Position numbers and translations under genes: made by a program
Source of the DNA: Takakia lepidozioides
Taxonomy: Eukaryota > Plantae > Bryophyta
Length of the DNA: 64,000 bases
Reading direction: 5' to 3'
NCBI GenBank assembly: GCA_030704615.1
Contig: CM060734.1
Coordinates: 30,938,001-31,002,000 of the forward strand
Notes under the pieces: model-generated
Told to the model about the DNA's origin: nothing
Databases searched by the model: none
The model's input: the letters and a program-made list of their open reading frames with translations, nothing else
Shown: in pieces, positions 1 through 64,000 of the stretch
How the letters are laid out: each line of letters opens with the position of its first letter
How positions within the stretch are numbered: position 1 is the first letter of the stretch

Positions 1-2274
1 GACGGGCCCAACAATGGACACCCTAAAACTGAAAGTCTAGATGCCTTCCTACACTACGTTCAACATAGAGCTTATGGAAGCCTTGTGTTGGCCATGACTG
101 CCTGGTGACAAGGAACGTCTTGCTCCGAAGACTCTGCGGAAAGGTGTCGTTTCGGTTGACCTTCTCATGTCCGAAATGTTTCCACCGAAATGAAGTTTTC
201 TCCGTATACGGAACGTGCTGTACAAAACTGAGATCTGAGTTTGATTATATATTTCTCCTGTCGACAACAGCTTCAATGGATTCCTCATTCTACTTGTAGT
301 AGCTTCTCAACTAAGTCTAGGGTCTATTTCTCGATTTATCTTTATCTGTTGTTCCATTTCCATGGCTTGATTGATGTAGTTGGAAAGGCTGGTATAGTTC
401 TGATTATGCCTGAGCAGGTTAGTCTGCTGGTCCATATTTGCTCGCAGTTGGATCATCTGTATAAAGTGTGGAGTTTACCAGACGAGTGGGCATTGGCATC
501 TTTTTGGGATTAAAGGTTGGAACATTGACAGTTAGCTTGCCTGATGCAGGCAACTGTGGCATATTATCTAATGCTAGATAAGAGGCGTCGTCTATCTAAT
601 GGCTATCTTGGGGCTGAGTTTGAAGAAGCCAAGGTGAGTTGCAGTTGAACTGAATGAGGAACTTGTTATGGACATTTAGCATGGGCCTGGGGCATGTAAG
701 TAGCTTGTGCCCACCTATGGCTGCAATTATCTTATTGTCAAAGAGGCTGACAGCCTGTCCTTGATACATGGTCACTACAACAAAAGGGAATCTAAGCATA
801 CAAGGCATTCGAGTTATTGTTAGTTTGGCACAACTTTTGCATCAACATGTCCTGCCTTGATTGTTCAAAATTTGTAGTACTCTTTCAGAGATGTCACGAA
901 CCTTTAAAGCTGAGTTGTATATGTTTTTGGCAGGTTTGCAGTTTTGTTGGGTGCTTATGTGAGCCTTGGGAAGGTGATGTTGTTTCTGTTAGTGGAAGAT
1001 AGGTCTAAAGAAATTTGATGGTTATGGTGATAGCTGGATGTCAGTTATATGTTGACACTCATTGCTTTGAGAAGGATAGACATGCAGGAACACCTGGTCC
1101 CCATGTTACCCATGCATTTCATGTGCTCAACTCCCTTGGGGAGACCTTCCTAAGTGAAGGTACTAGTGCATACAGCTAGTATGGATTGGCGGGGTCCATC
1201 TCCTTCTCTTTTACAACATAGGGTGGCCGCAGAGCAAAAGTGGGCTTTGGGTCTTCATATCCTCCCACTCCCACTATTTGTCTGTATTCTCCAAACCTGC
1301 AAGACAGTTTGATTCCAGGAGGCTGTAACTGTCAACCTGAAACCGTTTGACGTTGTCTCATGTATCTCACTTACCAAATGCAAGGGTAGATTCTCCCAGT
1401 GTACTTGTATTTCATGTACTTGTTGATGGTGTTCTATTTACTAGTCTAGGATTTCAATTGAAGACCCACGCTTGAAGCACAGGCAGTGTCGCTATCTGCG
1501 CGATGGAATATTTCCCTATCGACACCCCAACCATGTAACCGTTAAGAGACAGTAAGGTTCCAGCAAATAAGCCTGGTGGTTGGTTAGTAATACCATGGCC
1601 GCACTGTGGGGAGTCCTGAGAGCCACTTTGATGGCCATGTTTCACCCAGTAGCCTGGACTTTTTGTCACCACAAAATTGGGAAGATAGTATAACAGAACT
1701 TGCAAGTGATGGCCTTTCTGATTCGCCCATGGCAGGATCTGTCTATAAGGTATCCTCTGTCCACTGGACAGCTGACCCTTGAGGAGGTGGCAATGAGTGT
1801 TGAGTTTTGAGCCCAGAGATAGCGGAGCAGGAGTTGAAAAGGATCTTGTCAAGTTTGAAGTTCAGGTAAGTTTGTTCCAGCTTGTCGCTTATGTGATCTC
1901 TAAGTCTAAGGCTCCCTATAGAAAACCCAGTGGTTAATGCCCCTTGTGGTTTCCTTGGGTGGTGGGGGGTCAATCCTGTTGTGACCTATACAACTGTGGA
2001 TGGGAACAATCCATTGTAGAATTGAGGTTCTTAAGATACCTGGTCTCACCGTGTGTTGCTGTTGCATGGATGCAAACAATCTGATAATGGCTGATTATGA
2101 CACAGGCTTAAAAGGATGTTTTGGTAGTTTGTGCTGTCAGGTGGAAAGAAAGGGCAAAATTGATTAGAAAAGGTAACATGAAGGATTGGTAGAGTGCAGG
2201 TGTACAAAATGCGGGAGGAGAAGTACTTGTTGGACCTGCAAAGAGTGGATAGTCTCTGGCTATAACATGTGCAG

Positions 2275-2420
2275 AATTTCACTTCACAGCCAGATGTAGC
2301 TGATGACTGTTTTTTGATGGCTTCACGGTACATCCGTTACTGCCCCAACTTGCTTGTGCCCACAACAATGTTACCTCCACTCTTTGATTGTGCAATGGCT
2401 GGCATCACTATCCAACACAG
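2275..2420 (+). pseudogene. Isolated exon of a transportin-3/MOS14-like importin-beta gene
   Basis: AG/GT-bounded segment translates NFTSQPDVADDCFLMASRYIRYCPNLLVPTTMLPPLFDCAMAGITIQHR, matching the conserved DxADDCFLxASRxIRYCP...GITxQHR segment of plant TNPO3/MOS14. The expected next exon (EAC..IL) was not found downstream. Confidence 0.65.
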
Positions 2421-2724
2421 GTCTTTTGCCCAGCCATATTGTACCAAACAGGATCCCCGTTTCACTTGTAGCATTTCTCCTGAAACCTTAGTGACCTTTA
2501 CAACCTTTTTACAGCTTTTTGCCAGTGGAGGACGAAGATGTAGTCCACGTTCCTGCTCCAGCGGATGAGGATATTTGAGTTTCACAGTTTTCTTCCGTAG
2601 TTCACTCTCTCCCAATTATCTGAATATTGCTACCTACAATTCGATTGTGATCTTTTAATTGACGCAATGGTGCTGTTGTATGCAATGAGGTTGTCTTCTT
2701 TGAACACACACAAGGGGGGCTAAT

Positions 2725-3065
2725 TCCCAGGGGAAAACACCAACCGACCAAGAGGAATGGATAAAAACGCATGGGGAAAACCTCAAAGGGGGAAAACCCC
2801 AAGGCCTATCACTCAAGGGGAAAAAATCACACATTAGGAGGAAAAAACCCACCAAAGAAAAACCAAGGGAAAAAACCACAGGGGGGCCCCACCAAAGAAA
2901 AACTGCAGAAGGGAAAAAACCACAAACCACATAGGGGAAAATCCCACGGTGGAACCCATCAAAGAAAAACCACATAAGGGAAAAGAAACACACGGGAAAA
3001 AACCCCACGGAAAATCCACGGGGTTTTTTTCCCAAAAGGTTGCAAGGGAAAGCCCACCAAATTCC
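2725..3065. repeat. Degenerate low-complexity array of GG(G)AAAA(A)CCC(A)-type units, probably TE subterminal
   Basis: Many imperfect ggaaaaaccc/gggaaaaaaccac units. The K/G-rich ORFs here are compositional artefacts. Confidence 0.6.
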
Positions 3066-4635
3066 CTCCGTTGCACAGTTCCCTGTGACTTGTTCTTTTC
3101 AAGCACTCTAAAAGGGGAAAAATGTTATTTTTCCTTTAGGGAATGTGCCAGAAGCTCCTTGCGATGCCTCTCCTCAATTAGCGAGGCACATGTCCGGACT
3201 GGTCAGTTTCCTTTGAAAGATCCAACTGAAATAATTATCTTCTTGGACGCGGTGTCGTGTGTCGTGCACCCAAATCGTGGCTTTCTCGGCTACATTATTG
3301 AGTAGTGTATCCAGCTGGATCGAATGTATTTAACGATTTTCAGGTGACCAGCTTGATGTGAAGTTGAACATAATTATTAATGATCATGTATGATGGTGTA
3401 GTCCTTGCTAGCATTTCGGCACAGTATGCAGATGACGATGAATGCAGTACGAGCTCAATTGTGTGATGAGTTCCCCAAGTCCATCTGGACATTGGTTTGC
3501 TATGATTAGGACTGAGATTCCCCAGTTGCTGAACATAATCAGGAGGGTATAAGGATAAGAGCATCAACCGCTCACTGGGGAACTCTTCACTGTTCTGAAG
3601 CTCAGTCGTGATTTTCGTCTTCAGAGAAAAGTTTAGAAGAGTCAGATTGGATCTTCCGCGAGTTAGACTTGCTGAGGGCAATTTCGAAACTTGCAGCGCA
3701 AGAGTGAGCAGGAGAGAGAGATCAGTGATCCCTACAGTGTGAGAAATTGTCTCGTCCTGAGTATAGGAGCACCAGTCGGATCTTGAGAAACCCCAACGGG
3801 ACCATCGGATTCAAACAGGTTCAATGGGTTCCCTTTTTGGTAAGCCTCATCATGGGTTGAATCAGAAGAAGATAGGAGGAAGGAACGCGAGAGGGCCAAG
3901 GCAGAGGAGGAGCAGAACAACCGACAACTAAGGATGCAGGCGCTTGCCAAGGAACTAGAAACCTGAGCAGCTTGGACCCTAGATGTCACAGTTGCTTTCG
4001 GTACCATTTCATTTCATTTCACTTTTTTGCCTGTTTATCATTTCACGCCTTTGCCATGTCCAAGCCCCTTCCCATGTGCAATGCAACTTCAGTAGCTTAA
4101 TTAGCTGGAAGCCAATTGAAGGCTAAAGGCAGGTTTATTTACTGAATTAGCAAGAAGGGTGACAAACCTTGATCAGAATCTTGACAGAGCTCTGCCATTG
4201 ATGTCCTCATTCTGTTGTAGTCGCTGCTGTATCTAGTTGGTCCGATTCTTTGCATACTCCCCCCATTTTGTTCATAGAAAGTTTTACGGACCAAATCTAT
4301 CTCTTTGGCGCATAATTTTTCCATTTTGTTCATAGAGAGTTTTAGGGACTAAATTTGTCCTGTTTGCAGTTCATAAGTTCAGCTAACTAAAAATCCACTA
4401 TGTCATTCCTCGATTAATATCTTAAGGCCCCGGCCGCACCTGCCAATTAGTACGTCAATCAAGTTAGGTAATTGACGTTAGCGGTAGGGAGACGGCCGCA
4501 CACGCGATTAAGAAGCCGGTTAGATAACCGGCCGATTAACAGCTGTTAAATGCTGTAACGGGGAGAGAGCGAGATTTAACACCTCCTCCATGGAGGTGTT
4601 AAATCTCGGTCACAATTAAAAATCGGGTAGCGGCG

Positions 4636-4858
4636 GAGAGGTTTTGCAGGTGCCATACGCTCGCGATGGCGGGGAGAGTAGAGAGGTTCTTGCAGGGCAT
4701 GCGCTCGCGATGGCATAGAGTGCAGAGGGAGAGTGGAGAGGTTTTTGCAGGGCAGGGGCTCGCGATGGCATAGAGTGCAAAGGGGAGAGTGGAGAGGTTC
4801 TTGCAGGGCAAGCGCTCGCGATGGCATAGAGTGCAGAGGGGAGAGGCTCTTGCAGGCA
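4636..4858 (+). repeat. Subterminal tandem repeat, about 55-bp unit, about 4 copies
   Basis: Unit gagaggttcttgcagggc..gctcgcgatggcatagagtgcagagggagagtg recurs at about 4681, 4736, 4792 and partially at 4636 and 4841. Confidence 0.85.
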
Positions 4859-4906
4859 GTGTGTGTCTCATTTTTTTAATCCAGAGATTGCAAGAGAGAG
4901 TGTAGC

Positions 4907-5893
4907 ATGTCTTCCACAGACACCACAGGCACCATAGGCAGTGGTGATGGCTTTAGGGCTGGTGAGGTTGAATTGCAAAGCTCCAAGACTCCTTGAAAAA
5001 GATCTAGAGATAGAAATTGGAGTGAGACGGAAGTGCGCATCCTGGCTACCACTAAGTGGCAGGAATGGGAGGAGTGGAAGGGTTCTAATGCACGCGGCAA
5101 CATGAATTGCGATAAAGTCAAGTGGGAGAGGATTGTGTTGTCATTGGAGAGACAGGGTGTGCTTGGAAGGGATGCAACAAGTTGCAGCAACAAGTGGCAG
5201 AACCTCTGTAAGCATTTCAAGGATATTCGGGGCCACCAGCTTCATAGCTTAGGTAATGAAGACTACTTCACTATGACCACTGAAGAACGTGGAACTGCAG
5301 GACTCCCAAAATCCTTCTCAAAGGATCTTTTTGAGGACATGTCTTTTCTATCAGAGCGAGCTTGCAATGCTCCAAAGGCGACCTCATCAAGCATGAGGGT
5401 ACCACTGGTACCAAATCAGCAGCATGTAGATATCAACCCAATTGATGATGTCAGTGCTGGCCCTTTAGTAGCCAACAATTTGGGTTCAGCAAGTCTAGCC
5501 TCAGAAAGCCAAGATGAGCCATCTGTTCCTCCTCGGGGTTGACCTCCCATGCCAGGGCGGGAGAGGTACACCAATTCTTCCCCTACCCCATTCAACAACT
5601 CAACCGGCAAGAAAAAGAAGGGTGTTGTGACCACTGATTTCCTCAAGGCCTTGAAGGAGGGAAATGAAGTCCTTTCCAAAAGCATGGCAGAAGATAGAAA
5701 AGAGAGGATGGAGAGATTTGGCAAGACTCTTACCCTTCAAACTGAGATGTTCAACTTTGAGAAGCAAAAGGCCCAAGTGGCATTTGAAGCACAACAGGTA
5801 GCTTCTAGCAATCAAAGCGTCATGGTTTCCCATTTTGGAAAACTGGTTGAGCACTTTGGGAAAATGGTAGAAAAGAAGGATGGTGCAGCTTAA
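4907..5893 (+). pseudogene. Myb/SANT-like (trihelix-type) DNA-binding protein, the Harbinger accessory ORF, with two in-frame stops
   Basis: One frame from ATG 4907: RNWSETEVRIL...KVKWERIVLSLERQGVLGRDATSCSNKWQNLCKHFK. TGA at about 4994 and 5540. Coiled-coil-like C-terminus. Confidence 0.8.
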
Positions 5894-7264
5894 GGGCATA
5901 GCCATGATCATTACAAGTTCCCTAGTTTCTCCTAGTTTCTCCTTTGAACAGCTCAGCTTGAATGAGCTCCAAGTCAATTTCTCTCAAGAAGCATTTTAGC
6001 TGCTGATTAGAGGTTTTGGTAGTCCTCCTTTGATTGTAGCTAAGTCATGCAGGGAATTCCACACAACATCTCTGACCACAAGGCACCTATTGAGCAAAGT
6101 AAAGTAGGTTGCTTTTGTAGTGGTGGTGTAAGTGTGTGGCCTTTAGTGGCAGCCATGACAATTCTAGTGTATTGTGTAGTAGTGGATACAGCTTTTGAGC
6201 AGAGCAGTAGTTAGTAGTTTCAAGGATGGGTACAACATATGCATTCAACATTCAGGTGTGGTTTCTCGTTGTGAAGGCAACTGTTTCACATATTGATGTG
6301 CTTGAGGACAACTTGTTAATGTGATGACAATTTTGTTTCCTGGTATGCTTGTCCCACATTTTTTGAATTTTGATTGCTGCAAGATTTGGATATAGCAGCA
6401 TGATAATTGATTGAAAGCTCCTCAGTAGCATATGAGATGGTTGTAGCGCCATACAGTGCAAGAGTATTTTTTTGCCTTAGATCATAGCAATAATTGGCAA
6501 TGGTGTGTCAGAGTGGAGTAAATTATTCACAAAGTCTGGAGTGTTGAAGTGTTATGTGCGGTCATGTCGGCCCTTGGAGGGGGCAGGTGGATGTATGCTG
6601 CTATCTGGGGGGTTGATTTTGGGTTTGAAACAGATCTGGGTAAAACTCGAGATATGGGTTGCTGGTGGAGATGTTAGATTGTGATGGGTACATGATTGCT
6701 TGATGTCAGGCATGAGTGGGAGGCTGTGTTTGCACATTGTATCTTGTAGTGGCGTGGTGGGTCCATTAATGGGGCAGTGGAGTTCATGGCTAGAGCCTGA
6801 GTTTGCCCAGGTCAGGCCCTGTATGTTTCTGATTTTGCTAGCATAGTGGCAGGCCTGGTCTAGAAAGGATATCATGCTGCAATCACCAATGGATCAGTGG
6901 GAAGCGGTTGATGGCATTAGCTCAAGGTAGGAATAACCACGTTTATCCTTGGGAGTCCTTGAATGGGACTATGTTAGAATTTGAAGTGCACTCATCAAAA
7001 TGACTGTGGTGGTGTCATTTCAAGGTTACATACTCCCGACCAGAAAATGGGTGACAAGCAGTCTTCATAATAAGCCTCTTTGGATCTTCAGAATCACATC
7101 CCATGTGGAAAGACGCTAACACAAAATCACATGCCCCCAGATCACATGCTTTGAATTCAGACCTATACATTGGATGGCCTCGCACTTGCTATCTCAGCCC
7201 AAGCCTCTTGGTATGTTGTCCATCAAACTTCAGATTGCACTGAACTCTTTGTGAATGTACCACC

Positions 7265-7690
7265 TGTCAAGTTAAATAAACACAGTGTGAAACTAACTAG
7301 AATAAATCTAGTTATTTGTATTTAACACTTGGAATTAGTTCAAGTGTTAAGTCAGGTGTCAAGTTTAGCTTGACACCTGAACCATCTTATCTTCACGAGC
7401 TCGTCAGTCGTGCGGCTCATCTCTCTCGAGTTGAGCCTGCACGACCGAGCTCCTTCACTGCTTAGAATCTGAGTGTGCTTATGAAGGGAGAATATGATGT
7501 TGTGGGGTGGAGTCCCCATAGCTTGGGGTGCCACTGGCTCGACTCTTAGTTTAATGAGTGATGGTGTTGTATTTCATGTCCTTGTGTCAACAGTGTGAGT
7601 TTAGATTTCAATCACTCGAGAGAGATCATGTCTAGCTTTTGTAGTGCTAGGCTAGATAGATTTTGATAGCACTATATAAATAAAGACGTT
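7265..7690. repeat. Hairpin-rich repeat fragment homologous to 62545-62790 (probable LTR R/U5-leader region)
   Basis: Several perfect hairpins (e.g. tcaggtgtcaag-tttag-cttgacacctga). Shares ctcatctYtctcgagttgagcct, gtggaKtccccatRgcKtggggtgc and tcactcgagaRagat blocks with the 62.5-kb copy. Confidence 0.55.
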
Positions 7691-7959
7691 GTTGGTCACC
7701 GGTGGTGTAGTCGGTGCGATGGGTAATGCAATGATCGTGTATAGCTGCTAGATCGGGCTATCCAGGATGCTCGTGGCAATACTAGCCGCGTGAATAGTTG
7801 GTGATATCTGTAGGAACTTTTGGCCATGATCATAGCCTTAAGTCACAAGGATATAATGAGGAAGCGGCCAATGGGGTGACCACTGGAGCGGTGATTTCAG
7901 GGCAGGCCGTGGTAGCATTCTGGAGTTGTTCGATTAGTGATGCGGCTGCAACCAGCCGC

Positions 7960-9352
7960 CCAGCAGCGACGTCGCATTGTTCTGGTCTTGGGGACGTAAA
8001 GAACAAACACTTCATGGTGGATGCTCCGAATGGCCATCTGGGAATTAGGGACTGCTATGCGGAGTTTGTGGACGAGAAGGGTGTGTCTGTGCCTCTGAGC
8101 GATGTATACCTGCACCACTAGATCATGTACGAGTTCTCTGTACCGAGCAACGATGTAGACACCCATAAGGAGATGCTACTGAAATCTATGGAGAAGAAGC
8201 ACTCTTCGTCTCAATCCACCTCACACGCTGCCTCATTTGAAGGCTGCTGGCTCCGGCGTGAAGCTCTCAGCTGGACAGACGTTGATGCAGTACTTTGGTG
8301 TTGGTGCGGAGACCAGGCGCACCAAGTCAACTATCCCCGCGCCCTTTGCTAAAGAGACTGCAGCTCCTTCCCTGCTTGTTGAGGGCTACGAGCCGATATG
8401 GATTCTTAATGTCCACGGTCGTGACACACGGGGCGCCGTCAACAAACTGGGGTGCACTAAGTGTCGGTTGCTTCTCTCCTACTCTTCTCTGAAATCTTTT
8501 ACACCTGTTTTGAGGAAGTTCTCCACAGAAAGACAATGTGTAAGGGCCTCGTCCCCGCCAATCACTAAATGCCTTACAAATGGCTGCAGCCCGCAAGGTT
8601 TACCTTAGCCCATAATTCCCATTGACATGGCACTGAGCTATAGCAGACAACAATCCTTTACAGGGAGCTGAGTGATAAATTATGGGCTGACGTTGGCGTC
8701 ATTTTAAAAGCATGAGATGGATTCCAGTACTGCTCCTCCAGCCCCCTAGCTTATCATGTGTCGTGTTAACCCTTACAAATGAGGGTAGAAAATAGAGAAG
8801 AATCTAGGGGCCGGTGTACTGCCACAAGGTCTACAGTGCCTGAACGATCCAGTTGTGTTTATTATTTTACCCGAATTAGAGGCTACAACAATTTGCAGTC
8901 AGCTACTGGATTTGGGGTGTGATCTTTACAATGTGACTGTGGACCGCAAAGGAGATCCTTTAGCAGAAAGTTACCTGGGAGGCCTTTAGTGCTGCACAGA
9001 TGGGAAGCGCTGTGCTGTGAAGGAGGGCTTTGAAGGTGATGAGCTTGAGATGACCATCTACCTAGTACACATGGGAATATGTTTCCTGGGATGTGTGCGT
9101 TGAGCCCCTGTCAAAGGTGGTCATCGGGGTCACCGAATATATCGAGTACACTGTTGAGGGATGTGGCAACACTGATCCCTCTTCTCCGGAATGTATAGAT
9201 ACACGGGAGAGGATAATAGTTGCCCCTTTGGAGGTGATGTGATCTTCGCAGTGTCGCAGTTGCATCCTTCAGCCCTGGATTGTACTCTGTTTGGGGACGA
9301 TGGGCGTGTGATTTGCTACTCTCCTCCCATCTATGGTACTGGACAGGCGGCT
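7960..9352 (+). pseudogene. Stress up-regulated Nod19 (SURNod19)-like pseudogene
   Basis: Pieces translate GHLGIRDCYAEFVDEKGVSVPLSDVYLHH*IMY, QYFGVGAETRRT...WILNVHGRDTRGAVNKLGCTKCR and, after an intron-like gap (about 8465-8915), CDLYNVTVD...YLGGL*CCTDG.RCAVKEGFEG...IEYTVEGC...LFGDDGRVIC.S.PIYGTG. These are SURNod19 motifs. Stops, frameshifts and a truncated C-terminus are present. Confidence 0.85.
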
Positions 9353-9803
9353 GACATCAGATGTATTGCATCAGCGTACACCATTGTGTTGGTGAATCCA
9401 ATTTGGTTGGTGCATTCATCGATGGGCACCTGGGAACGGTGACTGTACGTGGAACCTGCAGTGAATCGCGGAAAAAAAAAAAAAAAACGTGGGAACAGGG
9501 AACCAAAGGAAACCAATTGAAAATAGTTTTTTCTTGTATTTGTTTCTATTTAAGGTCATATATTATATTTACAGAGCCTCTTTGGCCATATCTTTGTCAT
9601 ATGAGCTCCATTTGACACAGTTTTTGAGGGGATAGCTGTAGAAAGGGGAAATCTATCTATCTAGACTTGGTTTTAGTTTTTTGGACTCTGCTAAAAATCT
9701 ATGGAATTTTTTGAGTGTGAGTGTGCTATGAAAGATCCACAATTCTGTTTCTAGAAACTGTTGTGGTCTACATGAAAGACAAATCTGGGGATGTTCTCCT
9801 TGT

Positions 9804-10538
9804 ATGGCTGGGGGAAATGAGGACGTAATTGAGGGGCATGTCTCTTCTCTTAGCCTGTGCACACAAGGGGACAAGATTTATGTTTCTCAAGGAACTCAGA
9901 CTGATTGGAGTGGAGAGCAGTTGGACGAGTTGATTGCATACTGGGAGTCAGGCATTAGCAATAGACAACAAACTGCTGTAGTTGGCATTGCGGGCCTCAA
10001 TATTGCTTTGGACAGTCAAAACTCTATTGGAGCGAGCAGTTCTGCAACTGTAGGTGAAATACCAAAGTAGGTGGAAGCTAGGCTTGGAACATAGCCAAAG
10101 ACAGCCCCGGGGACCAAGGTGTTCAGCCACAAGGCCGTGGTGTACTGGAGCAAAGGAGCAGGAGCTACACAAGCTTTTGCAATCAGACATGGTTGCAGCT
10201 GGACACGCTCTGCACAAGGCAACCACGAGCGGGGGTTCATTAGCCATGACAAGTTTGTTCTGCTTGAAGGAGATGCAGTCATTCGCAACGAAGACACCCG
10301 CAACCGTCTCAAAGCTTTCGAGTTGAGAGACTGTCAGACCCTACCTTTATTTTCTTTAGTATTCAGTGAGCAGGAGATATGGGAGTATTGTTTTGTCTCT
10401 ACCTGGCAGAAAGATGAGGAGGGTTGGTTAGAGCGAGCTACTGTAGCGTGGGATAAGGTTAGTGGCAGGTTTCTGGATATAGATATACCTCCCACACCTT
10501 ACCATCATGCAGAGCGAGGCACTTTGAGAGAAGTCTAG
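9804..10538 (+). pseudogene. Unknown about 245-codon ORF upstream of the PBS (two in-frame TAG)
   Basis: ORFs 9804-10070 and 10119-10538 share a frame and are separated only by two TAG codons. The composition is protein-like. Confidence 0.45.
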
Positions 10539-11082
10539 CAGTTGATAGCATAGATCAGAATTAGATCTTGCTTGGTCGGACCTCTATTCTTCCCCTCCCT
10601 CTCTTTACTATTTTCATTACTTTGTACTTGTAGTTGCCAAAGCCTCTCTTGGTGGAGGCCAGTCAGTCCGGGTTTTTTGGGCTGGGGTATTCTGCAGGAG
10701 CAGCACTGTGGAGGGATTTTGGTGTGGGGGTATTGATGTTTTGGTTTCTTGTGTTTGGATCCCCCCCACACCTACATGCTTGACTGTGCGCCATGTTGGT
10801 TTTGTGTGGGCGCTTGCTTTCATAGGGATTAGGCCGGATTTGATCACCGGTCAATCCTAGAGTATGCTGTCGGTGGTGAGGCTGGAGTGATGACCAGCAA
10901 GACCACCAATGTTTCTTCAATGGTGAGACTGGGTTGATGACCAGCCAACCATAGGAGTTCTTGCGGTGGATGCAGGTGCAGGTGCTCTGAGCCACTGGGA
11001 TATGACTCTTAAATTGCAACAGGTGCCCACCCGTGTCACTATTAAAATTAGTACTAGAGCCTTATAGTGTCACATAGGGGAA

Positions 11083-12799
11083 GTGCACATTGTGAGTGTC
11101 ATCACGGAGTTACCCAAGGGTTTTGAGGGGAGTACGGCTATAGGCAGTAGCAGTGAGAGTGGGTTCACAAGACGAGGTATTTGGTTCAGACCACCTTCAC
11201 CTCCACTCTCAACTACTGTAGAGTCTGACACAGACCCGGAGGCTTCATCAACATGGGTGCAGTTTTCTTCGCCATTATTGTGGGACGACATGGAGGAGAT
11301 GTATGGAGCTACCAAGGGGCCTCGTAGGTACTCTGGAGCTGTGGGCACAATCGAGCTGGATGACTTTATCCAGGAGTTCGACAGCTGGTGTGATTTGCAG
11401 CAGATGCGCAATCCACAGCTGTTCACTCCATTCATGGCGTGGAAGGGATTGTTCCAGCATTTGGAAGGCCCGCCTATGGACGATTACCACGAATTCAGGC
11501 GAGAACATGAAGCAGAGATTGAGGAGTGGAGGATGTATTGGTCACCTGACTACGTCTCCATTACTCGAGGCACGACGCGACCAGTAGTTGCATCAGCACC
11601 AATATCTCCCACTGCCAGCACTAGTAGTGGAACAAGTAGTGCCGGTACTTCTGCAGGTGGTACCAGTTCAAAAGGTGTCACTACTCCTCCTACCACGACT
11701 ACAACACATGTGCCTAGACTCAACCCGGTGGTGGAGTTCTTCCAGGAGTTGCAGACGAACTACCAAGGCGTACGGACAGAGAAGCTGCGAAGTTTGCAAG
11801 ACTTCCAGCGCAAATCCAGTGAGAGCTTGCGAGAGGCCTACACTCGTATGAGGCGCTTGATAAGTGTGACCCAAGGGGTTACTAAAGCTCAGGCAGTCCA
11901 GTTCTGGTATGGAATTTTGGACAATGAACAGGAGAAGGGTGCGGGATGCAACCCTATTACAAGCGGCCCAACCCACATTAGCAGATGTGTTTCTGCTAGC
12001 TAAGCGGATTGAGCTCAACATGGTGGAGGAGCGAGTTGTTACCATTGGATTTGGCAAGGACATGCCTGCACAAGGCGCAGCTGCCAGCCAACAGGTACAA
12101 GGGACTGCCCAACAACGTGGTCAGGGGGGCAAGGTTGCCCAACCCAAATTCCATGGAGCTTACAGGGAACCTCAGGTGGAGAGGCCAGTAGCTTCTTTTG
12201 CAGGCCAACAGCAACCAGGGGTGGTATGTTGGACATGTGAAGGACCCCATGTCAAGAAAGATTGCCCAGAAAGTGGCAAAGGGCCGGCACAAGCACAGCC
12301 TGCACAGTTGCAGTGTGGGCATTGTGGCAAGTATGGGCATGGAGATGCCCAGTGTTATGACTTGCACCCTGAGTTGCGGCGAGGCCAGTTCCAAGGGAAC
12401 AATGGTGGCCGAGGGCAAGGTAGAGCACCTCAGAGAGGACGAGGTGCTCAGGCACGAGATGCAGGACGAGGGCAAGCACAGTATGGCCAAGGACGTGGAG
12501 GTCAGGGCGTTGACCAAGGCATGGCCAACCGGCTTCAGCAGCTAGAGCAAAGGCTAGCTGCCATGGCCACAGCTCAGGTGGTACCAGCTCCAAGACCTAA
12601 GGGTCCACCTCCTGTTCCTCCTCAGCAACATCATCCCGACGGAGGAGACATGGGAGGTATGGGATTTATGCGTGGGGCAGCACTACCACTAGTGCAGGTG
12701 GAGTCTGCTGTAGCCGTCACTCGAGGAGCAACACGAGTTCCTGAGCCACGAGGTGCAGAGATGGAGTTGGATTCACAACGTGGGGAGGCAAGCCGTTAG
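11083..12799 (+). pseudogene. Retrotransposon Gag with two CCHC zinc knuckles (one frameshift near 11925)
   Basis: YSGAVGTIELDDFIQEFDSW and LQDFQRKSSESLREAYTRM (Q-x3-ES-x3-Y-x2-R gag motif); CWTCEGPHVKKDC and CGHCGKYGHGDAQC; RG-rich nucleocapsid-like tail. Confidence 0.85.
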
Positions 12800-12805
12800 G
12801 ATAGG

Positions 12806-14026
12806 TTGCCTCAATCATTCATCTTGGCGGAGACATTGTCGACGACATCCATGGCACTTAATTCTCGCCCCACGGATACCGAGGCGGAGGTTATTGTGTC
12901 ATTGGGAAGAACTACACGTGCAGCACTGACACCTGCTGCCAAGGCTAGTGCAGCCAGTGTGTTGTTGAGGGTGGCCACCTCTATGTGTCAGGCCCCACTG
13001 TTCTCGGCAACCATGATTGCGATGCCGGGGGTAAGACCAGTTGCAATGTTCAGACTAGCAGCAACACTCTATGAGAGTGGCGAGGTCACTTCATCTTCTG
13101 CGGAGTTAATGGAAGATATAGTGGCAGAGGGATCCTCGGATTTGAGGGTCAAGACTGCCACGGCTGCGCCATGGCAAGCTGCAGCTGCCAGGTTGACGGA
13201 TCTGCCAGCTAGGCCAGCCTTTGAGCGCGCCATGGTAACACCTGGAGTTGTCTTGTTAGACAACCAGGATAGTATTTTCTCTTTGAGTGGACCGGCAGGC
13301 AAGAGGTACCAGCCATTGCGGGTTTTGTTGGACTCGGGAGCTCAACCACTGATGTTGGGCAAAGCCGCTATTGCAGGTTTGGGCCTCATGGAGGCGGATA
13401 TGGAGCCTTCTCCCTTCCAGATACAGACATCTCTGGGAGGATCAGAGCAGGCTCGGGGCATGACACGGCGTGAGTTGGCCATTAGACTATAGCCGGATCA
13501 TCCTATAGATGGCTCAGTGATGCGAGCCAAAGTCATTGTAACAGACGCGGTCTCTTACAATGTCCTCGTTGGTGGGGCAGTGTTGTATCTCATAGGCTTC
13601 ACCCTAGATTTTTGGGAGGAGTCAGCATCCTACAGGCCTGGATGGCAGTCAGGGGATGGTCGTCGTGTACAACTCCTTGTGACATTCATTGGGGGTGTTG
13701 CTGCTGCCCAACGGGGCAAGATGCCAACACTAGCAGCCTTCACAGCTGTAGTTAGTTGGCCTGGAGAGTTGCTGGAGGACAATGCCCATGCAGAGGATGT
13801 GCCACCTCCAGCAGAGCAGGATGACATGCATGGTATGGCGGAGTTGCCTGCCATGGTTGCTCACACTCCATTGTGGGGTACGACCAAGGATTTGCAGCAG
13901 GCTGCTGATAGACGGGTGCAACAAGCCTGGGTAGAGGCCTTTGTACCGTCAGGAGAGGAGGAGAGTGCGGTGATTGCACCAAGACCACCTCAGTTGTCAC
14001 CATTGGACACCACACCTCTTGTGTGA
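12806..14026 (+). pseudogene. Retropepsin-like aspartic protease region of the polyprotein
   Basis: RVLLDSGAQPL (Asp codon 13331) and downstream YNVLVGGAVL. Same frame as Gag C-terminus and MTase, with a TAG at 13490. Confidence 0.85.
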
Positions 14027-14890
14027 CAGTGCCCGGATGAAGGCATATGCCTTCTGGACTTGTTTGGCGGGATTAGCACTGGATTGGCTGCAGTGCTACA
14101 GGCAGGTGTACGAATTCAACGTTACCTACATGTGGAGAGGGATGAGACTGCACGACACGTCTCACTGCGCCATGTTGCTCAGTTGGTGCAGCAGTACCCT
14201 GATTTGTTGTCAGTGTCTACAGTTCGTGGATACCAACAAGCCTTGCCAACAGACATCTCCTTGCTGGGGGCGCATGATTTGGAGCGGGTTGGCCCTATTC
14301 ACTTAGTAGTGGCAGGTTGGCCCTGCCAAGGGCTTTCATCAGCTGGGTATGGCAATGGGTTACAAGACTCAAGGTCACGCCTGTTTTGGGAGATGTTGAG
14401 GGTCCTGCGCTATTTACAGCTTCAGCAGACAAACTCTCCGGCATATATCTTGAAGAATGTCCCATTGATGGGTGATTCTCGGGCCAAGGTGATGGCCAAT
14501 GTACATCAAGTGCGGTCTTGGCTTGGGTCAGTAGTGTTGCTGGATGCAGCTGCAGTGGGGTCACGGGCTCATCGCCCACGACTATGGTGGACCAACTTGA
14601 TGCCACCTGCATTGCTCAAGCGTGCATTTGATGGGGTGCAACGGCCACCAAACCTGACGGTGGATAGCATTTTGGACATAGGGAGGCAGTCTCAGCGTGT
14701 GAGACACGATGACTGATCACCTTTGGCAGTGGTCAATAAAGTGGGTCACCCACGAGCAGCATTGCCTACACTGCTCAACTTTCCAGGATCTCATGTTTTT
14801 CGGGATCACGTCGTCAGGTGTTGGGGCAAGCAATGGATCTCAATTGCTTGACCTGGATTATCAACTTAGCTATGGCTGAGCAGCGCAGAG
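14027..14890 (+). pseudogene. DNMT3-like DNA cytosine-5 methyltransferase domain within the retrotransposon polyprotein
   Basis: Motif I LDLFGGISTG, II HVERD, IV GPIHLVVAGWPCQGLS (Cys 14324-14326), V SRLFWE, VI YILKNV (ENV to KNV), VIII DAAAVGSRAHRPRLWWTN. After a TGA and a frameshifting deletion near 14808 comes motif X-like RQVLGQAMDLNCL. Confidence 0.92.
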
Positions 14891-15142
14891 TACGGAGTAC
14901 ACTTTCCTTGATGGTCTCCCTGCCTACCAAGACGGTACAGGCAGTGAGGACCACGAGGTGCAGGCCGCATCCATGGCACACGTGGGAGGTTCTCAAGGTT
15001 CAGAAGGAGTTGGCAGCCAAGGCGGCACTGATGGATGAGGTTAGGGATTTTTCTCGGGTTGATGAGGTCCTCAAGGATGGGATGATGGGGCAGGATGAGA
15101 CATTGTCACTGACAGAGGAGGCAGTGGTCACTGCTCAAGAGG

Positions 15143-17300
15143 TTGCAGCATAGCAATCAGTTGGGCACTTATGTGAAATCCCATGTTCCATCTACCCAAT
15201 TGGCAGCTTTGAGGGAGGAACTCAGGAAGGAATTTGAGGCTCGACTTGCCACTGAGTGTGCTAACAAGATAGATGAGGAGGTCAATCTCAAGTTACAGCA
15301 AGAGTTAGAGGACACAAAAGCTGCTTTGCAGTTGGCCAAGGGACATCTAATTGAAGCCGGCCTCGAGCAGGACCAGTTGCATGAAGCACATAAGCAACAG
15401 TTATACCAAATGCAGGTGAAGCATGAGGGCAAGTTGCAAGAAGTGAATGCACTACATACAGAGTTGCAGGCAGTACATGAGAGGATAACCATACAATGTG
15501 CTACACTCACAACTACTCTTGAGCAAACTGCATTAGAAGTTAACAGACAAGGGGAGAGATGTATGAAAGCAGAGGTAGAGATAATCGAGCAGACGAAACT
15601 CATTGTTGATATGAAGAATACAATCTGTCGCAATGAGAATACTTTCAAGCAATACAGACAGGTTGAGGCTGACCAAGAGAGGTACATCCTGGAGTTGCAA
15701 CAAACAGTCATGGTAAATAGAAATGAACTCTCTGTGGCTAATAAGGCTTGGAAGGAAGCCAATAATCTGGCTGCTGCCTATGCGAGTTTGGTTGAACCTC
15801 ATGCGAAGCGCATGGAGGCTTTACAGCAGCAATTAGATGTGTACAGGCTCACAGAGGAGCAAACTCTCAGGGGTGTCACACACAACTTGGTGAATAACCA
15901 CCTTATGCAGGTCTGGTTAGCACAAGGGCCGGTGGAAGGCAAAGCACCACGGAAGCTCACCCAGGGTGAGATGAATGAGCTCAGACTGCAGGTGCAGGCA
16001 GGTGCAGAACATTGCCACAACTACTATAGACAATGTCTATAGTAGGATAGCGGAGCTACATGAGGATGTAGAAGGCCTGCAGACTCAGGTGGATAACCTG
16101 AGCTCAAATATTGACAAGAGAGTCTTTGTACCTGAGGAGCAGCTGATGGCTACTTATTTACAGGCCAGAACTCTAATTTTTCAGTCTTCTTCGCAAGGGG
16201 TGTAGGAGATGCCAGTGGTAGAAGGGCCAGTGATACCAATACCACAACAAGTGACTGTGCAGGTAGCTGACCCTGTTGTTACTACAGCCACACCACAGCC
16301 TGAGGTATGGGGGGATGCTGCTTTTAACCCACCTAAGACTCCTGCTGCACGAGAGTACAATCGGGCTATGATTATGCCTTTCAACCAAATTCCTATTGTG
16401 TTGGATTTGGCTTGGAATGAATTTAGTCCGCCACAGTCGTTGGCTCATTACTACCAGATCATGCGCATTTGGCTGCCAGTGGCGACTAGGACTAAGGTTC
16501 TTCCGAACAATCGACCCATTGAGGATCATCACTTTGCGAGGTACTGGTCTGAAGCAGGTACCATGTTGAAAGAATTAATTGTCTTCCAACTTGTACATGG
16601 GTACATTTATACCAAAACCAAGGAGGTATCAAGTATTGTCATGGGCTGTGGATTATACTATGCTGCTTGTTTTCTGGCACGTTATCACATTGAGCAGCAG
16701 AGGATGCAATCACGATTTCTGAGTTATTCCAGTGGGGATCATTGGGTCTTACCTTCAGTGCCACCTCATATGTACCTATATGATGCAAAAGTTATGATGC
16801 AGAAGGATTCCCAACTTCGTTCATGGTTTCATTCGGCTTGGAACAATTTGACAACACAGAAATTCGGCCCTGACGATATTTTCTTTAAGGGACATGAGGC
16901 ATGGAAATACTTGCACTGTTCCCAAGTCATTGGCACACCTCTTACCTATACAGATAAGGAGTTCAGAACGTTCACTAATTTTGCGTGCCAGCGCTTACAA
17001 CAAGTTGTACAATTTAAACTTCCAGATATGGTTGGACAACATTGTATGCCACACAGGATTCCACTTAAAGTTCGGCCGTTAAAACACCTAAGGGGAGACG
17101 AGGATTCTGATACTACTGTTTCTTCAGCGGACTTTTTTGACATGGCAGAGGACTATGCGATTCAGATGGCAAAGAAGAAACGACGGGGATCTCCTATGCT
17201 TGAGAGGTTACCTCGTTATCAGGCAAAGGAGGGTCAGACATTTCCAGGTAGTACTCAATCATCTCCGTCAACCAGTGACAGGATTTGGGCTCACACATGA
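15143..17300 (+). pseudogene. Additional 3' ORF of the retrotransposon (coiled-coil N-half, unknown globular C-half)
   Basis: ORFs 15143-16042, 15975-16205 and 16209-17300 join through one frameshift and one TAG. Long heptad-rich E/Q/L stretch. Ends about 90 bp before the PPT. Confidence 0.6.
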
Positions 17301-17527
17301 AGTCCTTCACGAGACTCTCACCGTCAAAAGGGTGCTCGCTCAAAAAGGTTTGCTAATCCCAAACAGTAAACCGTGAGGACACGGCTTTTTGAGAGGGGGA
17401 GGGGTAAATGTTAGAGGGCTGCTTGGGACTTAGACCTTTTACGGGTTCTGTGGGGTACCCTTAATTTTTGCGCAGACTGAGACCAACGGGAGCCTTAGGG
17501 GTGGCAGCAGCAGGCTTTAGGGGGGTT

Positions 17528-17725
17528 ACACAGCCCGACACAGCTTTACACAGTCCGTCACAGCCCGACACAGCCCAACACAACCAGTCACAGCCCGACA
17601 CAGCCCGACACAGCCCGACACAGCCCGTCACAGCCCGACACAGCCCGCCACAGCTTCGCACAGCCCGTCATAGCCTTACACAGCCAGTCACAGCTCGACA
17701 CAGCTTGACACAACTTGTCACAGTA
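17528..17725 (+). repeat. 10-bp tandem repeat (CACAGCCCGA)n in the putative 3' LTR
   Basis: About 19 imperfect units cacagcccga/cacagcccgt. Confidence 0.95.
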
Positions 17726-18034
17726 CATGGGGAACAGTTATCATTGGCAGGGAATGACTGTGAGGGAACGACATCTGCAGAAAGAACGTGTTACTACAGG
17801 GATGACGGTTAATTAGTTAGGTGGTTAGAACAGCTTGCGGGCAGATAAGGGGAGCGGCAACGGAAAGAGGAGGACACTTCATGGGGAGCGCTTCTTGGTC
17901 ATGTAAGAGAGGAGATCAGGCGGAGAGCAAGGAGGAGAGCACGGAGAAGGAGGATGTCCACTGTTGCGGAGGGTTCTGGAGTTAGCCTGGTGCGTAGAAT
18001 GCAGGCCGGGGGTGATCTTCATAAGTCCTAGGTA

Positions 18035-20072
18035 ATGTTTGATCACGTGAAGCGAGTGAAGGATTGGACGACCATGGCCTGTCATGTGTATGATCCTACG
18101 TACCAGCGAGTTATGACTATTGTTGTTTGTGACATGCAGTTGGAGGACACAGAGTCCCAAATTCTTATGTGGAAGGCTCTAGTTAACGTCATGAGAGTTC
18201 ATGGTTTTTCAGATGCAAATTTCACAGGGTTCATGGCAGACAACGCACAAGCTAATTGGAATGCTGTGCGGACTGTGTTTGGCTCTGGTGACCCAAAAAT
18301 ACCAATGCAAGGCCGGGAACGCACTTGGCTTTTTCATTGGACCCAGTCCCTTTGTAAGCACACAAAAAATTCCATAAAATTAGAGTTGCAAGAGGAGCAC
18401 CTGCGACTATGCCGTCTATACAAAGATGCCACCACAGAAAGGGAAGCAAATGCCATGTTTCAGACTATTAGAGCATGGTGGTACTCCTCTGAGGCGGCGA
18501 GTCTGGAGGGGATCAAAGAGCTAGAAGACTGGTTGGGCTTTTGGCACTTCAGATACAGATAGTGGGGTGGCTTCATGACCGCTGTAAGTTAGACTCATAC
18601 TACCATGATTTTCAATTCTTCTTATATATATGGGGGTGTGCACCAGCGGCCTTGCTGTCCAGTCCAGTCCAGTCGAATGCTGCTCCACATAACAGTGGCA
18701 TGTGTGTGGCATTTATCTGCAGAATACGTCACTGGAAGACATTGCGGATATGCCATCCTGCAATCTCGCGGAGACTGTTCATAGTATGTGGATGGCGCAA
18801 TCCGGTATGAACGGCCGGAACCTTTACGTTGCAACTACAGATGACCTTATCCGCGCTCTTTCGCAACAAACAAAGTACCGAGACTTCATCAGGGGACGGG
18901 GTGCTGGTAAGGGGCCGGACAGGGCAGAGTTGCTGCTCAAGGCTGCTAACAGATGCAAGCATCCTACAAAAATGGCGCGGGCTGTTACACAATTGGAATA
19001 CCTTTGCAGTCCAGGCTCCCACATCTGGAAGGTGAGGAGAGATTTGGATCATGCAAGCGCAAACTGGACACCCCTCCAGGATCGGCGGGTGACTCCCATC
19101 GGTGATAGAGACAATTTCTCCATACCTCGTGTGCCTGTGCCACCCAATTTCGGATGTACTTCTCCATCTGTGGATGCAGGTTCTTCTGCAGATTTCGATG
19201 CAACATCTGCCACAGCTCCGGCACGGGGAGAAGGACGGACGCTGCTGCCGGTTGAGGAGACCGATTGTGGTGATGCAGTGTGGCACATAGAACGGACTCC
19301 GAAAGGATCGAAAATTGGTTGTTCTGCTATCAGGGCACTGCAACTAAAATTTGCAGAGGCGTTGGCGGGACTCCAGTACCGACATTCACAGGTTTATTCA
19401 AATATACTCAGTGCGGGAGTCTAGACCTCACAAGTTCTTCAGCGTTGTGTGATGGGGACTTGTCGGGATTCAGTCATCAGTAAGCCTACCATCCCTGTCG
19501 TTTGGTCAGTCAAGGTCGGAACATCTCTCTCCAAACAAGAGATAAACATGCTGGAGGATGCTGGGTTTCGACTTCCAGGAGGCCCAACAGTCCTAACACC
19601 AACATCATCTCGTGGTACGCCATCCGCATTCCCTACACGTCCACCACATGGGAACGACTGGCCAACGAAAAGGAATGGAAAACCGGTTCGTCGTGTTGAG
19701 GCAAGTGCAGATAACCAGTGCAAAATTGAGTCTACGAGAACCCTGCAGTGTCGGGTTACCCAAATTGTTAATGTCCCCCCTCCAGGCTATGGGCGGGTGT
19801 ACAATATGGTGACTTCAGGATCGGTTCTTCATGATAGGACTTATGAGATTACTATTGGGAATTTTCCTAATTGCACATGCCCGAACTTCGACAACACGAT
19901 AAACAGCTCCATTGGAAAGAGAGGTAAATTTGTCCCATGCAAACATCTTTACTACATCTACATTCACAGGATGTTTTGTGATCCTCAACGAGACACGTGC
20001 ATTCACCAATGCACAATGGGTCACAGTGACGTTCAAACACTTCTGCAGAGAGATAGGGTAGTTGACATCTGA
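18035..20072 (+). pseudogene. MULE-like DDE transposase with C-terminal SWIM zinc finger, 5'-truncated and disrupted
   Basis: FMADNAQANWNAV...RERTWLFHW (D...CxxH region with C to W), NLAETVH, and SWIM CTCPNF...PCKHLYY. Probable intron about 18584-18722. Several frameshifts. Confidence 0.8.
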
Positions 20073-20104
20073 TGTGTTTTGTCGGAGTTCTGTATGTGTC
20101 AATG

Positions 20105-21232
20105 ACTCCACTTTGCTGAATTACTTTGATATGCTCCACTATCGCGAGTTCACCAATGTTTCTTAATTTGTCCACTATTGGAAGTGAGACCAGTCACTCT
20201 TCATGGATCCACTTTGATCAAGTAAACCCAAACCTTTCCCCATTTTTGGGCTTTTATTTATTTATTTATTTATTTTAATTTTTGTCTCTTATCGTATTTG
20301 GTGAAATTCCCATGTCTAAACAAGGCATGGGATTAAGATGTCGTTGACGACATCTTAATTCGTGCTTCCCTGAGCAGGATTACAGCTCCCCCTATGGTTC
20401 TCTCCAGCCAATCTAATTTTATATGCTCCACTATCGCGAGTTCACCAATGTTTTAAATAGATCTACTAATGCAGTCAATCTTCATGGATCCACTTTGTCA
20501 AGTAAACCCAGCCCTTTCTCCATTTTGGGGCATATATATATATATATATATATATTGTGATTTATCTTGTTTGGAAATTCCCATTTTCAAAGAGGGCAGA
20601 GGATTAAGATATCGTTGACGACATCTTAATTCGTCATTCCCTGAGGAGGGTTACAACTCCCCCCTATGGTTTTTTCCAAGCCAGATTTATTTTCTTGCAA
20701 CGATTTTCATGGGTTCATTTCTCATGCTGAGCATTCGATTTAAGATGTCGTTGACGACACCTTAATGCTTGGTGCATGCGCTTGCTGATCCCTCACGAGA
20801 CATTCATGGATCCACTTTGTTCAAGTAAACCCAAGCCTTTCTCCATTTTTGGGTTTACATATATATAGGGCAGGGGATTAAGATGTCGTTGACGACATCT
20901 TAATTCGTCATTCCCTGAGCAGGGTTTCAACTCCCCCTATGGTTTTTTCCAGGCCACATTTTTCTTCTTGCAACGATTTTCATGGGTTCATTTCTCATGC
21001 TGAGCATGCGATTTAAGATGTCGTTGACGACACCTTAATGCTTGGCGCATGCGCTTGTTGATCCTACAGGAGACATGCTCATACAGTCCTCCATAGTCCC
21101 CTCATCTGGACAACTTCTCATCCGTGCTTCATCCAACGTTCATCCATTACATTTTTACGTCCATCCCAAATCCATTCATCCGTGAATGTATCATCATGCA
21201 TTCGTGCCACTTTGTCGTCATAGAGCCTGTCT
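20105..21232. repeat. MULE terminal region with about 135/270-bp tandem subrepeats and five palindromic motifs
   Basis: attaagatgtcgt-tg-acgacatcttaat at about 20332, 20603, 20739, 20877 and 21012, with repeated flanks (catggatccactttg..caagtaaaccc). Confidence 0.8.
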
Positions 21233-22280
21233 GTCTTCGGTCCGATGGAGCGGATACTGTGTCTTTGCAGTGAAGTTGGCGTCCACGGAAATAGGCCCAC
21301 TTGTCCCCACGGTTTTGGGGTCCGCAAGCGAAATCTGCTCACGCTTTGATTCTACTCACGCTTCGGGGAATCTACTCACAGGTTCTGCTCACAGCTTTGC
21401 TGCCTCGTCTACTTGTGCCACAGACTTGAAACTGAAGCATACAACACATGTTTCAGCCTTTGATCCAAGAGAAAACTACCTTTTTCCTGAGCGGGAAGCT
21501 TCGTAACTCATGTGGGAAAAAAAAGACACCATTTTGGAATGCAGTTGTGCGGCGCAGTGAGAAGCGTCCATGCCAGTGACCAAGTAGAGAAGTACTAGTG
21601 AAGAAACAGGATTTCAGGGACGACCCTGGAGGCTGAACACGGGGAGAGAGAAAGTGGCTCGCGCGGGCAGGAAAGAAAACCGGGCAGCAGCACGGTTTGT
21701 TAACCGCGACGTGCCTAGTTAACTAGATGGCAGGTGCGGCCGGGTCCTTAATTAACTATCGGGCCGGTCACTTAACTGTCCGGTTAGCCGTCAGTTAGCT
21801 AACCGGCAGGTGTGGCCGGGGCCTAAGTATTTCTAGAGAGAAGAGAATGTACATATTGAACGTTGCTAGTCACACTAGTGGCTATGACTACCTGGAATAC
21901 TGATACATCCAAAATAGGATTTGGTCCTCATGGTGGATACTTTTGAAACGGAATCGTTTTTTCTAGATTAGCTTACACTACTACAGCCCCGTATTTTGAA
22001 CATACTAACTTAGCGCACAGTGAAAATATAATTTAGGCACAAAGGTTGGCAAAAGTATTCCCTAGAATGTGTATTTTCCCTGTATTTTCCTACCTGCCAG
22101 CCTTGATACTTATATTTTATGAAAACCCACCTAGAACTTTCCCAGTGCACGTAGCAGCTCGATAAAATGCCCTTCAGTTATGCGGAAGTTATGCACTTCC
22201 CATGGTTGTTTCAGCAGTCTCCACAGCGCACTTTCATCTAGTAGCTTATGTTAGAAACTTGGGGGGGTCACTCCCCGTAT

Positions 22281-22512
22281 TTTATTTTATTTATTTTATT
22301 TTTAAGAGGAAACCTGGGAGTGATTGCTGACAATTCAGGCCCTGAGGAGGGGGAAAAATCAACCCCCTTTCAGATAAGCCATTAGGCACATAGGTGGGAA
22401 CATCACCACCGGACCAACCGGTCACGAACAATCCACACACAAGGTAGGGCAGCGGGTTTGAACCCCGAACCACCAGGGAGGGTGACACATTGTGCACTGA
22501 CCAGCTAATGTG
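22281..22512 (-). mobile_element. tRNA-derived SINE (family 1)
   Basis: Minus strand: A-box-like TAGCTGGTCAG, B-box GGTTCAAACCC, (TAAAA)n tail. CCGTAT is repeated on both flanks (22275-22280, 22513-22518). Confidence 0.7.
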
Positions 22513-22938
22513 CCGTATCTTCAAAACCACGTGAGAACAAATATAGGATGTAGTTTATTTTTTTGAGGTAAATTCTAGAAAAGTTTTACTTAGAAAATAT
22601 GGTAGGGCAATAACCTTTCATTCATTTTTATTTTTTTTAAAGGTCACAAAAAATCCAAAGTTTTATTTAAAAAATTAATGTAATAAAAGGTTTTATCTAT
22701 AGTATAATGTATCCATCCTTGTGAAGTTTCTCATATTTCATCCAATTCTAATCCATCAGGATGAAATCTTCTCAAAACTTCATTCATTCATTAGGCTTAT
22801 TTGATGAATAAGTCTGTTCTCCCCAAATCTGGGGGTCCTTCAATTATGGTGTTTTGAATTGGTTCTCTAAAGGTAGAGGTCACCTGAAGTTCAAATATGA
22901 TTCTGGTGATACAGAGTGGATTGATGTTGAGACCATAA

Positions 22939-23118
22939 GACAACCAACATGTAGCCCAGTGATAATGGGCAAATACCACGTTGGATGTGGTTGTGGGTTC
23001 AAACCACGGTTTGGTGTGTCATGAAGGTGTCCACATTTCAGCTGGAAGGCAGTAGCCTTTGTGGTGAAGTGACACTATAAGTTACACTCCCTTTGGGAGG
23101 CGTCATATATATATTTTC
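22939..23118 (+). mobile_element. Complete tRNA-derived SINE (family 2) with 12-bp TSD
   Basis: A-box TAGCCCAGTGA (22952), B-box GGTTCAAACC (22996), (TA)n tail. TTGAGACCATAA at 22927-22938 and 23119-23130. Confidence 0.85.
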
Positions 23119-23512
23119 TTGAGACCATAATCTCAACAGTGATTATGAAATTTAATGAACCATCTCAGAACTTGTACTCTTTAGATCCAAGTGATGCTGC
23201 AGCTTTGAATGAGTTCGTGGCTAATGAAATTTAAACTTTTCTTTAGGTCCAGCATTTGACTTATGGAATGTTGTTTGTGTACATGCTTTGAAATTTTGTA
23301 ATTATTTAAGAAAATAATTTAAAATAAGGTCGAATTAATTGCTAAAAAAAACAAATTATAAAGAAAAATAGGGTATTAGAAAACAAAGGGTTTTACAATA
23401 TTATCTAAAGATAGGGTGAAAAAAACAATTAAAAATTAAAAATATAGCCTAGTATAAATATACCTTTGTACGCACGTGATATGAAAAAATAACATATAGT
23501 CCCCCCCCCCCG

Positions 23513-26500
23513 TGGTTAGAAATTAGTGACTCTCTCAACACAGGGCCCACTCGTGAGGTAGCCTCCCTTATAGTGTTAGTCAGTTGGCCATCCAGGTTTC
23601 TAGCCTTTCCCCACCCACCACTGTTTATTACTAGTTAATGCACCCATTCAGATATATAGGCTGCCTTCTAAGGGCTTTGTATTCCGGCTGTAGTGTTCAT
23701 GCTTAGTAAAGCACTCAGGATGTTTTAACATGGTATCGGAGCTTAGGGCAGCCGTGGAAATCGAAGTGTAGAAAGTCATTGTAGAAGACTTCAAGACTTC
23801 AAACGTAGCTCAGTCTGCTCCGTCGCAGATGTGTAGTCTTTTGTAGGCTCCGTCTCATTGACTAGGAAGAGTCAATTCTTATTTCTTCTTCTCACTAATC
23901 GTTGTCTCCGGTACTAACATCATCTCTGAAGATGTCGATGCCACTAGATACAGTCCAACACATCAATATCTCGGAGTCCAATAAACTTGTTGGACAGCAG
24001 AACTGACACATCTGGAAGTTCAAACTGAGAACCATGATGCTTAGATAGGAACTACTTCTCTTCTTAGACACAGATGTGTCACCTCCAAAGGGACAACGAG
24101 AAGCTCACAACAAGAGAAAAAATAGAGTCGTTTCTATCATTTGTATAAGGTCATTCCTTACATATAAGATATCACCTGTCCTAGGAAGATGTATGTGAAG
24201 CTCTGGGAGCTTTATGAGGTCATGGCCACTTCCAGAAAGCTGATGCTACACAATCGTCTTGTTAACCTCCGCATGGAGGATGGTACGCCTATGGAAGTTT
24301 TCATTGAAACGGTATCTGATCTTGTGAATCAACTTGCAAGATTTGGAGACAAGATGGACGGGGAAATGATGGTGGAAATGGTGCTCAATGCCTTGCCAGA
24401 GAGCTACGAGCATTATGTTCAAGCTGTATTGAGCCAGAGAGATTTGCCGACCTTGGAGGAGGTCACCGCCAAACTCCATTACGAGGAAACTCGAAGAGAG
24501 TTGAGGGAACGTCAACAAAATAAAACTGAAGCTCTCTATGTTGAGTTTCGGAAGATGGATGGTCCTAGCCGTCGTTTTAGAGGTGACAAACGAGACTCTA
24601 GAGCTTCTACCGACAAGAAGCTATGCGCCCAGTCACTGGGCTAAAGACTGTGCTGTTCCATATGATCAGGTTCTAAAACTTCGCTCCCAGCAGATCAACC
24701 TTGTTGAAAATGATAGCGACAGTAACAATAGTGACATATAGTGATGATGTCATTGAAGTACTCGAAGCAGCTTTAGCAGTTATGGAAGTTGGAGAAAAAG
24801 ATGAAGTAAAACTATCAGCAGAGATCACTGATCAACATTAATGGTTTGTCGATTCTGGTGTTACAAAACACGTCACAGGAAATTCTGATCTTGTGTATGA
24901 TGTAGTACCATCCGGAAGCTCACATAATGTGAAATCTGCTGGTGGGCATGCACACAATGTCCTTGGCAAAGGCCATGCCAGAATAAGACTAAATGGTTCA
25001 ATAAAGAAAATATCTGACGTTCTTTACGTACCTGGCATAGACGAAATTTATTTCAGTAGCTGCAATGACTGATAGTGGACATTTAGCAATATTTGAATCC
25101 AGAAGATGTTTATTTATAGATAGGAAAGACCCCACAAAAATCATAGCGCACGGAACTAGAGATAGTCGAAATGGATTATACAAACTAGATACGAGCAAGT
25201 TCCTTGAAAGTCGTAGCATAGACACTAAAAAACAGATAGAAATAAATGCTTGTGACGAGGTTGTACCACAGATAGATTATCCTAAAAAGACTCAACTTTG
25301 GCATCGATGTTTGGGTCATCTAAACTTTAGGGGGCTCCACCAGTTATCTGCTCAGCACGGGCTGCTTACTAGGAAAACATCAACGAAAGAAATTTCCTAA
25401 GGTAGCTCAATATTGAGCTACTGAGATACTCCAACTGCTGCACACGGACTTGTGTGGTCCTATGCAGGCACCATCACTCTCAGGCTCAAGGTACTTTATG
25501 GCCATAACTGATGATTATAGCCGATACACATGGCTGTATTTTTTGAGAAGGAAAGATGAGGCTCTGCAAAGCATCAATATTTTCAAAAACATGATTGAGA
25601 ATGCGATTAGAAAGACGATCAAATGTTTGAGAGCAGATCGTGGTGGTGAATTTATGTCTCATGCTTTCACTAAATATCTCCATGAGCACGGGATCCGTAC
25701 ACGACAGCTCAGTCAACCTCGCACACCTCAGCAAAACGGTGTTTCAGAGCACAAAAATCGCATTCTACTTGAACGAGCAAGGAGTATGGTACTCGAAGCT
25801 GATCTACCAAAGTTTTCTGGTCAGAAGTTGTGAATACAACTGCTTCTCTGATACATCGGTGTCCTTCAAGTGCAAATGCTGGTATGACTCCACACGAGAA
25901 GTTTTCAGGTACCAAACCAGTGACATATCATCTTCGCATTTTTGGCAACAAGTCTTTTGTTCATGTTGATAAACAATACAGAGGTAGGCTGGATCCAAAA
26001 TCCATAGTTTGCATCCTAGTTGGTTATGACATCGAAGCGAAGGCTTACAGATTATTCAATCCTACCACTCGGAAGATCTTTGTTAGTCGGGATGTGACGT
26101 TTATTGAGAAGATCCCTGTTCAAGGAGATGCGCCTGAAGCATAGCGATACTCTGATCCACATCGAATGCATGATGGAGATGATGATTCTTCTGAAGAATC
26201 AATAGTCCAACAAATGGCCACAATACCGAATCCACCGACTGCTCCTGCTATTGACATTCACGTCGATCTTCAGATTAACCCGGAAGATGATGTACACATT
26301 GAAGATGAGCAAGCAGTACCTGCTGAACCAACTCACGAGCAAGTTGTCACTCCTGTGCACACTATTGAACGCAGATCAACAAGAGTTCGTCGAAGGCCAG
26401 CTCTCTAGGACGACTATGTGAATGTGGTTGAAAATGAGGAACCTACAAGCTTTCATGAAGCTTCTCAGGTGGAGGGCTGGTGCGATGCAATGCAGTCAGA

Positions 26501-26669
26501 AATGGACTCAATCTCCAAAAATAAAACTTGGGAATTAGTGGACCTTCCTCCTGGGAAAACTCCAATCACTGCTAAGTGGGTTTACAAAGTCAAGCAAAAA
26601 ATAGATGGGTCACCAGACAAGCTCAAAGCAAGGTTGGTTGCACGTGGCTTCCAACAACGCGTGTTTTGA
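23513..26669 (+). mobile_element. Ty1/copia LTR retrotransposon, decayed and 3'-truncated within RT
   Basis: Short 5' LTR ending TTAACA (23730) and PBS TGGTATCGGAGC (23731-23742). Gag (VLNALPESYE), protease (WFVDSG), GAG-pre-integrase (LWHRCLGH), integrase (TDLCGPM, DDYSRYTW, DRGGEF, PQQNGVSE) and RT start (KWVYKVK..KARLVARGF). Confidence 0.93.
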
Positions 26670-27400
26670 CTGCCTGGTAGCTCAGAATGCTATAAAATCA
26701 GGGTTCTCTGCCCATTTCTGGTAAATCAAACCCCAGCCCTCCTTGGATATTCAACATTACAATTATTCTTTTTTCTGGTTTCTTTTTGCTCCCATTACCT
26801 TGCTCTAGTTTGACCTTGGAGAATGGTTCTAGATGAACAAGTGTCAAGAACCATGACCACTTTTTCTCCTATACAGTGAAGCTTGGCTATTCTTTACTTA
26901 TACCCTGCTTTAACTGCAAATGGGCGAAGAAATGGGTCATGTTCCTGGTCACCCGATATCTTGGAAGCATGTTTGGGCAGACATTTGGAGGAAACATAAG
27001 CCATCCAAAATTTCCGCCTTCCTGTGGAGAATTGCTAATAAAATTATTCGAGTGGGAGCCCGTTATCTCTGATCCTCTTTCTTGTGCCACTTGTAATGCT
27101 AATTGTTCAGATGATATTGAACGTTGTCTTGTTCAATGCTTGCAGCAACAATGTGGGCACGTGCTACTTCGCTCTACAATCTCTAGAACATAGATCTCTA
27201 AAGCTAACAACTTGTTTTGTTTTTGCCCTGTTTGGGAATCTTTGAGATGAGCTATTCTTTGGCATATCTGGAAAATGCGTTGCTCTGTCTACCAAAATTC
27301 TCTTCCCTGTTTGCAGAGGGTGCTTGTCTTAGCTCACTCAGACCTCCTGTCTGAAACAAGAAAATCTTGGACTGTTCTTGTGGCAGCACTTCTCAGGTGT
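26670..27400 (+). mobile_element. L1-type LINE ORF2 C-terminal fragment
   Basis: CATCNANCSDDIERCLVQC (degenerate zf-RVT-like) and ILWHIWKMRC motif. Confidence 0.5.
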
Positions 27401-29801
27401 GGCGAATCCCGGAGCGCCCAACTCCTCGTTTCCTTTGACAATTCGTGGGGAAAAAATGGTATCTTCTGTAGGAGGATATCAGATTCCCGAATTGTGTGGT
27501 ATGAAGAAGTCCCAGCCTGTTGGCAATGCTGTCAACACCAGCCAATCTCCTCTGCAAGATGAAGATGCGGATGTCAGCTGGAGGCATGGGCAGTTGCAGG
27601 GTTGAGTGGACCAAAAATGGCAGATCATGCTCCATGAAAATCAATGACCAAAAAACAAAACATTGATGATACTATACAAAATATTTTTTTAGTGATAGAT
27701 AATGGTATACTGAACATATTTAGTAAAGAGTCATACCCCAAATATTAAAGATATAATTCCTTAAATATTTTAGTCTATTATTTAGATACATTATGAAAAA
27801 GTAAAAATTAGAGTTTACAAAAAAAATTCAATATGCCACCTAGACATTGAAGATTATAGGCTTTTATACTTCTAGAAAAAAAATGACACCCAAAATCCAA
27901 AAAACAAAATGAGTTGTGCACTTTTTAAAAAATGCCTATTTTTTGACATATATTAGTCCATATGAATCAAATGACAAATGATTTTGCCACTTCAAATCCA
28001 TACCTATGATGTGGACCAAAATGGCCACCTTAAGTCTAATTTTTAATGGAATTCACCAATGGCACATAGGAGAACTTGAGTCCATTGTAATTCCATTCAC
28101 TGCGGTACCAGTCCACAATGACGGTGTTCAAAAGTCCACAGGATTCGTGATTGGAGAGTTGCTATGGGTGCATATTGAAGCTAGGAATCCAATGACATAT
28201 ATATTTGCTGGTTTTAATGAGTTAATTCAAATTCAATTGATGACACCATCAATTGCTGTCATCTATAACTGTGCCGGTAACGTCCATTTTGGTCCAGTCA
28301 ACCCTGCATTCACCCACACAAGCATAGTCTAAGGAAGGGCAAACCTAAAGCTCATCTTTCCTTCGAAGCTCCCAAAAGGAAGAGAGGAAGTACTTAGGGA
28401 TAGACATAGTGCTCTATCATCTTCTGTCATCTTCTGTTTGTTCTTTCCTTAGGTTTCCTTCTGCTCCTTTGGATGTGCAACTTGTGGTAGAATTCAAAGG
28501 CCTTAGTCTACAGCTGGCTTAGTGCAGCATTTTAGTGTTTGTTGCTGCTCATATCTTCAGTTGTTTCTATAGTTGTCTTTGATTCCGCCTCCAACTTTTC
28601 TTTCATTTCCTTTTTACTGTTGGCTATGAGTGGAACCTCTTTCCTCTGCCTTCATGGCTTTCTTGCCTTACTTTTAATAAAGTTTCCAGGGCTACAATCC
28701 TAAATTATAGTTTCTAGTTTTCTATAACTTTGGCTACGGCCTGCCATGTCCCCTGTTCAGCCTTCATGGACCTCTTGGCAACGTTATTTTTTCCTTGCGG
28801 ATTCTTAATACATTTTGTGGGCCTCATTCCCCACTTTGCCCAAAATAAAAATAAAAATAACATATATATATACATATATTCTCCTAGGCTCCACATCCAT
28901 CCATGTACATGAACAAAATGCTCGTCTCCTTTGTTCCCGTGAAAATCTCGCAATTAACCCTGCTTGGGGGCCGGGCCGGGCCGGGCAGGCCCGGTGAAAA
29001 AACCTCGTGGTGCCATCTTGGTAGGGCACGTGTAACTTACATCGCGGTGCTAACCTAACAGAAGAGCGGGGTCTCAGTTAGCGCAACGGTGCCATTGTCA
29101 GGCCCGCTCGTGCGCTCAAACGCAGCAACAAACAAGGAGCGCACGACGGATTTACAACAGAGATGGCTGCCCAGGCTGCAGCAGATCGCGCTACTGTGGC
29201 CGGGCTATTGTGGAGGCAAAGCAGAAGAGACTAGGATCTGAGGGGGAAGACGCAGGAATTAGAGCAGCACACAATACCTACTTGGAGGATTTTTTTTGCG
29301 GGGGGGGTGGGGTTGGGAGGGGGAAAGACAGAGAAGAGAGGGGGTGCGGGAGGGAGGTATCCACTCCCTGTTGGCTGCGCCAGATCTGGGGCCTGCTGAA
29401 CTTGCGTTTTCGAGGAAGCGCTCGCTGTTTTGAGCTGTGTGGTGTGGTTGGTGAGAGCCGGCCATGCTATGGCAGAATGTAGTGAGCGGGGTATAAAACT
29501 GTGGAGCAGCGAGTGTGCGTCTGCGTGTCAGAATCCCCGAACTAACCATGACCCCTTCTTCCGTCTTGCGTCGGACTGTCTCCTTTGTGCATTTTAGGGC
29601 TGTTTGCTTGGGCGTGGGATCCGCTTTCAAGTGAGGCAACTGTGGCGAGTGTGGTTAGGGTGGGGGGTGTTTGGGCAGCATTGTTGTGTTATTAGTCTGC
29701 GAATACTTGGAGGACGGCGGTGTATTGCGGAAGCTCTCTTCTGTCGTGCAGGTGTTCAGCTCCTCAGCACTGGCTGGAATAGTAGCATTAGGGGTTAGAC
29801 G

Positions 29802-32800
29802 ATGGCGAAATCGAAGTCTGCAAAGAAAGTTCTGGACTCGTACACTGTGAAAGGCACTCACAAAGTGGTGAAAGGTAAGCGAATCGAAAGTGGTAAAGCG
29901 ATGTTTTGACATCTCATGTGCGTAGATGTGCGAAGTAGTAGGATTACCATAGTTGGCGTGATAGTAACGTGACGTGCGATTCTGGTGAGTGCAGCTGGGG
30001 ACTGTGTCTTGATGCGCGCTCAAGATTCTGACAAGCCTCCTTACGTAGCCAAGATAGAGAAAATAGAGGCAGACAGCAGGGGTAATGTCAAAGTCCGGGT
30101 GCGCTGGTACTATCGACCCGAAGAGTCCATGGGTGGGAGGCGGCAATTTCATGGTGCCAAGGAGTTGTTTCTGTCTGACCACTATGACATACAGAGTGCC
30201 GACACAATAGAGGGAAAATGCGTGGTGCATACCTTCAAGAACTACACAAAGCTGGAGAGTGTCGGCACCGATGACTACTTCTGCCGCTTTGAATACAAGG
30301 CAGCTACTGGCGGATTCACTCCTGATCGCGTTGCCGTGTATGTTATTTGCTTTAACTTCTGTCTCCACTATGCACCATTTAGGCTATAATGGTTTTAGGG
30401 CTTTGCATACCTCCCCTCTAGAGATGCGAGCAACGCAGTTACTTTTGTGGCATTGTGAATCCCGTTCTGGTAAGGGGACTGATCATTTAGTTTGATGAAC
30501 ATGGCTTGGATGTAGATACTGTAAGTGCGAGATGCCATACAACCCTGACGACTTGATGGTTCAGTGCGAGGTCTGCAAGGACTGGTAGGCCCATTCATCC
30601 CTCATTCCTCTCAACCAATTATTTGTGGTCGGACGAATGATGCTGCTTTAAGAAGAGAGGAGCATCTGATGACTTAGCTTTGTCTATTGTCCTCCTGCTT
30701 ACTTGTGTACGTTGTGCTCTAGAAGACTGAAGGTGTGAGCACATATTCCAGTGTCTGCTCCTGTATCAGAAGTTGTAAGAACATGTATTCAGTGATACTT
30801 CAAAACACAATCTCTTTTGGGGGGGTATTGGATTGGGGTATAATAGGTTTGGTTTCTTGAAAGCCAGTTGACAATTCGCAGAAAGCTGGCCGCCATGAAT
30901 TCAGCTATCACAAAATGCAGTGTCAGCATGTCTATTGAGTATATAGTGAGACATGAGCCAAGAGCATCTGTGCTTGGCTAGGAAATTTCTTCTCTTCAAT
31001 CTCAGGGGAGTTTCTGAGTTATTTGTGTGTTCTTCATATCAAACACGGGGCCCTACATTTATGTTGGATCTTTTGAGATACACTGACCTATTTAACGGCA
31101 ACAGGTACAGTTGCAAAGCAGTACTCTTTTGGGGCATATTGTCTATTCATAATAGTGATGGAGGTCACGGAAATAGGGGAGTATTGAACAGCATCTATGT
31201 TGCTCAGTTCGTACTGGTCCTATAATGTGGTACAAATTAGAGCCATTGTCTGGCCTCGTGGTTTGATTTGGCTGGGTGGGAGAGACTTGGAGACCGAACA
31301 TTTGAGAAGTAGTGGTGGTGTGCTGATGGAAGCGAGTGTCTTGAGGCCTCAAAGGTACAGCTAGCTGGGCCAGTGTGAATAATATGGAGGCATGTGCATG
31401 TGGGACATATGGGCATTCAGCTCAAAAGAAGAGCAAAGGCAGTCCCATTATTATAGAAGAGGGAGGGAGCTGATGAGGAGTGGGAATGGTTGGGCAAATG
31501 AATGCAGGTTTCACAGCTACTGTGTGGATTTGAGTACAGAACAGGTAACCAACATGGACAAATACGTCTGTGCAGGCTGTGGGCCTGAGAATCACAAACG
31601 GGGGAATGCAGTTTATAAGACCCCCGACACTAAGGTAATCTATAAGTGTCTAAGGCGCACTAATCGTCTTTACCTTTTCTCTCGGCTGCAGGTTCCACCC
31701 TTCTTGCATGAATTTTACACCAGATCAGGTAAAGAAGATGGAACAGTTAATGTGTCCCAATTGCTCCTCTCAGGTAGGAGACAAGAAGATGCGCCTCTTC
31801 TCTCCTAGAGCCTCGCCTCCTCCTGATCATACCAAGGTATGCCAATGCCTGCTACGCGTGCACTCAAAATGTTACCACCCTCATCACCTCCATGGTAAAC
31901 CAGCTGGTTGTGACGTAGCCCTGCCTCCTTTCACCAACTGGGTGGTATCTGCGATGTGCTCCAGACTTTTTAACTCGAGAAAATCATGCTCCAAATGATA
32001 ATTGTCATTCTGGCCTGGAATTGGCCAAGTGCATGTCTAGATGCATACTTACCCTTCTAACTGGGTTTGCTTAGGTTCCTGTATGTGATCTAACCACAAA
32101 TTTGATGACCATCATAGTGTGAAAGAGTGAAGACAATGTGTCTTTCATATTTTTGTGATGCAATGCTCACACCGCTGCCTCTCAAACCCTGTGTTGATGC
32201 TCAAGATGCATTAGTATGAGAGTCACAGTGTCTTCAAAATTAAGGTTGACTCTACTGGCAGCTGATGGGATGGTTACCATCACCTTTCATGGCAGCTTCT
32301 GTTCAGGCTAGCAAACATCATGGTTGTTCAGTTACGACTATCAGGTACAAGAGAGAAAGAACTGATTAGTTACAGGCATTGGGCGCAGTAAGCCTTGTCG
32401 TTTCGGGAGATACATGTGTCTGCTGCTTGCTTCCTCTGCAAGAGCAGATTGACTTGCCCCTTTGCACTTGCCCTCAAGAGTGCTGTAAACTGGGGCGAGT
32501 GCAGAGGTACATGATATTGGCTTGGCTTATACATGCCATTGGGCGACGTTTTCTGTTTCTGTTCCTTCCTCGAGGTTGGGAGCTGTTACAGCACAGTTGT
32601 TTAGGCGGAGTAGCTATGTGCCTGCACTTCTTTCCCTTCTGTGGTTTGTCTTCATGCTACTGCATGGATGCAGTGTGTCCATCCGTGCCTCTATCTGTGC
32701 TACCCACATGGTTCCTGCATTATGTGAATCTTGTGAGAGGCACCTTTCTTTTGCTTTCTGAGATACCTTTGCAGCTTCTTTGCATGTGTTCCAAGGCTTC

Positions 32801-33150
32801 CTCCCCCAGAGCAACTTGTGTATGTCTGTACCTCATGGACATTGAGGGGTGTAGGAAGAGACCAGCAAGTCTGAGCACACAACTCACACACTAGGACTTC
32901 CAAAGCTCCTGATCGAATACAGTGTAACAGCCTCGTGAAAGACAGTTAATTGCAGCCATCACTTGAACACAGAAATCGCTATCCACAGCACCCACTCCAC
33001 ATTTATTTGCATTACTCCTATTGTAAATCTGTCCAAACATCTCACTGCATGCATGTCTGTCTAATATGTGAACTATGTCATCTATGTAATCTGAGATGCC
33101 TGTGTGTTTTGTGATGCTTGCAGCCTGAACCAAAGCGCCGGAAGAGGTGA
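29802..33150 (+). CDS. EBS: BAH-PHD chromatin reader of the EBS/SHL family
   Basis: Exons 29802-29874, 29995-30337, 30516-30584, then either 31508-31634 or 31692-31836, then 33124-33150 (PEPKRRKR*). Motifs [28 protein letters not shown] and [20 protein letters not shown] versus SHL cannot be resolved. Confidence 0.95.
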
Positions 33151-34828
33151 TGATGTGTTGAGGAAGCTTTATTTATGGGCCTCACAGTGGTTTCACACTT
33201 TTTGGATTATAAAAAAGTGATTGGAAGGAAGAGGGTGTGAGGGTTGGTAAGGGGGTAAGGTGTAGGATAGTGGCCAAGGAGGAAAGAGGCAGTTAAGACA
33301 AAGATTGTGGTCGGAGCTGCTCCTTTGTAGAACCTCATAGCTGGGCACAGAGGAGAGATCTTGGCAGCCTCAGCCTTGTGTAATTGTGTTAAATGTGCCG
33401 TGTGTGGTTCAACTTGTAGCTGCACATGTGCGGAGCTGTCACAGTCACCAGGTGTATATCTCTGTGCCAAGGGCAGTGTATTGTTATCAGGATAAAGTTG
33501 CTGTGTAGTAGTACACTCATTTCAGGTTGTATCTGTCCCTGCTTCTCAGTTCATGTTTGCCAGCATTTGGCAATGAACAATGGAGTCCTGGTCCAGAAAT
33601 GGGACAGAAGCACGGCAGATTTGAGTAGCGACGGGAGTGTTGTTCGGATCATGCTGCTGGAAGAGGGGTTCCATATTGGCAGAACGGGAGTGGAGGCTGC
33701 AAGTTCGATATTGAGTGTAAAGCCTTCTTTCTCAAAATGAGATTTAATCAGTAGGCACTCTGAGAAGGGTTGTACCTAGTTAGCAAGATCTGCTCTTATC
33801 GACCTATATTTGCTTCAGTTCTTCAAACTTCATTGCATAGTTGAACGGTGTTGCTGCTGAGGTTTGAGTTCAGCTACTTCAGATTGTGGCATGCAGAAAC
33901 ATCTCCGCAAAGCAGTTTCAGTTGCAATTAAAGGCAATCCTGTAGGTAACTCCAGGATTCTTTATGTTTTAAAGGTGTTACAACAGGGAACCTGTCAATC
34001 AAACACTAAATGGTAAATGTACCATGACTTTGTTTGAGATTAACATGTTAGTGCAGCTGCCAACTGCATGCATGCCCAACCGTCACAATGCTGAAATGTG
34101 GAAGCTGCTCATGAGATACTACGTATACAAAGTAATCAACCTTTCTCAGTCAAGCCAGTCAGCAGTGGTCATTCACTGCGCCGTATCGTGTACTCAATGG
34201 TATCACAGGACTTGATGAATATGAGAATGTATGGATTAATAGTCCAAAATGGTTTGTGAGAGCATACAGGAATATAACTTGCGTCTATTTGTATGTCAGG
34301 GAAGAAATCTGATACCGGATAGAGCTTCCTTCTAAGCTTCCTTGACTGTGGGGCACTTGTATTGTAAATAGGGAGATAGGGCTCATGCCTACCACTGTAC
34401 CATAGAATGTGCCCCGCATCTGCTTATGCTAGGTAGGGCTCACCACCATATTAGCTGGTGTCGGCACCCATGGTATAATGGATAGTTATCTGATTGGCTG
34501 TACACAATAATAAAAGCCTAACAGGCTACTATGCCCTTGCATAATTAGCTACCGGACAGAGCAGGGTGAAGATTTTGCTTCTTGATCCACCTCGAATTCG
34601 ACAAAGCGTTGTCTTTCAGGGACCCTTCCTTCAAACTCCTTAAGAGTTGTGAAGTAGGCAAATTGGCTTGAGATGGACTGGAGTTCATTTACAATATCCT
34701 TCAAGGCATGCGGGTTATGGAGTTCAGCCAACATGCTGGTAGCCTGTTTTAGGTGTATGCATCCATCCTCTTAAGGAGATAAGAGCTAAGCTGGGAAAGT
34801 GTCACGCCACCATGAAAGAAGTGCCCAG

Positions 34829-36523
34829 CTACTTCACTGTGTCGAAGGTGGCCCACTCAGACACACTGGGTGTTGCTACCCCGACATTCCGCAGGTCTAC
34901 CAGATTTGCTGCAACAAGGAAACAAACCAGAAAACACAACCAGTCTTCTTCTAATCAGTTGCAGCCAAGTCCATGCCAGCCCCATTCTTTGAAAGAGAAC
35001 TCAACTCCAAAGGTATTCCAAATGTGTGAGGACAATTTTACCAGATGCAGCTGTGTTTGAGCGAGTGCTGCACACATGCCAAACCTATAACACTAAGTTA
35101 TTGGCTTCCAGTAAACACTAGAGGTCATGAACAGAGAACAATGTGAAGAGACAAAGCAATACCTTCAAGTAATACCGCTGGGATTCAATCAGAAGAGTAT
35201 GCCATATGGGCTGTCGGGCTTAGCATGGTGCAGCACTCAGTAACTACTGGGTGTAGTGTAACGCAAAATAGAACATGGAACAGGTGCAACACGTAAATGC
35301 GTTCGAATATATAGCTGCTTTTGACAGTCAAAAGTTAGCACCATCATTCCCGAGCACATTTGACTTCGGAGAGCCTAAGGTGGTCAATGGCACTGGATGT
35401 CATACCAGCGTGAATTTCGGATGTCGCTGCTGCAGTTGCATCAGCTAGGACCACAACTGAGGGATAGTCATGTGCGATGGCATCAAATGCCGTTGCTCGG
35501 ATGCAATTTGGAGTTTGCACCCCTGCACACCCAGTTTCGCAGTTAAAGCCCAGTCTAGCAAGGACTAGCAAAAAGGTGAAAGGCTGTCAGTCACACACGC
35601 ACCAGCCACAGCAATATGGGCAATGCCGACACGCCGCAGCACGAGGTCAAGGTTGGTGGCAAAGAAGGCACTGAAACGTGACTTTTGCAAAACATGCTCC
35701 CCAGTCTGCGGTGCAAGGCCATCCACAAGTGCAGCACCACTTGTGCCCTTCACCACCAGACCTTTGCTGCCGTCATACAGGTGCTGCCGTATAGACTCCA
35801 CATCCCTTCCACTTACATCATGCTCTCGCACCACCTGCCCACCCACCCAGCAGTGCTATTACAACTGAAAGCCAAGTTCTCCCTCCAAAGTCAAAGATTC
35901 AATCTTATGTAGTAGATGGGACCCCATTTTCTACAACTTTCCTCTCTCCATTGGTAACCACAGCCAAGCATTGATGTGCAGGAAGAACACTGTCCAGCAA
36001 GGTATATGACTAGATAGATCCTATAAACATAATGCATGAAACTATCTAAACATGGGCACTTAATGTGCAAGGCCAATGCTTTCAATAAGAACTGAGGTTA
36101 ACAAGGATCCAGGTTCACGAACATACATACCCATACAATAAATGCTCCTTTCTCTCGAGCAACAGCAACTGCACTCTTCACTCCAGGAAGAGCAGAAGGT
36201 CCCCCACGAACAAACAAAGGACTTTCTGGCTCAAGAAAATCATTCTACAGGCAGAATACAGATTCCAAATCAAAATCACTTAAACAGACAATCACCCTAG
36301 CAAGAAAAAGCTCACTAGTACTTTAGGTTTCAGAAGCTAAATTACTAGCTTTTGTGGGAGAGCAATCAACAACCCTTGTGCCCAGCCATTACGAATATCT
36401 GTTCCATCTTAAAGTCATCAATCCAACAGAAGTCATGTGACGCACCTGCATGTCCACCACCAGCAATGCTGTTTTGCGCCATTTGGAATCTTGCTTCGAA
36501 CCATTGGTATGTGCTGATACCAT
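34829..36523 (-). CDS. Isochorismatase/cysteine-hydrolase family protein (nicotinamidase-like, At3g16190-type)
   Basis: Exons 36523-36446, 36244-36131, 35834-35603, 35522-35406, about 34908-34829. Motifs TALLVVDMQNDF, KSRFSAFF, GVQTPNCIRATAFDA (D-K-C triad). Confidence 0.92.
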
Positions 36524-37921
36524 GTCTGTGATCCTGTTGGGTACTTGTCCGACTTTGAAAACAAACCTTGCGCGACAAATTTGCCTATTGGATACCCTTA
36601 CGCACGCAAATACACGGCAGCTACTGCAATCCTCCAAACCCCCAAAGAATTTTCCGTTAAATGTTGTAATTTAGGCAGGAACACTGATATACCTCAGATA
36701 CAAAGCTCCCTTGAATGCCTCTCAAATCCTTAACAGATCTTCCTCGGTCCATGAGCCATGAGGAATTTCTACCGTGGCACAACTCCACAGTGGTACATTT
36801 TGTCTTTTGGAAAAGCTTAGGATATAACAAGGGAATGTCACGAGTGATTTACAAAGGGAATGCATGCCTGAAATCCAAGAGTGTAAAATTGGGAAGGCAT
36901 GGAGACTCTAGGAGCTAGAGACAGAAATCGATTACAAAACCAAGCCTTCCTTCTTCCTTACCTTCGTGAAATCAACGTCCCGCTGCTGCACAACGTTGCA
37001 AACTTTATGACAGCTGAATAGCCATGTAGCAGGAAATTGCTCAAAGATAAGCGACGACCCGAACTATATAATCGACACAGCTGAGGGTTTAGGGGGGAAA
37101 AGGGATGGTAAATACATTTAGTAAGGTGATAAGATGGCCCACTTCGACTCCCGGAATGCCAGACCAAATGAGAAAGCTCCTACCCCGAATCCTAGATACA
37201 ACACGCTGTTTTCTCGCATAATTCAAGCCAAGGATTCCCCCCCTCAAGTCACAAACTGCAGCAAGCCACAGCCCTTCTCTGCCACCATCTCCGCGGACTG
37301 GTGTCTACGGTTCAGAAGGTAGGTATTCAGACTGTACATTTGTGCAATATACAGTATATAGGTGCAGTATGTGGTGGGTGCTAATAAGATGGTGAACTGG
37401 TGAGCTTCACGATGGCGTGCCCAGGTCCCACATCGCTGTGGCTGTGAGCCTTCCTGTACTGTAGTGTCAGGAACACCACGAGATTACTGCTAGTATCACA
37501 CGAGGTTGTCGGGTCAAGGAGAATTCAGATTCAAATGTCCCTTCTTTTGTAGCGACTCCTATGAGTTCCCATCAAGCAGGTGAGGGGTGGTGCTGTCACG
37601 GTCAGATTGTAAGCCTCTCAGGACGACAGGTATGCCCTGCGACCAGTGTGAGGGATGCTCTTGTTTTCCTGGCGAATCGACTCGTATGGATGAGCCGCAA
37701 TTTGCGAGCATTGCTTCAGGGTGCAGATTATGTGGTTCTTTTCAATTTGCTGTTGCAAGCACTGTGTAGGATTCCAGATCACGATCGTACATGAATACTG
37801 AGATCCACCTACTTGGACTATGTGTTGAGGTTGATACCATACTGATTGGTAAGTTTTGTTTGAGAGAAGTACTGCAGGTTTCTGAAGCATAGGAGCTGGA
37901 GGTGCAGTTGGAACCAGGCCA

Positions 37922-40900
37922 ATGACGGCAGATGCATGGAAAGCGCATGCTGCGCTGGTACTGGTCCAGCTGAATTATGGAGGATATCATGTGATTGCAA
38001 AGGTGGCGTTGAGTGTGGGCATCAATCAATTGGTTTTCTGCGTGCTTCGTGATCTTGTGGCGTTGTGCATATTGGGGCCAATTGCTTATGTGCAGGAAAA
38101 GTGAGGATTTCTCCTGTCCATTGTAGGTTCGATTTTCATACCACGAGTAGTCTTGGTGGCGGAATGTACTTAGATACAGCTGCATAGAGCTGTTATCAAA
38201 TCAGAAGGGTGCGTCACCAAGCACCAAGAAAGGATTGAATGTCTTCATTGTTTATCATTTGCTATTTGGCCTGCTAGTTGGCTGCGCAGTTTCCTCTGGT
38301 GTAAGGTAAGAAGAGAATCAAAACAACAAAACAAGGAGATAAAGTGGCCTTATTCTGCAAATCAAATTTAACTATGATGTATATTGTGTCTTTATCATTT
38401 ACCATATGTCACAACCCTCGCAATACATAACAGAATTGCCAGGGGGTTCTCTGGTAAATCATTATGGGTTTTTCCATCAGTTGCACATGCTTGTGAGTGG
38501 GCTTCTTTTTCACATGCAAGCACCAAATGCATCACTTTGTTTTTATGTCCCAATTGCAGGAGGAGCCGTCCACCGCTTACAGGCTATTTCCTTTTGTCAT
38601 TCTTTTTCCTTGGGTTGACAGGGTAAGTGTTGCGGTTGTGGTTCTATTGAGCTTGTAAGTCTGAGGGCAAGTTGGACAATTCCATTTTAGATTCTGTAAT
38701 GTCTGCAGTCAGGCGTTATGCACACCAAGCTGGAAACCTGCAATGCTTTTCCTTTGTGGCCCGCATCTATGTGGCTTCCAGTGCAGTGGCAATCTTATCA
38801 CGGTTTCCACAACAATAAGTTAAGTAGACGATCATATATAGAAAATTGACATGCTGGCATGACACCACAGGATTTTTGGGAATCAGCTGCTCTTTCTGGT
38901 TGGCCTCAACCTCACGACCCCTGCGTATGCAGCAGCATTGCAGCCCGCCATCCCTGTCTTCACATTTCTATTGGCACTGGCTTTTGGGTCAGTTTTACCT
39001 TTCTTCATTGGCATGGTGTTAGCTTCTCTTTCAATAGCAATGTCCATCGCTGGCCTAATTTTTAGGAGAAGCAGGCTGTTGAGCCTGCAATTCTGATGTA
39101 AATGGTGTGGGGTATTGGGGTCTACAGCACAGAGACTGTGAATTGGCAGAGGGCACATGGCAAGGCTAAAGTGGGTGGGGTTCTACTATCTGTGGTTGGT
39201 GCACTGGTCATGGCGATCTACAAGGGCCCTGTCCTTGTTGGGGATGGTTTCTCTGATCTGCACCTGCAAGGTATGGCTGTGGGCGGCAAGCCAGCCCCAG
39301 AGCCTGTTGGTTGGCTGGCCACTGTTCTCATCGATCTGGGTCTTGATATGTGGCACATTGGCGTGATCTGCCTGATTGGCAATTGTTTTTGCATGGCCAT
39401 GTACATTGCTTTTCAGGTAACCCACCTTACCTCTTGGAATGCCATCACATGTCCACAACACAAGTATTGAATGTGAACAAGGAGCCCGTAGTCTGTAGCT
39501 GTGTGAAAAGGCAACTCTTGAGACAGTGCTGACTCAGTTATCGGGCTCTCTGGCAAGGTATACTTCTTATAACTTGGGCTATCATCTATCGCTTTGTGGA
39601 GACCACCTTGAATCTAGGAACTAGCTTGAATGAGGGGAAACACTAGCACAGTCAAGTTACTCATAAGAAAACTAACCAGGACAACCCCGCTGGCTGAACT
39701 AACTACTCTGACAAACGTAGGTATATAATGTGCTGTCCTAAATGTTGTTGTGGGTGCAGTTCTAGAAATGCAACATACTTAATTAAAGTCTTTCTCTTTG
39801 GAGGTTAGGCATTGGCAGGTTACTTACCGTACAATTCAGGGTGGCCTCTAAGAAGTACTGCCTGTGCGGAGAATGTAGGGTGAGTTTTTTGTTGATTAGC
39901 AACACACTTGGGTAGGCAGCTGGTTGGGTTGCTGTAGTTTGGAAGCCTCATGGTTTCCTCTAGTGGGGGTCTTCCTTGGAAGGTAGGAGTCCGTTCAAGC
40001 AGGGCAGGGTGTGATGGATGTGCCTTTCCTTGTTAATGAATGCAGGCTCCTCTGCTGGCCAAGTATCCAGCAGGTTTGTCTTTAACAGCATATTCCTACC
40101 TCTTTGGGGCCAGCATGATGGCGCTCACTGGCTGCTTTGCTGCCAATGAACCTTCAGATTGGAGCTTGACCCACTCAGAAATTTTCTCTGTCCTCTACTC
40201 TGTAAGGACTCTTCTGTGCAAGTGCTCATATGGCTTCAGTTATTTGGTGTGCTTACCTGCATTTGACACCTTGAGTCTACCTTCTGTAAACATGTCTTAA
40301 CCTTTCTGAAGAGTACCATGACATGTGTTGGCAGGGGATTGTGGCATCTGCTCTTAATTATGGGCTGCTGACATGGTCAAACAAGATGTTGGGACCTTCT
40401 CTAGTTGCGTTGTATATGCCTCTCCAGATTCTCGCTTCATCCATCCTTTCTCGCATCTTTCTGGGAAGCTCCCTTTATTTAGGAACGTAAGTTGTGCTTG
40501 CCACTTGACATTTTGTATTCTGCTCCGTTGTGGTGGACTTCCACAAATTGTCTGGCATGTGACTGTATTTTTTGGATACCAGCATTTAGGAATGCCACAC
40601 ATGATGGCTGTTTCTTGCATTTATGCATACCTTAAGACATCATAGTCTTTGGATATAGTTCTGAGCTAGTGGCTCTCGTTTTCCTTTTTTCCCCTCCTTC
40701 TATGGGCTTATCTACACCTAAAAGCCTCAATAGACATGTAGGGTGTTGACTTTACGTCCAAAATGTTATGAAAACTGCTCTTCAGACGAGCTTTTCTTGA
40801 GGTTCGGACTGTGCAGGGCCTAGTATGTCATGACCTGATTTCTGTGTATGTAGTTTTCTGCTCCAGGTCCTGATTGGCACTGTTAGAGCTTATGAGCATG

Positions 40901-41589
40901 TACACCTGTTGTGCATGTGTGAGAGGATCCACATACCGAACTTGTTCAGTGTGCAGAAACAAATGAGCAGATGGAAAGTGGATAAATGAATAGAGGGTGG
41001 CAAGGTTTTATTGGCCAATGGAGCATGACGAAGGCTGAGGTCTCTTAAGCCTTGTACAGGACATATGCCACAAAAGTTTGGACACTGAGCCGGCAGTGCA
41101 GTACGAGAAGCCGGATCACAAGTTTATTTTGTCATGCTGCCAGACTAGAGCTTCCTTTACTGGCCCATCTGGCTGAGTTCACATGGTGTGCACATTTGTA
41201 TGTAGCTAAGATGTTCATGCATGAGTCTACATGTATGTGTTGCATATGTTCTGAAAGCATACTTAGCTCTACAGATGTTCCTGGATGGAAGGCCAAGTCT
41301 ACAACACTTCCAGCATGCATTTTCCCTATGTTGACCGTTTTCAGTGGGGTGCAGTGTCATTGGTGCAGGGTTCATAGTGGCAGGTCTGTACACAGTCACG
41401 TGGGGCCGACAAGACGGAGAGCGGCCTTCAGTGTCATCATACCGAAAGATGCCAAGCATGCCTGATCACCCCAGGGGAGGGTCAGTGTTTGGTGTCTGCG
41501 ACCCCCAACTCAAGGTGCTCTCTCAAAGAGGGCCTTCAAATTCCACAGGCCCTCTGCCTCTTTCTCGCACTTGGGCAGCCCTTGAGTAG
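37922..41589 (+). CDS. WAT1-related/UMAMIT (EamA) transporter
   Basis: Exons 37922-38100, 38560-38622, 38871-38987, 39128-39416, 40046-40201, 40335-40486, 41355-41589. Motifs [46 protein letters not shown]. Confidence 0.95.
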
Positions 41590-44052
41590 AGATCTGGTCA
41601 AGCTCAACTGGCAGGTTTCCCAGCATCCACACTGTGGAAGGCAGGGCTTGAGATTTTGTTTTCATGATTCTCATCCCTTTGAACAACACTGACACTTGCT
41701 GTACATGGTGTTACCCTTGACATTGACACCAGAGAGCAAGCCAATCGCAGTAATGCATGTGTCTGCTTATCCCAAGCAAGTCATATGTAAATGCTGTGAG
41801 GGTGGGTTGGGTTGAGTTTCTCCCAACATTGCGACCACAAATGTTTGCAGCACATCTCAGTGTGGAGAGTGTCCACAATTAGCTGCTCTTCAAGTGTCTT
41901 TCTAGAAGAAATCAATCTGGGAAGGGATGTTTATGAAACTTATCATTTCATGGACAGCTTAAAAGTAACAACAAGCTCATTATGGGATTGAGATGATTAC
42001 TGGGACTGACTTCTTCTGAATGTGCAGAGTTCTAATGTGCCATCTGAAATAGTTTACTCGATTAAAATTTGGATGATTGGACAACCTTAGAGCTCCAATG
42101 TAGTCGTGAATTCTGCTTTGCTTCTGTATTTGACACTGCTTTAATAAGGACTTAACATTGAATGAATACTTGGGAGCCTTGGTTGATGTACCATTGGAAC
42201 ATTTTTGGCATTCTCGTCATGCTCAAGCCTGGAAATCAGATGTACTTGCAGTACCTCCTTTTTCAATGGCTGCCTGCAGAAACAAACTAGAATGACGGTT
42301 AACGTACATGAAGGTAGTTTATAAAACACTGTCGTTGTCAAATGTGGATGTTCTCTAGAAATGACAGAATATATTGAATAGGTTTCAAACATGTGAATGT
42401 GGCAGTGACCAACAGAGGACTTCCGGCTGGCCACTTATTTGTATACGGGGGTCATTCTACTGTAGTGCTGTCCTGTCTTCTCATCTTGTATTTTTCTGTT
42501 TCAGTTTTCTCCTCATTTATGTGTGCTTACTTTGAAGTATCTCAAGGTCCCTATTTAGTTCATCTTATGTATTCTGTTAATAAATGGTCTTGATTGCTAA
42601 CGTTTTCTTGGCCAATGCTACCCGCTACACTTCAGAAGAGTGAGTGAAACCCAGCATGTTCGCATCCACTAGCAGGAGCTGATGTAGCCGGTTGGGAGTC
42701 TTTTAAGATCTTTGCTATTCCAGACAGACATCGGTGAATTTTCTTATGCTCCACGATGGATTCTGTTTTATTGTAGACTTCTTTATTAGTTGCTTTGTAC
42801 TTTGTTTGCAATGGTCATCGTGCTTGTCTTGGTTTGTTTCCCGACAGCTTCACACATTTTTCTTGCAGAAAGCTTATTTCTATTCACCTTGGTTGGTTTT
42901 CTTTCATTCCAACGGATGTCCGAAATTTCTTCCACATACTTGAATATCTGGTGTTCTGTGGGCTTCGAATGTTACAAAGCATCTTAGCAGCGGTGTTGTA
43001 CCAGTGGGATCTGTGTCCAAATTTTCAGCTGATCGCTGTGCGGCTACCACACGACATACCAGACTTCGCAGAGGCTTTGTGACTGACATTGTGGCTTAAT
43101 CTCACGGTGTATATGAGTTGTTGACAGCCCCCAACAGCATCTTTGGGTAGCCCTCACACAACACAGCCATCCAATGCACATGTATCCGAGCACTTTCGCA
43201 AACCCTTTCAGTTACAAGTGTGCTCAATGCTTTGCAAATACCTCATCTGCCTCTTTCCTCTTGGAAGCAGCTCTATTTGTCACCACACCAAGTGCATGCT
43301 GCAGGACACTGAAATTATAATGTCTTTTTATTCTATTTTTATTTATGTTATTGTCTATGGAAAAAATCCATATTTTTTTGGAAAAGAAATGGATTCTGAA
43401 AAACAAAATGATAATGGGGACATTTTACTATTATTATTATAAATTGGAAAATCCTATAAATTAATTTTTGTCTTAAATCAAATAAATAAATGACTAACTA
43501 ATTTGTACCAGTCATGCCTTTAGTTGATTATGTGCATTTTTTTTCTTTTTGTTTTTTTTCAACCATGGATTGCCATCTACAAGACACCTACGTCTGTAGA
43601 TGGTCAATTGGAGAAGCTGGAAGCAATTAAGTCTAAGTATCATGAGACGCCCCTGTGAGATGGAGGATTGGATAGCTGTGAGTTTCTTTCCCACATTAGC
43701 AAGGCTGGCTCTTTCCATAGGCGTTTTTCTATAAGTCGTACAAACATTACGATGCTCCAGACGCATGTGTTGTTGACATGAACCTGGGACCATAGTAATC
43801 TTTCACTACAGCACTTTTTTATCATGGGTTTGGCTTCTCTGGTAGCTCGTAGTGGTTTTGACATGTCATAGTACAGTGGTGGCAAGCAAATGTCCAAAAA
43901 GCAGAAATTCGGCAGAAGGGAGGAACTACTATCCTTCAAAACCCCAGTCGGGGGTGGGGCAATCGATCCAAGAAGGTGCATGGCTGTCATGTTACAGCAG
44001 AAGCAGACAACAAAAAGACTATTGAAACTTCCTCGGAGATTAATGACAGCAC

Positions 44053-44087
<35 letters not shown>

Positions 44088-45472
44088 CCCCCTTTCTCCC
44101 CAACGATGTGACTAGCAATTAATGTCTTCATTTGACTTCTCCCTCCTCTGCTTCAGGCCACCCCATGAGTCATCAAAAGCCTTGAGAAGTTGCGCCTTCC
44201 TTTCAGAGCACCTGCACAGAGTTGAGGAGGAGAAGCGGTGGAGGCTTCCACAAAGGTGAAAGATAGGGAAGGATCCACTTTTGCGTTGGAGTTCCCAGAG
44301 AGGCCCGACAAGCTTATGGGCTCATCAACGAGCATGGGGAAGGCATCAGTCCCCAGTTTATTTGAGTTGGAGCAAATGATGGCGCCGATAATCATCATAC
44401 CAGCACAGAAGAGCATCATGGATTTAACCAGACAATCAAGAATGACATCATTAACAAAAAAACCGTTAGCCCAAACCATGTCTAATTTGTTGCTAAATTC
44501 TTACGTCTTATATCTGCACCTCCAATGGCAGAAAGCACAAGTTTTAGGAGTCAGATGAAACTGTTACATCTTTTGGGACAGGAGATCTCTGATCTTTCTG
44601 AGATAATTAGGTCCGCCTCTTTGTCATTAAACACCTTAGCTTCTTGCTCAGAAACCCAAGAACTTAGAAACCCATTAGAACCAACAGTCAGCAAGAACGT
44701 AGGTTCATCATCGTGCACAACATAAATCAGGGGGGATAACCATGATAGCAACCTTGTTTTTCCTAACCCCTGAATCTGGATTCCAATCAGAGAGAGAGAT
44801 ATTAGCAAAGGAACATAAGGAAAGACAATTCAGTGCCAAGTTTGGAAATTCTCGCTCGAAATAGAAAAGAAAGACCGGAAGGTGGCTGGGCGGGGGCGCG
44901 CAGGAAGAACCGTTGGGATGGAGATTGTACGAGACCTAGTATCACGCACCTCACTTCGGTAGACTCCCCTTCAAGTCATAGTTACTCGTTTTGATGCGCG
45001 CACCTACTCCCAAACTGGCCACCAGGTCAACTTGGAGCTTCGGCTGCTCAACATAACATAACGGTCCTGGCCGCTCCCCCAAACAACCCTCGACTACTCG
45101 GGCTGATTGGAAATTCCCTTTAGTTATAGGCAGTCCGGAAAAGCTCCCCAGACTTTGGTCGCTTTCCGGCTCGCTAGTTTGTTCACTAGCTTTTGGTCAC
45201 TTAACGGGCTTGCACCGTTCTCGGGGTTACTACTCCCTATATATACTTGTCGGCGGGTGTTTCACAAATAGCCCATGTCTTTTCTGGCGCACCACCACGG
45301 TGACCCTAGACTCCATGTGATGAGTCACGGTGAGTCTTGGCCCACCCACCACGGCCCCAATGGACCGTGGTGAGCCCCAAGACTCCCCACACAAAAGCCT
45401 CAGCCTCATGGTGAACCATATGCCACCCCCAATGCAACTCCCTGTGCTACGACCACCCCACTAGAAGCCCCC

Positions 45473-45503
45473 ACCGCAACCCGGTTTGCGGGGCTCTACC
45501 TAG
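45473..45503 (+). mobile_element. Helitron-like 3' terminus
   Basis: GC-rich hairpin ccgcaa-cccggt-ttgcgg followed about 10 nt later by CTAG|T. 5' end not identified. Confidence 0.5.
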
Positions 45504-47471
45504 TAAGTACCTACACTCTCTGGAGTGCCTTCGGCACTCAAGGGTCGTTCGGATTGAGCATCTAGGCTTAGAAGGCGGCCTGAAGCACCACCTTTGTCAT
45601 TCGAATATGGGTCATGGTTTTTTCTCTATCTCATTTGTCTCCCAAGAGGACGCAACAAAAGCACTACTACAATACCAAGAAGTCTCGCTGCAAGGTCCAT
45701 TTTTTCCCTTTGACGCCAAACTGAGGACACATGGAAGGTGTTACATGTAGGCCAACAATGTCGGCCCTTCCCTTTCTTCCAAGCAGCTACCTTCGCCGAG
45801 ATCACGACTCACTTTAGCGTCCACATGGGTTGTATCAATATTTTTGAACCCGAGAACACTTTGGTGTTCAGTGTGGACTCTGATGTTGATTACCGAGACC
45901 TTAATAGTGACAACAGGGTTCCTAAGATCATTGTCATGATGCCGAAAGATGTGACCATTTGTTGTTGTATTAAACTGCCAATGTTGGGTGGGTTGTTTAT
46001 AGTACTGGTCCGGTTTTAATGGAAATTATAAAAGATTGAAACAAACTCTTACCACCATTAGTAAGGATTTGTGAGGAACAATACTTTGTAGTTTCAATGT
46101 GAAATTAGTGGTTCAGAAACTCAATAAATAAACACTTTGTCGGACACTGGCACTCCCAGACACATTTATATATACATTCATATCTTAAGCATTGAAAACA
46201 TGATAGCAGAATGGAATTATTCACTGCGGATATAAAAATGCATTGATAGGATGGCTGTCAAGGAATATTCTTCAAGCATTGTGTGTTTTGGTTGTAACGG
46301 TGAAGGCCACATAAGGCTGATTGTCCTCACTAGAGCGGAGGTCTCCGACTCTACCATCCTTGCCCTAGTCACCGTCGCATGGTGGTCTCTGCTTCTCCTT
46401 TGGTTTCTGTTGCCGTAAGGGTCTCGACAGCCCCCCCCCCCCCACCTCTTATGCCCTTGCTCATGATCCCAAGAAGGCCAAAACTCTGCATCCATCCCCG
46501 GTATTCGAGTCGGTCTCTCCCGTGGTGTCCAGTGATACGCCCAGACTGATGTTGCCCCCTAGGTGTCGCAGCCATTTGCCTTGAGGGCAGGGGGTCGGGG
46601 CACAAGAGGGGTTGTTCCTGTGGTGGGGCAGTGGCTGTCGTGGCCCCTTGTCTTGAGGGCAGGTGGTCGGGACAAAAGAGGGGCTGCCCTTGTGGTGGGG
46701 ACAGCAGCAACATCGGGAAATATGGGTTACGTATCCGGGAAAGTGAATGAGAATGTCGTTGGAGGGAACTTCCTGATGCGATTGAATCAAATCCATGTTG
46801 AGCTCAAGAATAGGCTGGGATTCAGAGATCGGAGCCGCCGATTTTTGCCATACCACCAAGTCAGCGTTAGAATAGAGGGGGGAGGGAGCTGATTGGGGTC
46901 CCTTGCCCAATATAGAGGCAGCGGAATCAGAGAATTGGCCTCTACGAGACGACCAGCTACGAGGCTTCATTTTACTCGCAGGAGGACCGGAGCGTTTCCT
47001 CTGAGCGAGGTTCCCTCTGGCATACATGACGAGAGAAGAAAGAAAAGCAAATGAGTGGGAGAAAGTAAGGGGAATGCCAAGTAAAAGACAAGGAGGGGGA
47101 AGAGACAAGGTCATCTGCAAATATAAGAATGAGAGAGTGTTAGAAACCCCATGGCAGCCCCCATCTTCATAAGGAGGGAGGAAGAGCAGAGCGGCAACAT
47201 AGACAAATTGCTGCCAAAGTCGACCCGCTGGCTCAGAGTGCCTTCAAGGAAGTGAATTCGGGTCACACATCAAGATCGTGTTATGAAGAAGTAGTCTGGT
47301 AGCATGCGGCGACACCCGAAGAGCTGGGAAAAAAAAAGACGTTAGAACATGATGGCATAGAGAGAAGAGGGGACAACATATGCTCGCTACTTGCTTCCCC
47401 GGAAGAAGAGAAAAATCCAAAAAGGAGGAGCTAGGAGGTAGGTCATGGTCGTAGGTCTTTTTTTATTTTTA

Positions 47472-47710
47472 TTTTTAAAGGGAAATACCTGGGAGCAACA
47501 GCTCATAAATCAAGCCCCTTAATTACAGTGAGAGGAAAAAATAACCTCTTTCACAGTAACCTCGCCCCCTCACTGCTGTCCCATTTTGATGCCTTCATGG
47601 CGAGGTTACTTTGAAAGAGGTTATTTTCTCCTCATGCTATAACTAAGGAGCCTGAATTTGTGAGCTGTCGCTCGGCCAAGTGTTTCCCTTTAAAAAAAAA
47701 AAAAAAAAAA
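47472..47710. repeat. About 90-bp-arm inverted repeat formed by two opposed SINE-family-1-like 3' tails
   Basis: aaagggaaatacctgg...aataacctctttcacagtaacctcgcc pairs with ggcgaggttactttgaaagaggttatt...gtttcccttt. T-run on the left, A-run on the right. Confidence 0.8.
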
Positions 47711-48213
47711 ACTCGCGGTGAAGGCTTTGGCATGGGACACTGCCCAAGGGAAGGGGGAGAAGAGCATGATACCACACCCCTCCACGTAGCAGGAGGTGCA
47801 ATTTCAAGAGATTAATATATTGTCTCTCCTTTTATTTTTATTTTCGTTTTCTCAGGTTAATGGCCCCGGGAAAACTTAACTTGGAAATCTTCGTGCCCTT
47901 CCCCTGGAAAGGAAAATAAAAAGAAAATCATGGCGCACATGTCATGGATGCATAGATGCATGCGGTCATGCGGGCATGGAGGCATGGTGAGAGTGAGAGA
48001 GCACCCATCTGCGCACTCTTGTCTCGCACGTTCTACGACACTTGAATCCCTCGCTCTGCTCTTTTGTGCCCGCTCTCTCTCACATCGTCTGCCTACCAGG
48101 TTCTCCCACCCATATACGGTTTTCTCAGAAACCTTCTCTTGCCCCAGATTAAAGTGTGGTTGGTGGAGAATTCGGGAGGAGAGAGATCTCAGGCGGGATT
48201 GTAGACTGGCAAG

Positions 48214-50249
<2,036 letters not shown>

Positions 50250-51870
50250 TTTTGCTTACACACCCTACAAAGTGGGTGGTGGTGACTCATACGTATGAGA
50301 GAGACTCATAACTTGGGAGGCCAGCCGTTCTGGATGACTGCAAATAGAGAGGGCTTGTTGGCATTCAGACATCTTGGGAGCTGTGCTTACATAGATGGGC
50401 ATGGCAGGTGGGCCATTGCATCAACAAGCCGTGTTGGTTACAAATTTGTGAAAAGGGATGAACAGGGTAGGTTATTATTGGTCCATCTGCAGGTCTAGGT
50501 ATGTCTATACCTGCTGTCAGGAAGGCTCTTCTCATTATTTTGTACAGTTCAGTGTAACCCAATGTCTTTACACGCATGCACACACTGTTTCTCTTGGACA
50601 TTTGCATTTTAGCCATTATTCAAGGAACCTGGTGGTTGGTATTGAGAGATCGATGCTGCTTAAGCCAGGAGCTGGTAAAATGGGGAATACTAGCTCATTG
50701 TTTGGTTGACCCACCCACTTCATTGTGCTAATAGAGATGTTTGTTACGGGACTCCAATGCCAACAATTTACCTCTCTCTTGCTGAGTAGTATACTAGTCT
50801 TAATTTGAATTTCACAATCAAGTTGAGGATGCAACTGTCTCAATTTTGTAAAGCGAGTTGCAATGGAGATGCCCATTTTGGTTGAAGTTCAGAATGAAAG
50901 AGTTGGATTGATTGTCCAGGCCGAGCTGTTGGATGTCAGATCTGTGGAGGTTCTTAAAAACGTTTGGGGATTGTGTGCAGCTCAAGCCAAGGATAGTTTT
51001 GGCAATTAATGCTGCCATATGCCCCTGCCCATTGACCCCAAGTGGTGGTTTAAACATTGTTTGGTTGGACTTGACAGGTCCATTGACCTCCCTTTCATTA
51101 AGCTCCCTTTGGATCTAGCAGAGGTGATTCATCTACTGTCCCCAGTCAGAACTGAGAAACTACCAGTCACACCTCTCAGTACAGACTACAGACCACACTG
51201 AAGCTATTGGCATACCAGTTTGGAGATCTGAGTATGCTTGTACCATATGCAATGTCTGCTCTTACCTCATTCAATACCATCTCGCATGCTGATAACCATG
51301 AACTGTTGAACAAGAATGCATAGAGCCTTGGCTGCCCTTACTATTGTGTCAATGTGAGTGAAGAGAATTACTGTTGACATAGATTTTCAAGGGAAGGACT
51401 AAAAGACAGTCTGTACTAGGCTCTCTGGCAAACTATATCTCAACTGTTTAGTGCAGTGCAATGATCTATCTGTGATTGTGGTTGAAATGCATTTCTGGAA
51501 CAAATAGAGCCCCTTCACACAATGGGGGACCCATCGGTGTCCACAAGACAATTGCTGCTCAGAGTCAGTTCGCCCCTTGCCCAACAAGTGTGGCAGGACG
51601 GGATCCAGACTGTCTGTAAAATATGTGATTCGCTCACCTCGGGTTAAAGATCCGGTGAATACACACGACCTAAATTGGAAGTACGTATGAATGTAGAAAT
51701 ACTAGGGTGTGCGGGAGAGAGGGGATGTAAGGAGGGTTCGGAGAAGGAGCAGGAGTCACGGCGTTAGAGTTAGGAGATTAGGGAGCTTGGGGAGGGCTCT
51801 ACCTCAGCGCTCTGCCTCCCGGGAAGTTCAATTCTGGAAGTGAACAAGAATTGCACGCAATTATTGGAAG

Positions 51871-54800
51871 ATGAGGGGTACTTTGAATATTGCAGCGAAA
51901 ACTAGGAAGTTGGATGTAGACAACAGGCTTTCAATCAAGCTCTATTATCGCACAGCGGACAATCTATTGAAGCAGGTATTTGCTGTTTTGTGCGGTTGAG
52001 GGAAGTTGTACAATCGGTATGGTTCTTCTCGCAAGGATTCAGTCTCGACGTTGTTGTTGCTAACAGGGAGGCTTGGCTTGTGTCGTGCTTGGACAGGCTA
52101 GTATCTATCGGGAGGAAAAAAATGTCATAGATCTGTACATTCTTCTCCTTCGATTCTCCAGGTTTGTATATGGTTGTTTGTTTTTTGGAATTTTGTGTGA
52201 CAGTAGGCAATGGCGGGTTTCGGTCGCAGTTGTCTCATTACCCTTCGATTTTGTTGTCTTCGGCTGCTGCGTTATCCTTCGATGCTTGGATCTTCCAAAG
52301 CACTGCCAATGCATGATACGCAGCCCTGGACTACAGAAAGTGGAAGACATCGGAAGGAAATTCGCCCTGTTGCATTCAGTATTCAGGATGTGCTCGCAGT
52401 CCCATTGTGGCGGGCCAGAGCTCCCCACTTTGTGGAGTAGTAGAGCCGTTTGCTTCAATTGTGGTCGTCAGCATGAACGCTGATTTGCGGTGAATTATCC
52501 AATGTTTGCAGCTTGGTTTCTGAGACTATACCTGAGCATCGTGACTATCGACTCCATGGAGCGGCCAATGCAGAGTACAGGAAGGTATACCTTGCGCAAC
52601 CATTTAGGAAGTGTTTTCAGTTAGGGTTTGGTGATAGTTTTTAATGAACTGGCTTAGAAAACCTCAAAGATTCAGAGTTTGCGCAGGGGTTATAGCAGCC
52701 ATAAAGCCTTGGTCAGACCTATGTTCTGCGGAGTACATGACTCATATTCCTCCAGGTCCTTGAAACTCTGCTGGTGGCCTAGATCAGTTGTCTGTTTCTT
52801 GCTGACACAAAATCGTGCCAAGGTCAATGCTCGTGCAGTACCTAGAATGATTGACCTTCTGGTTTGTGGCTTGCCAGAAAATGTTCGAGGTTATTCCTGA
52901 GCTTGAAGCATTGAAGCCAGAAGTTCGGAAGCAGGTAGACCTAATCAACAATGCTTACCAGAAATCTTCTTCCTTGTCATACAACACATCATCAGATCTT
53001 GGAGTTGCTTGGCCTTCTTATCCAAGAAGCCATTCTTATGGTACCAATGACAACTACAAGGTACAGAATTACTGGTAGCTTTCCATCCTTCCATTTTTTG
53101 GTTGGCTTTCTGGATATGTCCAGGGAACATTAGCTATCTTGTAGATTAGGTCTTGCTACTTGCACATGTGGCAAAAACCAAAGGAGCAACCATTGACCAT
53201 ACTTGTGAATGTGTAGCCTTGTAGATCTCTCTAGTTCGTAGCTGGATTCTTTCAGAGAAGTTGAGGGTTATTATCTTCAGTATCTTGGGGGTGTTTCATG
53301 CCTTTTTGCCAACTCCATTTCACAAAGTTTTCTCTCATGTGACACCAAATGAGGACTCTATCCAAAAAGGTATAGTTCACCAATTCGTTAAGATATTTTA
53401 CTTCATTCTGCATCACATGTTCATCATGCTTGTAGGACTACATGCAGTTTGGGCACAGAAGTGCACGAGATCTCTTGACAAGGCCTGGTGATTCAGGGAG
53501 CCCAGTATTCAATTCTAGTCATGTTGAAGATCGACTGAACACTTTGTGAGTATGACTTCACCCTCGGTGGCAGGTAAAGATGGTCTCACAAGGCTTGTTA
53601 GTGATGCTGAATAAATATCTAAACGGGAGAATGCCTTACAAGTTCTTGTCATCATTTGGTCAAGTCCAAGCGGCTTTCCGTCGTTGAAGTGTCTGCACGT
53701 TGAAGCATGGCTGGTATGTACCTATGCTAGATGTTGGTACATACCCAGGAAAGGAAAGTCGGGTTTTGTGAAAGAATGAAAAAAATGAGAAAGGGGAGGT
53801 TAAGGTAGATATGTTTACTCCTGTCACTGCATTGTAGGGTTCCAGTAGTTGAGTTTGGAAATGTTCTATATGAGGAACAGGGCAAAGTTGCGGAGGCAAG
53901 AGTAGTGAAGGTTTGCAGTTTGCTCACTTGCAGATTCTGTAGGTGTATCTAGTAGCAAGCGTGCATGTTACTAAGTGTTTGAGCTTTCAATCCAACAAGG
54001 GCAAGTTAGGATTCTGATGATGACCGAATACTACAAAAGGTGACCAACATGCCTGGACATACTTCCAGCTGCATTGGTAAACACCCCAGCTGGGTATCTC
54101 ATGAAAGAAAGAACTTAGTTGTCAACACTGACCTCAATTAAAAAAACATAAACAAAAAGAGCAAACTAAACCATTGGACAGGCTTGCCAGTCTGGTTCAA
54201 GGGCAGACCTCCTTGCTCTGTACATGTTAAGCTAGTTGTAGTTCACAAGCAATGCTTTATATTTCTGTAGCTTGTGGCGTCGTGTATTGCACTGAGGTAG
54301 TGGTGGCTGTTTGCTTGCTCGTATCTTGCGGTAAGCTGTAGATTTACTAAGGTCTCTCTTGTTGATGGACTCACAGGGCTTTAAGTATACCACGACCAAG
54401 AGATGAGACATTGTCAAAGCACTCTTTTCTGGGTCCAGCTAACCCTTGGAATCGAAAGGAACCATCCCTCACACAAATTAAGGTATGTGAGGATATGCTA
54501 AATGTTGCTCTGCTAACAATCTCCTTGTCTTGGTGAGAAGTGCAGTTGTTTAGGCTGTGTGAAGAACTTATCACCTGCTTTACTCGTCTTCTTCTGAAAG
54601 CCATCTGATGGTGACTGCAGGTGCAGTACCCAAGCTACATTGACGCTTCACCTATTGAGATCCCAAGGTTTGTCCACTTTGCTAAAAGACATTCCTGTGC
54701 TCCTGAAAACTGTCATGTGAGATTGATTACTGGCTTCGTGTTATTGGAATTGTTGTTTGGAATCTAATGTGGGGTATGCTGGTCAATTGAGTTGAAGCCT

Positions 54801-56984
54801 GAATCAGAGCTGGAGTGCACCTTCACAAGCTGCTAGATTATCAACAAGTGCAGCTTCTCTGGATGCTGTTGGCGAGCCTTTGATGTGGCCTGAGTCGGGC
54901 TCCACTGTTACCACGGACTTGAACTTGGTGAACTTGATCAGACAACCTTCACCACCTCCAGTGGTTGCCCCTGTACAGACACTCCCAGCTGGCTTGGACT
55001 CTCTTGATCATTTGCATGCCGAGTTACGGCCTTCTGATGTTGCAGACCCTCGACCTGGGCCTCCACATGCCTTGGAAGATGACTTTGCTCAATCAAAGGG
55101 GCCCAAACATTTGCATATTGTAAGAGGCCTCCAGCCCTTCAGTGCTTATGTATATTTCTTCTGAGTTGTAGAGACATGTCTAAAATGGTAGACCCCTGCA
55201 GGGTCCCTTTGTCAATGGCAGGATGTGTTTCTTAGAGTTGTGCAAACTTCCCTTTCTGGATAGTGTGAGGAGTTTGTGATGAATATCTATAGTTCAGATT
55301 CATGGATTGAAAGCCTGTTATGCAGTCCACAAAAATGATGGAGGAATTCATGCAAATGGCTAAGCTCAACACTCAACAAAATCTTGAAACCTGTGGGGTG
55401 CTCGCTGGATCCCTTGTAAGTGTATCCATGCACTTTTCCTTCCCTACCAGTTGCATGCACTTATTTTAGTAACTTATTTAGGTGCCTCATGTGAATGTGG
55501 TCATCTCATATCTGTCATTAGATCCATGCAGCTTAGAGATGTTCTTTAGAGCACCATTACAACTCGTCTATGGTTTGGGTTTCAGAAGAAGGGCATCTTC
55601 AATGTGACTACACTCATTGTACCTAAGCAGGAAGCCACATCAGATTCCGTAAGTATCACTTCTGCTCAGAGTGGAGACGGCCTTGGGTTTCCTCATTTTG
55701 AAGCCTTCAACTTAGCAGGAATCATATTTCTTTGGCTGTTGATTGCTGTTTAAATGGGCTTATGTGTTCCAAATTGTTGTACAGTATGGGATCTTTTCTT
55801 ATCTCAGTTTTGGTTTCTGCTGTTGGGTTGCAGTGTCAGACTGTGAATGAGGAGGAGATTTTTGAATCTCAAGACAAACGTGGTCTTTTCCAACTTGGAT
55901 GGATTCATGTGAGTAGTCGAGCCTTTTTGTACAGTGGTCTTTTTGCTTGATCACCAGAGTGTCTGCTCATATGTCTTGGAGCTTTGGTGTATGTTTTATC
56001 TACCAGATCTTGCTCAGAAAGTTCTTTGCAGAATGGTCGGAATGTGGCAAGAGGGCAGATTTTTATGTACATATCTTGTGACTGGCTGCTGTTTTGTGCA
56101 GACACATCCATCCCAATCGTGTTTTATGTCTTCCATTGACCTTCACACTCACTACTCATACCAGGTCAGACATCAAAGCACCTTCTTTGGGTGTGATACA
56201 CCTTATGAGGTTGTTGACATAGTTACTGAAAACTGGAAGTTCCTACAAGTCTTAGATGTGGAAATAGCTGCAATCAGGTCTTTGCTTGAATGTTTGAGCA
56301 GACCTCACTTTTGTCCACCCCTTTTTTCTCCCGGTCTCTCTCTACCTCGACAGCCATAAGGAATTAGAGAAGCTCATGTTAAGTCTCCACTGGTGTCTAT
56401 TGTTTGTCGCATGTTTCCTTTACTGTGGAGCTGGATTTTATTTGGCTCTTTTGAAGCTTATGATGACTTAGTTCAGATTTTATTGAGCAGCATGTTAATA
56501 GGCCCATAAATCTTAGGTTGGTTCTCACTCCAGTCGTATAGAAAGTACTCCTACGACGTCCACTCCAGTTGTGTAGAATGAGCAATTTTTATCTTGGATG
56601 TGGACACCTGTTTTCGTTCCAGTTCTAACGTTGAACTGTCTTTTTGAACAGATTATGCTGCAGGAGGCCATTGCCATTGTGATGGCGCCCACAGACCCCT
56701 CTCGGTAAGCTGTTTTATTTGTCTCAAATTTCTTGCTTGGAGGAGTTAAAAAATGATGAGGGATGAACATGTGGAATATTTCTTGAGAATGGCATGGAGT
56801 GGGGTGCAGGACATATGGTATATTCCGTCTCGCTGATCCTGGAGGGGTGAAGGTTATACAACAGTGTCAAAAGCGTGGTTTTCATCCCCATGAGGAACCT
56901 CCAGATGGAGGTCCTATATATGAGCATTGTGCTCATGTGTTTATGAACCCCAACCTTGCTTTTGACATCATTGATCTTCGTTAG
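51871..56984 (+). CDS. AMSH3: AMSH-like JAMM deubiquitinase (AMSH3-type), about 14 exons
   Basis: N-terminus LDVDNRLSIKLYYRTADNLLKQ/ASIYREEKNVIDLYILLLRFS; NLETCGVLAG; intact JAMM [25 protein letters not shown]; C-terminus CQKRGFHPH...IIDLR*. Confidence 0.93.
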
Positions 56985-58647
56985 GTTTCTCCCCACATCT
57001 TAATTCTTGTAATTACTTTGCAAATAAGCAAGTTGATGTATTTTAAGTGTTCTCAGCCTTCAAATTATAGTTTGAGGTTCTGCAGCTGCTCCATTATGTC
57101 TTTCAATTGCAGAAATGGCAACCTCTCCCAGAGCCCACATGGGCCTTTCACCCTTCTGTAATGCTTTGATGGGGTATTTTGTAGTTCAGGCTATTGTGTC
57201 TTCGAAAAGGACTTGCCCTTTAGAACTCTTCAAAATGTTAGTGGACTTCCCACTGCTGGCAATTTATCTTGCACGCAACACCTCTTTCAGTGTAGTTCAG
57301 CACCAAATTAAGGGACAATGCTGATCTGTGATACTGTTTTTACTTGCAAGTTCCACCTCAAGGATGGGACAAGGACATTTTGTCATGGGGAGGTGACCCT
57401 TCTGCAACATGAGCTGGTTTTGCTAAGGTTGTCACTGTGATGCCAATCGGCAGGTCTTAGTTGGCCTTATGGTATTCCATCTATCCATGGAGAGTGGTTT
57501 AGAATTACCTTGAAAATATGGAAATATGCCCTTCAGTTACAATATGGGCGATGAGATCTTAGGTGCATTAAAGAGAAGACCTCGGGCAAGCTTTGTTTTT
57601 CATGTACTGACATTGTATGCCATTGTTTTTCCCTCTGAAACCACATGAAGTTTTATGATGCGCATAATGGATTTTATTCGGTGATTCTGTGACATTTGAA
57701 GCAGATTAAGAAACAGAATCATTTGTCCTGATTCCGCTCTTTCCACTAGCGGATTGTGCCATGGTGTAATGGGCTAGTAGACTTTTCCACAGGCTGTTTA
57801 TGGTATACAACCAACCTGTATCTGCCAATTATGGTGGGTTCCAGGCAACTCAACCTCTTGGGCCACAATGGCAGGTGCGAGGCCGGTTCCAAAGTACATT
57901 CTGTGGAGTCCACTTTGTTGTAGAGGTGAACTATGGTGAGTTGTGTTCGATCTCATGTTTTGTAAACTATTATGGCCGCAATGTGTCAGAGTGGTTGAAC
58001 ACAGGGCCTTTCCTTTGGAGTTCATGCAGTTATCTTTAAGTTCAGACCCTCTTCTATATAATCTGAGAGGTCTATTGGTCTCCTCAAGTGAATGTGATGA
58101 TGTGTAGTGTGAAGAACAAAAGAAGGTTGACTCCTACTGAAGCAAGCGTGATGTATAATATCATTTCACTCTGAAGGACTGCGGTCTCTTTAGTTTGGAA
58201 GATGAACTTTCGTGCTTGGTGAACTTTGTAAGAGAGGGGAGAGACTGATTTGTTGTTGAACTGAGATTAATCACCTGTGTCAATCAATCACAATTTTTGC
58301 ACCTGCGAGCTGCTGACAGTGAGCTCTACAAATTGGAACTGTCCATGTTGTAACAAATAAGATTATGGGTTGTGGGAGAAATTCCACATCTAGTCCTTTT
58401 TTCCAGCATCTGGCAAATGCCCCGGTGGTAAGTTAGGGCACAAGATGGCATTACAAGTGTGGTCACATTCATTTCCGATACCGATCATGAAACACCATGA
58501 GCTACATTCCCTATACCATACTCGATATGGTTAAATACTGCTACCCGACACTTGGATTCAAAAGCACAAAATACATGTTCAATGTCATCCACAATTGCCA
58601 ACCCTACTATAAAAATAGAGGTAGTTGGATCAACCAACTATGGGCGA

Positions 58648-58866
58648 AGCAGTTGAAATCCCTCAATTCATATCCCTCCATATTGGTTTAAAAGCATGCA
58701 GGTCTTTGAACACAACCCTTGTCAGACAAGAGTTTCGTGTTCAGAAACTCTACTGTTAAGGCGACGCAGTTCAAATCCCTCAGTTCATATCCCTCCATAT
58801 AGGTTCAAAAGCATGCTGGTTTTTGAGCTCAAGCACTGTGAGACAATAGTTTTGTGTTGAGAAACC
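58648..58866 (+). repeat. Two-copy about 118-bp direct repeat
   Basis: gcagttSaaatccctcaRttcatatccctccatat...aaaagcatgc...gaaac at about 58648 and 58766. Confidence 0.85.
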
Positions 58867-59505
58867 ATTTTCAATCTTTAAATTCATTACTAAAAATTGT
58901 CGACATTGATGTTCTCAAAGCGAAATAATCTCAGACCTTCTCAGATTTTGTGCTAAAATTCACGGCACAAGAAGGAATATCCTGGTTTTATTGATGATCT
59001 AAATACAGATGTACATGTTAACTCCGTTCCTAAAGGAAATTTCATTAAGCGAAAGTATCCTCATATGTTATACTGTCTATATTGTCCTGTAAATCATTTC
59101 AATCAATATCGTTATATTTTCTGCTTACAGTGTGTTTGGTGTTATTATAAGATGAGGGAACAAATACATTTTTCGAGTTCTATTTAGCATCACATTTCAA
59201 TAGCATTAGAATTGTATTTTGTATCAGCTACAACTATTTTGTTTTCGTTGCATGAAATTGTTGCGATATTTTTTCTTTTAAGGTTCTCTTTCATCAATGC
59301 AAAACCCACCGCTCCTTAGGCTGGTGTATCACCAAGTATTTCTCAATGCGAAATTCGCCGCCGCTGCTATAGGTTTAGGGTTTTTGGCTACACTACTGAA
59401 GGTTTCGCCTCGCTAGATTGGTGCAGATGTACCGTATAAATGCACCAGTCCTCTACATCCGCTAATGGTTTTATTCCATTCTGAAAACATATAACTCCTA
59501 TGACC

Positions 59506-62080
59506 CCGAAAAAGACATTGACCATGACCCCCCATGCTATGTATCGGCCCTCGTTTTTCCAATATCTATGCTCAATACGGTTGTTACATTCCCAACGACA
59601 GACTCACATGGTTATGGGTAAATTACTCCGCTACAAGCACATATTTGCACACATTACAACCCCCCAAACAAGACTTTGTCACTGAACTATGTTGGCTTGT
59701 AGACCGCTATCTTAAAGATCCCCCCCCCCCCCAAGAAACCACGTACCCTCATTAATGGACTGGCAACGGCATGCGCTCATAACACTCTACCCCTGGACAT
59801 TCTCGCATTGACTCATCAACTCATTCCAACTCACTCATTCATACTACTCCAACCCGCTTACATGCCCTGTGGAACTAACTACATTTGCATGCCCACACCA
59901 CAGAGATTGCATCTTCGGTGCCACAGGCACTGCCACTCAGCATACCTGGGCTGGCAGGGGCCTTGCCCACCCTCCCCCTGGTACCCCCGCTCATGAAGCT
60001 CTCCAATGGGCACGCTACGCCGCTCACTCCTCCCTCCATGCTTTCACAATACTCATACTCACACAACAAAAATCACCTAACGATTCTCATCCCCTTCTAC
60101 GCCTCCCAACAGGGGTTAATTTACTAGCCACAACCAAACCAAACTAGCTTAAATACGTGCATACCCCACCCCTCCCCAAAAAACCTCCGGCAGATCGAAC
60201 CCACTCTAACCCTTATTTTACACGTCCAACACTCATCCCCCATCGATATACCAATACTTTTTTTTGAGTCACCTAAACCACCTGCTAACCCTGACGCACA
60301 AAATGAAGGCTGCTACCCTACACCCAAATATCCACTGCTCACCCACCTCTTCTTGTAACCATATACCAGTCTCATTTCCCAAAATTAAACCAAACAAAGC
60401 CTGGTGAAGGGCGCTGCCGCGCCCTTCCCTGGCCATCCCGCCAATAGCTACACCCCCTATTTCCCCCCCTATACCGACAGACTATCCCCCTCACATACCC
60501 ACCATCTAACTCCCACTATACCGATGGCTCCCTCACCAAACCTAATGCCGGATATGGAGTATATCACGTTGCCACTAACCAGGGCATCGCCGCAGACTTC
60601 CTAGCCCTGCCACCATATTGCATGCTAAACTTATGGCTATTTTTGAATAGATGTCTTCCCTCCTCCATACTACATCTTCACAGATAGCCTTACATCACTC
60701 TTTCTTATTCAAAATCACATCTCCCGTCCCTCCTCGGGCACCATCATCACCCAGACCGCAACCTCATTACAGAATTGTCAACCTCGCTATCTCCAAAGGC
60801 CACCCTGTCCACCTCCTCAAGGTTCGCTCGCACACTGGCATCCATGGTAACGAGGCTGCGGACACCCTTGCTCAAACATGCGCCTCTAAACCTCCAGTGG
60901 ACCCCACAGACGACCCTATATACATCGCTCATACCCATCCCTTTTGGTTCATACACCCCGTCCCAGCAGCCCCCCGGTACCCAAACCGATCCGTAATCTT
61001 ATGACCACTCTCACTCGTGAAGCTAACAAACAAGCCATAGCATCTATAAGCCACACCAAAGTACACATTCAGAAATGGACCCAGTCCACAGTCCTCCATC
61101 ATTAGTTGTCAAACCACTTCTGGCACACCAAAGCCACTACTAATGCACAAATCCGACAAACACTCAAATTCAGGTACGCCCAATACATGGGTCACCAACT
61201 TAAACACATTTTCCAACCACATCTTTTCTCTTCCTCATATTACCCGTTATGCTCAAATACCCACCATGTACATGACACCTGGCCACACCTCCTTAGCCAA
61301 TGTACCCATCCAATCATTCATGGCCTTCATATCACCCGTCACAATCACACAGTCTAGCATATCCATAAACTCCTTTTGAGCCGCGCTGAAACCATGTGGT
61401 TCTCACTCATGAACGCCGGCACCTACCAAGGCCGACCACCAGACCACACTGTACCACCATGGTTGCTCCCATGTATATGTACCCGCTCACCATGCACTTG
61501 CCCTGCCAGACTCTGTCCTGATATTCTACTTGTTCAAGGCCTGCCCACCAGCACCCTACCACCCACTACACCATCCCCACAAGTCACCATCCACTTTATT
61601 GAATTTACATACTGATATGATCGCTACCCCAATGACTCGATCTTAGAAAAACGACAAAATTATGCTCCGCTTATCCTTGCAATTCAAGGTAGGGGTTGGC
61701 TCACCGGCCCACTATCTGTCATCACAGTCGGAACTAGTAGAGGCGGCATACATAATGCCAGTATCAACGCTATACATGACAACTTCAAAATCCCCATCCC
61801 CCCATTCATAAATGTTTCAAAGCAATCCACCTCACGGCACTTCGATCCCTCACAACTATTATTACCAACAAACGGCAACTGGAATCCAACTTTACGACGG
61901 TACCCCTAGGTACCCAGGGTACCCCTAAGTACCCTTGGAACCACAAATACCTCTATACCCCGGTTACTTGGTGTCCTACAGGACACCCTTTCTCTTATAA
62001 GGCCCACCCCCAAAATGGGGCAGTAGCCGCAAGGTGAAGTGGCTCTTAGTTACGTCGGCTTCGGCCGGAGTCTTCTCTCT
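59506..62080 (+). mobile_element. 5'-truncated non-LTR retrotransposon with RNase H, CCHC and restriction-like endonuclease (Dualen/RandI-like)
   Basis: RNase H: YTDGS, IFTDSLTSL, KVRSHTGIHGNEAADTLA. Zinc-finger remnant PLC..HDTWPHLLSQC and RHN. RLE: LCPDILL...HFIEFTY*YD...EKRQNY. (CT)n tail. TSD CTCCTATGACC at 59495-59505 and 62081-62091. Confidence 0.82.
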
Positions 62081-62544
62081 CTCCTATGACCGAGGTTAAA
62101 AATCATAAAACTTCCATGACCGTGGGTTGTGCTCACCTGCGCGTGAGCATGCTCATGCGGTGTTCTCGCAATATCAACCCCGAGTCATTCTCTTTGGCGG
62201 TGTTGCTTGAGGCTTGATTTGTGAGTGGTCACTCCCGGGCATTTCCCTTCTTGGAAAAAAAAGAAAAAGGAAAATCAGGTCTCTTTGAATGGCAACATAA
62301 AAGACTATTATTCTCAAACAACTAATTTAGAGGTAGGGTGCGCTAGGATGGCAGGCTCCGCCCATAGGGCTTGGCGGAGGACAACACCTAAGTATGACGA
62401 GGCTAACGACACATCCATTATACACCTATGTAACTGTAAAGCAATATTATAAATTGTGCCCTAACCACTAGGACATCCATAGGATGCTAACCATTAATTA
62501 CTTAATAAATATATCGAAAAAATGGAGAGATAATTCATCCCAAA

Positions 62545-64000
62545 AGACCCTCATCTTTCTCGAGTTGAGCCTCACCGCGCCTAGCTATGGCGCCGTAGTG
62601 TGGATTCCCCATGGCGTGGGGTGCACTTGGCTTGACTTGTAATTGAGTGATAAGGTTATATATGCATGAGTTTATGCTTCAGCTTTGTAAGCTCGCATGA
62701 GCTTGTGCTTGTATTCTTCTTCTTTATCACTCGAGAAAGATGAGCTCGTATCTGTGAGTGCCAGATACGAGTTAGTTGTAGCACTTGTGGTTTTTGCTTG
62801 AGGATGAGAGAAACCAGGTTGTTATGCAAGGAGCACCGTGGAGCCCTTGGTTGTTTAGAAGCGGAGGCGATGTGGGTTACGAGGTGGTAGACCTTGGCAT
62901 TCGATCTTCAACTTCAGAGATGAAAGCACCATGCTGCAGGTAATTCCAGAGCACCTTGATGGTTTCAGATTGTGTACATGCATGAGCAAGCACGATTGGG
63001 AAGATGACCAGTCAAGAGCATCTTATAGTGGCTTTGGTGGCAAAGCTGAGAACTAGACTTGGGAATGCGAGCTTTCATTGTGTGAAGGATTGCAAGACCA
63101 AGCGAAAGGGCTGATTTGGCTTGGGGCAAATCAGTGCACTTTGTGGAGTATGTTGAGATTGGGTTTCAATCTCGAGCTTCAGCATTGAGAGGGCTCTTGT
63201 CATGGCAAAAGCAGGGCTGGAACAGGAGCTAAGAGGTGCGGCAAGGCCATGGAATGTGCACCTAGGGTTTCAGAGCTTGGAAGAAGAGCTCTTGCACCAC
63301 AAGAGGAGTGTCTTGTGGCTGGAAATGTAAGCCTTAGGGTTTCAGGAGCTTAGCAAAGGATGTGGAGTGCTTAGTCTTGTCTTAGAGAGCATCAAGGAGC
63401 CAAGGAGCCAAGATAGGGGGCTGATATTACCTCTTGTGTGAAGAGGATGCATATGTGGAGCATGCATGCAGCCCATTGAAGCTTCCATCTTCAAGCTTGG
63501 AGGGCAAGCAATGAAGAGGGAAGGGCTGACTTCTCTTATGTGAGGGCAATGCATGTGTGGAGCATGCTTTCAGCCCGTTGAAGGCTTGCATTTTCAGGTT
63601 TGGGAGTGCAAGAAAGGAATGAAGGAGTTGATTTCCCTGTAGGGCATGTGTGGAGCATGCATTCAGCCTAGTTAGGCCTCCATCTTTAAGCTTTGGAGAG
63701 CTAGAAGAGAAGGTAAGGGGCTGATCTGCTCTTATGTGACAGTCCGACACTTGTAGAGCATGTTCTGAGTTGGGGTTTCAACTACAAGCCTAGGTAGAGC
63801 ATGGCTCTTGAAGTGGCAGGTGTAGGGGGCTGGAATAGGCTCTAAGACACATTCTATGGCCAAGGAGAGCGCATGAATAAGTGCCTACAAGGGCTGGAAG
63901 TCAGCCATGTTTGGTTAGTCGCCATAGGGATCAATGGCGCTGTTTTGTGAGTTAAAAAGAAGCTTGTGCACTTAGTTTCGGTTGCAAACATCTTCCTTTG
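62545..64000 (+). mobile_element. Non-coding LTR/leader-like repeat running off the window
   Basis: Hairpin module homologous to 7410-7690, followed by G-rich non-coding sequence with about 95-105-bp tandem repeats (gcatRtgtggagcatgc.. at about 63448, 63551, 63643). Confidence 0.45.

Follow-up and report, generated by a model that had tools for sequence, protein, structure and literature searches.

A DNMT3-like methyltransferase in a bryophyte retrotransposon family

The element described here is best explained as a member of a Ty3/gypsy-type bryophyte family in which a DNMT3-like methyltransferase (MTase, DNMT) lies behind the protease (PR) and before a conserved stop, and in which the enzyme would be made at Gag levels, packaged and used to methylate the element's own new DNA, an explanation that we hold to be reasonably probable. 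The kind of element is already known from KnitGypsy-Dnmt3 of Klebsormidium. What appears to be new, judged from aligned copies, is the conserved in-frame stop between DNMT and RT, which is set in a CAA-YYA context in several lineages. A literature search found no land-plant case in print, and Marchantia is absent from the main text and species table of de Mendoza et al. 2018 (PMC5890265).

Within the window, the whole 64-kb stretch of DNA that was analysed, contig depth places the element at ~9595 to ~17790, a wider span than in the preliminary description; at 9595 the summed contig depth in run X1 rises from ~1,100–1,800 to >270,000. The features of this copy are as follows:

9595..11289, + strand: 5' end TGTCA and leader, with repeat A presumably within; TGTCA at 9595 resembles the ends of relatives and lies at the depth jump
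11290..11928, + strand: N-terminal half of Gag, ATG at 11290 (PF03732 E 0.0045; 48–78% identity in loci)
11929..12400, + strand: C-terminus of Gag with two zinc knuckles (PF00098 match in relative L002)
13220..13700, + strand: aspartic protease, LDSG at 13328–13339, private stop at 13490
14045..14804, + strand: DNMT3-like C5 methyltransferase, motifs I to VIII (PF00145 E 5e-10; fold match DNMT3A E 6e-10)
14805..15150, + strand: motif X and C-terminal tail, LGQAMD at 14821–14838
15151..15159, + strand: conserved stop codon TAG, in frame, then CAATCA, a context of the CAR-YYA readthrough type
15190..17370, + strand: long ORF of no assigned family, a coiled coil then a globular part, where relatives have RT-RH-IN-PHD
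17391..17404, + strand: probable PPT, purine tract GAGAGGGGGAGGGG; relatives have a G-rich tract ahead of repeat B
17405..17790, + strand: probable 3' terminus, in the position of repeat B; a 10-bp unit is tandemly repeated at 17499–17733

The preliminary description had read gag, PR and MTase in one intronless frame broken only by point stops. A shared frame does extend from 11870 to 14716, carrying both zinc knuckles (CX2CX3HX4C at 12227–12265 and CX2CX4HX4C at 12314–12355), the protease LDSG and the MTase motifs, with stops at 12797, 13490, 14024 and 14714. However, the N-terminal half of Gag lies in another frame than the remainder, with a frameshift near 11928 where an indel is visible against other copies, and ~121 bp are deleted at 14804/14805. 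Pfam searches of the window returned protease PF13975 (E 0.067) and gag PF03732, both missing the curated cut-offs, and no match to zf-CCHC; gag, protease and zf-CCHC were each matched in relatives.

The MTase retains FGG (14063), WPC (14318), RLFWE and RAHRPRLWWTN, and its PC is intact, while ENV reads KNV (14453), a stop lies at 14714 and motif IX is lost through the ~121-bp deletion, the junction of which is present in 59 contigs of run X1. LGQAMD, previously placed inside the 11909–14716 frame, in fact lies behind this deletion in another frame. The assignment as DNMT3-like and non-permuted held up, with DNMT3A as the best solved match in addition to the PF00145 match. In the profile ranking DNMT3A/B came first and colinear (DNMT3A E 1e-27, DRM 3e-19, HhaI 4e-10), with no DNMT1 among 57 profile matches, and identity is 22–28% to animal DNMT3 versus 69–73% to copies in transposable elements (TEs).

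The window copy is dead, as had been proposed: ENV has become KNV, motif IX is gone, and tblastn found no RT, RNase H or integrase in the whole 64-kb window, leaving a copy capable of no step in the cycle proposed below. The downstream ORF is in pieces in the window; its depth is as high as that of gag and DNMT and two of its stops are sense codons in contigs of other copies. No homologues of this ORF were found in Pfam, viral contigs or 80 loci; of two Atlas searches one was empty and the other gave weak coiled-coil matches alone, and single-sequence folding reached a pLDDT of 37.5.

Both ends of the window copy are tentative. The 5' end lies ~1.66 kb from the gag match, compared with ~1.5 kb in L005, L021 and L054, and ACGACA at 17773 is the candidate 3' end. 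The PPT/LTR start formerly placed near 14890 falls in coding sequence, motif X and its tail reaching 15153; beyond 14700, purine runs of at least 10 begin only at 15211. Nor was the suggested PBS recovered, as nine tRNA-complement motifs each showed at least two mismatches against 9500–11320; TGG is absent after the 5' repeat in the eight relatives examined. No tRNA genes were found in the window and no internal repeat in the window copy. A processed retrocopy of the host gene SURNod19 adjoins the element, with its poly-A at 9474–9488.

Relatives link the methyltransferase to gag, protease and reverse transcriptase

Relatives were found in Marchantia, Calypogeia, Sphagnum, streptophyte algae and chlorophytes, the fuller of them reading gag-zf-PR-DNMT-stop-RT-RH-IN-PHD. 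The linkage of PR to DNMT is present in Marchantia, Calypogeia, Sphagnum, Closterium, Mesostigma and Klebsormidium, and chlorophyte relatives place DNMT between RNase H and integrase. Many copies join the MTase to gag, PR and RT, so that both the multi-copy land-plant family and the position of the MTase between PR and RT of a Ty3/gypsy-type element, as anticipated in the preliminary description, are borne out, and the possibility it had raised that no other copy would link MTase to gag or protease falls away. Its picture of an ordinary Pol domain is not supported, since a conserved stop splits MTase from RT. In L002, 2,068 codons run from gag into integrase in a single frame interrupted by two stops, of which one is the conserved TAG-CAACCA. 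Downstream of DNMT, 61 distinct locus copies, many on short contigs, hold RT and IN (26), RT without IN (19) or neither (16).

The DNMT and RT trees agree, which indicates that the two descended jointly. The closest relatives of the window DNMT domain are all of TE type, from algae to mosses, in a quick tree with SH-aLRT support only and no host DNMT3; Klebsormidium P0160 falls inside a 58-row group (support 100, versus Prorocentrum only), on a long branch and loosely positioned. No host DNMT3 emerged from a profile search that took in only proteins of 2,031–5,000 residues, and none was recognisable among 150 listed of 3,194 representatives. PC, ENV and motifs I, IX and X are retained across the family, and motifs are intact in many relatives; this retention argues for catalysis. 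Of the full-length DNMT domains in the loci, only 3/42 are stop-free. Between deep lineages the dN/dS of DNMT is 0.13–0.19 (four pairs with estimable dS, which is near saturation), pointing to purifying selection on the domain; within subfamilies it is 0.29–0.92.

Split direct repeats were seen among 24 self-compared loci, as a full A...B-A-B in five and as A...B alone in four more; two matching LTRs were not found in these loci. Relatives have TG..CA ends, and in the nine with both ends the 4-bp target duplication is exact in seven and has one mismatch in two (by eye), the footprint expected of a DDE integrase. Their integrase consists of rve and H2C2 with a PHD finger. REM1 is a PHD-bearing Gypsy element of green algae. 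A DIRS/Ngaro order was rejected on the rve/H2C2 integrase with PHD and the target duplications, which are not those of a tyrosine recombinase, and canonical LTR anatomy is not supported, neither matching LTRs nor, among a limited set of motifs, a tRNA primer-binding site having been seen. In L074, two 11-mers of self-priming complementarity were found.

A conserved in-frame stop separates DNMT from RT

An in-frame stop occupies the codon between DNMT and RT in 37/38 aligned copies, which belong mostly to one subfamily and represent about four independent lineages. Other codons carry stops far less often, with maxima of 11/40 over 710 DNMT-RT codons and 9/33 over 891 gag-PR codons. The stop is TAA in 11/39, and CAA follows it directly in all four lineages. 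Exact CAR-YYA is found in the window, L002, L040 and the L058/L061/L069/L072/L075 subfamily, against a background of 42/11,657 TAGs; 33/41 copies (the largest subfamily) have CAACCC instead, usually followed by an in-frame ATG. At the level of proteins alone, those of Marchantia and Calypogeia and one further protein end 94–100 residues past motif X, like L005, and two gene models splice over the stop site. Four single folds, made without a shuffle control, gave no evident shared RNA structure 3' of the stop. The stop leaves DNMT on the Gag side, and the enzyme would thus be made at Gag levels. Closterium P0066, together with P0070 and P0235, holds DNMT and RT in a single ORF, so bulk expression is not required family-wide.

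Stop readthrough is known from MuLV gag-pol and from SIRE1. In plant viruses readthrough is driven by CAR-YYA, including at the tobacco mosaic virus UAG (PMC4132726, PMC2194720), and several lineages of the bryophyte family resemble that virus in having CAA-YYA directly behind an in-frame UAG ahead of the polymerase. Unlike tobacco mosaic virus, MuLV and SIRE1, the bryophyte stop follows Gag-PR-DNMT and not Gag, and its readthrough is a candidate one. A similar gag-pol stop in Tca2 gave no readthrough in reporters, according to the literature.

Comparison with known systems

KnitGypsy-Dnmt3 of Klebsormidium nitens is described as carrying DNMT in the same ORF as RT (de Mendoza et al. 2018, PMC5890265). 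It resembles the bryophyte family in its DIRS-like repeats, in purifying selection and in a Ty3/gypsy polyprotein that includes a DNMT3-like domain free of introns and of motif permutation, whereas the bryophyte family resides in land plants and has DNMT cut from RT by the stop. Klebsormidium P0160 (GAQ93235.1) reads gag-zf-PR-DNMT as in the window and is not equated here with the named KnitGypsy-Dnmt3. The "Symbiodinium DNMT5" cited earlier as a TE enzyme was a misattribution, as the paper reports SymbioDIRS-Dnmt3 and SymbioLINE-Dnmt and DNMT5 is a host gene (PMC5890265). SymbioDIRS-Dnmt3, which performs de novo CG methylation in yeast (PMC5890265), likewise sits, as a DNMT3-like domain, in a retroelement whose A/B repeats are split, but DIRS uses a tyrosine recombinase, and the bryophyte family has target duplications of 4 bp and a PHD-bearing DDE integrase. 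The green algal Gypsy-7a_cRei has the same Ty3 domain set with PHD finger but no listed methyltransferase (PMC9940879). Host plant DNMT3 matches the window domain in enzyme class and linear motif order, moss PpDNMT3b methylating CG and CHH sites de novo (Yaari et al. 2019, PMC6453930); host DNMT3 genes, however, contain several exons and group with animal DNMT3 away from the TE clade (PMC5890265), whereas the window domain is intronless and within a polyprotein.

Proposed cycle and alternative explanations

In the proposed cycle most ribosomes would halt at UAG to give Gag-PR-DNMT and a few percent would read through at CAR-YYA to give RT-RH-IN-PHD, a step that we regard as quite probable. The protease would then free DNMT inside the particle, cytosines of the cDNA would be methylated before integration and the new insert would arrive pre-marked like host chromatin; jointly, we give these steps an even chance. 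The PHD finger of the integrase would help pick the integration site. The Klebsormidium enzyme gave no methylation of yeast DNA, a result its authors call inconclusive (PMC5890265), and the CpG o/e of the element (0.45) is like that of the rest of the window (0.23–0.75) and so gives no pointer to self-methylation.

The same element and stop could instead be expressed with Pol made by reinitiating at an ATG close by, from an internal promoter or through splicing, DNMT remaining Gag-linked. Most main-subfamily copies have an in-frame ATG six bases past the stop, in the CAACCC context, and Tca2 offers a precedent for a gag-pol stop that is not read through, but this ATG is absent from the window, L002, L054 and L058-type copies, the frame is preserved over the stop in L002 and others, and the triplet after the stop is CAA in each of the four lineages; we consider this route quite unlikely. 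Alternatively, DNMT may be kept for another job, acting on host chromatin, its own promoter or RNA, or serving as a non-catalytic DNA-binding module. RNA methylation and self-limitation are among the options of de Mendoza et al. (PMC5890265), the Klebsormidium enzyme was inactive in yeast (PMC5890265), Gag-level amounts would exceed the need of one cDNA, and the domain has shifted position between lineages. Set against this are the family-wide motifs favouring catalysis and the de novo CG methylation by related SymbioDIRS-Dnmt3 enzymes (PMC5890265), and such a role seems unlikely.

Recent capture or retrocopying of a host DNMT3 into one element, or chance nesting, might be entertained given the SURNod19 retrocopy next door and trees that lack host DNMT3. 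This reading is largely refuted and very improbable: PR-DNMT linkage reaches from Klebsormidium, Mesostigma and Closterium to Sphagnum, Calypogeia and Marchantia, the DNMT and RT trees agree, and identity is far higher to TE copies than to animal DNMT3. Contamination, which the preliminary description had raised, whether from an alga or a bacterium, or an assembly artefact is extremely improbable. Algal relatives exist, yet the nearest relatives with a name come from liverworts and Sphagnum, no MTase relatives were found in prokaryote genomes, phage MTases are distant, the flanks hold plant-type families covered in the same runs, and the repeat is present in four runs from four studies.

The favoured explanation, of a packaged Gag-level enzyme, can be extended to a Ty3 lineage that gained DNMT3 before the chlorophyte/streptophyte split, kept it to land plants and moved it within the polyprotein, with the leaky bryophyte stop loading particles and pre-methylating copies, and with a high-copy subfamily in the window's host that swapped RT and integrase for the downstream ORF while keeping Gag-PR-DNMT. 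As a whole, this history is rather doubtful.

Implications for bryophyte genomes

Retrotransposon-borne methyltransferases have posed a question of function since 2018, in hosts that do not lend themselves to manipulation; motif-intact copies in Marchantia polymorpha bring the question into a genetic model. From the conserved stop, the methyltransferase is predicted at Gag levels, with the polymerase at a few percent. The family also indicates that split repeats, with no tRNA primer site in evidence, can serve an element whose integrase is of the DDE type, an anatomy that LTR-finding programs would likely miss. Marchantia gene models such as Mp4g09160 and Mp8g17980 are copies of the element and can inflate host DNMT counts. 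If an ancient DNMT3-bearing lineage with a leaky stop is confirmed, it would mean that de novo methylation in Marchantia and Sphagnum has a source hitherto overlooked.

Coding content, extent and flanks of the window copy

In the window, two zinc knuckles, an LDSG protease and the domain of a C5 methyltransferase (MTase; Pfam PF00145, E 5e-10) share the frame from 11870 to 14716, which contains four in-frame stops. Unlike in the preliminary description, the frame is broken by more than stops: the N-terminal half of Gag, starting at 11290, lies in a different frame, and motif X sits out of frame in a third position, behind a ~121 bp deletion that removed motif IX. The MTase carries KNV in place of ENV, and no reverse transcriptase (RT), RNase H or integrase was found anywhere in the 64-kb window. 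This copy is dead, as first stated. The PBS and PPT/LTR start proposed earlier found no support, and 14805–15150 is coding. The element is real and mostly as first described, but it is neither a canonical LTR element nor a new kind.

Summed contig depth in sequencing run X1, which may be the source of the window sequence, was 1,070–1,810 at 8000–9603, 270,000–790,000 at 9604–18024 and 2,200–50,500 beyond, with the step also present in runs X5 and X6 and absent from X9. Summed depth marks a high-copy repeat and is not a copy number. A TGTCA sequence, consistent with the element's 5' end, occurs at 9595, and the 3' end lies at approximately 17770–17800. The window is depleted in CpG but not in CHG; three Sphagnum-like loci differ. 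A bryophyte host, probably a liverwort, was suggested.

Around the element lie a SURNod19 retrocopy, gag and integrase sequences of copia type, and a Myb/SANT domain. The SURNod19-family processed pseudogene (7825–9490) has stops, a poly-A tail (9474–9488) and a ~450 bp insertion (8465–8916) skipped by one X9 contig. The Myb/SANT-like domain (4997–5542; PF13837, E 5e-7) is possibly from a Harbinger element. Decayed ORFs at 18032–20072 contain a weak SWIM finger (E 0.04); by eye we take them to resemble a Mutator-type transposase. Three tandem units of ~273 bp with a near-palindrome in both orientations occupy 20122–21076, and nested, MITE- or hairpin-like inverted repeats span ~250 bp at 47458–47710. 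The copia remnants are:

24168–25833, copia-type gag fragment (PF14223, E 7e-23) and integrase fragment (PF00665, E 8e-12), by Pfam

Enzyme class, family and descent

The stop-free relative L005, from a metagenome locus, aligned colinearly with DNMT3A (E 1.5e-11), compared with 5e-4 for HhaI and 1e-3 for DRM, and a 20-sequence profile gave 1e-27, 4e-10 and 3e-19, respectively. The predicted fold (pLDDT 73.6) returned DNMT3A/B/C in 40/40 matches listed. No relative was found in the prokaryote genomes searched, and the viral contigs searched yielded distant MTases only (best E 1e-14).

A search with the MTase protein returned 39 longer proteins, including 20 Marchantia models, two from Calypogeia and two from Sphagnum; the nearest named relatives were a Calypogeia protein at 70% and Marchantia proteins at up to 70% across the full query. 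Metagenome searching gave 168 matches; the 80 best were taken as loci, 79 of which reduce to 61 distinct copies, 26 with RT and integrase downstream. Locus L002 links zf-CCHC, DNMT, RT, RNase H and integrase, and L021 has PHD in addition. Among 186 proteins, the DNMT lies before RT or RNase H in 12, after them in 55, after protease without RT in 31 and before integrase without RT in 10, with 78 uninformative. Organism names rest on 20 representatives only: the PR-DNMT type includes Closterium, Mesostigma and Klebsormidium, and the RH-DNMT-IN type Scenedesmus, Chromochloris, Haematococcus, Monoraphidium and Cymbomonas.

In the chlorophyte elements P0038 (also with a G-patch), P0048, P0226, P0227 and P0264 the DNMT follows RNase H and precedes integrase, and no description of them was found in the literature searched. 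P0273 (4,902 aa) is a LINE-like polyprotein with endonuclease, RT, PF12237 (PCIF1-type), C5 DNMT and RNase H; its C5 DNMT is related to the clade of the window element, and the polyprotein may thereby combine methyltransferases of two kinds.

The window copy falls in a 22-row group (support 99) holding every named bryophyte copy, and L005 clusters with two Sphagnum proteins. In quick, unrooted trees of 28 elements with both domains, the two domain orders split at SH-aLRT 99 for RT and DNMT alike. One ancient DNMT acquisition is the simplest reading, but horizontal spread among green algae may have occurred. Between deep lineages, DNMT dN/dS was 0.13–0.19, with dS near saturation and similar values for protease; within subfamilies it was 0.29–0.92, as expected of decayed copies.

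A conserved stop between DNMT and RT

An in-frame stop ~100–115 codons past motif X is common to the window, L002 and other loci. It is present in 39/41 distinct copies aligned there, of the 61 (TAG 28, TAA 11), and the two apparent misses are misaligned copies that also have it. In a longer alignment the stop is found in 37/38, with any other codon at ≤27.5%. Four proteins, Marchantia and Calypogeia among them, terminate at an equivalent distance. The stop is spliced over in P0007 and P0036 and absent from P0066 (Closterium), P0070 and P0235. Gag-PR-DNMT is probably the main product, judging from sequence, because no second conserved stop was found from gag to DNMT.

The stop is followed by CAATCA in the window, L058, L061, L069, L072 and L075, by CAACCA in L002 and L040, and by CAACCC in 33 copies; the hexamer is decayed in L063 and L076. 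CAR-YYA is described as a readthrough signal in tobacco mosaic virus in PMC4132726 and PMC2194720. Counting against reading the stop as one that makes Gag-PR-DNMT the main product are the imperfect motif of the main subfamily, followed by ATG, the Tca2 precedent and the small number of independent lineages.

Downstream region and repeats

Downstream of the stop come a short remnant of the linker, an unrelated ORF of ~730 codons, in pieces, and then a purine tract. The ORF spans:

15190–17370, high-copy ORF matching no known family, with a coiled coil and a globular part, at the position of RT-RH-IN-PHD in relatives

Its depth equals that of gag and DNMT, and in contigs other copies are open at two of its stops. 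Two readings are about evenly balanced: full-length copies have this ORF after PHD and the window copy privately lost RT to PHD, or the window belongs to a subfamily without RT. The junction near 15190 was seen at none of the 24 loose contig ends listed (1,763 more exist).

Split direct repeats of layout A...B-A-B occur in 5/24 self-compared loci, and A...B only in four others. Nine elements with both ends have TG..CA termini or a decayed variant, together with 4-bp duplications (seven exact, two with one mismatch). A G-rich tract lies upstream of B1, and TGG after A1 was seen in none of eight loci checked. At the B1/A2 junction CA is followed by TG, in most cases with two bases between them, resembling joined integrase ends. 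Repeat B is inverted upstream of gag at L010:6211–6326 and L016:6221–6336, and L067, L069, L075, L013 and L018 contain inverted duplications within the element, made of repeat A or of DNMT/PR pieces on the reverse strand.

Placement and proposed mechanism

The element belongs to the kind represented by KnitGypsy-Dnmt3 of Klebsormidium nitens, as a land-plant variant with a putative programmed stop. The KnitGypsy-Dnmt3 repeat layout, as described in PMC5890265, matches A...B-A-B of the loci. TE-borne DNMT3s are reported in 'streptophytes' in PMC12344493, a group whose listing there may extend to bryophytes. Related literature comprised these two papers, PMC6453930, PMC10952607, PMC9940879, PMC12513842 and bioRxiv 2021.02.12.428880. 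No description of the family in land plants or of its stop was found in literature mostly outside subscription papers and Repbase; in that literature the conserved, putatively programmed stop is previously unnoted.

According to PMC5890265, SymbioDIRS-Dnmt3 enzymes from Symbiodinium methylate CG in yeast and the Klebsormidium DNMT gave no methylation there. Alongside the observed anatomy, selection, joint descent of DNMT and RT, and conserved stop, a mechanism can be proposed in which readthrough would set a high DNMT:RT ratio, the protease would free the DNMT inside the particle, and the DNMT would methylate the cDNA ahead of integration.

Follow-up and report, generated by a model that had tools for sequence, protein, structure and literature searches.

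A tandem pair of homologous, probably mutually exclusive exons in a bryophyte EBS/SHL-type BAH-PHD gene

Results

An EBS/SHL-type gene with two versions of one exon

The window analysed here is a 64,000-nucleotide stretch of DNA, in which the sequence and the RNA joints define an EBS/SHL-type BAH-PHD gene of six exons at 29802-33150 on the forward strand (Table 1). RNA contigs start near 29110, giving a 5' UTR of about 690 nt, and the 3' UTR extends to at least 34115. The borders of exon 2 and the start of exon 3 listed in the table were corrected from RNA joints. The peptide encoded by exon 1 is identical to that of exon 1 of a Sphagnum homologue.

Table 1. Features of the BAH-PHD gene in the window and the evidence on which each is placed
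Feature	Coordinates	Strand	Evidence
Exon 1, coding part	29802..29874	+	start codon 29802; joint 29874>29995 in both runs
Exon 2, BAH domain	29995..30337	+	Pfam BAH and RNA joints
Exon 3, first PHD half, constant in both isoforms	30516..30584	+	sequence and RNA joints
Exon A, second PHD half and short tail, 127 nt	31508..31634	+	joints 30584>31508 and 31634>33124 in two runs; orthologous exons
A-B intron, 57 nt, CTAAT branch-point candidate	31635..31691	+	sequence
Exon B, second PHD half and proline-rich tail, 145 nt	31692..31836	+	joint 30584>31692 in run X1; conservation
Last coding exon, PEPKRRKR then stop, common to A- and B-form	33124..33150	+	sequence and RNA joints

We found a BAH domain (PF01426) on exon 2 at a Pfam E value of 4.3e-25. 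A protein search with this exon returned EBS/SHL proteins from all land plants, the best match being a Marchantia polymorpha protein with 97% identity. In EBS/SHL proteins, the BAH domain is the H3K27me3-reading module. Its aromatic cage consists of Tyr, Trp and Tyr (residues as listed in PMC6013494), and the exon 2 translation retains the corresponding PPY and RWYY motifs, which align with EBS in the 5Z8L alignment of a Sphagnum orthologue. The PHD finger is divided between exons. Exon 3 encodes four Cys ligands and both cage Tyr residues and ends two bases into the codon of the cage Trp; the cage residues of PtSHL, Tyr141, Tyr148 and Trp163 (PMC6013494), map by motif (YCKC, MPY and KDW) to exon 3 and its junction codon. 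Either A or B then supplies His and three Cys, completing a C4HC3 finger with a Tyr/Tyr/Trp cage. The assignment to EBS/SHL made in the first-pass annotation is borne out by the BAH match, the C4HC3 finger and the retention of both aromatic cages, and on all features that sequence can test the gene is a member of this family. Neither an A-form nor a B-form protein of the window organism itself was found in a set of 5.8 billion proteins. Since the best BAH match in this set was the 97% identical one from Marchantia, the organism is not represented there.

Exons A and B share borders, phase and ligands

The same annotation had described two AG/GT-bounded homologous exons that keep the His and Cys ligands, start and end in the same phase, splice in frame to PEPKRRKR and break the reading frame if both or neither is included. 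Each of these statements agrees with the sequence. Both exons are preceded by CAG, begin with the G that completes the Trp codon of exon 3 and end in AAG before GT. That their peptides are homologous, and not alike by chance, is shown by BLASTP (E 2e-07 across the first 25 residues). Both peptides fit the Pfam PHD profile at its positions 23-47, and each exon encodes the H-C-C-C half of the finger, followed by a tail that differs between the two. Natural proteins of A type and of B type both clear the Pfam PHD cut-off of 24, with the A-type protein P0015 scoring 34.8 bits. The lengths of A and B are both 1 mod 3, and each is in frame with the last exon at 33124. Inclusion of A together with B leads to a stop inside B, and omission of both leads to a frameshifted tail. 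As the stop of the A+B product lies only 31 nt upstream of the last junction, nonsense-mediated decay would not necessarily remove this product.

A 57-nt intron with CTAAT about 29 nt from the donor had also been reported, and this proved exact: the branch-point A of CTAAT lies 29 nt from the donor and 28 nt from the acceptor. The acceptor tract of exon A is purine-rich and weak, and that of exon B is strongly pyrimidine-rich. The donor of exon B, GTATGC, is identical to those of liverwort B exons.

Exon A predominates in the sampled RNA, and splicing into exon B occurs

Assembled contigs from the only two public RNA runs that contain this stretch, belonging to two studies, were compared with the gene over 28900-34700, where they behave as spliced RNA; such contigs show presence, not absence, and their depth is unsuited to ranking forms. 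The joints 29874>29995, 30337>30516, 30584>31508 and 31634>33124 are present in both runs, and one contig of 2040 nt carries exons 1, 2, 3, A and the last exon as a full-length A-form. The junction pair expected for A (30584-31508 with 31634-33124) was recovered in this way, and exon A is the main form in the sampled RNA. Of the pair expected for B, the first member was recovered: the joint 30584>31692 occurs in one short contig of run X1, with a likeness of 90-95%. According to the depth table, this contig extends over some 26 nt on the exon 3 side of the joint and some 28 nt on the B side. Splicing into B occurs. The second member, 31836>33124, and with it a complete B-form mRNA, was not seen among the contigs of the two runs; within B, coverage comes solely from an unspliced contig of low depth (31622-31925). 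A joint of A to B (31634>31692) was also not seen in the two runs, in which assembled contigs cannot prove absence.

We asked whether the contig joining exon 3 to B might come from a B-only paralogue elsewhere in the genome, in which case B would have no RNA support at this locus. Its likeness of only 90-95%, its marking as 'between: not known' and the existence of a B-only paralogue in Sphagnum speak for such an origin. However, the contig is placed in full and has no part unlike the window, while the mRNA contig of a paralogue would be expected to be long and to continue into unlike sequence. The small extent of the contig would fit branching of a k=31 graph within the paths of this gene, and its size is that expected of a k=31 contig bridging a junction of this same gene. 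A paralogous origin is thus highly improbable.

It may also be asked whether B is used other than as a replacement for A, with the downstream intron retained after the joint of exon 3 to B, or with the transcript ending there, so that the choice would be one of alternative 3' ends. The sole contig across the donor of B is unspliced and continues to 31925, and the frame stays open for 53 codons beyond this donor. Yet the same contig includes the A-B intron and so resembles pre-mRNA. Moreover, the donor and phase of B are conserved in all species, and in B-only species, as in the liverwort gene models, B is spliced to the KRRKR exon. We regard an alternative 3' end as very unlikely.

The A/B cassette is conserved in two liverworts and divided between genes in Sphagnum

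Genomic loci of relatives were searched exon by exon, with the exons taken singly. In Marchantia paleacea (L009), we found an intact A (10478-10610, 133 nt), a 48-nt intron and an intact B (10659-10803, 145 nt). The leafy liverwort Calypogeia fissa (L012) likewise has an intact A (4867-4999, 133 nt), a 48-nt intron and an intact B (5048-5189, 142 nt). Splice borders and phase are identical in the window and these two species, CTAAT lies 24-29 nt from the donor in all three, and the 48-nt intron is mostly alignable between M. paleacea and Calypogeia. Conservation in orthologues, which the first-pass annotation had named as a check on its proposal, is therefore found in two liverworts.

B alone was found in Ceratodon, in one Sphagnum paralogue and in the lycophyte Diphasiastrum, and nhmmer detected no remnant of A in any of these B-only genes. 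In the Sphagnum genes of the 08G type (S. fallax BDL97_08G058400 and its orthologues), A is constitutive, as confirmed by metatranscriptome mRNA (L003), and a decayed relic of B lies just after it, in the position homologous to that of B. In L004 and L005 this relic has suffered a 35-nt deletion and has lost one Cys codon and its donor; the acceptor-proximal bases and the second half can still be aligned (nhmmer E 0.002-0.009). BDL97_08G058400 (A-type) and BDL97_03G061900 (B-type) contain the same two exon versions as the window and are homologous to its gene exon by exon. Unlike the window gene, however, each of these paralogues uses one version constitutively, the A-type gene retaining a relic of B and the B-type gene having no A. 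On this comparison, the split in Sphagnum is attributable to subfunctionalisation after gene duplication rather than to a splicing choice.

Among the 120 best matches to the BAH exon, an A-type second half is present in only two Sphagnum proteins. All remaining matches are of B type, indicating that B is the canonical EBS/SHL version. Word searches of the protein database with Sphagnum A and with window A returned no A-type protein beyond the Sphagnum clusters, and no liverwort A-form protein was found in the protein database searched, the liverwort models using B. Across these searches, the exon A sequence type was confined to proteins of Sphagnum and to genomic loci of liverworts and mosses. 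From the intact liverwort exons we infer that A is used in these plants as well. The public model of Marchantia polymorpha skips both A and B, which suggests that this species also has the A/B cassette; the locus look-up had no genomic locus on record for this model (P0001) or for the S. fallax model P0029.

As to the position of the window organism, a tree of exon 2 groups it with the mosses (support 97/78), in a position outside Sphagnum and Ceratodon as sampled. Its exon 2 has the lowest synonymous distance to that of the B-only Sphagnum paralogue, and its B tail is proline-rich, of the moss type.

Both exons are old and constrained at synonymous sites

In trees of the exon sequences, the B exons group together in a single clade apart from all A exons, with support of 99.6/99 for DNA and 100/100 for protein. 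A single B clade set against A indicates that the duplication predates the split of these lineages and that the copies were not homogenised. The dN/dS check suggested for both exons gave pairwise values of 0.1-0.35, and exon B shares 71-72% identity with its constitutive counterparts in Ceratodon and the Sphagnum paralogue, with dN/dS of about 0.2.

We further compared synonymous change in A and B with that in the BAH exon of the same gene. In the three species that have both exons, A and B carry far fewer synonymous changes than the BAH exon does (Table 2). Exons that bear splicing signals in their RNA typically show such a low level of synonymous change. This constraint is absent when window A is compared with constitutive Sphagnum A (pS 0.78-0.90). 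No covariation was detected in the A/intron/B cassette of the three species, the covariation term of RNAalifold being unfavourable. The substitution patterns thus indicate purifying selection on both exons, with an extra constraint on synonymous sites.

Table 2. Proportion of synonymous sites differing (pS), with P from Fisher's exact test against exon 2 (BAH) of the same gene in brackets
Comparison	A	B	Exon 2
Window vs M. paleacea	0.34 (P 2e-9)	0.61 (P 9e-5)	0.94
Window vs Calypogeia	0.55 (P 7e-4)	0.70 (P 0.03)	0.90
M. paleacea vs Calypogeia	0.22 (P 1e-7)	0.44 (P 9e-4)	0.81

These data bear on whether A could be the only productive exon, with B formerly used and now being lost, and with the joint of exon 3 to B reflecting splicing noise that is not continued to the last exon. 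The dominance of A in RNA, where it is the sole form seen full-length, is consistent with such a loss, as are the lack of a joint from B to the last exon in the contigs, the restriction of coverage inside B to the unspliced contig and the fact that an A-carrying gene of Sphagnum could lose its B. By contrast, B in the window is intact, with an open frame, all ligands, a strong acceptor and the donor of liverwort B exons. Its identity to the constitutive B of other mosses and its low dN/dS, the constraint on its synonymous sites and the maintenance of both exons in two liverwort lineages argue in the same direction, and the unused B of Sphagnum has decayed almost beyond recognition. We consider the loss of B unlikely.

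The explanation that we consider probable is that the gene is the EBS/SHL orthologue of a moss-like bryophyte and carries an ancient pair of mutually exclusive exons. Mutual exclusivity had been proposed in the first-pass annotation from the exon arrangement. It is well supported by the comparison among species, and in RNA exon 3 joins either A, which continues to the last exon, or B, with no joint of A to B seen; the part of the proposal that did not find its counterpart among the contigs is the joint of B to the last exon. In its structure and evolution, as judged from sequence, the pair has the characteristics of tandem-duplicated mutually exclusive exons. It falls short of them only in the direct RNA evidence for B.

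Discussion

A model for the choice between A and B

In the arrangement that we propose, exons 1-3 would be constant and would provide the BAH domain and the first PHD half with the whole methyl-lysine cage. The pre-mRNA would then take A or B, followed by the common last exon, and the exon taken would bring in the PHD helix, a tail of its own and, for the second zinc site, His and three Cys. The A-B intron, 48-57 nt long with its branch point 24-29 nt from the donor, may hold these sites too close together for assembly of both U1 and U2, and is probably too short to be spliced out. The donor of A would thus be left with the acceptor of the last exon alone. The reading frame, with both exon lengths 1 mod 3, may act as a second safeguard of exclusivity.

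The choice is probably made at the weak acceptor of A, with B serving as the default when A is not recognised. As the acceptor of A is weak and that of B strong, recognition of A is the likely regulated step. In Sphagnum, where A is constitutive, the acceptor tract of A is U-richer than in the window, which fits the idea of a regulated A acceptor.

With regard to origin, B would be ancestral and A the product of a tandem exon duplication that took place no later than in the common ancestor of mosses and liverworts and was followed by fast divergence. On the sequences compared, A is the derived, bryophyte-specific version and B the canonical EBS/SHL version. The first-pass annotation had not foreseen that A would be both the derived version and the main form in RNA.

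Possible differences between the two isoforms

For poplar SHL, contacts with H3R2, K4 and T6 have been described (PMC6013494). By motif, the cage and these contacts fall on exon 3 and the junction Trp, and so would be common to both isoforms. The A-form and the B-form most likely differ in what surrounds the second zinc site, in the PHD helix and in the tail at the C-terminus. From what is generally known of PHD fingers, the stretch anchoring the N-terminus of H3 may also differ between them.

EBS of Arabidopsis has a proline-rich C-terminal region that autoinhibits its binding to H3K4me3 (PMC13361950), and EBS and SHL differ mainly in their C-termini (PMC6013494). A difference between the two forms in H3K4me reading or in autoinhibition would be a reasonable inference by analogy. 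More tentatively, an exon switch older than the split of mosses and liverworts could produce two versions of an H3K27me3/H3K4me3 reader from one gene. The two versions would share the BAH domain and the cage and would differ in the helix, the autoinhibitory tail and probably the anchor of the H3 N-terminus, and so in H3K4me binding. Such a switch might do by splicing what flowering plants do with the EBS/SHL gene pair, and the weak acceptor of A might serve to control it by tissue or condition. We offer this extended view as a possibility that we hold to be somewhat less than even.

Relation to known systems

The gene resembles Arabidopsis EBS and SHL (structures 5Z8L and 5Z8N for EBS, 5ZNP and 5ZNR for poplar SHL) in having, at high sequence identity, the same N-terminal BAH domain, a C4HC3 PHD finger with a Tyr/Tyr/Trp cage and a basic KRRKR end, and the Sphagnum orthologue matches EBS at E 1e-100. 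In angiosperms, the two C-terminal variants of EBS/SHL come from two genes, whereas in the window one gene appears to provide both, by exon choice. A classical case of tandem mutually exclusive exons, kept exclusive by a short intron and the reading frame, is that of exons 2 and 3 of alpha-tropomyosin. The pair in the window is like them in that the exons are adjacent and homologous, are similar in size and phase, have a short distance between donor and branch point and break the frame when combined. Unlike them, it is found in plants, in mosses and liverworts, and lies inside a zinc-finger histone reader, and the steric mechanism is deduced from geometry only.

A literature search found no paper describing the A/B exon pair of EBS/SHL. 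Plants have, to our knowledge, very few well-supported cases of mutually exclusive exons. The present pair would be such a rare case, common to mosses and liverworts, and it lies within a reader that connects Polycomb (H3K27me3) with active (H3K4me3) chromatin and that is open to study in Marchantia. The peat mosses provide a natural experiment, having made two genes of the two exon versions. If M. polymorpha has the cassette, the isoforms could be removed separately in a genetic model. Their separate removal would test how the PHD tail tunes the reading of bivalent chromatin, and how exon choice and gene duplication substitute for each other. The public gene models of this gene are faulty in M. 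polymorpha, M. paleacea and Sphagnum fallax.

Public gene models and environmental mRNAs at the cassette

Three public protein models look wrong around the cassette of exons A and B, each in a different way. The Marchantia polymorpha model (P0001) includes neither exon and ends in a frameshifted tail, the M. paleacea model (P0003) enters exon B at a wrong acceptor and reads KDCG, not KDW, and that of Sphagnum fallax 03G061900 (P0029) reads through the exon B donor into the intron. For the Sphagnum A-type paralogue, two mRNA forms are present in environmental RNA, both from JGI peat metatranscriptomes. One of them (locus L003) is correctly spliced; in the other (protein P0124) the intron after exon A is kept and the reading frame runs on into the B relic.

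Internal donor-like strings

Both exons contain a CAG/GTAA string that has the look of a strong donor, and the two strings sit at homologous Gln-Val codons. In exon A it is the same in all three sequences of the alignment, those of the window, M. paleacea and Calypogeia; Sphagnum A exons have GTGA at the place of the GTAA. CAG/GTAA is also found in most B exons. No joint in the RNA contigs of the two runs uses the internal string of either exon, and it may add to the synonymous constraint of these exons.

Transcript ends, RNA differences and upstream sequence

The 5' UTR of the EBS-like gene is unusually long, since its RNA contigs start about 690 nt before the start codon, without an intron. 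Beyond the 3' end of the coding sequence, contig depth goes up and separate contigs replace the earlier ones past about 33900. This signal may mean that the 3' UTR is very long, or it may come from another transcript that lies next to this one or overlaps it. The two RNA runs carry identical small differences from the window at 29718 (C>T), 30081 (G>A), 33519 (CGGT inserted after it), 33590-33641, 34282 and 34307, and they probably originate from a strain or individual other than that of the assembly. About 2.5 kb upstream of the gene lie broken Copia-type ORFs, whose peptides are gag-, integrase- and reverse-transcriptase-like.

Features in and around the EBS-like gene (window positions)
Feature	Position	Basis
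Copia-type LTR retrotransposon, run of broken ORFs	24189-27200	ORF list
Transcribed stretch 5' of the start codon	29110-29801	RNA contigs
CAG/GTAA string in exon A	31542-31549	
CAG/GTAA string in exon B	31726-31733	
Raised contig depth	33900-34700	RNA contigs
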